DNA of 64,000 nt from contig OZ024740.1 in NCBI GenBank assembly GCA_964016885.1, forward strand, positions 124,868,001 to 124,932,000, read 5' to 3'. Within the stretch, counting starts at the first letter, position 1, and every line of letters starts with the position of its first letter. The position numbers were made by a program, and so were the translations under genes. Source of the DNA: Eledone cirrhosa (taxonomy: Eukaryota). The notes under the pieces were generated by a model. That model saw only the letters and a program-made list of their open reading frames with translations. It was not told the DNA's origin and ran no database searches. Positions 1 through 64,000 of this stretch are shown piece by piece.

Positions 1-469
1 ATATATATATATATATACACACACACATATATACTAATATATTAGTTTATAGTGCGTTAGTTCACAATTTTCATTGGTAATATAAGTTATGCTTAATGCC
101 TCTTTTACATTTCATTCTTCAGGAGCGAATAGTTATAGTAGCCAAGCATTTATACATCTTGAAAAAATCTTTTTTCTTACAATAATAACTCATTTGTAGT
201 TTGTGAATCTATAATATGCATAATATTATAAACATAAATACATATTCCGATATGTAGGATACAATAATATCTGTACATACTCTCTGGGATGTATAAATTT
301 TAATAAAATGTTTTATTAAAATAATTATTCATTTATAGTTTGAGAATTTGATGTAAGAATTATACTTTTGGCATTAGTAGATCTTGTGGTATTTACGATA
401 TGAAAGTAAACATTAAAATGTTATCTCATGAAAACGTTTAATATAACCAATTGTATGTAACACACACAT

Positions 470-1860
470 CAACTCTTAATTTGCATGTCCACTAACTATG
501 TTCACAAGCATGTGCTTTTGCTTTTTTGCTTTTTCCATTTATGTACAATAAATCCAATGTATTTCTTGCTTTGATGTTAAACAAATTGTTGTTTAACATA
601 GTTTGGATATGGGGCAGAGGATAAAGTTTCTACCTACACCTTTCCTACATACTGAACATGGCCATTTCTCAGAAGGGATCTGGGTTCTGTTTTCTCTACT
701 ACTTATGAGGAACTTAGTCTTTGTCAGGTTGACTTTAAGACTCCTTTTTTCTAGGCCCTGCTTCCATGTTTGGAATTTCTTCTCTACTTCCACCATAGAT
801 TCAGCTATGAGTGTAAGTAGTATATGATCACAGGAAACAAGCATTACAAAATTCTTGGAGGGCTCTGTACAAACAGTAGACAGTTTCTGCTACCTAGATG
901 ACTGAATTAGCAGTGGTGGTGGGTGTTCTGAAAGTAAAGTAGCCAGTTTAAGAACAGGATTAAGGAATTTCAGGGAGCTAATACAGCTGGCTACATAAGG
1001 ATTCTCTCTCTGAATGAAAGACAGACTGTATGATGCGTGTATACAAACAGCTATGTTGCATGGTAGTGAGTGCTGTGTGCAGAAGACTTGTATAGATTGG
1101 AAATAAATAAAGCTTGCATGCTCCGATGGTTGTGTAATAGTAGTATACAAGAACAGGGAAGCATAAATGAACTGAGTGAGGATCTAGGCATAAGAGTAAT
1201 CAAATGCTGTGAAATGGAGAGGAGTTTGCGTTGGCATGGACATGTAATGTGTATGAAGGATGACAGCTGCATAAAAAAGTGCAGAGCACTCAAAGTCGGC
1301 GGAAGCCTTGGAGTGCGGAGAACCAGGAAGACTTGGGATGAGGTGATAAAAGTCGACCATGCCCAATTGTACCTCTCAAAGATGATGACACAGGACCGTG
1401 ACCTCTGGCAATACGCAGCAAGACAGAAGACACAACTTCCCACGAGCACAAGCTGTAGCATATATATTATACAGTATGCCCCATCCCACCCTCCGATACA
1501 CCCTCCATGAAGACAGGCCAAAGTAAATGCATCCAGTTAAGCCCTCCGCCCACACTATAAAGTGTTTGTGATGGTGTCACAACAAAAAGTGCCCAGCCCA
1601 CACTGCAAAGTGGTTGTGTAGGTGTCACAACAAAAAGCACCAAGCCCAAACTGTAAAGTGGACATGTAGGCATCACAATAAAAATGCACCCAGTACTCAC
1701 TGTAAATGAGGTTGGCATTAGGAAGGGCTGTAGAAGCCAAGTCAGAATCAGTCCTGTATGAGCAGCATATGGTCACCTGACCTATCATTGCCCACAACAG
1801 GACAACCCATCAAACACATGCTAGAGTAGAAAATGGACGTAAGACGGAGGTGGTGATGAT
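470..1860 (+). mobile_element. Decayed RTE-clade LINE, 3' part, with an inverted 5' segment (~470-850 on minus strand)
   Basis: Minus ORF 593-844 (LTLIAES..KWPCSVCRKGVGRN) and plus-strand 860-1510 (SGGGCSES, RWHGHVM, RTRKTWDE) match consecutive parts of the RTE copy at 19.7-22.3 kb. The 3' UTR has ~59-bp tandem units and ends in GGACGT..(GAT)n. Confidence 0.85.
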
Positions 1861-2327
1861 ATAAGTATATACACATGAATATATATACATATCATTATAT
1901 ATGTGTATATATATTGTTATTATGGCCACCGGGCTTATACCTATTGGATTGGTATAACTTGATTTATTTTCTATTCGGTTACTTACATACATGTGCCATT
2001 GTCCTGTGTTCCCCTTTCTATTGGTATGTTTACTTCGTTTTTTCTTTTTTTTTCTTTTTTCTTCTTCCCTTTTTTTTTCTTCCTCTCTCTCCACTATCAC
2101 TTCTTTCCCTCATGGCCTTTTGATAGATAAAAGGCCTTGGGCGCGCTACAGATTGATCTTCTGTTTTAAGCGCCGAAACATCCAAGATCTCTAGTAAACA
2201 GCTGATGAAAGGAAACTTTTCTTCTCTTGCTTGTGTCCTGATTACCTTCTAACACTTCGTTTTCAGTAACCACACAGCCTCGCCTCCTAACCCGTATTTA
2301 TATTTATATATGTGTGTATGTGCATGT

Positions 2328-2618
2328 TACGTTGGTACCACAAAACATCCAGCCCACTCTGTAAAGTGGTCGTGTAGGTGTCACGACGAAATGCACCCAG
2401 CTCACACTATAAAGTGGTCGTGTAAAAGACATGGTAAAATGCAACCAGCATACGCTGTAAATGTGGTTGGCACTAGGAAGGGCATCCAGCCATAGAAAAA
2501 TACGTCCTATATGAGTGAGGCATGGTTACCTGACCCAACTTGCCTCTAAATGGGACAAACCCATCTAACCCATGCTAACAGGGAAGATGGACGTTAAACG
2601 ATAATGATGATGATGACG

Positions 2619-2620
<2 letters not shown>
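2328..2620 (+). mobile_element. RTE-family 3' UTR fragment
   Basis: ~59-bp tandem units, AGGAAGGGCATCCAGCC and GGACGTTAAACGA(TGA)n tail, as at 21940-22335. Confidence 0.75.
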
Positions 2621-2668
<48 letters not shown>

Positions 2669-5600
2669 ATTGTCTTTTACGCCTTTTTCATCTTCCACAT
2701 TTCACTCACAATACATTGATTGGTCCAAAACTAGGCAGTGGTATTGAACATATAACTGCTTGTTTGTGAAGTAAACCTGGTAACAATAGAGTCGTGACTG
2801 TACCAAGCCTTCCTATGACTTTATATTCCTACATGCATTGTACATTATATCATATTATATACATATGTACACAGTAGCTGTTTGTTGAGTGAGCATTACC
2901 TTCATATACATTTAGAAACCATTTATATATATACATATATAGGTATATATATATATATTACATTTATAAATAGAATTCATGTATCTCAGGGATATACACA
3001 GCTACATACACACACACAAGCATTGAGTTTAGGTATAGAGGAAATATTTACACTCATTTTAGTTTTTTTTTTTCTTTTTCCCAATATATAAACATACTAT
3101 ATTTAATCATAAACCGCATTAACCAGATTATAATGTACAGCACACTCTGTTTCAATGCCCATGGTATGCCACAGTTCTAGTCATAAGGCATCTGTTCCAA
3201 TAATTTATGTAAATATCCGATTTTGAATCAGTCAACTGATGCTTGAAAGAAATAGAGGCAAATAAAAGTAAAATATAAAATGCTATACAGATCTTACAAG
3301 GGCTTACAAAAAATAAAAAAATATAGTTTTTGGTGAAAAAAAAATCATTGATTTAGGTTGAATGATGTCATAGAAATGTCATTGATCTGTATTCTTGAAC
3401 AATATTTATGCTAAACTTCCCAATACATTATTGCATTTAGTTTAACCAGTCTCAGTCTTTTAGGAAGTTTATCTTATTTATGCCTCAAGTTGAGAAGTAA
3501 GGGATTCCCAAAGAAAATGTTTACAATAAATTATATATACTTTTGCTGTTTTTATTTCTCATTTTCTTCTACATCCAAATTCTGGATAATCTCATTGGAA
3601 TGCAGATTTTTTAGAAATGAAATTATATGTTTTTCTTTGGTGTCAATTGCAATCTCATGAGACACCAGGAAATTCAATTCTATACTCTCAATTAGTTTTT
3701 ATGTGTGTGTGTGAGGGGGGGGGGGGATATAAAAGACTTGTTTTCAGATATATCAAAGATTAAACTAATATGCTATCATATTACTGTTCTCTGTGTCATT
3801 TTACACATATATATATATATAATTGTTGCAGATGTTATTCTCATACACCCATGCTAGCATGGTTTCGATGGATCTATATAGACCAAGTCAGCACTGAAGG
3901 GGAGCCACTGATCTCCCAAACAGGCCACAGACCTATGCATTTATGTATGGTCTCACTTTTCATCAAGTGATCAAAAGAGGTTGTCATGCCTTTGACACAA
4001 CTGAGGGTCCTCCCAACACTTTGTTTGGCAACATTTCTATGACTGGATGCCTGTCCAATCACCAACCACTTTAGTGTCTAATGCTTTTTATGTCTTAAAT
4101 AGGATTGCACTGCTGTCATGGTAAAATTCAACCAGTACATTGAGTGAAGTTGTTGGTTTCAGGAAGTAATCAGGGCTTAGAAATCATGCTATAAATGGAA
4201 ACTATGAGTAAGCTATAGTTCTCTGATCCATCTAAGAGGTCAATAACTACAAATAAAAACTGACTCAGGCCATAATAACTCATCTAGCATGGGAAAGATG
4301 ATGTAAAATGTTGATGATATTGATGGTGCTAGAACTTAAAACCAATAGATGTTTTGGTGTTGATACTGATACATTGATTTTATGATCATCATATAATATT
4401 TTTTTAATTATTATTGATGTTTATTCTTGATATGCAGGTGGATTGGCAGTATTGGTTGAGCATCTGATAACGTTCTTTGCAGTATAGAGTTATGGCTCTT
4501 TACATTCTGAGTTCAAATCCTGCCATGGTTAGTGTTGTCTTTCATCCATATGGGGGGTGGGGGATAGGGTAAAGTACCCATAATATACTCTTCATCCAAA
4601 ATTGTAGGCTCTGGGTCTAAATCAGAAACCAGTATCGATATTTACTCTTGATTCTATTTCATACATCTTTTAGGAGGTTTGATATTCTGAGTAGCTAGTG
4701 TTACTAAGAAATGTCCCTTGTGAGGATGTATTTGTTCATTTTTTTAGGAAAAATACCAAAAAACATTAGTGACTTTAAACAAATTATTACTAGCATATAT
4801 TTTTAATAAAAATATGTTGATTCAGAAAAGCACTCACATATCTTTCATTTTATATTTCCAGCTGGTTATCTTAGAGAAATATGTTTTCATTTCAAAATCA
4901 TTAATAAGAAAGGAGGAAGTGACAACAAAAATAAAAATAAACAAGTATTAGTAACAAATATGTATATTTGTGAGAAATAGGATGTGCGCTTATAAATGTG
5001 TGCATAGATATTTGTGAGTATGTGCCTGTATAATTGAATGCATAATTATGTGTAGGTGCATACAATTTCATATGTGTTTGGGTGTATGAGAATAACATCT
5101 GCAACAGCAATAGCAACTAGGAAGACATCATATAGTCCCTTGCTGTGCTTGAAATAGACATCATTGTATCATCTCCCACTGTAGTAACAAGATTAGTAGT
5201 CATGTTACTAAAACATACGTGGCGATTGTGGTAACAAAGGAAGTAGCAGAAATATCAATGTCTCCAAAAAAAAAACACACACACACACAAAATAAACAAT
5301 AGCAGTGAGAGCTCAATGAAAAAACCTCTACATGGTTATTTTATCTGCTAGAAATAGCAACGAAATCCTCCTCAATTTACACCCTTATGTTATTCTGCTA
5401 AGAATATAAATGAAATCTTCAAATCACATACTAACATCTTAAAATAGAAAGCATATTTGATATATGTGATGCTAGATATAATGCGTCTTAAATGAACAAC
5501 AAGATGGTTATATCTGAAACAACTTTAATCACACGTGTGATTGATCAGAACTTATACAGTGATAAATAATATCAATAAGATGTCTTGTGCAAATGTAAAA

Positions 5601-6004
5601 ATTGTTGAGACATAAAGAGACAATGCTATGTGTCCAGTTTAGAATGACATGATATTGTCCTGTAACTCATGAGGGAGACAAGGGGCACGATATTGACATA
5701 CAGCTTTTATAGGGCATCTTTTAAACCTGTCAAAGCTCATCTGCTCTCCTAGTCTGAATACAAGTGATTTATTTCAGAGAAGAATAGAGAGTGTGAGAAA
5801 GAGATATACCCCCTCCCCCGTACTTAACTGCACGTTTTTTATTGACCTTGAAAGGATAAATGGTAAAGTTGATCTTGGCAGGATTTGAACTTAGAGAGCA
5901 GAGAGTCAAAATGAATACAATAAAGGATTCTATCCAGCATTCTATCAACTCTGTTAATTCACCACCTCAACAGCTTCATAAAGGGACCTCAACAGATCAT
6001 AAAG

Positions 6005-6118
6005 GGACCTGAGTTCAAATCCCGCTTTGCCTTTCATCCTTACGGGGTCGATAAAATAAAGTACCAGTAATACACTGGGATAATTGCTGGCCTTGTGCCA
6101 AAAGTAGAAACAATTATT
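6005..6118 (+). mobile_element. SINE fragment (tRNA-derived family)
   Basis: GAGTTCAAATCCC B-box-like motif followed by TTTGCCTTTCATCCTTACGGGGTCGATAAAATAAAGTACCAG, shared with copies at 25.9-26.2, 28.1 and 31.4 kb. Confidence 0.7.
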
Positions 6119-6999
6119 TTACACTTATTTTAAATCTCATACTATATGACTGCATAAGCAGGGAATATCAGTATTGCCACTTGACTTGTTAGAAATCATA
6201 GCCAACTCTCTCTCAAATCACACCTTGCCATTTTAAAATGAAACATTCGATAATCTAATCTGAGTTAAATTAAGTATTTTTGAAATAAAAAAATGTTCAT
6301 CAATGTTAGAATGCCTTTGAGCATATACTCATAGCTGATTTGGTCTAAGCAACAAAAAAAAAAAGGTAATTATGTAGCACCAACAATTAAGAGAATCTCT
6401 ATGCATTGATTAGACCACCTACAACCCAAATTCCGTCAAATCAGATTCAAACTTCTTTATGAAAGAAAAAGGAGAGGAAATATCGGTTAATGATGTATAT
6501 AAAAAGATGGGATGGTCATGGTTAGAAAAATTTTATGTAAATGTCTGCTTGATGAGGGATGATCTGGGGATAGTCATCATCAACTATAAGCTCTATTACT
6601 GGTTTCAGTCTATGGACATAAGGGGGCACCACCTTCAAAGGACTTAGTTGATCATATTGATCTTAATATATACATTTTAAAGTCTGTGACTTATTGAACT
6701 ATTAAGTTATAGGACATAAACAAACAGAGAAGGAGAGATAGACTCACACATACAGACAAACACACACACACAATTACAGACAGACGCACCCACATAGACA
6801 CATATATGCATATATACACAATGGGTTTCTGCACAATTTCTATCTCGGAAATTTCACTCCCAAGTGAATTGGTCAACCCAAGGCTATACTAGAAAATGTA
6901 TGGCTGCAAAGTGAACGCCTAAACAATACAGCCATACCTGAGCCCATATGTTCCATGATAATACTTCCTTCCAAACTCCCACATGCTCCTACACTCACT

Positions 7000-7380
7000 C
7001 TCCTACTCCAGTCCACACCAAACTTGCACTGTAACGTTATGTTGGTATCCCAAAAAGCATCCAGCCCACATTGTTTAGTGGTCATGTAGATGTCATCACA
7101 AAAAACACCCAGCCCACATTGTAAAGTGTTCATGTAGGTGTCACGACAGAAAGCACCCAGCCCACACTGTAAGTTGGTCATGTAGGAGTCACAACAAAAC
7201 GCACCCAGCACACACTATAAATGCAGTTGGCATTAGGAATGGCATCCAGCTGTAGAAGTTTGGCCAGAAACAGTTCTGTATGAGTAAAACACAGTCACCT
7301 GAACCAATTTGCCTCAAATGGGACAACCCATCTAACCCATGCTAGCTTGGAAAGTGGACGTGTATGATGATGATGATGAT
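7000..7380 (+). mobile_element. RTE-family 3' UTR fragment
   Basis: Three ~59-bp tandem units, GGCATCCAGC and GGACGT..(GAT)n tail. Confidence 0.75.
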
Positions 7381-7874
7381 AATTATGAATTCAAAACTCA
7401 ACATTTCTGCACTACAATACATCATACACAGAAACAACGCTCACAATGATATTAATAATAAAAAAAAAAACATTTCTAAAGCATAACACCTCAATATTGC
7501 AGCTATCATTACTCCATAAAACAGCTTGCAACAACAACAACAGGAACAGTAATATCAACAACAGCATCACAAGTATCATTGTAAGGTTATCTGAACCATT
7601 TATCTTTTTGGATTCTTACCAAGGAACTGTATTCTACTGAAACCACCTTCATACCCTTTACCTCATATCATAAATTGCTGATCATATATCTCTATTGATC
7701 ATAAATCAAACATTGTTTGACTCTCAATATGCTTCTTCTCACTTTGCTCACCATTTAATTCCATATCTGGCCAAGATCTGAAAGTTTGGCAGATCCAACA
7801 AATCAATAAACCTATGCACACATACACACACATTCATATGAATACATCTATATACATACATATTTATGTGCATT

Positions 7875-7909
<35 letters not shown>

Positions 7910-8409
7910 GGAGAGAGAGAGAATGAGAGAAAGGCACTTGTTTTATATACCATATATGACCGACCCATGTAAGTGTGGAAAAGTGCACATAAAAACGATG
8001 GTTTTGATGATGATGATGCTGTATATAGAATCGACAAACATTAACTGAATGAGCACTCAATATTTGCGAGCTGAGTGTAAGTTTTATTCTCTGAAGAAAT
8101 AGATGTCAATGACTTAGAAATTTCAACACTGGTATCTCTCCAGTTTGAAAACATAATGTGTCAGAAGACATGTCTTTTCAACCAGAGTATTGTAAGACAT
8201 GATTTCTATGTGAATCCAAAGGTAAAATTAATCAGTTTTGTGTACTATTATTTCATATATACACAGTATATATAGTTAAAATATGTAGAATTAATTATAC
8301 TTTTTAAAACCTTACATTACCTTATTTCTTGTAAAAAAAAACATTGCCGACCATTTTGAAATAATTTTGAAAATTATCAAGAATTTGGAGAGAATTCAAA
8401 ACAAAGAGT

Positions 8410-8950
8410 TTTCTTGATCCTTCTCAGTACAGCTTCTCTCCATTTGTTGCATTCCTTTGTCCTCTTCTCCATGAGCTTTAACGATCTGAGATCAACTCTC
8501 ACCACTTCTATCCAGGTATTCCTTTGTCTTTCACTACTAAGGCTTTCTTCCATGGCACTTCTTCACCCAGTCATCATCATCCATGTGCATCACACATCCC
8601 TATCAGCAGAGTCTCCTATCCTACACAGTAGTTTCTCCCTCAGTTCATCCATGCTTTTTTTATTTGCCCACATTACACATCTATCGATGTATGGTTGCCT
8701 ATTTCTCTCCAGTCTCTGAATATCCTCTGTGTTTACTGCCCATGTCTCACTACCATCCGGCATAGCACTTCACACACAGGTATCATACAACCATTATTAG
8801 GGAGGAAAATTTTGTTGTCAGCAGGGGTAGCAGTTCCCTAAACTTCTTTCATCATGTCTATTCTAGATACTATGCTCTCTAAGCACTCTCCTCCATTGCT
8901 AATTATATCACCTAGGTAGCAGAAACTATCAGCCACTTCTATGGATCATT
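8410..8950 (-). mobile_element. Decayed RTE LINE RT C-terminal fragment
   Basis: The reverse complement reads as ..DSFCYLGDIIS..GECLES..KFRELLPLL..LYDTCV.. and KTWIEVV, homologous to 21250-21800. Confidence 0.65.
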
Positions 8951-9594
8951 TGTGAAATTGGAAAAAGTTTATTAAATAAGGTGTGGATAGGGATCAGGCA
9001 GTTTTGTATAAAAATAGTTAACATTTGAAGGAATTAACATATGGTAGCACCTTGAACAAAGCACTTATAACAAAGATGATGAGAAGATAACATCACCACC
9101 ACCACTGCCACAACTACCACTAAACAATGCTATTCTTATTTTTAACTCCACTGTGTGCAAGGCTATTTTGATAATTACAGTCAATATCAGCATCAACATT
9201 GAAGCAGTAAACACTATGCTACCACTATAACTAAAACCTTTTACTGTTATTTTCTAACTATTTCTCACTATCTTCATCATTGTTCATAAAAATACGCAAA
9301 CAAATCAAATTTAATATAGGAAAGCAAACAAATAAATAACATTGCATAATAGCAATAAAAAAATGACAAGTTATATAAGAGATATGAAAAGAAATACAGC
9401 AAAATCTCAAAAGAAAAAAAGGAAAAAAAGGAAATGAAAAGAAAATGTTAAATTAAAGAATACAAGGGAGCTGTTTCTTTTCTTTGTTTTCTATTTTTTA
9501 TGTTAAAGATATTTTTATTGTTTGATTTACTATATTGTTAATTGGTTGAGATGGTTTACACAACATACTGAATTTTTTTTTTATTTCTGGCAAC

Positions 9595-10038
9595 AAGGTG
9601 TAAAAGCCAAACTCTTCTTCAATTCGGTATTTGTTCCAACCCTTACATATGATCATGAATCTTGGGTAATCACCGAAAAAATACAATCGCTGAAACAAGT
9701 GGATGGCATTGGGTTCCTCCATAGGGTCTTTGGAATAACATTACCTGATAGAGGGCATAGCTTAGATATCAGATAATTGTAACAAGTGGAGTTGCTATTT
9801 CTTCAAATTGAGATATAACAGCTCCAGGATTACAGGCATGTGGTTAGAATTCAAAGGAAAGGATCACTGGACAGATTTTACAGGCAAAGACCAACTGGCA
9901 GAAGACCCTGGGGTAGACCCCAAACAAGATGAGCTTGGGTGTTGTTTGGGAATCAAGTTGGATCAATTTGAGATGGTTGCTTCTGACAGGACCCACTGGA
10001 AAAAGTGTTGGAGGACTCTGTCCCCATGATCCTAGAAG

Positions 10039-10068
<30 letters not shown>
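9595..10068 (+). mobile_element. Decayed RTE-like LINE 3' end with (GAA)n tail
   Basis: VFVPTLTYDHESWVIT..GFLHRVFG, GRPQTR-like motif, WKKCWRTLSP, then (GAA)n. A similar tail is at ~29040-29272. Confidence 0.65.
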
Positions 10069-10069
<1 letters not shown>

Positions 10070-10298
10070 CTATAGTAATGATACTTGTAAATATAGGTTA
10101 AAAGAGAAATACAAGTAGAATTGTCAGGAATCAGACTTTAGCATACAATATATTCTTTTACTGGTTTCAGTCTTTAACTATCAGGGACATCACCTTAGAG
10201 ACATTCATATCAGCGGCAACACTTATTTTATTAATTTCCTTTTGGGATCTGTTATGTTATTGGATACAAACAAACACGGGCACACACACACAGACATA

Positions 10299-10365
<67 letters not shown>

Positions 10366-10368
<3 letters not shown>

Positions 10369-10416
10369 TATGTATGTATACGTACATACATATATGTATA
10401 CAGACGTACAGTATCA

Positions 10417-10454
<38 letters not shown>

Positions 10455-10946
10455 TACATACAGGTACACATACATATATGTACGTATCAGTTTAGCGGAC
10501 GTTTATTATAACACCCGTTTTTGTCCGTTTGTAAACAAACGGACAGCCTGTATTTATGCCGTACGGTGTTAAGGCAACCACGTCAGTTTTTTGTTCAACA
10601 CTGACACAAGAACGATGTACTAGTTTCAAGCTTCTTAGCTATCATCAGCACCGTATACCCTTCTGCCAGATGGTTGAACGTTCGAAAGTATCTACTTTCC
10701 TTATGAAAATTAACGGCTGAACAGCCTAATTTGCATATCGAGTGAGTTCAGTCGGCCAGGCGCACCGAAAACGATAAGTTGTAATAAAATGAAAACGAAA
10801 TTTCATTTCTCACTCTTAGTACGGCACTTACTTAAATGTAAGTATGTATGTATACGTACATACATATATGTATACAGACGTACAGTAGCATGCATATATA
10901 TATATATATATATACATATATACATACAGGTACACATACATATATG
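10366..10946 (-). mobile_element. Hammerhead-bearing non-coding repeat (retrozyme-like), diverged subfamily, ~1.2 units of ~474 bp
   Basis: AGTATGTATGTATACGTACATACATATATGTATACAGACGTACAGT recurs at 10367 and 10841. The unit is homologous along its length to the 420-bp units and contains an HHR. Confidence 0.8.
10612..10654 (-). ncRNA. Minimal type I hammerhead ribozyme
   Basis: Minus strand: ACGGUG-CUGAUGA-U-AGCU(AAGA)AGCU-U-GAAA-CUAGU-A-CAUCGU. Stem I 6 bp, canonical core, palindromic stem III ACUAGU, GUA cleavage triplet. Confidence 0.88.
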
Positions 10947-12023
10947 GAAAGCATCCAGCAGATAGCTAATTCCATACACCAGAGTATAACTGTAACTATC
11001 GACTTCCCTTCCAAACACCCTAACAATAGACTACCTGTATTAGACACAGAACTCTGGATTAACACTATAGACGAGAGAGCCCAAATTCTCCACTCACACT
11101 ATGCTAAACCCATGGCCTCCAAATACCTGATACTCAAAAACTCAGCAATGTCCAGTAGTGCTAAGTTTAATATCCTGATCGCAGATTTGGTACGAGTGAT
11201 GAAGAATGTGTCCCGCATGTGCGACCCAACAGAAATGGAAAGACACATCCAACACTTCATCAACCGCATGCAGTTCTCTGGCTACAACCAAAGAGACAGA
11301 GTCAGAGTATACGAAGGAGCCATTGAAAAGTATAAGACCCTCATAGAACTGGACATGAAAGGAATTTGCCCATTATACAGGAGCAAATCAGAGAATAGCT
11401 TAGATAGGGCTAGACATAAGATAGGGAAAGCCACATCATGGTACGACAACCAGAGATACCAGAGTGTCATGTTTGTGGACGCCACCCCTGGAGGGAAATT
11501 AGCTAACCAGTGTAGAAAGGCCCTGAGAAGGACCCACTTAAAAATAAAGGTGGTAGAAAAGCCAGGAACCACCATAAAATCCCTGATCAGCAAAACCTAC
11601 CCTTTTAAGAAAACCCACTGTACCAATAGGAAATGTATCATATGTAAGGTGAACCCCCCGATAAACTGTAAAACTAGAAACGTAGTCTATAGCATAAGAT
11701 GTACAGAGGGTACTTGCAGAAACATGACAACAACATACATAGGTGAGACAGCTCGTAGCATAGGTGAAAGGATAGACGAACACTGGGGGGAACTAAAAGG
11801 ACGAAAATGCGGGTCAGTACTATACGAACATGCTAGACAACAACATGACGGTAACATAGACAACATAGAAATTAGAATAATATATAAACATAGAAATGAC
11901 CCAGCAGATAGGCAAATCAGAGAGGCCAGTGAAATAGAAATTAGAAGACCAAAGCTAAACAGAAAGAATGAGTGGAATAACAACAACACCCAAACAAACA
12001 ACACTGACCTAAGAGAAGTATAA
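10944..12023 (+). CDS. 5'-truncated Penelope-like element ORF: RT thumb/linker plus C-terminal GIY-YIG endonuclease (possibly Naiad-like)
   Basis: LPVLD, HYAKPMAS, RMQFSGY, Cys-rich linker, VVYSIRC..C..TYIGETARSIGERIDEH, H..H, RQIREA, PKLNRKNEW. Open for ~359 codons. Confidence 0.9.
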   Translation: MESIQQIANSIHQSITVTIDFPSKHPNNRLPVLDTELWINTIDERAQILHSHYAKPMASKYLILKNSAMSSSAKFNILIADLVRVMKNVSRMCDPTEMERHIQHFINRMQFSGYNQRDRVRVYEGAIEKYKTLIELDMKGICPLYRSKSENSLDRARHKIGKATSWYDNQRYQSVMFVDATPGGKLANQCRKALRRTHLKIKVVEKPGTTIKSLISKTYPFKKTHCTNRKCIICKVNPPINCKTRNVVYSIRCTEGTCRNMTTTYIGETARSIGERIDEHWGELKGRKCGSVLYEHARQQHDGNIDNIEIRIIYKHRNDPADRQIREASEIEIRRPKLNRKNEWNNNNTQTNNTDLREV

Positions 12024-12588
12024 ATAAGTAAATAAAATAAGATAAATAAATACATACACAAGCACAATAACAACAAGCACATAAACACACACTAGTCACC
12101 CAGCAAACATAACACTATACACACTAGTCACACAGCAAACATAACACTATACACACACGCAAACGCATGCGCAAAGAAGACAAAATAAAATAAACAAACA
12201 AGCAAATAAATAAATAAATATATAGACAGACTGAATAAAAAATGGCGTAGACATACAACACAACAGGAGGAAAATATAACACCACTGACGATGTTGCAGA
12301 TGTGCAAATAAAGATTTATGTAAATTATGTAAACTATATATATGTGTTTGTGTCTATATTGTATCTGTATTATTTCTGACCGTCGGTCAGTCAATGGCAA
12401 CATTGAGGACCGAGTAAGCTAGATTACGGATATAAAAGACAGCGAGAAGCGAAAACCAACCAAACAGTGAGTGTGTTCTGTTATTAATTCTGGCAATATT
12501 ACACAAATATGACCCTCCCCAAGTATAACAATATTTATTTCGACACACGATTTCATATAAAAAACCTCGCTAAATTAATTCATCGCCG

Positions 12589-12590
<2 letters not shown>
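10944..12590 (+). mobile_element. Penelope-like element (ORF plus 3' UTR ending in (TA)n)
   Basis: GIY-YIG ORF. The 3' UTR 12230-12590 is homologous to a second copy at 50978-51295. Confidence 0.85.
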
Positions 12591-12630
<40 letters not shown>

Positions 12631-12893
12631 GGAAAAAATGAAACGATATTTCATTTCCCACGCTTAGTACGGCTGTTACTTAAATATAAGTATGTACACG
12701 TACATACATATATGTATACCGACGTACAGTAGTATGTATATATATATATACATACATGCACAGATATATATATGCACATATGGATTCACAGAACATTTAT
12801 TATAATGCTCGGTGTGTTTGTAAACAAACATCCCGTATTAAGCCGTAGTGTCTAGCAACCACCGTTGCTCGTTTGTTCAACACTGACAAAGGA

Positions 12894-12936
12894 ACGCTGT
12901 ACTAGTTTCAAGCTTGTTAGCTATCGTCAGCAACGT
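12894..12936 (-). ncRNA. Minimal type I hammerhead ribozyme
   Basis: ACGUUG-CUGACGA-U-AGCU(AACA)AGCU-U-GAAA-CUAGU-A-CAGCGU on the minus strand. Confidence 0.88.
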
Positions 12937-13450
12937 ATACCTTCCTGCCAGATTGTTGAACGTATATACTTACCTTATGCATATTAACGGCTGAATAGCC
13001 CAATTTGCATATCGAGTGGGTTAATCGGCCGGGTGCACCGAAAACGATAAACGGAAAAAATGAAACGATATTTCATTTCCCAGTGTTGAACAAACGAGCA
13101 ACGGTAGTTGCTAGACACTACGGCTTAATACGGGATGTTTGTTTACAAACACACCGAGCATTATAATAATGTTCGGTGAATCCATACGTGCATATATATA
13201 TGTGTGCATGTATGTATATATATATATACATACTACTGTACGTCGGTATACATATATGTATGTACGTGTACATACTTATATTTAAGTAACAGCCGTACTA
13301 AGAGTGGGAAATGAAATATCGTTTCATTTTTTCCGTTTATCGTTTTCGGTGCACCCGGCCGATTAACCCACTCGATATGCAAATTGGGCTATTCAGCAGT
13401 TAATATGCATAAGGTAAGTATATACGTTCAACAATCTGGCAGGAAGGTAT

Positions 13451-13493
13451 ACGTTGCTGACGATAGCTAACAAGCTTGAAACTAGTACAGCGT
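13451..13493 (+). ncRNA. Minimal type I hammerhead ribozyme
   Basis: ACGTTG CTGACGA T AGCT AACA AGCT T GAAA CTAGT A CAGCGT. Confidence 0.88.
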
Positions 13494-13696
13494 TCCTTTG
13501 TCAGTGTTGAACAAACGAGCAACGGTGGTTGCTAGGCACTACGGCTTAATACGGGATGTTTGTTTACAAACACACCGAGCATTATAATAAATGTTCGGCG
13601 AATCCATACGTGCATATATATATGTGTGCATGTATGTATATATATATATACATACTACTGTACGTCGGTATACATATATGTATGTACGTGTACATA

Positions 13697-13776
<80 letters not shown>

Positions 13777-13794
13777 TATATATAGATACATGTA

Positions 13795-13850
<56 letters not shown>

Positions 13851-14052
13851 ATTATGTATCAGCCGTACTAAGAGTGAGAAATGAAATTTCGTTTAATTCT
13901 TTTCCATTTATATATATATGTATATATAACAAAGGAATTGTGGTAAGGAACCAGATGGAACATAACGCACCAGAGTACTCAATACTTAGGATAGTAGAGT
14001 CCAGAAATAGCCAAATCGGCTTGAGGTCTGCCGTCGGGGTCATACATTTTCC

Positions 14053-14085
<33 letters not shown>

Positions 14086-14282
14086 GGATACTATTTATGG
14101 TTATGTATATACTAAAACTTTTTATAGTTATATATATTTTCAACCCTGAACAGTGAAGGTCAGTAATTAATTACTACCTTATTACCATTAAGATAAATAG
14201 CTCAATGTAATAACATCAGTTGTTCTACAGTGAAGTTATATAGAATTCACAAGAATCAAAGCTATGTTCAAAGCATTTATTA

Positions 14283-14327
14283 ACTTACAATTGTTTCATC
14301 CAAACCTAGGTTTGGAGTCTTCGGAGC
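14283..14327 (-). ncRNA. Type I hammerhead ribozyme, variant core CCGAAGA
   Basis: GCU-CCGAAGA-C-UCCAAAC(CUAG)GUUUGGA-U-GAAA-CAAUUGU-A-AGU, in the PLE 3' terminal region and in sense orientation. Confidence 0.7.
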
Positions 14328-15889
14328 ATTTTCCAATGTTTGTACACATGATTGATCTCCTTTCTAACGCAAGAGACATACAGATACATATGTATATATT
14401 GATGTACAGTGGACTGACATATATTATATTATATTACTTCCGTATAGCAATTCAAATTCAAAGTCAAGATCAATATCAAAATTACAACAAAATTAAAATT
14501 GAAACAAAATTAAAATACATTCGGTAGTTAACATAGATAATGCAAGAGTATAGTTTATTAGTCAGATGTAGTAGTTATTGTATGCGTTAGTTATGTGTGT
14601 CTCACTTATATATGATTATTGTGTGGCAGGGTGTTACATGTAATACAAGCACTTTATGTGGGTAAGCAAGAGTATTATGGAGGTTGCAGTGGTAAGGTAT
14701 TTTTTGTATATGATAAATAAGTATGTGCGCAAAAAAATAGAAATAGAAAGGAGAAGCAAAAGAGAGTTATGGTTTTCGTATCCACCACCATTTTTACATT
14801 CAGGAAATGTAATATATTGTATATACATCCATCACATAATTAACGATGATTCCGTATTGGATGTTTGATGCATTAAATTAAATTATTTTAGCTTATTGTG
14901 GCTCAGTGTTCTTTTATCCAATTTTATAGGGTAAGATTGTTTCTGTTGCGAGAATTTACATCGGTTTATTATCCAGAATTATGTGTGTAATTAATGCGTA
15001 AGGGGAGGTAACTAGCTGATTTTCATAACTAAATTATTGTTCTAACATACATTATAAGGTGTCTCAATTGAGTCCCTTCTATAGACGGTTATATATTTAT
15101 ATCCAGTTTCCAATTTTAAACACAGTCTACTCTATCATGATGTACTAAAGGTTTCAAAAAGTATGATTACTCCCTATCATAGAGTGCTACAACTGGATAT
15201 TCCATACAAAGAGCCACATCTTTATATCAAAGTTCCCTGCAAATGTAGTCTACTCACAGAACATGTCAGGTGACCTATTAGTACTATGTCTACATAACCC
15301 CTGGTAAGTTCTGGAGCAGCGTATGGCTGTCTGCATGGCAAATCCAAATATATCTCTATGGCAGACAAAAACATCCCTCATTTACAATGTCATTAATGTA
15401 TCCATCAAGTTGTATTTGCATATATAACTCACTTCCCATTCATACACAATTCATTTCACTCAACATATAGGTTATACAGATCTCTTATGTTAATAAATTA
15501 ATCTTATATATATCCAATGTTATCACTCCATACATACAAATACATTTGCATAAGTAATTCATTGTCGAATCTGGTGTTTAAAGCTTACATAGACTGTATT
15601 GCCTAATTATAATTATATGTGATACCCCATGAACACCCACCCCTAGTATAACCACCGTCAACTACTATATAATTATAAGCAGTTGAAAGTAATTACCCCA
15701 AAAGTAGGTGCCCATGGGGATATTTCTAGGGTGTAAAGTTATAGACAGATGGAATGATTTGTGTTGAGATAGGGTGGATCAGAGAGTGTGGAGTTGTGGT
15801 GTAAGGTGTGCCCTTGAGGTGTAGTGTTAGAAGTGGTGATGGGTTCAAGTCTGACATTGTTATATATTGGTTTTAAAGTTTTGGAAGGA

Positions 15890-17175
15890 GTGTCGGAAGC
15901 GGTGCTGGCAAGACGCAAACACTTTCGATTTTTTATTAAGGAGGTTATGGTTTGAGAAGATTATAGTATGGGTCTCTATTAGACAGAGGTTGCAGAATTT
16001 ATTAGGTGGTTTGTACGATTCCGCCTTACCTATCACTTCCCATTAGGTGTATAAGCTCTATTTTTAGTTTTTAGATAGTGTATGTAGCTAGATAGTGATG
16101 TGGATTTGGCTAGACTGTGTTTTTTGAAAGAATGGAGGTGCGAATTGTATCTGGTTTTGAAGTTCGAAGTAGAGCCTATATAGGTTTCAGAGGATTTGCT
16201 AGTTATGACGGTGCATGAGTATATGATGTCCTTGATGAAGCAGTTTTTATCTAAAGGGCAGGTTCTATTAGATCTACAGTTACAATTATTTTGGATGTTA
16301 ACCTGCCAGTTATTATGTTGTGTAGAAGTCTGGTTGCTAGTTATTGCATTATGGCTGTGGGGGTTGTCGCTCCCAGCGTTATTGCTTACACTAGTGTTAT
16401 TACTATTATTACTATTGATATCAGGGTTTGTAGATATAACGTTGTTTAGAAGGTTTACCTCCTGCCGTGTTTTAGTTTGTTGGAAGTAAGTATTAATTTT
16501 TCTTTTATTGCTACTAGCTATGTGGTATGCTATGTTAGGCGTGTTAGAGTAGGAGATTTTAATTGTGTTTTTGTTTATAAGACTATGGTACTTGTGGCCA
16601 GATGGGAAGTTTTTATCCAAAAGTGAGAAGAAAGCCTTAGATAGGTTGGTAGAGACGTTTAGATTGAAAGGTGGGTTGAAAAATGTATTATTTCTTCTTC
16701 CATTTTTGTTTTTTATGCCTGATGCGATGCTTCCATTTATCGTATTTTGGTGACTTCTGTGGTGTGGGTTACGTTTGTTGCCATCCTTCGTACTAGTGTG
16801 TGTGTGGTTATTACTCTTATTACTATTTTTCCTCATGGACATATTGTGTGAAATAATGTTGTAACTATGTGTTTTTGTAGGTAGGAACTCGATCTCATTA
16901 TTATGGTCTGATCTAGCTAATGTCTGATTATAATATTGTGAGTTTTTGCTAAATATGTTTTCGTCATAAGATAGATTAGAGATTCTATTGGATATTCCCT
17001 TAGAGATAGAGTTTAATATTGATCTAGGATGGTTAGACTTGGTGTCTACGTAAATCAGTTTTCGTTAGGTTTATGGAATGGTGTATATATCCTAGAGTCT
17101 AGGTAGAGGGTGGCATCTAGGAAGTTAACGTTTTTAGTGTTTTTGTCTATGGTGATACTTGGGTTATAGTTTTTG
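15890..17175 (-). pseudogene. PLE RT-thumb/GIY-YIG ORF, disrupted
   Basis: ORFs 16033-16842 and part of 17055-17465, joined across stops and frameshifts. Confidence 0.85.
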
Positions 17176-17209
17176 AGGAGGTCAATCATGTGTACAAACA
17201 TTGAAAAAT

Positions 17210-17254
17210 GCTCCGTAGATACCAAGCCTAGGTTTGGATGAAACAATTGTAAGT
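17210..17254 (+). ncRNA. Hammerhead copy in the inverted arm, core mutated (CCGTAGA)
   Basis: Same sequence as 14283-14327, with an A6>U change and stem II mismatches. Confidence 0.55.
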
Positions 17255-17320
17255 TAATAAATGCTTTGAACATAGCTTTGATTCTTGTGAATTCTATATA
17301 TATGTATATACAAGCACTTT

Positions 17321-17432
<112 letters not shown>

Positions 17433-18006
17433 TATACATACATATGTATATATATATACATACATATATATATATATCTAGCAGTCTCTCTCTCTGTTAG
17501 CCTCCTCCTCAACTTTCACTCACTCATTCTCTGTCACTACCTCTACTCCTCCTCCTCTTTCCTCCTCTTTCTTCCCGCTTGACCTTTCCGATTTCTTTTC
17601 TCTCGCGTTCTTGGTCAAGCCGGTATGAAATTTTATTTCTCTCTCTCTCTCTCGTCTGCGACTTCACAGAACTTATGTTTACCGAATTCGCAGACCAGAC
17701 CCCTTCTTCTTCCCCCCGTTAGACCTGTGCGAAATTCCTTCCTTGCTCACATTTCAACCAGGTTTGATGGTCTTTTGTCTCTTGTTCACGATTTCACCGA
17801 GTTTATATTCATAGAAATCTGGGACTTGTCTCTTTCTTCTCACTTTCCGTTGCTTAAACCATTTTGTTTGTTCACCCTAACGTCCCCTTTATTTACGTGT
17901 CCCAACGACTTTTTTTAGCCGTTGTTCGCACCAACCTGAGGTATATGGCCCTTAAAGCGATGAAATGCCTGGGACGGTTGGAGGGTCACTGATGAAGGAC
18001 TTACCT

Positions 18007-18188
<182 letters not shown>

Positions 18189-19234
18189 GTATGTATACAT
18201 ATATATATATATCATTATCTATAAAAGGCAGTAATCTATAAAGTACCAGTAATGTACTGGGTAATTGCTGGCCTTGTGCCAATAGTAGAAACAATTATCT
18301 ATAAAAGGCAGATTGTTGTTGTTGTTGTGTCTGTATGCACATGTTCCATGTTTATACAACATTTGCACAATTTCAAACCGATTCGAGTCAAAGTCTGTGA
18401 GAATGTTGTAAATGGTCTAACTTAGGTCACCGACTATTTATTCCATTCAAACTCACCCACAATTATGGAAATAATTGATAAAACTAAATACATGACGTGT
18501 TAATCCTCTAATAGAATCTGCTTACCTCTCTCTACTCCCCTTCAAATTCGATAAAACTACATACATGCTTACACACTTCCTTTAGGAACGCCGAAGAGAG
18601 AGAAGAGAGGGAGAGGGAGAGAGAGAGAGAACGTTTGTTTTTGAGTGTGGAACGGTCAAACATTTATTTACTTCAATGACAAAGATAAATTAACTCTCCC
18701 CCATATCACACCCCTCCCTACTGTCTTAAATTTAGAAAACACACATGAGACAACCATGCAGAACAACTCCATCACAGCTCTGTTGTTCGGCTGACATCGT
18801 CTACGCGTGTGTTGCGCAAGTACTGTGAAACAATAAATTTCAACACTTTGCACAGAGATAATCCATAGGCGAAACTACAATTGTCACTGCTGGCGCAGCT
18901 CCTGCTTCGGCAGTCCAGGTCTGCAATTCATTCACCCAGTGCCTGGCAGACAAAAAAGTGCTGCCATAAAATGGGTGGTACAACCTAACTTTGGTAACTT
19001 ACTGACCCCAAGCAACGCCGAGCTTTAATGCTAGTATATATATATATGTGTGTGTGTGTGTGTGAAGGTGCATGTGTATATATATATATATATATATAGG
19101 AAAAAGTATGACCCCAACGGCAGAGCTCAAGCCGTTTTCGCTATTTCTGGACTATACTATCCTAAGTATTGAGTACTCTGGGGCGTTATATATATATATA
19201 TATACATATATATATGTGTGTGTGTGTGTGTGTG

Positions 19235-19498
19235 AAGGCGCATGGCTTAGTGGTTAGAGCATTGGGCTAGAAATTGAAAGGTTATGAATTCAATTCTCTG
19301 ACACGGTGATGTGTTGTTTCCTTGAGCAAGACACTTTATTCCAAGTTGCTCTAGTTTTCTCAGCTGTAGAAATGAGTACCGGCCTGCCTGCCCAGCCAGA
19401 GGGATGGCGTTCTCTTATGGCTAAAATAGCACAACGTGGTGTGACCAATGGCACCGCATGTCGCCCGACAGACTGGTTAGTCAAGGTGATCAAGGTGA
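19235..19498 (+). mobile_element. tRNA-derived SINE
   Basis: GGCGCATGGCTTAGTGGTTAGAGC A-box head and CCTTGAGCAAGACACTTTATT body. Confidence 0.75.
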
Positions 19499-19661
19499 TA
19501 TATATATATATGCATTTTTATATATATATATATAAATGGACAAGAATGAAAACGAAATTTCATTACTCACTCTTAGTACGGCTGATACATACTTACATAT
19601 ATATATATGTGTATATATATATATACATGTTTCTATATATATATATATATATGCTTTTGAT

Positions 19662-22335
19662 AGTAAGGAAGAGAAATTAGAGTCGTACAATATAGAGGAA
19701 CACTGGGAATTCCTGAAAGCTAACCTGCTGAGGGCGACAGATGAAACCTGTGGCTGGAGCAGACCTATAGGCAGGAGGATAGTAACTTGGTGGTGGAACA
19801 GTAAGGTGGAGGGGTCAATCAAGGCCAAAAAGCAGGCTTGGAAAGCATGGTGGGATGGGGGAAGTAGAGAAGACTTTCAAGTGGCCAGGAGGGAAGCTAG
19901 GAGACAAGTGTACTTTGCCAGAAGGGAAGCAGAGGAAAGAAAGTTCAAGCATGTTCTACAACGCGAGGACCAAAAACGTGAGGTGTTCAGGATTGGTAGG
20001 CAATGTGTTAAGGAAAACAGTGATATTGTCAGGGAGAAGTGTGTCCTTAATGATCATGGTGTACTAGCCATCATTGACTCTGATAAGAAGGTAGCTTGGA
20101 AGTGTCACTACGAAAGGCTACTAAATGAGGAGAATAATTGGGAGAAAGGCAGTCTCCCCCACATCGTCCCAATAGAGGGACCAGCAGTGCAAGTTGAAGG
20201 TAGTATAATAAGTAAGGCGATCAAAGACATGAAGACGGGCAAGGTGGTCAGGCCTTTGGAAATAGCTGCTGAAATGCTGAAATCATCTGGAACGGTGGGA
20301 CACACTATGGTCACCCGGGTAGTAAACGAGGTCATACACAATGGGGTCGTTCCGAAGGACTGGCGCAGCAGCATCATCATTAACTGCTACAAGGGTAAAG
20401 ATGATGCCCTAGATAGGGGAAACTATAGAGGCATTAAATTAATTGACCAGGTCATGAAGGTCAAAGAAAAAGTAATAGCGCAACTAATCAGAGAGCGAAT
20501 TGATCTAGATGAAATGCAGTTCGGGTTTGTGTCAGGTAAAAGTACAACAGACGCTCGCTTCATCGTACGACAACTACAGGAGAAGTACCTATCTAAAAGT
20601 AAACCCCTATACTTAGCCTTGTTGACTTGGAGAAAGCCTTTGACAGAGTACCCCGCTCGATTATCTGGTGGGCCGTTAGAAAACTAGGTGTTGATGAATG
20701 GCTTGTGAGAGCTATACAAGCCCTGTATAAAGAAACAGTCAGCAAGGTTAGAATTAACAACGAATATAGTGAAGAGTTAGCGTAAAAGTTGGTGTTCATC
20801 TGGGCCCCGTCCTTAGCCCCCTACTATTTATTATTGCCCTTCAGGCTATAACAGATGAGTTCAAGACCAGCTGCCCATGGGAACTCCTATAAGCAGATGA
20901 TCTAACTCTCATAGCTGAATCAATGGCTGAACTAGAGAAGAAATACCAAACATGGAAGCATGGCCTAGAATAAAAAGGCCTTAAAGTTAACTTGTCTAAG
21001 ACTAAAGTTCTAGTTTGTAGGAAGGAGAATAGGGCACCGGTCCCATCTGGGAAATGGCCATGCTCAGTGTGTAGGAAAGGAGTAGGCAGAAACTCCATTT
21101 TATGTCCCAAATGCAAAGTATGGGTGCATAAAAGATGTAGTGGGATCACAGGTAAGCTAACTAAGAACATAGATTTTACATGTGGCCGGTGCTCTGGTGA
21201 AATAAGTAGCAGCAAGTGCTCAAAAAATACTAGCTCTTTCAATTGCGCAGAGGGTTCTATAGAAATAGTGGACAGCTTCTGGGTGACAGAATCAGCAGTG
21301 GGGGAGGGTGCTCCGAAAGTACTGTAGCTAGAGTCAGAACGGGATGGAAAAAGTTCAGAGAGCTTATACCACTATTGGCCGCTAAAGGGTTCTCTCTAAA
21401 AATGAAAGGAAGGCTGTATGATGCCTGCATACGAACAACAATGTTACATGGCAGTGAGACCTGGGCATTGTGTGCAGATGATATACGCAGACTGGAGAGA
21501 AATGAAGCTTGCATGCTCCGCTGGATGTGTAAAAGTAATATATGTGAACGGCAAAGCATAAACGAACTAAGGGAGAAATTAAGAATAAGAGGGATCAGAT
21601 ATTGTTTACTCGCGAGAAGACTACGTTGGTACGGTCACGTGATGCGCATGAAAGACGACAGCTGTAATAAAAAGTGCAGGGTGATAAAAATAGACTGTAG
21701 CCACGGAGTAGGCAGACCCAGAAAAACCTGGGACGACTTGATAAATTCCGACCTCACACACTTACACCTCTCCAAGACAATGTCACTGGACCGAGATCTT
21801 TGGCGCTACACAGTTATACAGAAGACCCGCCTTGCCTAAGTACAAAGCGAAACCTACAGTCAGTAGGCACCTCTAACAAAATACACCCCATCCCACCCCA
21901 TCCACAGCACCCCCTTAAATGTGAAGTTATGTTGGTACCACAACATCCAGTCCGAAACAAATGAGGTCATGTAGGTGTCTCGACAACAAACACACAGTCC
22001 ATGCTGTAATGTGGCCGTGTATGTAACAGGGTAAAAACCTCCCAGTACACACTGTAAACGTGGTTGGTGTTGGGAAGGGCACCCAGCCGTAGAAAACCCG
22101 CCAGATGTATAGGTGTCACGACAATAAAACACACAGTCCACACTGTAATTTGGCCGTGTAAGTAACACATTAAAAACCTCCCAGTCCACACTGTAAACGT
22201 GGTTGACGTTAGGAAGGGCATCCAGCCGTAGAAAACCCACCAGACAGTCCTGAGCAAGACAACCAATCTTGCCTCAATTCCCGTCCAGACCCATGCTAGC
22301 GTGGAAAATGGACGTTAAACGATGATGATGATGAT
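19662..22335 (+). mobile_element. 5'-truncated RTE-clade LINE (RT with PHD-like Cys insert), several stops and frameshifts
   Basis: TWWWN, NYRGIKLI, QFGF..STTDA, DLEKAFDRVP (frameshifted), YADD mutated to TAA-GCA-GAT-GAT, MLHGSETW, RLRWYGHV, GRPRKTW. The 3' UTR has tandem units and a (GAT)n tail. Confidence 0.93.
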
Positions 22336-22381
22336 ATATATATATATACATCCATATATATATATATACATACATACATAA

Positions 22382-22477
<96 letters not shown>

Positions 22478-22563
22478 ATAACAGGATTGTGCCATTTCCA
22501 TCTCTCAAATTTCAAGAAACGTACCCACAAATATGCAATATTTTAACTTATTATGAGCTCTTT

Positions 22564-22596
<33 letters not shown>

Positions 22597-22662
22597 GTGG
22601 TAGAACACTGAAAGGTAATATCTGCAGTGGTAGAGTACTCAGTCCATGGGACGAGTTAGGTG

Positions 22663-22793
22663 GAAGTGGTTACACAACAGTTAGTTCACCATACCGATAA
22701 CAATTGTTTCACCTTAGCGGATTCTCAGCTCAGATCCGCTGAGGTGAAACAATTGTTCTCGGTATGGTGAACTAACTGTTGTGTAACCACTTC
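22663..22793. repeat. 60-bp-arm inverted repeat containing the 3' half of a hammerhead
   Basis: Arms 22663-22722 and 22734-22793, 2 mismatches, 11-nt spacer. Each arm contains GAAACAATTGTT. Confidence 0.9.
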
Positions 22794-22806
22794 TATATAT
22801 ATATAG

Positions 22807-23186
22807 GCATTTTACTCCTGGCAGAGCCCATCCCTCTCCAGGCCCGAGTACAGCAGATTTCTTCCAGAGAAAGATAGCAAGTGAAAGAGAGGAAATGAGA
22901 AAGAGATATAGAGGAAGAATCGATTCCAATACTAGGCTGTACTTTTTTTAATTGACTTCGAAAGGAGGAAAGGCAAAGTCGACCACTGTGGGATTTGAAC
23001 TCTGAGAACAGACAGCCGGAATGAATACCAATAAAGTATTCTAACTGTCATTCTAATGACTCTGCCAATTTGCCTCTTACAATTACAAATACAATTAGCC
23101 AAAATGGAGTTCCTCTGAAGAGTCTTTGGAGTGCATAGTTCACCAATCAGAGAGTCACTCCAGGTAGAACTGTTACTTCTCTGAAT
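22807..23186 (+). repeat. 380-bp near-identical direct duplicate of 28610-28989
   Basis: Direct comparison, GCATTTTACTCCTGGCAG...CTTCTCTGAAT in both. Confidence 0.92.
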
Positions 23187-23589
23187 ATATATATATGTGT
23201 TTGTGTGTGTGTGTGTGTTTGTGTATAAAGGGTTGTGCCATTTCCATCTCTCAAATTTCAAGAAATATACCCACAAATATACAATATACGTTTTAACTTA
23301 TTATGAGCTTTTTACAGTTTGTATGTGTAGTTTGAGAAAAGGGTTAGTTAAGAATTAGAGTAAGTGGCCGGATATTTAGTGAGGGTGTTAGTTAGTTATA
23401 TCAATTCTAGAACATGGCTTGTACTTCAAATTATTAGCACAGGGAGAATAAAATACACTTTTGCCCTCAGCAGGATTTGAATTCTGAAAGTCTTTGGGCC
23501 AGAAAAAATCGGATTGTTCCAAAACAGTTGCACTGAAAAAAGAAACTGAAAGTATAATTATTGCAGATCATATCAAGCACTGGCTACTA

Positions 23590-24095
23590 ACCCGTGAGTT
23601 CACCAAAGAAACAAATATGTATCTCCTTGTGCAATGAGTACAACATAACAATATCACATATTGTTTGTGAATGTTCTAATCTTTCACAAAATCAATACAA
23701 GCTATGGTAGCATTGAGAGGTTGCTAAGATATTACATTGGAAGTTATGTAAGAAATGGGAATTTGCAAAAGGAAAAACCTAGTATGCTCATAAGCCACAG
23801 ACCAAACCATAAAAGCTAATAGACCAGATATCATTGTAAAAGACCAACATGTGATCAAAATATCACGGCAAAAGTATTTGACAAGCTAAGAAAATATGAA
23901 GATCTGCTCATTGAAATTGAAAAAATGTGGCACCTCAAGGCCATTACAATAACAGTGATTGTTGGGGCACTGATAATGATCAAGAAAGAAACAGAACATT
24001 ATTTCAGAATGATCTCTAGTTTACCCTTTCTGCAAGAGTTGCACAACAGTTTTAACTGGTACTGCATATGTATTGAGAAGAGCATTATCTCTCTG
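23590..24095 (+). mobile_element. Decayed restriction-like-endonuclease (R4/Dong/NeSL-type) LINE 3' end
   Basis: Remnants of IKANRPDIIVKD, KLRKYEDLLIEIEKMWHLK and VIVGAL. Confidence 0.7.
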
Positions 24096-24471
24096 AAATT
24101 TATAATCAATTTGGTGCGTTAACTGGCTTCCCAAATTTATACAGTGAGTTTATTTGCTCTAGGTGTCAGAAGAGCAACCAGTTTATAACAGAAAACACTG
24201 AAGGAAAAGGCAAAACAATGATAACAATAATAATAATTACAATTATTTTATAATAATTATAATTATTTTATAACAAGATATAACGTTTAGAAGAAGTTAA
24301 AGAAAGATTTCTTTCAAAGTGAAACAAATTTTTTAAAGAAACATTATTTTGATAATGAATTGTACTGTTACATTGAAGTTAATGAACAAAGATTATTTCA
24401 TAACTGGATGTATTTATATCAAAAAGAAGGTAAAGAAGCATTTCAAAATGATACAAACTTTATTTTGATAG

Positions 24472-25160
24472 TGGCGCATGGTTTCGTCATTGGCGGCTAA
24501 ACTGACGACCCCACCAAGTTTGCTTAGTGAGAAGGGTGATTTTTGGACATCCTGCAGAATGAAAAACAAAACCCATCAAAGGGTGGAGGAACACAGAGTC
24601 AATGGCCATCCAAAAATGTGTAAAATATCCAGCTTTAGAGCATAAAATACTGGATTGGTGATTAATGCTCACTTCAATTTTAAGGTTTGAGGGCGTCATT
24701 AAGTCATTTACATCACCCTCAAAAGATGGGGTCTTAAAAAAAAAAATGGTTATGGTGGAACTTTAAAACCAGTAACTTCAATGAGTGAAAAGAATTAAAA
24801 GAATTGTTTACACAAAGGTGTGAATGGTGTCGGTGCTTCTAGTGAAGATGTCTCGTCTGGCAGGTGAACAGTGGTTAAGGACCTGTTGTCATCATAACTC
24901 AGCTAGAATGAAGTGGGTAAGGAGGTAAACAAGGCTGTTATGGAGTGCTACTTTAGAAGCAAGCCAGTGAACGAAAATGGTGTGCCAATTAGAGGATATA
25001 GGCAAAATATATTATGAGTATGACAAGAGATAGAGCTCTTTGAATCAACTGAAGAGAGGATTTGTGTTCATACAAGGGCAATATACAAAAAGAGATGACT
25101 GCCTGAGATCGAGATTGAAATGATAAAGAAAATGATAAGCCAGGATGGTGTGGAGGATAT
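24472..25160 (+). mobile_element. 5' region of an R4/Dong-like LINE
   Basis: The 5' UTR is shared with 39395-39530. Remnant frame ARMKWVKEVNKAVMECYFRSKPVNENGVPIRGYRQ. Confidence 0.55.
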
Positions 25161-25507
25161 ATATATATGTATTTTTTATGTTACTCCATCAGTTATGGTG
25201 ATGAATGTTCCAGTTGTTAATAGCATCAACAGAAAAACCTTGCAAGTGGCTGAGCAATAATCAGACATGTCTATACTTAACCTAGTTCTTAGGGAGTTTC
25301 AGTTTGACACAGAATGTGACAAGGCTAGCACTTTGAATTACAGGTACAACCTACTTTTGCAAACTGAGTGGACTGTAGCAATGTGAAATAAAGTGTCTAT
25401 AGTTCAAGGACATAGTGGACCACCAGGAATCAACCTTACAACGTTGCAATTGTGTTGGTGAATAACCAAAACCACTAAACCATTCACCTTTACATACACA
25501 CACACAT

Positions 25508-25541
<34 letters not shown>

Positions 25542-25921
25542 CATTATCATAGAGCATCAGACACCAACATACTGTTACGGCCCTTTACAGACTGGCAAGG
25601 TTAATTTTGCCTTTCATCCTTACAGGATCAATAACATAAAGCACCAGTAATGCATTGGTGTTGATTTGATTGACTTTCCCTTCACGCCAAATTTCTGGCC
25701 TTCTGCCTATAGTAGAAATCATTATTATTATCTTTCGTTTCTGAATTTCTTTATCAAGATTCTTTATCTGAAAACGTGTGTTGAAACCGATATTGTTATA
25801 CTTTGGGAGGGTCATGTTGCCAATAAGAAACACACGCACCAGTTGCTTTCACTTCAATTTATTATAATAAATTTATAAATTTAGGAATTTATAAATTTCC
25901 GGTTTATTATCATTATTATAT

Positions 25922-26242
25922 AGGTGCAAATCCCGCCGAGGTTGACTTTGCCTTTCATCCTTACGGGGTCGATAAAATAAAGTACCAGTAATACACTGGG
26001 TAATTGCTGGCCTTGTGCCTAACGTAGAAACAATTATTATATAGGTGCGGTGGATTGGCAGTATCGGTAGAGGGTTGGACGCCATGCTTTGCAGCAAAGA
26101 GTTACGGCCCTTTATGGTCTGAGTTCAGATCCCACCGAGGTTAACTTTGCCTTTCATCCTTACGGGGTCGATAAAATAAAGTACCAGTAATACACTGAGA
26201 TAATTGCTGGCCTTGTGCCTAAAGTAGAAACAATTATTATTA
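25922..26242 (+). mobile_element. Tandem tRNA-derived SINE copies
   Basis: GGTGGATTGGCAG head, GAGTTCAGATCCC B-box-like motif and repeated TTTGCCTTTCATCCTTACGGGGTCG body. Confidence 0.8.
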
Positions 26243-27301
26243 TCATTTTTACAAATTCTCAATGCACTTGCACAGCATAGATTTTAGAGATGGCATATCT
26301 GCTAGTGTTGCTTATTTTGCAGGCAATAACAATATTGAGACTGTTTATAAACTCTTTGTTGATAGTTGTTTATGTCCTCGATAAACAATATATAATGTAG
26401 TCTTAGAAAACCTCTCAGAAATGTATTTCATTCAATGCATGTAACTACGTGTTTGCATAAGAAAGAGCATCCAGTCATAGAAAACCTGCCTCAAAACATT
26501 TGGGTGAATTAAGGATGTTGATTTACTTGCAGGCAGGACTTAATTCCCTTTATCTTTCACCTACTTGAAGTTATGGTTAACAAGGTTTATGAGCCTTCAA
26601 CATCTTCAGCTTTGGATATCATGCTAACTCTTTCATCATATTCATCAAAGAGAGGAAAATTGTTTGGCCCTCCTGGCCAAAACATAAACATGACTAGCAG
26701 GGTGATCTTCACAATGGATCTAACTGACAGTTGGATCCATCTAGCATGTGATAGTAGCTATTCAACATTATTCTGCATTAGCTTGTCATGCTGCATAATT
26801 AGCTTGCACTGCTGAATTGAAATCATCTACCCAACCATGTGAAAAGCTTTCTATCTCTTCCTTTTCATCAATTCTATCACCCCTTCCATGCAAAGAAAAA
26901 GAAAAGGAAGCAAAAAATACTGAACTTAATATGAAGGATTTGATAAAATCATAAGATTGATAAATGAAATGTAACTTTGATGATCCAGAGTCGTTTCTAT
27001 GGAAGTTATTAATTACTGAAATCTGATGAACTCATAATTGGATTATTATAGATCCAGGATCACTGATGGATGCTCCTGAATATGAAGTATGGAAAGATGA
27101 GGAGATAAACATTTTGCATCATTAAACTGATGTGTGCAATTGTGCTTCAGGATTCTTCATTGAAGCAATAATATTTTTTATGTATTTATTTTCTTTTACT
27201 TATCACTGAATATGTGTATGCGTATTTATTTACTTCTATCTTCTTATCATAATATTTTGTTGTGTGTATGATTCATACATATACTCACATACGCACAACT
27301 G

Positions 27302-27333
<32 letters not shown>

Positions 27334-28053
27334 AGATGAGAATATAGGAACATAATTTATGTATTAAGTTATTCAAAGGGCGTTGAGTAGTAGAAATGAT
27401 AGTATCAGAGAAAGGCTTTTGCGCCAATCAGTTATATAAATTTATGATCTGTGTTCAAATCATGCTGATCCCAATTTAGTTTTCACCAATCTTTTGCTGA
27501 ATATATAACTATCAGATAAGTACTGTGGTTATTAAATTATTTCCATTACCTCCCTATAAATATGTGGCCATTTATTATTTTATCTCACCTATAATGTTAT
27601 TGTTAATATCAAGTTACCATTCACAGATCTTGAGTGGGATATTAGCCCCAAGTAATAAGCTAATAGAATTTACCTCAAACAAACACTCTTCATAGTGCTT
27701 ACAGCTTTTAGTTGTACATTAATATGGTAACTATTTTCTATGGTTTAAATAGAGGAGTGTATGGCAGCAGTGCTCAGATGTTTTGCAGATCTTCTGAGAT
27801 TTGTGGTAGAAAAAAAGAAGGCCATGGTTCATGAGTTACTGTAGTAGAGAGCAGCACATGCAGATGTGGAGCTATTCTTAGATTGTAGATATGACCCCAA
27901 ACCTTGTAACTAAGTAGACTCTGCTAAAGGCCAGGCAGCAGTGTTAACCCTCTTGGTACCAAGCTACCTGAAACTGTTTATTATAATGTGTTTGTGTTTA
28001 TCTAAAATCTTTCCATTATAATTTTATGTAGGTGGAAATGTGTATAATTTTAA

Positions 28054-28243
28054 GGGCGGTGGATTGGCAGTATCAGTAGAGAGTCTGACGCCATGCTTTC
28101 CAGCATAGTTACGTCCCTTTATGGTCTGAGTTCAAATCCCGCTGAGGTTAACTTTGCCTTTCATCCTTACGGGGTCGATAAAATAAAGTACCAGTAATGT
28201 ACTGGTATATTGCTGGCCTTGTGCCAAAAGTAGAAACAATTAT
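28054..28243 (+). mobile_element. tRNA-derived SINE, full length
   Basis: Same family as 26043-26242, with B-box GAGTTCAAATCC. Confidence 0.8.
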
Positions 28244-29979
28244 AATTTTATGTAAAACCTTTTAGGTTATGCACTAAACACACACTTGATGATAAGTCAA
28301 TTATACTGCTAAATCCATTTTAATTTTTGATTACTTTCAAAATTATTTAAGAATTATTGATACATTTTCATTAAAATATGATACAATAAGGTTTAAACTG
28401 ACCAATGGATTAAGTGTACCATAAAGATAAAACAGTTACAGTCAATTCAACAAACATCCACAAACTTACTATCTATCCAACTTTACTCACAAGATTTAAT
28501 TTGAATCTTAGGTAATGAGCAGAAGAAGACAATTGCAAATGTATGTATTGTATCCTCTAACTCCTGATTGAGTTGTAGGGGTTGTGTATTGACATACAGC
28601 GTTTCTTGTGCATTTTACTCCTGGCAGAGCCCATCCCTCTCCAGGCCCGAGTACAGCAGATTTCTTCCAGAGAAAGATAGCAAGTGAAAGAGAGAAAATG
28701 AGAAAGAGATATAGAGGAAGAATCGATTCCAATACTAGGCTGTACTTTTTTTAATTGACTTCGAAAGGAGGAAAGGCAAAGTTGACCACTGTGGGATTTG
28801 AACTCTGAGAACAGACAGCCGGAATGAATACCAATAAAGTATTCTAACTGTCATTCTAATGACTCTGCCAATTTGCCTCTTACAATTACAAATACAATTA
28901 GCCAAAATGGAGTTCCTCTGAAGAGTCTTTGGAGTGCATAGCTCACCAATCAGAGAGTCACTCCAGGTAGAACTGTTACTTCTCTGAATTGAGAAATCAC
29001 AATTCTGATATTATGGGTATGTGGTTACAATGTCTCAAGAAAGAATCACTGGAGAGATTTTATGGGCAAAACCAACTGACATGAGACCCAGGAGTAGAAT
29101 CCAAGCAAGATAATTGGTCATCATCCATGAGCTTGGATGGTTTCACTTCAGGATTTAGCCAGTTCAATAGGAGGTGGCTGCCTCTGACAGGACTCACTGG
29201 ACGGTGTGTTTGAGGACTCTTTCCCCATAACTCTCCCAGGTATAAGTGTGAGAAGAAGAAAAAGAAGAAGAAGGTATAGTTTGATACATGCCAAGATGTT
29301 ACATAGTGGGATTGAAACTTAAGCCACATGATTGTGAAGCAAACTTCTTAACCATATATCAATTCCTACTGAATCTAAAGACTAAAGGAACTTAAGGTCA
29401 AGTATTGATATTAAACCAAATGAAGTAGGAGGTCTACATATGTCTATTTACGTGAACTGAGCCATTGAGAATTAGAATTCTTTGCCAGTGAATCAGTTTA
29501 GCTCCAGTGGTGAAGCATGAACCAATAACTACATTGTCAGCAGCACAGCATCTTAACAATTTAGTCATCTGTGACTCTCAGACAAAAAATACCATACCTA
29601 AACTGAATAACAAACAGATTCTAAACCATGTGACACCAAAGTTAGAAATCACAAAGTTGGAAGAAAATGTATTGATTTTGTTTTTACTTTGCAAGTCTAA
29701 TCTGTCAAAGGAACCATTAAATTATTCAAACTTTTCGGTAAGTTCAGCTTCCAATTTATGCTAATTCTTGTCTAATGCCCCAGAAATAGCTTTGGCAGTC
29801 AGGTTGTGATTGGCTCTCATCTTGCTAAAGATAATAGGAATAAATAACAAAACATAACAACAGATCGGATGTGTGTACACATACACTCACTTACACATGA
29901 TTGCACGCTAACACACATAAACTATTATACATACACAAGTATAAAATCTATACATATGTGAACATATTTCACTCACATA

Positions 29980-30047
<68 letters not shown>

Positions 30048-31134
30048 ATGTGTGCATGTAGAGAGGGGGGTATAATAAATACAATAAACGAAAGCAATCA
30101 GACATGTAATCATACAAAAACAGACGTGGTTTGAATTATAAATACACACGTAAAGGTACATTTCACACTTCATGGGAAAGACATTATGTATTTTCAAGCT
30201 CATCGTAATATTATAATTCCAATAAGACATGAAAGATATATTGAGATTATCACAAAACTTAGTTTTTTCAAGTCATTTTTACCCACACATATTTGCACAC
30301 ATTTAACATCAAACATACTGATCTTTGCTTTACCAGCTGGTTGCAAGTATAGAGTAGCTTTTATGTAGGAGCAATTGTTTCCACAGATGAATACCAAGTC
30401 TACTGCTATGTAATCAACCCTAAAACAAGAATTCAACTCAGAAATATAGGATCAGTAGTGTAGTATCTCAATCCCATTAACACTTTTGATATCAATCAAC
30501 TTAAAACCACTTCTGATTCTAAGATACAAAGCTATTTGTTGTAAAATATTACATTTATCTAAAAACCATCTATCATAATTTATGTAAGAGCTTTTGTTAG
30601 GTTATATTCTCCAAACCAGATGAATAATTGTTTTACCTTTTGGCACAATGTCAGCAATTTGATGAGATGGGGAATATCAATTAAATCGGCCGAAGTGCTT
30701 AGCTGGTACTTTAATTTACTGATCTTGATAGTATGAAGGAAAAGCTAATCTTGGCAGGATTTGAACTCAGAATATAATGGGTCATAACTATTTGCCACAA
30801 TGCATGAAGTCTGATGCTAAACCAGATAAATAATGGAAGTTAGTTATTTCACTAAATCCCTGCAAATTCTTGATTTGTTTTCAAAATTATTTGAAAATTC
30901 TATGCAGTGCTTTATTTTAAATTAAATATACGACAAGGTTAAATATCATTGCTGTGAACACATACACAAACACACATACATATATGTATATTTGTTATAC
31001 ATAAGGTAAATAGGATTATATATAAAAATTTAATATCTTCTTTAATCAGCTTTTCAATTGACTATACACATGATCAGATTGAAAAGAAATATCAAGAAAC
31101 TATATAAAGAAATATATATATTTATAATAATAAT

Positions 31135-31556
31135 AATAATTGTCTCTATTTTAGGCACAAGCCCAGCAATTTGAAGAGGAGGGGAAAGTCAATTAAATTG
31201 ACTCCAGTGCATGACTGTTACTTTATTTTATCAATCCTGTAATGATGAAAGGCAAAGCTAACCTCAGCAGGATTTGAACTCAGAACGTAAAGGGTTGGAA
31301 CTTTATGCCACAAAGCATGGTGTCTGACGCTCTGCTGATACTGCCAATCCACCACTTTATATAATAATTGTTTCTATTTTTGGCACAAGGCCAGCTATTA
31401 CTCCAGTGTATTACTGGTACTTTATGTTATCGACCACATAAGGATGAAAGGCAAAGTTAACCTCGGCAGGATTTGGACTCAGGATGGCAAGGGCTGTAAC
31501 TCAATGTATCAAATCATGGCGTCCGACCCTCTACCGATACTGCCATTCCACCACCC
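31135..31556 (-). mobile_element. Two tandem tRNA-derived SINE copies
   Basis: Reverse complements of the 28054 family. Confidence 0.78.
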
Positions 31557-31584
31557 TATCAACCACTTTATATAATAATAATAA

Positions 31585-33130
31585 CGTTAGATAGTTTCTG
31601 GTGAGACTGTCTTTCACCATTGCTGTTTGTATTTTGTATGGTTCCACTTTCTTTTGGTGTTGAGAAGATCAAAGAGTGGTTACGAGTGGAGAGGACACAA
31701 GTTTAAGATAAAGCAGCTGCTGTTCATGGGTGACATAAACTTTATGTGAAATCCTATCAACATACTGATTCCTTTGTACAGACAGTTCATACATTCAGTA
31801 TGTGCATAGGAATAGAATTTGGCATAAAAATGTGTGGGGTACTACGAATGAAGCAAGGAAAAATTGATAAGATGGAAGGAATTTTATTACCAGACAGATA
31901 AGTAATGAAAAAAATTGCCGGCAACAGGTATAAGTAGTTAGGCATCCTGGAAACAAACCAAATGAAAGAGAAGGAAATGAAATAACTATTATCAAAGGAA
32001 TATAAATGGAGATCGAAGTGGGTGTTAAAGTCAAATTTAAGTGGTAGGAATAAGATACTGGCTACCAACACATGGGCTGTTGCAACTCTAACATATAGCA
32101 CTGGTGTGATAGAGTGGAAATGTGATGGACTTAAGGAGCTTGATAGAAAGATTGGGAAAATGATGATGCTAAAAGGGGCCAGGTTCTATCTATCACAACA
32201 GAGATGTTTTATTAGCTGTGAAATGTGTGTGAAATCAGAGGATGATAATCTAGCATGGTATGTAAAGAATTCAAAGGAGAGATTGTTGGCAGGAGTAAGA
32301 AAGATAAAGGTCCTAAACAGTGATGAAGCAAAGGAAAATGAAGTATTTAAACAAGACAGACAGAATGACACATTGAATAGATGGAACGAAAATAAAATGT
32401 ATGGTCAATTCTTACATGAAATGCCTGAGACAGTTGACAGAGTTAGGAACTGGGAATGAACTAGGAAAAGTGACTTAAAAGTTGAAACTGAGGCCCTTAT
32501 TTTTGCAGCCCAGGAAAAGGCACTGGGAACAAACTATATCAAGTTTAATATTTACAAATCAATGAATTCCCCAGTTAGTTGAGTGTATGGTTAGAAAGGT
32601 GAAACAATAAACCACATTATTAGTAAATGTGAGATATTGCACAGAAAGAGTACATGAGAAGGCACGACAACATTGCCAGATTGGTTCATTAGAAGCTCTG
32701 ACATAAGACTGATATGAGCAGAAGTGAGAAATGGTATGAACACCTACCAGAAAGGGTGGCTGAAAATAAGCAGTATAAGATCTTGTGGGGCATGACTATC
32801 CAGTGCGACCATTTTGTCATGGATAGAATGCCTAACATTGTTGTTGTTGTACAAAAGAAGAATAACAAGACATGTATTGTGGATATGACTTCACCATGGG
32901 AGCACAGGGTAAAAGTGAAAAAATTGGGAAATACCAGGAGCTGAAGAGGGAAATCAGGAAACTAAGGAGAATCAGAAATGTAGAAGTGGTAGCGATTGTG
33001 GTTGGTGCACTGGGAGCAGTTAGTAGAAGGTTGGATGCATGACTTCAGAAGCTAGTAATTACTATCAGCATGGGATTGTGGCGGATAACAGCCTTGCTAG
33101 GAATTCTAAGAAGATTGTTGGAAAGTTGAA
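31585..33130 (+). mobile_element. Decayed R4/Dong-type LINE (RT C-terminus, CCHC region, restriction-like endonuclease)
   Basis: LLFMGDIKLY-like RT motif, KSNLSGRNKILATNTWAV, ETEALIFAAQE, RHDNIARLVH, KILWG..PNIVVV..IVDMTSPW, IVVGALG. Confidence 0.85.
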
Positions 33131-33483
33131 GGAGAAGGAAAACCCAAAAGACATTTGATTCAGGGTCACACTTTTGGTATTGCCAGAGCAAAAGCATTGC
33201 AATTAATAATGATAGCCTCATTTGCATACCGGACTGTTTTACAGCCAGCTTTGGTGAAAAAAAAAAAAATGTTAACAGTGGTGGATACCTAAATTGTACA
33301 CATGTTTTTACATAGTACATCCCTTTACGATCTGGTACTTTGAATTTACGACCCGAGGTTAATTATTGCCTTTCATCCTTATACGGGGTTGATAAAATAA
33401 AGTACCAGCAATGTACTGGGTAATTGCTGTCCTTGTGCCAAAAGTAGAAGCAATTATTATAATATTATTATTCACCTTAACAA

Positions 33484-33683
33484 NNNNNNNNNNNNNNNNN
33501 NNNNNNNNNNNNNNNNNNNNNNNNNNNNNNNNNNNNNNNNNNNNNNNNNNNNNNNNNNNNNNNNNNNNNNNNNNNNNNNNNNNNNNNNNNNNNNNNNNNN
33601 NNNNNNNNNNNNNNNNNNNNNNNNNNNNNNNNNNNNNNNNNNNNNNNNNNNNNNNNNNNNNNNNNNNNNNNNNNNNNNNNNNN
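33484..33683. other. Assembly gap (N run)
   Basis: 200 N bases. Confidence 0.99.
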
Positions 33684-33810
33684 TACGCGCTCATGTGTAT
33701 ACATTTTCATACTCAACTTATCTTTATATATACACACGTATAGACACACACATATATACATACATACTCTAGTCCATGTGTACACACATACGCATACATT
33801 CATTTTTTCC

Positions 33811-33866
<56 letters not shown>

Positions 33867-33867
33867 G

Positions 33868-34027
<160 letters not shown>

Positions 34028-34028
34028 C

Positions 34029-34084
<56 letters not shown>

Positions 34085-34345
34085 GGAAAAAATGAAACCA
34101 AATTTCATTTCCCACTCTTAGTACGGCTGTTACTTAAATATAACTATGTACACGTACATAGATATATGTATACAGACGTACAGTAGTATGTATATATATA
34201 TACATACATGCACACATATATATATGTACGTATGGATTCACCGAACATTTATTATAATGCTCGGTGTGTTTGTAAACAAACATCCCGTATTAAGCCGTAA
34301 TGTCCAGCAACCATCGTTGCTCGTTTGTTCAACACTGACAAAGGA

Positions 34346-34388
34346 ACGCTGTACTAGTTTCAAGCTTATTAGCTATCGTCAGCAACGT
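34346..34388 (-). ncRNA. Minimal type I hammerhead ribozyme
   Basis: Reverse complement of ACGTTG CTGACGA TAGCTAATAAGCTT GAAA CTAGT A CAGCGT. Confidence 0.88.
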
Positions 34389-34766
34389 ATACCTTCTTGC
34401 CAGATTGTTGAACGTATATACTTACCTTATGCATATTAACGGCTGAGCAGCCCAATTTGCATATCGAGTGGGTTAATCGGCCGGGTGCACCGAAAACGAT
34501 AAACGGAAAAAATGAAATCAAATTTCATTTCCCACTCTTAGTACGGCTGTTACTTAAATATAAGTATGTACACGTACATACATATATGTATACAGACGTA
34601 CAGTAGTATGTATATATATATACATACATGTGTGCATACATATATATACATACATGCGTTTTCGGTGCACCCGGCCGATTAACCCACTCGATATGCAAAT
34701 TGGGCTGCTCAGCCGTTAATATGCATAAGGTAAGTATATACGTTCAACAATCTGGCAGGAAGGTAT

Positions 34767-34809
34767 ACGTTGCTGACGATAGCTAATAAGCTTGAAACTA
34801 GTACAGCGT
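34767..34809 (+). ncRNA. Minimal type I hammerhead ribozyme
   Basis: Intact CTGACGA/GAAA core, stems I-III, GTA site. Confidence 0.88.
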
Positions 34810-35188
34810 TCCTTTGTCAGTGTTGAACAAACGAGCAACGATTGTTGCTGGACACTACGGCTTAATACGGGATGTTTGTTTACAAACACACCGAGCATTA
34901 TAATAGATGTTCGGTGAATCCATACGTACATATATATATGTGTGCATGTATGTATATATATATATACATACTACTGTACGTCTGTATACATATATGTATG
35001 TACGTGTACATACTTATATTTAAGTAACAGCCGTACTAAGAGTGGGAAATGAAATTTGGTTTCATTTTTTCCGTTTATCGTTTTCGGTGCACCCGGCCGA
35101 TTAACCCACTCGATATACAAATTGCGCTGCTCAGCCGTTAATATGCATAAGGTAAGTATATACGTTCAACAATCTGGCAAGAAGGTAT

Positions 35189-35231
35189 ACGTTGCTGACA
35201 ATAGCTAATAAGCTTGAAACTAGTACAGCGT
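35189..35231 (+). ncRNA. Hammerhead with G8>A core mutation (CTGACAA), probably inactive
   Basis: Same fold, but the substitution breaks the C3-G8 pair. Confidence 0.75.
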
Positions 35232-35608
35232 TCCTTTGTCAGTGTTGAACAAACGAGCAATGATGGTTGCTGGACACTACGGCTTAATACGGGATGTTTG
35301 TTTACAAACACACCGAGCATTATAATAAATGTTCGGTGAATCCATACGTACATATATATATGTGTGCATGTATGTATATATATATACATACTACTGTACG
35401 TCTGTATACATATATGTATGTACGTGTACATAGTTATATTTAAGTAACAGCCGTACTAAGAGTGGGAAATGAAATTTGGTTTCATTTTTTCCGTTTATCG
35501 TTTTCGGTGCACGCGGCCGATTAACCCACTCGATATGCAAATTGGGCTGCTCAGCCGTTAATATGCATAAGGTAAGTATATACGTTCAACAATCTGGCAA
35601 GAAGGTAT

Positions 35609-35651
35609 ACATTGCTGACGATAGCTAATAAGCTTGAAACTAGTACAGCGT
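35609..35651 (+). ncRNA. Minimal type I hammerhead ribozyme (one stem I mismatch)
   Basis: ACATTG CTGACGA..GAAA CTAGT A CAGCGT. Confidence 0.82.
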
Positions 35652-36028
35652 TCCTTTGTCAGTGTTGAACAAACGAGCAACGATGGTTGCTGGTCACTAC
35701 GGCTTAATACGGGATGTTTGTTTACAAACACACCGAGCATTATAATAAATGTTCGGTGAATCCATACGTACATATATATATGTGTGCATGTATGTATATA
35801 TATATACATACTACTGTACGTCTGTATACATATATGTATGTACGTGTACATACTTATATTTAAGTAACAGCCGTACTAAGAGTGGGAAATGAAATTTGGT
35901 TTCATTTTTTCCGTTTATCGTTTTCGGTGCACCCGGCCGATTAACCCACTCGATATGCAAATTGGGCTGCTCAGCCGTTAATATGCATAAGTTAAGTATA
36001 TACGTTCAACAATCTGGCAAGAAGGTAT

Positions 36029-36071
36029 ACGTTGCTGACGATAGCTAATAAGCTTGAAACTAGTACAGCGT
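36029..36071 (+). ncRNA. Minimal type I hammerhead ribozyme
   Basis: Intact core and stems. Confidence 0.88.
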
Positions 36072-36310
36072 TCCTTTGTCAGTGTTGAACAAACGAGCAA
36101 CGATGGTTGCTGGACACTACGGCTTAATACGTGATGTTTGTTTACAAACACACCGAGCATTATAATAAATGTTCGGTGAATCCATACGTACATATATATA
36201 TGTGGGCATGTATGTATATATATATACATACTACTGTACGTCTGTATACATATATGTATGTACGTGTACATACTTGTATATATATATATACATATACATA
36301 TATATACACA

Positions 36311-36346
<36 letters not shown>

Positions 36347-36394
36347 CATATATATATGTATATAAGTATATATATACATATATGTATGTATATA

Positions 36395-36616
36395 AGTGAA
36401 GGCGTGTGGCTGAATGATTAGAGAATTGGATTAATAATCTTGAGGTTGTGAGTTCGATTCCTGGACCGGGCGATGCGTTATGTCCTTAAGCAAGACACTT
36501 TATTTCACGCTGCACCTTCTACCTGGAGTTGCGACCGATAGATAGTACTAGCAACTGGAAAGACCAACGGAAACATTGTTTCCTCGGTCCGATTTGACGA
36601 AAGTTGATCGATCCTG
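36395..36616 (+). mobile_element. tRNA-derived SINE with structured 3' tail (copy 1 of 4)
   Basis: A-box-like TGGCTGAATGATT, B-box GAGTTCGATTCC and CCTTAAGCAAGACACTTTA. Confidence 0.8.
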
Positions 36617-36624
36617 TTTATATG

Positions 36625-36679
<55 letters not shown>

Positions 36680-36680
36680 G

Positions 36681-36733
<53 letters not shown>

Positions 36734-36884
36734 GTATATATGTATATAGATATATGTATATATATGTATATGTATATATATATATATGTATATATATATG
36801 TATATATATATATATGTGTATACTCTTTTAATCTTTTACCTGTTTCAGCCATCCGGCTGAGGCCATGCTGGGGCACCGCCCTTG

Positions 36885-38320
36885 TTGCTACACATTTTAT
36901 CTCCAGCCTGTATAGGTTGGCCACTGGTGTAGGAGGGAGTTTGTTGCTCCTGCCCTTAGGTTTCCCTAGTGTCTTGCTGTGGGCTCATCCGGGATCCTGG
37001 ATAACAAGGTGTCGAGATATTTCTTAAAGACATCCACCTCCACGTCATTCAAGTCTCGCAGATGCCTCGGCAGCCTGTTGAAGAGTTGAGGGCCCTTGAA
37101 TCCCAGGCTATTGCAATACCTGCTCCTTATTCTAGATGTGGAAGACGGGACCTTTGGCACCACACAGTGACGTCCTGTTCGACGGTTGGTCCAGCTCCCA
37201 ATGCCAAAGTTTGGTGCTAGTCCCTCCAGGATTTTCCACATGTAGATCACTGCGTATCTCTCCCGTCTTCGCTCCAAGGAGTAGAGGTTCAGTTCATTCA
37301 GCCTCTCCCAGTAGCTTGTCTCCCTCATCTTGGCAATCCTCTTGGTGTAGCTTCGCTGGATTGCCTCAAGCTCTGTGGTTAGTTTGACACTATGGGGTGA
37401 CCACAGCTGGGAGCAGTAGTCCAGGCGGCTTAGGACAAAAGTCCTCCACAGTGTCAACATGGTGTCTCGATCTCTTGTAAGGAAAGTCCTCAAGATCCAG
37501 CCAGCGAATCGTCTACATGCTGTCGCCACCTTCATGATGTGTGAAGAAAAAGATGCATCATCGCTCATGTCTATGCCCAGGTCTCGTATCGATTTTGACA
37601 CGGGGATATCGGTCCCTCCTGGTCCTGTGTGGCTGTGTTCCGCTATATTTGTGTTTGTGTTTGCAGGTTTGTATTGTAGGGCTTGGAATTTGCCAGCATT
37701 AATCTGCATGTTGTTTTCTTCCGCCCATCTGTATATGGCATCCAGATCCTGCTGTAAGAGGGCAGCGTCAGCCGGGTTTTTGATTGCCTGTGCTACCTTA
37801 GTGTCATCAGCATAGCTAGTGAGGGATGTTGTTGCATGCACCACAGAGGGCATGTCCGAGAGAGCCACCAAAAACAGTAGTGGTCCCAGGACTGTCCCCT
37901 GAGGCACCCCACTTGTTATCGGTGTTTCCCTCGAGAGGGCCCCATTTGCTGCGACTGCCTGGCTTCTGTCCCTTAGGAAGCCATGCAGCCACTCACCCAC
38001 TTTTCCAGTTATGCCGAGTCCGTGTAGTTTGTGACATATCATTCCGTGGTCGACCTTGTCAAAGGCCTTCGCAAAGTCAAGATATATCACGTCTACATGT
38101 GAGCTGTCTAGCAGTTGTCTCAGTACCCAGTCGTAGTGATGTAGCAGCTGTGTAAGGCAGCTTCTTCCTGGGCGGAAGCCATGTTGCGTGCTAGTCAGGC
38201 GGTCATTTTCTTCGAGGAAAGTGATTAGTTTCTTTCTGACGACTCGCTCCATGACCTTACTGATATGCGACGTCAGGGAGACTGGCCTATAGTTCTTGGC
38301 CTCCGCTCTACTACCTCCTT
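36885..38320 (-). mobile_element. 5'-truncated CR1/Jockey-group LINE, RT frame open (36966-38320)
   Basis: [69 protein letters not shown]. The N-terminal YI repeats of the 725-aa ORF are microsatellite. Confidence 0.93.
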
Positions 38321-39393
<1,073 letters not shown>

Positions 39394-39394
39394 G

Positions 39395-39943
39395 TCAGGT
39401 CGTTGGCGACTAAACTGGCAACCCCACCAAGGTTTCTTGGTGAGGAGGGTGACTTTGGACATCCTGCAGGACTAAAAACAAAATCTGTCAAAGGGCAAGG
39501 GAGCTCTTAAGAGTCAATAGCCATCCAAAATCACTGGGAGAGATGACCCTTAGCCTTTGTCAAGGCAGAATTCTAGGAGAAGGAAAACTCTGATATAACA
39601 CCTGCAACCCTGATGGTATCCAATGATGTTGACTTGTTCTTCTTTTTGGTAAATATCATCTTGGTTAAGAGAGTGGGACTGGCTTTGTGCAGTGCCTTTG
39701 CACACTATAAAAGCTTTACGGCACAGGCATTGCTTTATATCTGGAGATCTCTCTGCACTTGTCATCACATGGTACCATGGGCCCTGCACTATGTGTCAAT
39801 AATGGTCACAAGTGTAGTCTTTGTGCCAGAGTTTTCAAGTCGCTGGCTGGACTAAAAAGTCACATTCGTTCAGCGTATCGGTAGGGGTTCTCCTACATGG
39901 ATATAAAGTAGTGGCCGTACTCGAAAACGAGTTGGCAGCCACC
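39395..39943 (+). mobile_element. Composite of LINE fragments (Dong-like 5' UTR plus a zinc-finger-encoding LINE 3' end)
   Basis: 39395-39530 matches 24485-24615. ~39795-39870 reads [21 protein letters not shown]. Confidence 0.45.
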
Positions 39944-39955
39944 ATATACGTATAT

Positions 39956-40057
<102 letters not shown>

Positions 40058-40087
40058 GTATATATATATATATATGTATATATATGT

Positions 40088-40121
<34 letters not shown>

Positions 40122-40186
40122 ATATAGATAGATAGATAGATATATAGATATATATATATATGTATATATATATGTATATATATATG

Positions 40187-40300
<114 letters not shown>

Positions 40301-40362
40301 TATACATATATATATATATACATATATATATAAGTGTATATATACATATATGTATGTATATA

Positions 40363-40583
40363 AGTGAAGGCGTGTGGCTGAATGATTAGAGAATTGGATT
40401 CACAATCTTGAGGTTGTGAGTTCGATTCCTGGACCGGGCGATGCGTTATGTCCTTAAGCAAGACACTTTATTTCACGTTGCTCCTTCTACCTGGAGTTGC
40501 GACCGATAGATTGTACTAGCAACTGGAAAGACCAACGGAAACATTGTTTCCTCGGTCCGATTTGACGAAAGTCGATCGATCCT
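40363..40583 (+). mobile_element. tRNA-derived SINE with structured tail (copy 2)
   Basis: Near-identical to 36395-36616. Confidence 0.8.
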
Positions 40584-40592
40584 TTATATATG

Positions 40593-40642
<50 letters not shown>

Positions 40643-40662
40643 TGTATATATATATACATATG

Positions 40663-40693
<31 letters not shown>

Positions 40694-40700
40694 ATATATG

Positions 40701-40751
<51 letters not shown>

Positions 40752-40756
40752 GTATA

Positions 40757-40797
<41 letters not shown>

Positions 40798-40900
40798 GTA
40801 AATATATATACATATATGTATATATATGTATATATATATAAAATATTAAACAAATAATGAATAAACAATGAAAACAGTTCCTTATATTAAACAAAAAAAG

Positions 40901-41054
40901 TTCATTATTTAACGATCGTTTCTAGGATATATATGTGTTAGAATTGGCATGCATATTCAACAGATCTATGTACAAAATTATACAAAATTATACAAACTAT
41001 CAAGATTAAATATACATACCAACACATATATACGCCGTCTTCAGAAATAATGAA
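40901..41054 (-). ncRNA. Type I hammerhead with greatly extended stem II
   Basis: Reverse complement of 49295-49448. Confidence 0.8.
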
Positions 41055-41710
41055 ATATATTTATTGATAATAACAACAATTCAAAATTTCAGGTCCGTTT
41101 GGGAACAAAATTGACCAATGAAAATACAAAAGGTTTAATGCAGTTCGGTGTGTGTATATACATGTAACTACCCTTACACATATTTTACAAAAATGTATGC
41201 ACAACTTGTATACGCATACGAAAAGGATGGATGCAAATACAAAATTTCAAGGTTAATGGCTCTGTAAGTTTATAATGCACAGATAAGATGCGTATAGACA
41301 CATAAATATGAAATAAGTGTATATACATATTTTCATACTCACTCATATCCGTACAATCACACATACACACGCGTATATGCATAAACATACACATAAACTA
41401 CGAACATACAAACACACACACACCCCCACTCACATATATATATGTGGATATAAAATCCTAAGCACATGGATATTAATTCACTCACATAAACATTGGCACA
41501 CACATTTAGATCAAGATACAGAAATTAGGTGGGAGGGGGGGAGAGGTCAGTATTCAACTGTTTGGGCAGACTGCTTAATATAGATGTATCTATAAACTAA
41601 GAAAATAAAAAAATAAAAAATAAAAAATAATAAATAATAAATAAACATTAAAAAGGAAAGAAAAGAAAAAGAAAAAGAAAAAAGAAGAAAGAAAAAAGAA
41701 ATATATCAAG

Positions 41711-41772
<62 letters not shown>

Positions 41773-41943
41773 CATACACGTACATATACACATACATATA
41801 CACATACACACATACAAACACATACATACATATACACACATCCACACTTAGAACATACATACACACACATATATAAACATATACATATACACACATACAT
41901 ACATATACACACATACATATAAATACACATATATATATACACA

Positions 41944-41995
<52 letters not shown>

Positions 41996-42286
41996 CATAC
42001 ACTCATACATACACATATAATCACACATACTATATAGACACACATATATATACACACATACACGCACATATACATACACTTACATACATATATACATACA
42101 TATATACACATACATACCTATATATACACACAAATACATACAGACATACATACATACATACAGACAAATACTTAGGCATCTATATATCGGTATATACATA
42201 CAAACACCACTACACTCTCACACAACTCAGACATACAAAGAAAAAGGTATATACCTATACACATATACATATACAAATAGAGAAAC

Positions 42287-42349
<63 letters not shown>

Positions 42350-42561
42350 CATACATATACACATATACACACATACACATACATACACATACATACATGT
42401 ACACACACATAGATATATATACACATACACACATACACACATACATATTTAGTCATACACACACATACACCTACACGAACATACACATACACATATATAA
42501 AGATATATATACACACACACACACACATACACACACACACATATATATAAAAAATGAAGAA

Positions 42562-42608
<47 letters not shown>

Positions 42609-43216
42609 CATATACATACACACATACATAGACATATATGTACATACATACACATACATAGATACATACACACACATACATACATATATATATACACACA
42701 CATAGACATATACTTACATACACACACAACATACATACACACATATATACTCATACATAGAATTAGATATATAATCATACATACATACGCACTTACATAT
42801 ACTCATATATACAAATACATACGCATCCATATATGCGTATATACATAGAAACACCACTACACCCTCACCCAACTCAGACATACAAAGAAAAAGGCATATA
42901 CATATACATATATACACGCATTAATAGAGATATATATACACAAATATATATATATATATATACACACATACACTTTTATATATATATATACTCACACCCA
43001 CATACAACCAAAAATACACATACAAACACCCACATATACATATATATACACATATATATATATACACACACATAAAAAACAGACATGCACATATATATTT
43101 TTTTACACACATATATATACACATATATATACATATACACACACTCACATATACACACATACACATAAGTTATATTATAATAATAAATAATATATATATA
43201 TAACACATACATATAT

Positions 43217-43259
<43 letters not shown>

Positions 43260-43518
43260 CGAATATAGACATATATACGCACATAGATATATATATATAT
43301 ATACATACACATACATATACACACACACATATACACACTCACATATACATGTGTGTGCACACACACATATATACACATACACACATATACACATAAACAC
43401 ATATATGTGTATACATGCGCACACACACATATATCCACATAGATACGAAGATAGACATATAAATAGAGAGACATACATATATATACACACACACACATAT
43501 ACATACATACATACACAC

Positions 43519-43579
<61 letters not shown>

Positions 43580-44959
43580 CACACATACACATACACACAT
43601 ATATACACACATGCATATATACACATATACACATACATACACACACATATATATACACACACAATCTTACATTCTTATTTGCATGCGCATATATGTATTT
43701 TTATATTCAGATATAAATACCCAAACATATATACACCTACCTACATATATATTCATACATACACGCCTACAAACACAGATGGTAATAGTATGGGGGAAAG
43801 GGGGGGGAGAAGGGGATTATAGTAAATATATGTTTCAAGAAACATAGAATATTATCCGTATCAGGATCCAATGTATATTTTTTTACATAGTTTCAGTGTT
43901 AGGAAATACAATAAACAAGAAATAAGGCAGAATTTATGCATTTCAAAATAAATAAGTATACCATTAAATTATATGTTAACTAAACTAAAGATAGTTAACA
44001 TAATGATTTCTAAGGTGTAAATTAGTTAGGTTTATAATATTTGAAGCAGAATTTTGAAGTTAAATAGTAGTAGAGTATTAATTATAGTATAACTAAATTA
44101 AAGTTAATAACGTTATGGTATCAATATTAGGAAATGAATTTAGTAATAGGGAAAAAACAAATAAAGTATTACATCGGTAGTAGAATATAAATTATAGGTT
44201 AACTAAATTAAAAATTATATATTTATTTCTATAGTATATGTTAATTAGGTATATAATAAATAAAACAGATATTGTATTTTATCAATAGCAGAATATAATT
44301 ATATGCAAATAGAAATCAAAATTAATACATATACATATACATATACATACACATATATATATACACATATATATACATATATATATACATATATACACAT
44401 ATACACACACACACACATACACATACACATATACATATACATATTTTTTCAAAAATTGCAAAGAATATATTAACTAGGTATATATCCAAAACACATCCCA
44501 TTCTATGATTACATGACATTCTGCAATTCGTCTGTATAAGGATACTAATTTTAAGCCAATTAAATTAAATTTTTAGGTTGATTAAAATTAAAACCAAATT
44601 ATAAATATATTTCTAAAATGTATATTAATTAGGTCTATAATACTAAAAATTAATTCTCTGTCATTGGATACACGATATTTTGTTATATTTTATCTGTAAA
44701 AGAATTATAATAAAAGGTTTAAATAAATTAAAATTAATCTATAAATTAAATTACTAAGTATATATTAGTAATATTTAAAGGTTTTTCACAATTTATGATT
44801 ACATAATATTTTATATTCTCATCTGTAATAGAATTTTAATTAAATTAAATTTATAGGTTAACTAACATTTAAATTAAATTAATTTCTAAAATAATGTTAT
44901 TAATTAGGTTTATAATATTTAAATGTTTTTTTTTAGTTTATGATTACACGATATAATTA

Positions 44960-46560
44960 ATTCCTGTCGTTTATTTAATAGGATATCCTTAGATTTCATT
45001 ATTTCAAATAGTTCTTGGGAACATAATCTACATTCATTTCTATTATTTTGATAAGGGGTGGCTCTTTTGAGCACACTCCAGGTCAAATCATATTCTATAT
45101 TCTTATTTTTATAAATATTGATTTTTTTCTGCTAGAGATGTTGTATTAGCCAGTGCGGCATTTTTAAAACTATGCTTGTGGGTATTAAACCTTGTCTTAA
45201 AATTGTTAGAGGTAGCTCCTATATATGAGCAAATAGAATCTTTAGTTTTAACATTACATTTATAGACTATGTTGTTAACAAGACAATTCCCTTTTAATGG
45301 GCAGTTTGCTTTGTTTCTACAGTTACAACCTTTCGTTAATTCTGTATTTGAGGAGATATTATGGTTAATTTGATGTACTGGTGGTATACTTATGGTTTTC
45401 TTACATTTATATGCATTATAGGCACTTATATTTTGTTTTATGTTATTTGTTGTAGAATATGAGAATTTAACTGTAAACCTATTTAAGATTTGATGGTATT
45501 TGTGGTTTGGCGGGAAGTTTTTCTCTAGGATATAAAAAAATTTTTTAGCAATATTATCCTTAATTTGTAAATTAAATGGAGCATTATACCAAGTAACCCG
45601 TCTATTACGGTTTCTATGTTGTTTATTATTTTTATTATTTTTATAGGTTGTATCGTGATTTTTACTAGGAGGATTAATGTTAATGATCTCACCACAACCA
45701 TTTTTAGTTATATTTGTAGATTTAGGTGTTTTATCCTTTTTATTAGGAGTTTTATTATTAATATTTATTAGAGTTGTATGATGAGTAGTTTTTTGAGAGT
45801 TACTATACTTTATATTAGAAGATTTGGTATTTTGGGGTATAGTGTGGGTGGCATTTAGGTGTGTACTTTTCATTTGGTGTTTGTTGGTAATATTAGGTTG
45901 TATGCTTTCAGTATTTTTAGTAGAAGGTATATATTCTAATCTATTTTTGTGGCCACTTCTATCTAGAGCTTCGTTATAGAAGGTCGCATTTTTATCAAAT
46001 ACATCTTGGTTAGAAGAAAGGTTAGAAATTCTAAGTGATATATTATATGCAAGGTTTTTAAGGATAGATTTAGGGTGATTAGATTGTGAGTGTATGTAAT
46101 GTAAGTTTTGGTTTGGTTTATGGTAAGGTTGGTAGATACCCGTAGCTAAATCTAAAGTTATATCTAGGAAATTTACTACTTTACTTGTTTTTTCAAAAGT
46201 AATATTAAGATTATAATAGTCTTTAAGGAAAGTTCTAATATGTTTTTTGTTTTTTTCAATTTCTGAAAGGCTAAGGTTGTTAGAAAGAAGAAGACAGTCA
46301 TCACGATATAAACCAACTTTGAGGTGGGGAAAGGAGGCATTTATGTTGAAAAGGAGGAAGAGGCCCACAAGATCAGTAATTTGGGCGGAATCGCTTGAAC
46401 CCATAGTAATGTCAAATAGATTACTATATGTGTTTCTGGTCCAGTATTCATTCTGAAATTCAATAAGTGTTAGTCTAGCATGTGTAACAATATTAATGTC
46501 ATCCAAAGTTAAGTTAGATCTATTTTTAGCAAATATCAATGCTTTGTTCAGGAGTATAGG
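44960..46560 (-). pseudogene. PLE RT (5'-truncated) plus GIY-YIG endonuclease, frameshifted near the C-terminus
   Basis: FDITMGSSDSAQITDLVG, LYRDD, VNFLDITL, YHKPN..SNHP, WYNAPF, CNCRNKANCPLKGNC, IVYKC..YIGATSNNFKTRF. Confidence 0.92.
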
Positions 46561-46749
46561 TGATATATATGTATGAATATATATGTAGGTAGGTGTATAT
46601 ATGTTTGGGTATTTATATCTGAATATAAAAATACATATATGCGCATGCAAATAAGAATGTAAGATTGTGTGTGTATATATATGTGTGTGTATGTATGTGT
46701 ATATGTGTATATATGCATGTGTGTATATATGTGTGTATGTGTATGTGTG

Positions 46750-46816
<67 letters not shown>

Positions 46817-47075
46817 GTGTGTATGTATGTATGTATATGTGTGTGTGTGTATATATATGTATGTCTCTCTATTTATATGTCTATCTTCGTATCTATGTGG
46901 ATATATGTGTGTGTGCGCATGTATACACATATATGTGTTTATGTGTATATGTGTGTATGTGTATATATGTGTGTGTGCACACACATGTATATGTGAGTGT
47001 GTATATGTGTGTGTGTATATGTATGTGTATGTATATATATATATATATCTATGTGCGTATATATGTCTATATTCG

Positions 47076-47116
<41 letters not shown>

Positions 47117-47724
47117 ATATATGTATGTGTTATATATATATATTATTTATTATTATAATATAACTTATGTGTATGTGTGTATATGTGAGGGTGTGTATAT
47201 GTATATATATGTGTATATATATGTGTGTAAAAAAATATATATGTGCATGTCTGTTTTTTATGTGTGTGTATATATATATATGTGTATATATATGTATATG
47301 TGGGTGTTTGTATGTGTATTTTTGGTTGTATGTGGGTGTGAGTATATATATATATATAAGTGTATGTGTGTATATATATATATATATATTTGTGTATATA
47401 TATCTCTATTAATGCGTGTATATATGTATATGTATATGCCTTTTTCTTTGTATGTCTGAGTTGGGTGAGGGTGTAGTGGTGTTTCTATGTATATACGCAT
47501 ATATGGATGCGTATGTATTTGTATATATGAGTATATGTAAGTGCGTATGTATGTATGATTATATATCTAATTCTATGTATGAGTATATATGTGTGTATGT
47601 ATGTTGTGTGTGTATGTAAGTATATGTCTATGTGTGTGTATATATATATGTATGTATGTGTGTGTATGTATCTATGTATGTGTATGTATGTACATATATG
47701 TCTATGTATGTGTGTATGTATATG

Positions 47725-47769
<45 letters not shown>

Positions 47770-48007
47770 TCATTTTTTATATATATGTGTGTGTGTGTAT
47801 GTGTGTGTGTGTGTGTATATATATCTTTATATATGTGTATGTGTATGTTCGTGTAGGTGTATGTGTGTGTATGACTAAATATGTATGTGTGTATGTGTGT
47901 ATGTGTATATATATCTATGTGTGTGTACATGTATGTATGTGTATGTATGTGTATGTGTGTATATGTGTATATGTATGTATATGTATATATATATATATAT
48001 ATATATT

Positions 48008-48038
<31 letters not shown>

Positions 48039-48325
48039 GTTTCTCTATTTGTATATGTATATGTGTATAGGTATATACCTTTTTCTTTGTATGTCTGAGT
48101 TGTGTGAGAGTGTAGTGGTGTTTGTATGTATATACCGATATATAGATGCCTAAGTATTTGTCTGTATGTATGTATGTATGTCTGTATGTATTTGTGTGTA
48201 TATATAGGTATGTATGTGTATATCTGTATGTATATATGTATGTAAGTGTATGTATATGTGCGTGTATGTGTGTATATATATGTGTGTCTATATAGTATGT
48301 GTGATTATATGTGTATGTATGAGTG

Positions 48326-48378
<53 letters not shown>

Positions 48379-48540
48379 ATATATATATGTGTATTTATAT
48401 GTATGTGTGTATATGTATGTATGTGTGTATATGTATATGTTTATATATGTGTGTGTATGTATGTTCTAAGTGTGGATGTGTGTATATGTATGTATGTGTT
48501 TGTATGTGTGTATGTGTATATGTATGTGTGTATGTACGTG

Positions 48541-48638
<98 letters not shown>

Positions 48639-49294
48639 CTTGATATATTTCTTTTTTCTTTCTTCTTTTTTCTTTTTCTTTTTCTTTTCTTTCCTTTTTA
48701 ATGTTTATTTATTATTTATTATTTTTTATTTTTTATTTTGTTATTTTCTTAGTTTATAGATACATCTATATCAAGCAGTCTGCCCAAACAGTTGAATACT
48801 GACCTCTCCCCCCCTCCCACCTAATTTCTGTATCTTGATCTAAATGTGTGTGCCAATGTTTATGTGAGTGAATTAATATCCATGTGCTTAGGATTTTATA
48901 TCCACATATATATATGTGAGTGGGGGTGTGTGTGTGTTTGTATGTTCGTAGTTTATGTGTATGTTTATGCATATACGCGTGTGTATGTGTGATTGTACGG
49001 ATATGAGTGAGTATGAAAATATGTATATACACTTATTTCATATTTATGTGTCTATACGCATCTTATCTGTGCATTATAAACTTACAGAGACATTAACCTT
49101 GAAATTTTGTATTTGCATCCATCCTTTTCGTATGCGTATACAAGTTGTGCATACATTTTTGTAAAATATGTGTAAGGGTAGTTACATGTATATACACACA
49201 CCGAACTGCATTAAACCTTTTGTATTTTCATTGGTCAATTTTGTTCCCAAACGGACCTGAAATTTTGAATTGTTGTTATTATCAATAAATATAT

Positions 49295-49448
49295 TTCATT
49301 ATTTCTGAAGACGGCGTATATATGTGTTGGTATGTATATTTAATCTTGATAGTTTGTATAATTTTGTATAATTTTGTACATAGATCTGTTGAATATGCAT
49401 GCCAATTCTAACACATATATATCCTAGAAACGATCGTTAAATAATGAA
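49295..49448 (+). ncRNA. Type I hammerhead with greatly extended stem II
   Basis: TTCATTATTT-CTGAAGA-[115 nt including TATATATGTGTTGG / CTAACACATATATA pairing]-GAAA-CGATCGT-T-AAATAATGAA. Perfect 10-bp stem I and palindromic stem III. Confidence 0.8.
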
Positions 49449-49645
49449 CTTTTTTTGTTTAATATAAGGAACTGTTTTCATTGTTTATTCATTATTTGTT
49501 TAATATTTTATCTTGACTCTGTATACCGTTTATCTTTCACCGAAAGTGATTTTTCATTACATCTCTTCTTTCCATGATATCCGGAATACATTGAGTTCTT
49601 CATACGGATTGGACACTACCGTAAACTCTTGGTAGATTTATCTAC

Positions 49646-49700
<55 letters not shown>

Positions 49701-49758
49701 CATATATATATATGTATATATATATACATATATATGTATATATATATATTTATATACG

Positions 49759-49796
<38 letters not shown>

Positions 49797-49852
49797 CATA
49801 TATATATGTATATATATATACATATATATGTATATATATATATTTATATACG

Positions 49853-49896
<44 letters not shown>

Positions 49897-49988
49897 TATA
49901 TATGTATATATACACATATATATGTATATATGTATATATATACATATATATGTATATATGTATATATATATACATATATATGTATATA

Positions 49989-50030
<42 letters not shown>

Positions 50031-50090
50031 TATATATATATAAATGCATATATATATATATGTATATGCATATATATATATATATGCCTT

Positions 50091-50187
<97 letters not shown>

Positions 50188-50266
50188 TTAGATATGTATA
50201 TATATATGTATATATTCGTATATGTATATATATATATGTATATATATATATGTATATATAGATATA

Positions 50267-50335
<69 letters not shown>

Positions 50336-50362
50336 GTATATATATATGTATATATATATATG

Positions 50363-50393
<31 letters not shown>

Positions 50394-50429
50394 GTATATA
50401 TATATATGTATATATATGTATATATATGT

Positions 50430-50483
<54 letters not shown>

Positions 50484-50588
50484 GTATATATATATATATA
50501 TATATATGTATATAATTATATGTATATATATATATATCTGTACATATATATATGTATATATATATATGTATATATATATATGTATATT

Positions 50589-50663
<75 letters not shown>

Positions 50664-50682
50664 GTATATGTATATATTTATG

Positions 50683-50717
<35 letters not shown>

Positions 50718-50728
50718 GTATGTATAGC

Positions 50729-50920
50729 GTGAAGGCGTGTGGCTGAGGTTGTGAGTTCGATTCCTGGACCGGGCGATGCGTTATGTCCTTAAGCAAGGCA
50801 CTTTATTTCACGCTGCACCTTCTACTTGGAGTTGCGACCGATAGATAGTACTAGCAACTGGAAAGACCAACGGAAACATTGTTTCCTCGGTCCGATTTGA
50901 CGAAAGTTGATCGATCCTGT
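50729..50920 (+). mobile_element. tRNA-derived SINE with structured tail (copy 3, internal deletion)
   Basis: Matches 36395-36616. Confidence 0.78.
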
Positions 50921-50927
50921 TTATATG

Positions 50928-50977
<50 letters not shown>

Positions 50978-50978
<1 letters not shown>

Positions 50979-51295
50979 TTGGGGAGGGTCATATTTGCGT
51001 AATATTGCCAGAATTAATAACAGAACACACTCACTGTTTGGTTGGTTTTCGCTTCTCGCTGTCTTTTATATATATATATCTGCGATCTAACTTACTCGGT
51101 CCTCAATGTTGCCATTGACTGACCGGCGGTCAAAAATAATACAGATACAATATAGACAAACACATATATATAGTTTACATAATTTACATAAATCTTTCGT
51201 TGCACATCTGCAACATCGTCAGTGGTGTTATATTCATTGTTCCTCCTGTTGTGTTGTATGTCTACGCCATTTTTTTTCACTAATTCATCGCCGCT
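50978..51295 (-). mobile_element. 3' UTR fragment of the 10.9-12.6 kb PLE family
   Basis: Mostly the reverse complement of ~12235-12525. The last ~17 bp (TAATTCATCGCCGCTAT) match 12576-12592 in direct orientation. Confidence 0.8.
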
Positions 51296-51470
51296 ATATA
51301 TATATATGTATATAAATATATATATGTATATATATATATGTATATATATATATGTATATATGTATATGTATATATATATGTATATGTATATATATGTATA
51401 TGTATATATATATATGTATATATATGTATATATATGTATATATATATATATATAAATATATGTATATATG

Positions 51471-51593
<123 letters not shown>

Positions 51594-51674
51594 GTATATA
51601 TATATATGTATATATATGTATATATACATATATATATGTGTATATATGTATATATATATATATGTATATATATG

Positions 51675-51745
<71 letters not shown>

Positions 51746-51752
51746 GTATATG

Positions 51753-51874
<122 letters not shown>

Positions 51875-51886
51875 CATATATATATA

Positions 51887-53466
51887 CCCCTTTGTACCTC
51901 TACTTTAGGTGTGACAACATCCACCCACTTGAACTGCACTACACCGCTCTATAGGTAATTTAAGCATGAATTGATTGTCTTGTTAGTGTTGTGCGGAGGA
52001 AGTGCCTTCATTGGACAGATGAAAAACGAATTAATCTAGTAACGCTGTTGAGCAGTATGACCGGTACGCTGAGTGCAGAGAATGAATGTATTGCAACTGG
52101 CGTACGGGTTGTACATATATGGATGATTTGATGGTCAGAGTGGGGTTATGAGGACTGCGGATTGACCTCTGGTCGGCCCTGGTGATGATTATCTTTCGTC
52201 ATCCAATGTAGCAAGCGATGACCCAGAACTTATCAGAGATCATTGTGTGTTGAAGTGATTCTGCAATCACCGCGCCTGGTCCCTTGAGTAGACAACAACC
52301 ACAGAGATCATTAATTTATGGCACTCTATTCATTTTTGGCACTCTATTCATTTATGGCACTCTATTCATTTGTGACACTCTACTATGGGGCTTAGTTCAT
52401 CATAATAATACGAACACCTTCAGCACAACTTAATAGACTACTCTATAGTTAAAACACTTTAAGCTTTAGACATTTTTTAGAAATTGCGCATAACCATAGA
52501 AGTTAGGGTTTATTTTGAGACACATTTCAATAGTTAGTAATAGAAACCTCGGAGTTACCTCCCCTCATGCATGAACTCCCCTTAGCCACACACACACTTC
52601 CGGGTAGTATTTCAATGTCGATTCTCGAAACGTAACATCCTCCTGTATTGAAATAAAGAACATCAGACTACGATTCTCTAACTGGATTGCCAAACGCTCA
52701 ATATCGAATTGTCGTGTATTATGTGAGGGGCATATAATCTGAAAAATACACTCCCCCGACTATGAAAATGTCGAAGTACATGAAGTCCATGTCATCCCTT
52801 CGCTGTGCATTTCCAATATTTTTAATATTTTTAATGCTTGCACTATTTCTAATGCTTATATTATTTCTCCACACACAGACTATTACAATCATATAAAGAA
52901 TTTGCCACCAGATCAACCAACCTAACACTCTTGTTTACCTACTTAAGTCCTTCTACTACACGTAACTCTCTGCCACACTATATAAACAAGACGCACGTAC
53001 TTGCCACACATATAACCTTTGCACTATATAACCGCTTATTTTCATGTATTTTAACCTGTATTTTTGATTGTATCTTTTAATATGAATGTAATCTCTAAGT
53101 GTGTGCTGCCACTCTAGATGCTGTAATGAATGTTGACCCACAATATTTGCATATGTATCTGTATGTCTCTTGGGTGAAAAGGAGGTCAGATAAGTGTTCA
53201 CTCATTAATAAATTGCTCCGAAGAATCCAAACCTCGGTTTGGAGGAAACAGTTGTAAGCATAAAAATGTTTTGAACAGTTCTTTGATTCTTATATTTCGT
53301 ATAACTGCTCTGTAAATCATCTGATGTTTTTACATTGAGCTACTTAACTTACTGGTAATAAGGTAGTAATATATTACTGCCTACCACTATTTAGGGTTTG
53401 TATAAAAATATATATAACTGCAAAAGGTTTTTGTATTTGCATAACCATAAATAGTATAATTAATAC
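51887..53466 (+). mobile_element. PLE 3' UTR/terminal remnant related to the 14.1-17.3 kb element
   Basis: 53180-53466 aligns with the reverse complement of 14080-14360 (HHR, TTACATTGAGCTA, GGTAATAAGGTAGTAAT, ACCATAAATAGTAT). The left boundary is inferred from the flanking (TA)n. Confidence 0.65.
53214..53260 (+). ncRNA. Type I hammerhead ribozyme, variant core CCGAAGA
   Basis: TGCT-CCGAAGA-A-TCCAAAC(CTCG)GTTTGGA-G-GAAA-CAGTTGT-A-AGCA. Confidence 0.78.
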
Positions 53467-53513
53467 TAATTAATACTATATATATATATATATATATATT
53501 TTATATATATATG

Positions 53514-53548
<35 letters not shown>

Positions 53549-53629
53549 GTATATATATATGTATATATATATATATATATGTATATGTATATATATATAT
53601 ATGTATATGTATATATGTATATGAGTATG

Positions 53630-53662
<33 letters not shown>

Positions 53663-53710
53663 GTGTATATATATGTATATATATATATATATGTATATGT
53701 ATATGTATAT

Positions 53711-53758
<48 letters not shown>

Positions 53759-53980
53759 GTATACGTATATTTATATATATATATATATATATATATGTAA
53801 TATGTATATATATATATATGTATATATATATGTATATATATATATATGTATTTATATATATATGTATATGTATATATATGTATATATATATGTATATATA
53901 TGTATATATATATGTATATATATGTATATATATATATGTATATATATATATGTATATATACATATATGTATATGTAAATA

Positions 53981-54201
53981 AGTGAAGGCGTGTGGCTGAG
54001 TGGTTAGAGAATTGGATTCGCAATCGTAAGGTTGTGAGTTCGATTCCTGGACCTGGCGATGCGTTATGTCCTTGAGCAAGACACTTTATTTCACGTTGCT
54101 CCTTCTACCTGGAGTTGCGACCGATAGATAGTATTAGCAATTGGAAAGACCAACGGAAACATTGTTCCCTCGGTCCGATTAGACGAAAGTCGATCGTCCT
54201 T
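53981..54201 (+). mobile_element. tRNA-derived SINE with structured tail (copy 4)
   Basis: TGGCTGAGTGGTTAG A-box, GAGTTCGATTCC B-box and the same tail. Confidence 0.8.
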
Positions 54202-54283
54202 TAAAAATATGTAAATAAATGTATATATATATATATGTATATGTATATATGTGTATATATATATGTATATGTATATATATATA

Positions 54284-54330
<47 letters not shown>

Positions 54331-54439
54331 GTATATGTATATATATATGTATATGTATATATATGTATATGTATATATATGTATATGTATATGTATATGT
54401 GTATTTATATATATATGTATATGTATATATATGTATATG

Positions 54440-54473
<34 letters not shown>

Positions 54474-54474
54474 T

Positions 54475-54962
54475 GAATTCCAACCTCACATACTTACACC
54501 TCTCCAAGACAATGTCACTGGACCGAGATCTTTGGCGCTACACAGTAATAGAGAAGACCCGCCTTACCTAAATACAAGGTAAAATCTACTACAGTCAGTA
54601 GGCACCTCTAGCAAAATATACCTCGTCCCACTACTCCTACCCCGTCCACACCACCCCTTTCAAGGTAAAGTTATGTTGGTACCACAACATTCAGGCTGAA
54701 ACAATTGCGGTCGTGTAGCTGTCACGACAAAAAAATCACACAGTCCACGCTGTAATGTGGCCGTGTAGGTAACACGGTAAAAACCTCCCAGTTCCACACT
54801 ATAAATGTGGTTGGTTTTAGGAAGGGCATCCAGCCGTAGAAAACCCACCAGACAGTCCTATGCGAGCAAGACAACCACACTTGTATCAAGTGGGAAAACT
54901 CCTGTCCAAACCCATGCAAGCGTTGAATATGGACGTTAAACGATGATGATGATGATGATGAT
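54475..54962 (+). mobile_element. RTE LINE 3' end
   Basis: [24 protein letters not shown] matches the end of the 21.8 kb ORF. (GAT)n tail. Confidence 0.88.
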
Positions 54963-54971
54963 ATGTATATG

Positions 54972-55006
<35 letters not shown>

Positions 55007-55270
55007 GTATATATGCATACATATATGTATATATGTATATTGTTATACTTTGGGAGGGTCATGTTGCCAATATCGGTTTGAACACACGATTTCAGATAAA
55101 GAATCTTGCTAAACAAATTCAGAAACGATATCTATGTATATATATATATATATTTATATATGTATATATATTTATATATGTATATATATTTATATATGTA
55201 TATATATTTATATATTTATATATGTATATATATTTATATATATGTATATTTATATATATATATATATTTT

Positions 55271-55355
<85 letters not shown>

Positions 55356-55356
55356 G

Positions 55357-55439
<83 letters not shown>

Positions 55440-55468
55440 GTATATATATATATGTATATATATATATG

Positions 55469-55519
<51 letters not shown>

Positions 55520-55522
<3 letters not shown>

Positions 55523-57058
55523 AAATATAAGAACAAAAGATGGTTAAAGGAGTTCCATGTATTTTATTATGCGCATTTCAAAAACAAACATCATCATGCA
55601 ATAATATTTGTGTTTTCATCAGATAAAACAGGAGGACATGATATGAAGGCTAAAAAACACTTGTGGATAGTGCAGTTTTAAATCAACATATGAGAAGTAG
55701 TTTTAGATTGATGTGTGATATTGGGAAAAATATTTTATTTAGAGGGGGGGGGTTGGAAAGGATGAAAAAAAGAGGAGGAGATGAGAGTGAAGGTGGAGAG
55801 GGAGGAATATAATGAGGAAGGATGAGATAGGAGGAGAGATGGGTGATAGAGAGAGAGAGATAGTTTTTATAACTGAGAAAGATATATTGTTTTACATAGA
55901 GCGGTTGAAAACCGTTGGAAGATAATGTATAAATTAAAAGAATTTGAAAATTAACGAAGGGAAAAATATGTGCGAAGAAGGAGAGGGAGTTAATGTGTAT
56001 TGAGAATAATGAGTTTGATGATAGAGAGAAGAGAATAATGAATTGCGGATGAATATTCTAACGTCAAATAATATGTATATGTTTACGAAGGATTTTTATA
56101 AGGTGATATAAATTTTGAATGTGTTGTATTATGTAATAATTGATTCTATGTTAGGCAAGAGTGAGAAAAGGTACAGATTAGGGGTTAGATATTAGAGGAG
56201 AGGAAAAGGAAGTGATAAATATGGGTGGTGTAGTAAGAGTCTACAAGTATTATGGAAATTTGAAAATTAACGAAGAGAAAACAAAAATGTAAAGTTAAGG
56301 TTTGTATATTGAAGGATTTGAGAAAAATAATGTGAAGTTAAGGTTTGTATATTGAAGGAATTGACAATATGTGCGAAGAAAAAGAAAATGTTAATATGTT
56401 TTGAAAATGAGTTAGATGATAGGGAGAAAAAAATAATGAATTAAGGATGAATAATCTGGCGTCAAAACAAATGTATATGTTTACGAAGGATTTTACAAGC
56501 TGAAATAGAGTAAGGGTAATGAGTAAACAAGTATTATAGAGTGTATAATACCCTTTGAAATAAGGTAGGAAGATGGGTATATTTTAAAAAGAGGTGTATG
56601 TATATGTGCCTTTGAGAAAAAGATTCTAAATTGATAAAGAATTGAATATTAGCTGTATACTTTGTGAAATGTTTTATGGAATTTATGCAAGCAGATAGAA
56701 AACAAGTCAGTTCGTCTATTTATTATAGAATCTAGAAAAGAGATAATGGTAAATTTTTCATTTAGGCAAAGATTGCAGATTTTAGATAGAGAACTGTTCA
56801 AGCATGGAGACGCAGAAGAAACCTTCTTTCAAAAGATGGTATATTTAATGTTTTTGTCTTTCAAGGACCATATGAGTTCTGAGAGAGCCGTGTTGGTTCT
56901 TTTAAGTTTGTATTTAAAAGATGAATGATGATTATAGAGACGAGCTTTAAAAGAGGTGGAAGTGGAGCCAAAATAGGTGAAGGAATTGGTGTTAGTTATA
57001 ACTTTACATTCATAAATTAAGTTTTTATCAAGACAATGGTTGTCTTTTGTTCTTATAT
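55520..57058 (-). mobile_element. Heavily 5'-truncated Penelope-like element (GIY-YIG only, ~56700-57045), not shown in the ORF track
   Basis: Minus-strand translation NHCLDKNLIYECKVITNTNSFTYFGSTSTSFKARLYNHHSSF..TALSELIWSLKDK..CNLCLNEK. HHR near the 3' end and a 16-bp inverted terminus. Confidence 0.82.
55561..55629 (-). ncRNA. Type I hammerhead ribozyme
   Basis: GUUUUAU-CUGAUGA-AAACACAAAUA..UGUUUGUUUUU-GAAA-UGCGCAU-A-AUAAAAU. Palindromic stem III AUGCGCAU, AUA site. Confidence 0.8.
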
Positions 57059-57149
57059 ATTATGTATACTCCAGTCCTACAAACTGTAGAGTGCTTCTTA
57101 TCCGATATCTGCATTGCTTTATTGTACTACAATAAAACTCACCTCCTAC

Positions 57150-57213
<64 letters not shown>

Positions 57214-57215
57214 AT

Positions 57216-57552
57216 GAAGGCACATGGCTTAGTGTTTAGAGCATTGGCCTTGCAATCGAAAGGTTGTGAGTTCAATTCTCAGAGCAGGTGATGTGTTGTT
57301 TCCTTGAGCAAGACACTTTATTTCACATTGCTCCAGTTTACTCAGCTGTAGAAATGAGATGATAGGGACTGAGGTCCATCTCATTCCACTGCAAAGTGGT
57401 CGTGGAGGTGCCACGGCAAAAAGCACCCAACACTCACTGTAAATGAGGTTGGTGTTAGGAAGGGCATCCAGCTGTAGAAATCAAGCCAGAATCAGTTCCC
57501 TTCACACCCTTGCAAGCAGGGAAAAAGCGGACGTAAAATGAAGAAAATGATA
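57216..57552 (+). mobile_element. tRNA-derived SINE with RTE-derived 3' tail
   Basis: tRNA-like head and CCTTGAGCAAGACAC body, then AGGAAGGGCATCCAGC..GGACGTAAA shared with the RTE 3' UTR. Confidence 0.78.
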
Positions 57553-57575
57553 TATTATATATATATATGTATATG

Positions 57576-57664
<89 letters not shown>

Positions 57665-57749
57665 GTGTATATGTATATATATATGTATATGTATATATAT
57701 GTATATGTATATGTATATATGTATATGTATATATATATGTATATATATG

Positions 57750-57780
<31 letters not shown>

Positions 57781-57799
57781 GTATATATATATGTATATA

Positions 57800-59180
57800 C
57801 AGTGCCCCTCAAAAGTTTACAAAACATTAGGAAAAATGCGGTTTTAGGTATTTTTAATAAAGTTAGGTTAATGAAAATTTAACTAATGATAGAACATATA
57901 ATGAGGCATTTAATGATACAATCATATTTTTTTTTAAATAACAAGGAAATAACTCATGAAGAAAAATCAATATTTTTATAACGCAAAAGTTTACAACACA
58001 TTTTATATTTATCGCTTTTTTTCAAGAAAATTTTTAAATTTTCAGATTTAAAATTCAGTAGAATGATCTAGATTAGGTTTAAGGTAACTTCTAAGGACTA
58101 TTAAAAACATTACGTCATTATTTGTCTGACAACCATCCTGTAAACATTGATAACCATCCTGTAAACATTAACAATATGGGGAAAAATAAACTGATTGATC
58201 AAGACCTCCGTAAAAGCATTGTAGACCTTCATACAAATGGTGTTTGTTATAGAAAGATATCTTGTCACTTAAATGTGCCATTGAGTTCAGTTGGTACTAT
58301 AATTCGTCACTGGAAATCTCATCATTCCATCTGTCCTCTAATTAGTTCTGGTCGTCCTAGAAAGATAACGGAACGTGCAGCTCGGTTATTGATGAGAAAG
58401 TTTGGCAACAAACCCCGGTGTACTCTTTAGAATCTTCAGGATGACCTAGAAGAAAGTGGAGTAAAAGTGAGCACAGATACAATTAGTCGTTCACTTCGTC
58501 GATATAATATCTTCTCGAGGTCTCCAAGGAAAACACCACTTCTTACGGGGAAACACGTTCTTCGTCGATTAAACTTAGCAAATGAGCATCTCATCAAACC
58601 TGCGTCATTTTGGGAAGATGTACTTTAGTCGGACGAAACAAAAATTGAACATTTTGGTCGAAATGCTGTGGCAAAAGTCTGGAGAAAGTAAAGTACTGAA
58701 TATTCGCCGAAGAATACTACTCCAACTGTAAAATTTGGAGGTGGATCAATCATGGTCTGGGTTTGCTTTAGTGCCACAGGTGTAGGAAATATTGAAATAA
58801 TAGAAAGAAGAATGGGTGGCGCTTATTATAGAAGTATTTTGCAAAGGAATTTACATCAAAGTGCACATTCTCTCAGCTTAAAGCCAGGTTGGTTTTTTCA
58901 ACAAGATAACGATCCAAAGCATACTGCAAAACTAACACAATCTTGGTTAAGTACGAATGGAATAAATGTTCTAAAATGGCCAAGTCAGCCTCCAGATCTT
59001 AACCCGATCGAAAATTTGTGGAGAGAACTGAAACTCAGAATTCAAAAAATGAAACCCCAAAATAACTCTGAACTAAAGAAAATTTGTTGTGAAGAATGGA
59101 AAAATATTAGCCAAGAAACATGCAAGAAGTTTGTAGGAGGCTACTCCAAACGCCTACAGACTATAATTAGCAACAAAGGA
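57800..59180 (+). mobile_element. Tc1-family DNA transposon, left end present, right end missing; transposase 58176-59180 with stops
   Basis: TA-CAGTG start. Paired-like HTH, GRPRK, (W>stop)SDETK, GGGSIMVW, QQDNDPKH, PDLNPIENLW (DD34E type). Confidence 0.92.
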
Positions 59181-59762
59181 AGAAATAAGAAAAACAGAGG
59201 AAAGCAACAGAGACATATTAAATCAACAGACAGATAGAAAAACTGAAGAGAGAGAAATGTTATATATAGAGAGAGGGAGATTATGAAAACTTTACGTCAT
59301 GTCATGTTAAGTTGAGTTAACAATTCATATGAAATGAATAATAAAAATATAAATATTAATATTCATGAATGGGACATCGATATATAATATGAGAAATTAA
59401 ACATTGTTTAATAATGACTATATGTTTAGCTTAAACCTTGAGATCAATATACCAAAATTTGGGTTTAATCTCCAAAATGTACACGTTGCTAGAGAATAGT
59501 ATCTCAGGCAAAGACACACAAATATATATATATATTGGTAAACGGAATAGAAAATGCTGACAAATTGTTCACAGTTGAAAAATGGTTTAATTAGGAATAA
59601 AAGAGTATTAGTAATTGTATGGGTTAGTATTCAGTTGTGGTTTTAAATTTTTAAGTTTTTAAGTTTTTACCGGTTGCGCATTTCTAAATGCTTTTCAAAA
59701 ATAATTTTGAGATAGAGTGTCCGTGCTGTTTGCTCTGATCTGATTAGTTTTGGGAATTCTAT

Positions 59763-60010
59763 CTGTTTTTATGTTAAAAAAGTGGCTCCAGCGTTATTTT
59801 TGTGTTGCAAAAATTCTTGTGGTCAAAACAATTTTGATTGGTCGGTAGAGGTCATGTGAATGTAAAAAGTTGATTTTGCGCCAAGACTGTTTTTATGTTA
59901 AAAAAGTGGCTCCAGCGCTACTTGGTGTTTGCAAAAATTCTTGTGGTCAAAACAATTTTGATTGGTCGGTAGAGGTCATGTGAATAAAAAATTGATTTTG
60001 CGCCAAGACT
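59763..60010. repeat. Two tandem ~124-bp units inside the PLE 3' UTR (mirrored at ~63163-63410)
   Basis: CTGTTTTTATGTTAAAAAAGTGGCTCCAGCG...TTGATTTTGCGCCAAGA occurs twice. Confidence 0.85.
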
Positions 60011-60129
60011 GAGAAATGACGCTTTCACAAGAAATAAGTGTGTGTGTGTGTGTGTGTGTGTAGTAGTAGTAAGGTGTTCGATGTTGTGATAATGGTTAGC
60101 AGGGATGTGTGTCAAATGGTTATTAAGAT

Positions 60130-60190
<61 letters not shown>

Positions 60191-60514
60191 GCAGAGTAAT
60201 TCGTGGTAGCAGGGATGGTCAGTAGAAATGTGTCTGTAAGCAGTGGGGGGTATTTTAGCATGTCAAAAGATATTTTTCAGCTTTTGTCTTATACGGAGAA
60301 GTGTGTGTGTGTGTGTGTGTGTATAAGTCTCTTTGTATGTTAATGTACGCGTGTGTATATATGTGTGTGTGTGAGAATGTGTGTGTGTATGTGTGGGTGG
60401 ACCAGTATTTTTTCCCCCTGGTAAAATGGTGTACATTATCCGATTTTTTCAGTAAAATCGGTTCTCTTAATAGAACATCAAAAATCTTAACAATAAAAGG
60501 TGTGAAATAATATT

Positions 60515-60593
<79 letters not shown>

Positions 60594-60762
60594 TTCACAA
60601 CATACATATACATACATATACATACATATATATATAGACATATATTTTTTTGTGTTGCACCATAGAGCATGTGTGTTTACGTATGTAATTGTGTTTATAT
60701 GTGGGTAGAGATGTGTGCTGATGTAGGTATGTATGTTGACGTGTGTATGTTGTGGGTTCGTC

Positions 60763-62236
60763 TTAGTGAGAAGTGTTTAGACGGGGTCCGTATTTGTTAA
60801 TGAAGTAAGATTCCTTGCTGCTGCGCTGTGTGTGGGTGGCATTATCTTTAAATTTGTAGAGGGGAAAGATTCTGAAGTTGGGATGATTTTGGGCGGCACA
60901 GGTATCAATGTGTTCACTCAGTGGTATTTTCCTGTATTCTCGTATTTTAATTTTGGATCTATGGACAGTCATGCGTTAGCGGAGGCTGTTTTTGGTCTGG
61001 CCTATGTATTGTTCTCGACAACCTGAGCAAGTTAATACATATATTATATTTTCCGATGCACATGTGAAATTGTGTTTTACTATAAAACGTTGTCCTTCTT
61101 TGAAATAGAATTCCGAACCCTCTATTAGGTTGATGCAAATGCCACAGTTGGGTCTATCTCATTTTTTTTACTGTGGGTTTCGTTGTTGTGGTTGGCAGTA
61201 CTTTGGCATGTGTTAGGATGTTTTTCATTGACTTGGATTGTCTTTTGCTCTTTATGATATCGTGTGTTCGTAGGATTTGGTTCATTCTATGGTCCTTTTT
61301 CAACACAGGGATGTTCTGGAGGATGGTGTCAAAGGCCTCATTGTTGAGGGGTTTGTGTGTGGAGATGTATGGAAGAGCTTTTAGTTTCAGTTGATTTACT
61401 TTAGGGTGTGTATGGTCCTGGGTACTGAGTTTTAGGGCACGTTGGATTCCATTGTCAATTAGTGATGCAGGGTAGTCCCTGCCTATGAGTGTGTCCATTA
61501 ATTCTTGTAGCCGTAAGTAGCAGGTGTTTTTATTGGAGACTATAGTACAGATTGTCTTGGCTAAGTTGTAGGGAATATTAATTTTAACGTGTCTAGGGTG
61601 GCAAGAGTTGAAAGGAAGTTATTGCTTGGAGTCTGGGGGCTTGTAGTATATGTCTGTTTCTATTTTTTTGTTATGGATCTTAATGAGGATGTCGAGGAAG
61701 GGGAGTTGTTGATGGCTGTATTCCATCGTGAAGTTAATATTCGTGTTGAGCCCATTTATAAGGGTGTGAAATTCTTTAAGTTTCTCGATGTTTTCGTGCC
61801 AAAGGATGAAGCAGTCATCTAGATATCGCTTCCAGTTCCTTTCAATGTGTAAGTGGAGGGTGTTTCCAAATTTGTTTAGGACTTTAGTGTAGAGGGTGAT
61901 TTCCAGGTATCCCATGACTAGGTTGGCATAAGTGGGGGCTGTTTTCGTTCCCATAGCGGTCCCAGGTTTCTGCCTGTAGGGTTTGTTATTGAAAACGAAG
62001 TAATTGTTCTCCAAGATAAATTTGAGTCCCTCTATCACGAATTCTTTTTTGATGCGTTGTGGGAGTTCATTGTGGAAATTATCCAGCCAGAATTGGATAG
62101 CTTCTATTCCTAGGTTGTGGAGGATGTTGGAGTATGGGTTGACTACATCGAACCTCACTAGTAGGGTTTGTTCAGAAAGTGGCATATTAGGGAGGTGATT
62201 GAGCATATCTAGGTCGTCCCTTATATAGCTTTTGAT
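60763..62236 (-). pseudogene. PLE RT plus GIY-YIG ORF, disrupted
   Basis: ORF pieces 61619-62245, 61154-61498 and 60763-60972, separated by stops and frameshifts. Confidence 0.88.
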
Positions 62237-62720
62237 GTAAAACACAATTTCACATGTGCATCGGAAAATCTAATATATGTATTAACTTGCTCAGGTTGTC
62301 GAGAACAATACATAGACCAGACCAAAAACAGCCTTCGCCAACGCATGACTGTCCATAGATCCCAAATTAAAATACGGGAATACAGAAAATACCACTGAGT
62401 GAACATATTGATACCTGTGCCGCCCAAAATCATCCCAACTTCAGAATCTTTCCCCTCTACAAATTTAAAGATAATGCCACCCACACCCAGCGCAGCAGCA
62501 AGGAATCTTACTTCATTAACAAATACGGACCCCGTCTAAACACTTCTCACTAAGACGAACCCACAACATACACACGTCAACATACATACCTACATCAGCA
62601 CACATCTCTACCCACATATAAACACAATGACATACGTAAACACACATGCTCTATGGGGTAACACAAAAAAATATATGTGTATATATATCTATGTATGTAT
62701 ATGTATGTATGTATATGTAG

Positions 62721-62788
<68 letters not shown>

Positions 62789-64000
62789 ATATCATTTCAC
62801 ACCTTTTATTGTTAAGATTTTTGATGTTCTATTAAGAGAACCGATTTTACTGAAAAAATCGAATAATGTACACCATTTTACCAGGGGGAAAAAAATACTG
62901 GTCCACCCACACACACACACACACATATATATATACACACACACACACATACACACGCGTACATTAACATACAAAGATACTTATACACACACACACTCAC
63001 ACACACTTCTCCGTATAAGACAAAAGCTGAAAAATATCTTTTGACATGCTAAAATACCCCCCACTGCTTACAGACACATTTCTACTGACCATCCCTGATA
63101 CCACGAATTACTCTGCTATATACACACACACACACATATTTGTTGTGAAAGAGTCATTTCTCAGTCTTGGCGCAAAATCAATTTTTTATTCACATGACCT
63201 CTACCGACCAATCAAAATTGTTTTGAGCACAAGAATTTTTGCAAACACCAAGTAGCGCTGGAGCCACTTTGTTAACATAAAAACAGTCTTGGCGCAAAAT
63301 CAATTTCTTACACTCACATGACCTCTACCGACCAATCAAAATTGTTTTGACCACAAGAATTTTTGCAACACCAAAGTAGCGCTGGGGCCACTTTGTTAAC
63401 ATAAAAACAGGTAGAATTCCCAAAGCTAATCTGATCAGAGCAAACAACACGGACACTCTATCTCAAAATTATTTTTGAAAAGCATTTAGAAATTCGCAAC
63501 CGGTAAAAACTTAAAAGCTTAAAACCACAACTGAATAGGAACCCATACAATTACTAATACTCTTTTATTCCTAATTAAACCATTTTTCAACTGTGAACAA
63601 TTTGTCAGCATTTTCTATTCCGTTTACCAATATATAATAACTTGTGTGTTACACCTCTATTCTTTTAACTTTATCTATATATATACACGCACGTCCTGAA
63701 AATAGAGATTATATTTACTCAAGTCAACAATATAGACAAATAAAGCGCAGACGATTTCTTTTAATCACTGCTATACATTCCTTGTTTTATAAAAGGTTCA
63801 CAGTATACATACACATAAATATATACGATTAACATTCATGACTTCATATATATGGTTATCATTCATGCATTTAACATTTCTGCAATCCAAACTGCGTGGT
63901 TATGCAAACTAACCTTTACCCACACATATACATACACACACATATATATATATACACCTATATATGTATAAATAAATATCTGCGTGCGTCATCAGGCATC

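Follow-up and report, generated by a model that had tools for sequence, protein, structure and literature searches.

In a 64,000-nt stretch of Eledone cirrhosa DNA (hereafter the window), a copy of a non-coding hammerhead repeat, unit A, is joined head to head with a truncated Penelope-like element (PLE) of the family PLE-1. We favor, with a probability of roughly 0.55, the reading that this structure arose in one Penelope-type insertion, with different RNAs serving as templates at the two primed ends of a cut (TA)n tract. Analysis of further loci in this genome establishes that unit A inserts with PLE geometry, namely with an inverted same-source arm and with fixed termini in TA. It is from this insertion pattern of the unit's own, more than from the fusion, that we infer that PLE machinery copies unit A.

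The locus and its two elements

The features around the joint are as follows.

10302..10365: (TA)32 tract, the left-hand target, adjoining the unit A 3' end
10366..10946, minus strand: unit A, a hammerhead tandem unit of retrozyme type, non-coding and 5'-truncated
10613..10653, minus strand: type I hammerhead of unit A (core at 10648-10624)
10944..10946: head-to-head joint, an ATG common to unit A and PLE-1 (3-nt microhomology)
10944..12589, plus strand: PLE-1, 5'-truncated, corresponding to positions 2459-4079 of the family majority sequence
10944..12023, plus strand: open PLE-1 ORF remnant with RT thumb, CX4CxxC linker and GIY-YIG domain with CCHH, without the RT catalytic motif
12285..12318, plus strand: pLTR hammerhead of PLE-1, core mutated in the window copy, differing from the unit A hammerhead
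12590..12627: (TA)19, the right-hand target, which also borders a unit B insertion in tail-to-tail arrangement
12628..13706: unit B insertion, a self-inverted head-to-head pair, each 3' end lying in (TA)n

The unit A copy comprises one 471-nt monomer (10366-10836) and ~110 nt of a second. As originally predicted, it is a minus-strand hammerhead repeat with its 3' end at 10366 in (TA)n; this end follows (TA)32 and is canonical, being one of the family's two main termini. The spacer-free join predicted at ~10946 is likewise present and can be refined to a 3-base overlap at 10944-10946, because ATG precedes GAAAGC in all 29 other PLE-1 copies compared (including two truncated 10-120 nt further up, in which the ATG is still present) and unit A also reads ATG there. 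The plus-strand PLE is indeed 5'-truncated and ends in (TA)n; its 3' end at 12589 is the commonest terminus of the family and is followed by (TA)19. Neither unit A nor PLE-1 resumes on the far side of the insertion, so simple nesting is not supported. The unit B insertion that follows is a separate event showing the usual geometry, and a second self-inverted unit B insertion, of 1.4 + 3.9 monomers, occupies 34079-36282. Further PLE families lie on the minus strand of the window at 14083-17300, 45109-46872 and 61154-62269, the first of them with Hydra-like similarity to the family PLE-2 described below (31%).

The assembly does contain the unit A/PLE-1 junction. A joint that is TA-rich on its unit side would fit an artefact of assembly between two low-complexity repeats, but we give that explanation very little weight. 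The PLE side is complex sequence, the 3-nt overlap is of a size also seen at ordinary self-inverted joints, which have overlaps up to 9 nt or short fillers, and a dozen other foreign joints are present on other contigs, each with its own breakpoint. A joint of unit to PLE found in RAD reads (10728 to 11088, 77 reads) was read as a library ligation product and set aside; it lies on a shared AATT-containing word at which many reads end, presumably the site of the library enzyme.

The PLE-1 majority sequence, built from 13 copies, is 4079 nt long, and its ORF (at least 1134 aa) contains an N-rich stretch, DKSG, YVDD, the CX4CxxC linker and GIY-YIG with CCHH, which was identified by eye as two Cys within GIY-YIG and two His. 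By the motifs given in the clade descriptions of Craig et al. 2021 (PMC8557442), among them a CX2-5CxxC linker ahead of the endonuclease, PLE-1 is classed as an EN+ PLE of Neptune/Nematis type. The majority sequence carries its own pLTR hammerhead, and partial tandems and an inverted 5' copy are also present. The family is young, with 99% identity among the 40 best of 1048 candidates. The remnant in the window begins just after YVDD and therefore lacks the RT active site; its ORF is open over 359 codons, as is the same part in 8 of the 27 PLE-1 copies that span it. The open frame had been taken as a sign of a recent event. The frame is indeed open. Of 1079 positions, 11 depart from the family majority, and in the pLTR hammerhead core CG of the majority is changed to AT at 12308-12309; "recent" is a fair description, but this copy is not one of the youngest. 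The nearest named protein to the remnant is a hypothetical protein of Octopus vulgaris (63%), and Pfam and PDB searches with it returned no match. A SINE-like repeat of ~180 nt sits repeatedly inside PLE-1 copies (L042, L043, L047, L049, L187), with short target duplications at sites that start with a similar word.

Unit A has 2890 candidates in the genome search and forms arrays of 465-471 nt monomers in which no ORF of 100 aa is found. Its hammerhead has stem I CGGUG/CAUCG, the core CUGAUGA and GAAA, a 4-bp stem II and a short palindromic helix III, judged against the canonical type I definition as it is set out by Cervera and de la Pena 2014 (PMC4209133), and the cut is predicted after GUA at 10618. 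The core-open hammerhead fold lies within 2.1 kcal/mol of the minimum, and the fold z is -8.0 against 100 shuffles, with a TA hairpin contributing part. The sampled loci hold 208 distinct intact unit hammerhead motifs and show more than ten distinct hammerhead families; among the Rfam matches listed (150 of 379) there was no hammerhead, only TA-hairpin miRNA noise. Monomers within unit A arrays carry identical alleles (470 concordant, 22 discordant), a pattern that would fit copying of one circle. The ends are not LTR-like, and a TSD is unreadable inside (TA)n. With its tandem repeats of a few hundred bases, its lack of protein and a type I hammerhead in each unit, unit A is a putative non-LTR retrozyme. 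Unit B is a sister subfamily with ~77% identity to unit A, and its hammerhead stem I has changes on both sides relative to that of unit A. At one locus (L296:2203-2260; G000:C2:207860100-207864100), the 5' end of a unit B copy is joined straight to telomere-like (TTAGGG)n, with ~90 nt of other sequence between these repeats and the TA run. Additionally, a family W (L076:486-1124; L304-L311) consists of a TA-anchored, tandem, self-inverting unit of ~560 nt with 3291 candidates; a search for the canonical hammerhead core found none in it, and it is perhaps a retrozyme-like repeat without a hammerhead.

Both elements carry type I hammerheads, and Li, Clavereau and Pollet 2026 (bioRxiv 10.64898/2026.07.22.740005), in the part of that preprint dealing with Xenopus, give pLTR homology for 24/57 retrozyme families. 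One could thus imagine unit A as a regular segment of some longer PLE-1 or as a derivative of its pLTR, a proposal that for PLE-1 can be regarded as refuted. The 4079-nt majority is without unit sequence and its hammerhead is different, while all 29 other PLE-1 copies continue upstream of the breakpoint into RT sequence or other flanks. Neither unit A nor unit B is similar to the PLE-1 pLTR at E below 0.05 or to any 3' end in the repeat library that we compiled, and no sampled locus has a PLE ORF followed by the unit hammerhead. By these comparisons unit A is not a part of PLE-1, and no pLTR parent was found for it in the loci sampled, which differs from the pLTR homology just cited.

Insertion geometry of unit A and the PLE families

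A second PLE family, PLE-2, is young, targets (TA)n, has DKT and a CxCX5C linker (L172) and an RWK-like motif, RWR by eye (L164), and lacks CCHH; the motifs defined in the clade descriptions of Craig et al. (PMC8557442) would place it in the Hydra clade. It is barely alignable to PLE-1 (best E 0.19). Near its 3' end (L172:3430-3470 region) nearly all copies have a hammerhead-like motif reading CAGAAGA instead of CUGANGA. The 5' ends of the units and of both PLE families were scored as follows.

Unit A (110 loci, 24 duplicates removed, 86 scored): 50 self-inverted, 14 TA, 12 other DNA without TA, 8 foreign head-to-head, 2 foreign same-sense
PLE-1 (111 loci, 27 at a locus edge and 2 duplicates removed, 82 scored): 51 self-inverted, 16 TA, 10 other DNA without TA, 2 foreign head-to-head, 3 foreign same-sense
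PLE-2 (32 loci, 10 dropped, 22 scored): 13 self-inverted, 4 TA, 2 other DNA, 3 foreign head-to-head, 0 foreign same-sense
Unit B (35 loci, 19 dropped, 16 scored): 9 self-inverted, 4 TA, 3 other DNA, 0 foreign

These tallies draw on the best-scoring 40 loci per search and so favor young copies; the foreign classes were assigned by hand, a small number of short inverted arms were counted under TA or other DNA, and a few loci were possibly merged wrongly. They agree with the earlier observation that other PLEs have an inverted copy of themselves where the window PLE has unit A. For the unit as for the two PLE families, ~60% of insertions have same-source head-to-head arms, and a foreign second arm occurs in a few per cent. 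The 3' ends are equally regular, with 79 of 88 unit A segments and 114 of 129 PLE-1 segments ending at recurring termini no more than 12 nt from a TA run.

The two arms of a self-inverted insertion carry the same diagnostic alleles. Over 38 unit A pairs, 383 comparisons are concordant and 15 discordant (145 discordant expected), PLE-2 gives 29 concordant and 2 discordant (10 expected), and PLE-1 gives 156 concordant and 5 discordant by a hand count that sets aside two TA-junction columns. The arms thus share source alleles, and therefore each insertion builds both arms. Arms are often short (39% are < 300 nt, and the median short arm is 175 nt). Deletion at the 5' joint must be common, because 12/86 unit A and 10/82 PLE-1 5' ends join other DNA without TA. 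Short fold-back fillers copied from adjoining sequence are present at some 5' joints (L026:1186-1270, L166:1864-1881 and the L269 junction), which suggests end-joining with templated synthesis. In two self-inverted PLE-1 insertions (L016, L169) the arms differ at subfamily-diagnostic sites, and these possibly represent two RNAs of one PLE-1 family in one insertion.

Orientation, age and partners of foreign arms

The window fusion has a number of counterparts. A second, independent unit A/PLE-1 head-to-head fusion (L002) has its breakpoint 116 nt further up the PLE, and unit A is fused head to head with PLE-2 at three loci, each with its own breakpoint (L073, L091, L241). Other partners of unit A are an old family that is sister to PLE-1 (L270), two hammerhead-bearing TA-anchored families (L269, L276), one more family (L066) and family W, a second non-coding tandem family (L076). 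Similar fusions occur without the unit, joining PLE-2 to two other repeats (L231, L223) and PLE-1 to a LINE-like 3' end (L166). Three kinds of candidate were rejected: a nested insertion in the inner TA run of a unit (L101), a joint in a rearranged region, with a 98.5% copy of its partner lying 10 kb off (L182), and apparent joints of PLE-1 with its sister family, in which one element was matched by two references.

The main competitor of co-insertion is that two separate insertions entered one (TA)n and that the 5' end of the later one was joined by microhomology after deletion of the spacer and of part of the older element. We regard this as a serious explanation, somewhat less probable than two-ended priming. 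Elements do pile up in TA tracts, as is evident from 62 foreign pairs across a TA spacer and from the third insertion in the window at 12628, and direct joints in same-sense and tail-to-tail orientation exist (L032, L039, L128, L275, L177). Partner families also track neighbour abundance, and a rough hand estimate for this route predicts a unit A fusion in ~0.5% of PLE-1 copies, to be compared with the 1/82 seen. The clearest case is L270, where the unit is 99.3% identical to its nearest copy and the PLE arm is at most 87% identical to its 40 best-scored relatives. A young unit and an old PLE arm imply a sequential origin, and later insertion plus deletion can therefore make such fusions.

Orientation argues against the sequential origin as a general account. 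Curated direct foreign joints (a count that leaves out the window, the dropped L182 and the ambiguous L049) comprise 12 head-to-head, 8 same-sense and 1 tail-to-tail, although ends that face each other across TA are mostly tails (45 tail-tail, 16 head-tail and 1 head-head among the 62 spaced pairs); in the unit-ascertained loci the ratio of foreign head-to-head to same-sense joints is 8 to 2. The chance of at least 12 head-to-head among 20 is 0.001, 0.02 or 0.13 if deletion gives that orientation 25, 35 or 45% of the time. Fisher tests against the TA-spaced baseline (p 0.0003-0.001) were set aside as overstating the contrast, because deletion through a short tail-facing arm turns its neighbour head-on.

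Arm ages also bear on the two-insertion explanation. In the window there is 1 difference in 105 nt between the unit monomers and there are 7 private changes in 1613 nt of the PLE; the corresponding values are 3 in 2082 and 0 in 443 for L073, a pair near zero divergence, and 10 in 666 and 6 in 887 for L241, with poorer agreement for L091. Over these four pairs the match has a borderline p = 0.057 under independent ages. A count of rare changes gave a different impression, with 8 in 345 nt of the window unit against 7 in 1613 nt of the PLE (p = 0.002; nearest unit copy 97%). The same gap at L241 proved to be template-borne, and the private-change count was rejected as an age for units; in the window, though, only 105 nt can be checked in this way. 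Taken together, the head-to-head excess and the matching arm ages favor co-insertion. The original prediction that both ends of one break were primed thus gains from the lack of a spacer, from the lack of nesting, from the second fusion at L002 and from orientation and arm ages, and loses in that L270 shows insertion plus deletion mimicking the same structure.

The original prediction had also offered a template switch by the RT. A plain switch would give a same-sense joint and the joint in the window is head-to-head. A further variant has one cDNA strand changing template, from PLE-1 RNA to a unit RNA of antisense polarity. Antisense templates have been proposed for PLE inversions in the discussion of inverted copies by Arkhipova et al. 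2013 (PMC3846280); rolling-circle RNAs could presumably have both strands. Such a switch would need no canonical sense 3' terminus in (TA)n at the far end of the unit, and that terminus is present here and in other fusions, which leaves this variant very improbable.

A stronger claim took the fusion as direct evidence for copying of the retrozyme by this PLE family. This is not supported, since unit A is joined in the same way to the Hydra-clade PLE at 3 loci and also to four further kinds of repeat, and both PLE families form fusions in which the unit has no part. Within the co-insertion reading, a special case would be that the RT of PLE-1 copied both RNAs and that PLE-1 is the specific mobilizing partner of unit A. 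We consider this special case unlikely. Two PLE-1/unit A fusions (the window and L002) speak for it, as does a self-inverted unit A (L108:2157-2319; G000:C1:155879332-155882791) with a short arm that terminates in the final 60 nt of PLE-1, in the same sense and via CA, as a template switch would leave it. L108 is the best single candidate for the RT of PLE-1 switching onto unit A RNA, but later insertion plus deletion could equally have produced it. At a further locus (L239:2868-2995; G000:C2:269884467-269887902) ~115 nt of unit-type sequence, same-sense and without TA, replaces ~8 nt at the ORF end of a PLE-1 sister, and other copies of that sister family are without the piece. Against the special case, same-sense joints between families also arise without the unit (L007, L032); L007 is a cross-family chimera of this kind, in which PLE-1 is cut in the endonuclease region and is followed by the terminal 26 nt of a tail from another family and then by TA (L007:2279-2305). 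The lack of unit similarity to the PLE-1 pLTR likewise argues against it.

Partner choice points the same way, with PLE-1 being none of the 8 foreign head-to-head partners in the 86 unit-ascertained loci and the Hydra-clade PLE being a partner three times. As PLE-1 makes up 8 of the 66 recognised foreign termini near units, ~1 PLE-1 partner is expected from its neighbour share, and only a strong preference of unit A for PLE-1 is excluded. Shared 3' sequence between unit A and PLE-1, the criterion for a SINE-LINE or MRC1-Chlamys type pair, is absent. No PLE-1/PLE-2 fusion was found among 120 and 41 segments, the foreign-arm rates of unit A (8/86) and PLE-1 (2/82) are not clearly different (p = 0.10), and the natural chimeric sequence used as a query gave no enrichment for fusions.

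Probable two-ended priming and the mobilization of retrozymes

In the preferred reading, the endonuclease would cut both strands of (TA)n and each cut end would prime at the TA-like terminus of an RNA. Both RNAs would usually come from the same source, giving the familiar inverted arm, and sometimes the second RNA would be foreign. In the window a retrozyme-type unit RNA would have been used at the left end and a PLE-1 transcript at the right end, the cDNAs would have stopped early, and the two truncated cDNAs would then have been sealed head to head via the 3-base overlap. We infer that both arms were made in one event, with a PLE protein presumably copying unit A; the head-to-head joint is silent on whether the two RNAs had the same RT. 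Foreign arms appear to come from any TA-targeting RNA that happens to be available, with at least two PLE clades involved.

These features can be compared with known systems. Non-LTR animal retrozymes, as portrayed in the relevant parts of Cervera and de la Pena 2020 (PMC7229834) and Li et al. 2026 (10.64898/2026.07.22.740005), share with our units non-coding tandem organization, a type I hammerhead, low GC and dispersed monomers to multimers. Monomers here (422-471 nt) exceed the 170-400 nt of the former and fall inside the 51-972 nt of the latter. The retrozyme descriptions in these two sources do not report inverted 5' arms, fixed TA termini or fusions, unlike what is seen here. EN+ PLEs, in the structural descriptions of PMC8557442 and PMC3846280, resemble the elements studied here in 5' truncation, an inverted 5' copy, alternative 3' termini, (TA)n targets, microhomology joints and an N-rich ORF stretch, and may have an optional tail besides the inverted 5'-truncated copy. 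The inverted arm in the window differs from theirs in being a different RNA. Where Arkhipova et al. 2013 (PMC3846280) discuss head-to-head structures, they explain them by self-priming on an antisense template, and in their account of the PLE types covered there no cross-mobilization between types was seen. Self-priming cannot give a foreign arm.

Biochemical parts needed for two-ended priming are known from the Poseidon PAc enzyme. In the in vitro results of Frangieh et al. 2024 (PMC11167929), this protein, a predicted dimer, cleaves AT-rich DNA on both strands, extends both of them, and begins reverse transcription at internal positions, which accounts for the tail. This enzyme belongs to another PLE clade, and those results describe no foreign template or two-RNA product. 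Our model also resembles L1 twin priming as outlined in Kojima 2010 (PMC2912911), in which both target ends prime and the cDNAs join by microhomology. For L1, according to that outline, the second primer is internal on the same RNA, which keeps the arms from overlapping, and inversions are seldom seen in trans; in our elements the two arms each extend to the 3' end, a non-coding unit is inverted as often as a PLE, and arms can be foreign. Our literature search, with most subscription papers outside its scope, found neither foreign inverted arms nor retrozyme-PLE fusions described.

Which machinery copies animal retrozymes and how the inverted 5' arm of PLEs arises are both questions that are open in print, and the thousands of young copies of units and PLEs in this genome make both testable by counting. 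In the passages where they treat mobilization, Cervera and de la Pena 2020 (PMC7229834) name PLEs as candidate mobilizers from shared hammerheads and co-existence, and Li et al. 2026 (10.64898/2026.07.22.740005) add co-occurrence and pLTR homology. The unit's own PLE insertion signature is more direct evidence than co-occurrence or pLTR homology. One such joint as that in the window cannot name the mobilizing family, because several families give it and deletion can mimic it. The fusion is likely a recurring by-product of two-ended priming, and it supports PLE mobilization of retrozymes in general. More tentatively, and at odds that we would call rather against it, PLE insertion itself may be a two-RNA reaction in which a dimeric protein primes both (TA)n ends, with the retrozyme as a promiscuous hitchhiker on two deep PLE clades (Neptune/Nematis type and Hydra). 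If foreign arms are made in one event, they show that a second RNA, itself primed, is the source of the inverted arm. Should this two-RNA reading be true, self-priming would be overturned as the origin of the PLE inverted arm, and foreign-arm insertions would constitute a genome-wide record of the RNAs present in a shared insertion complex.
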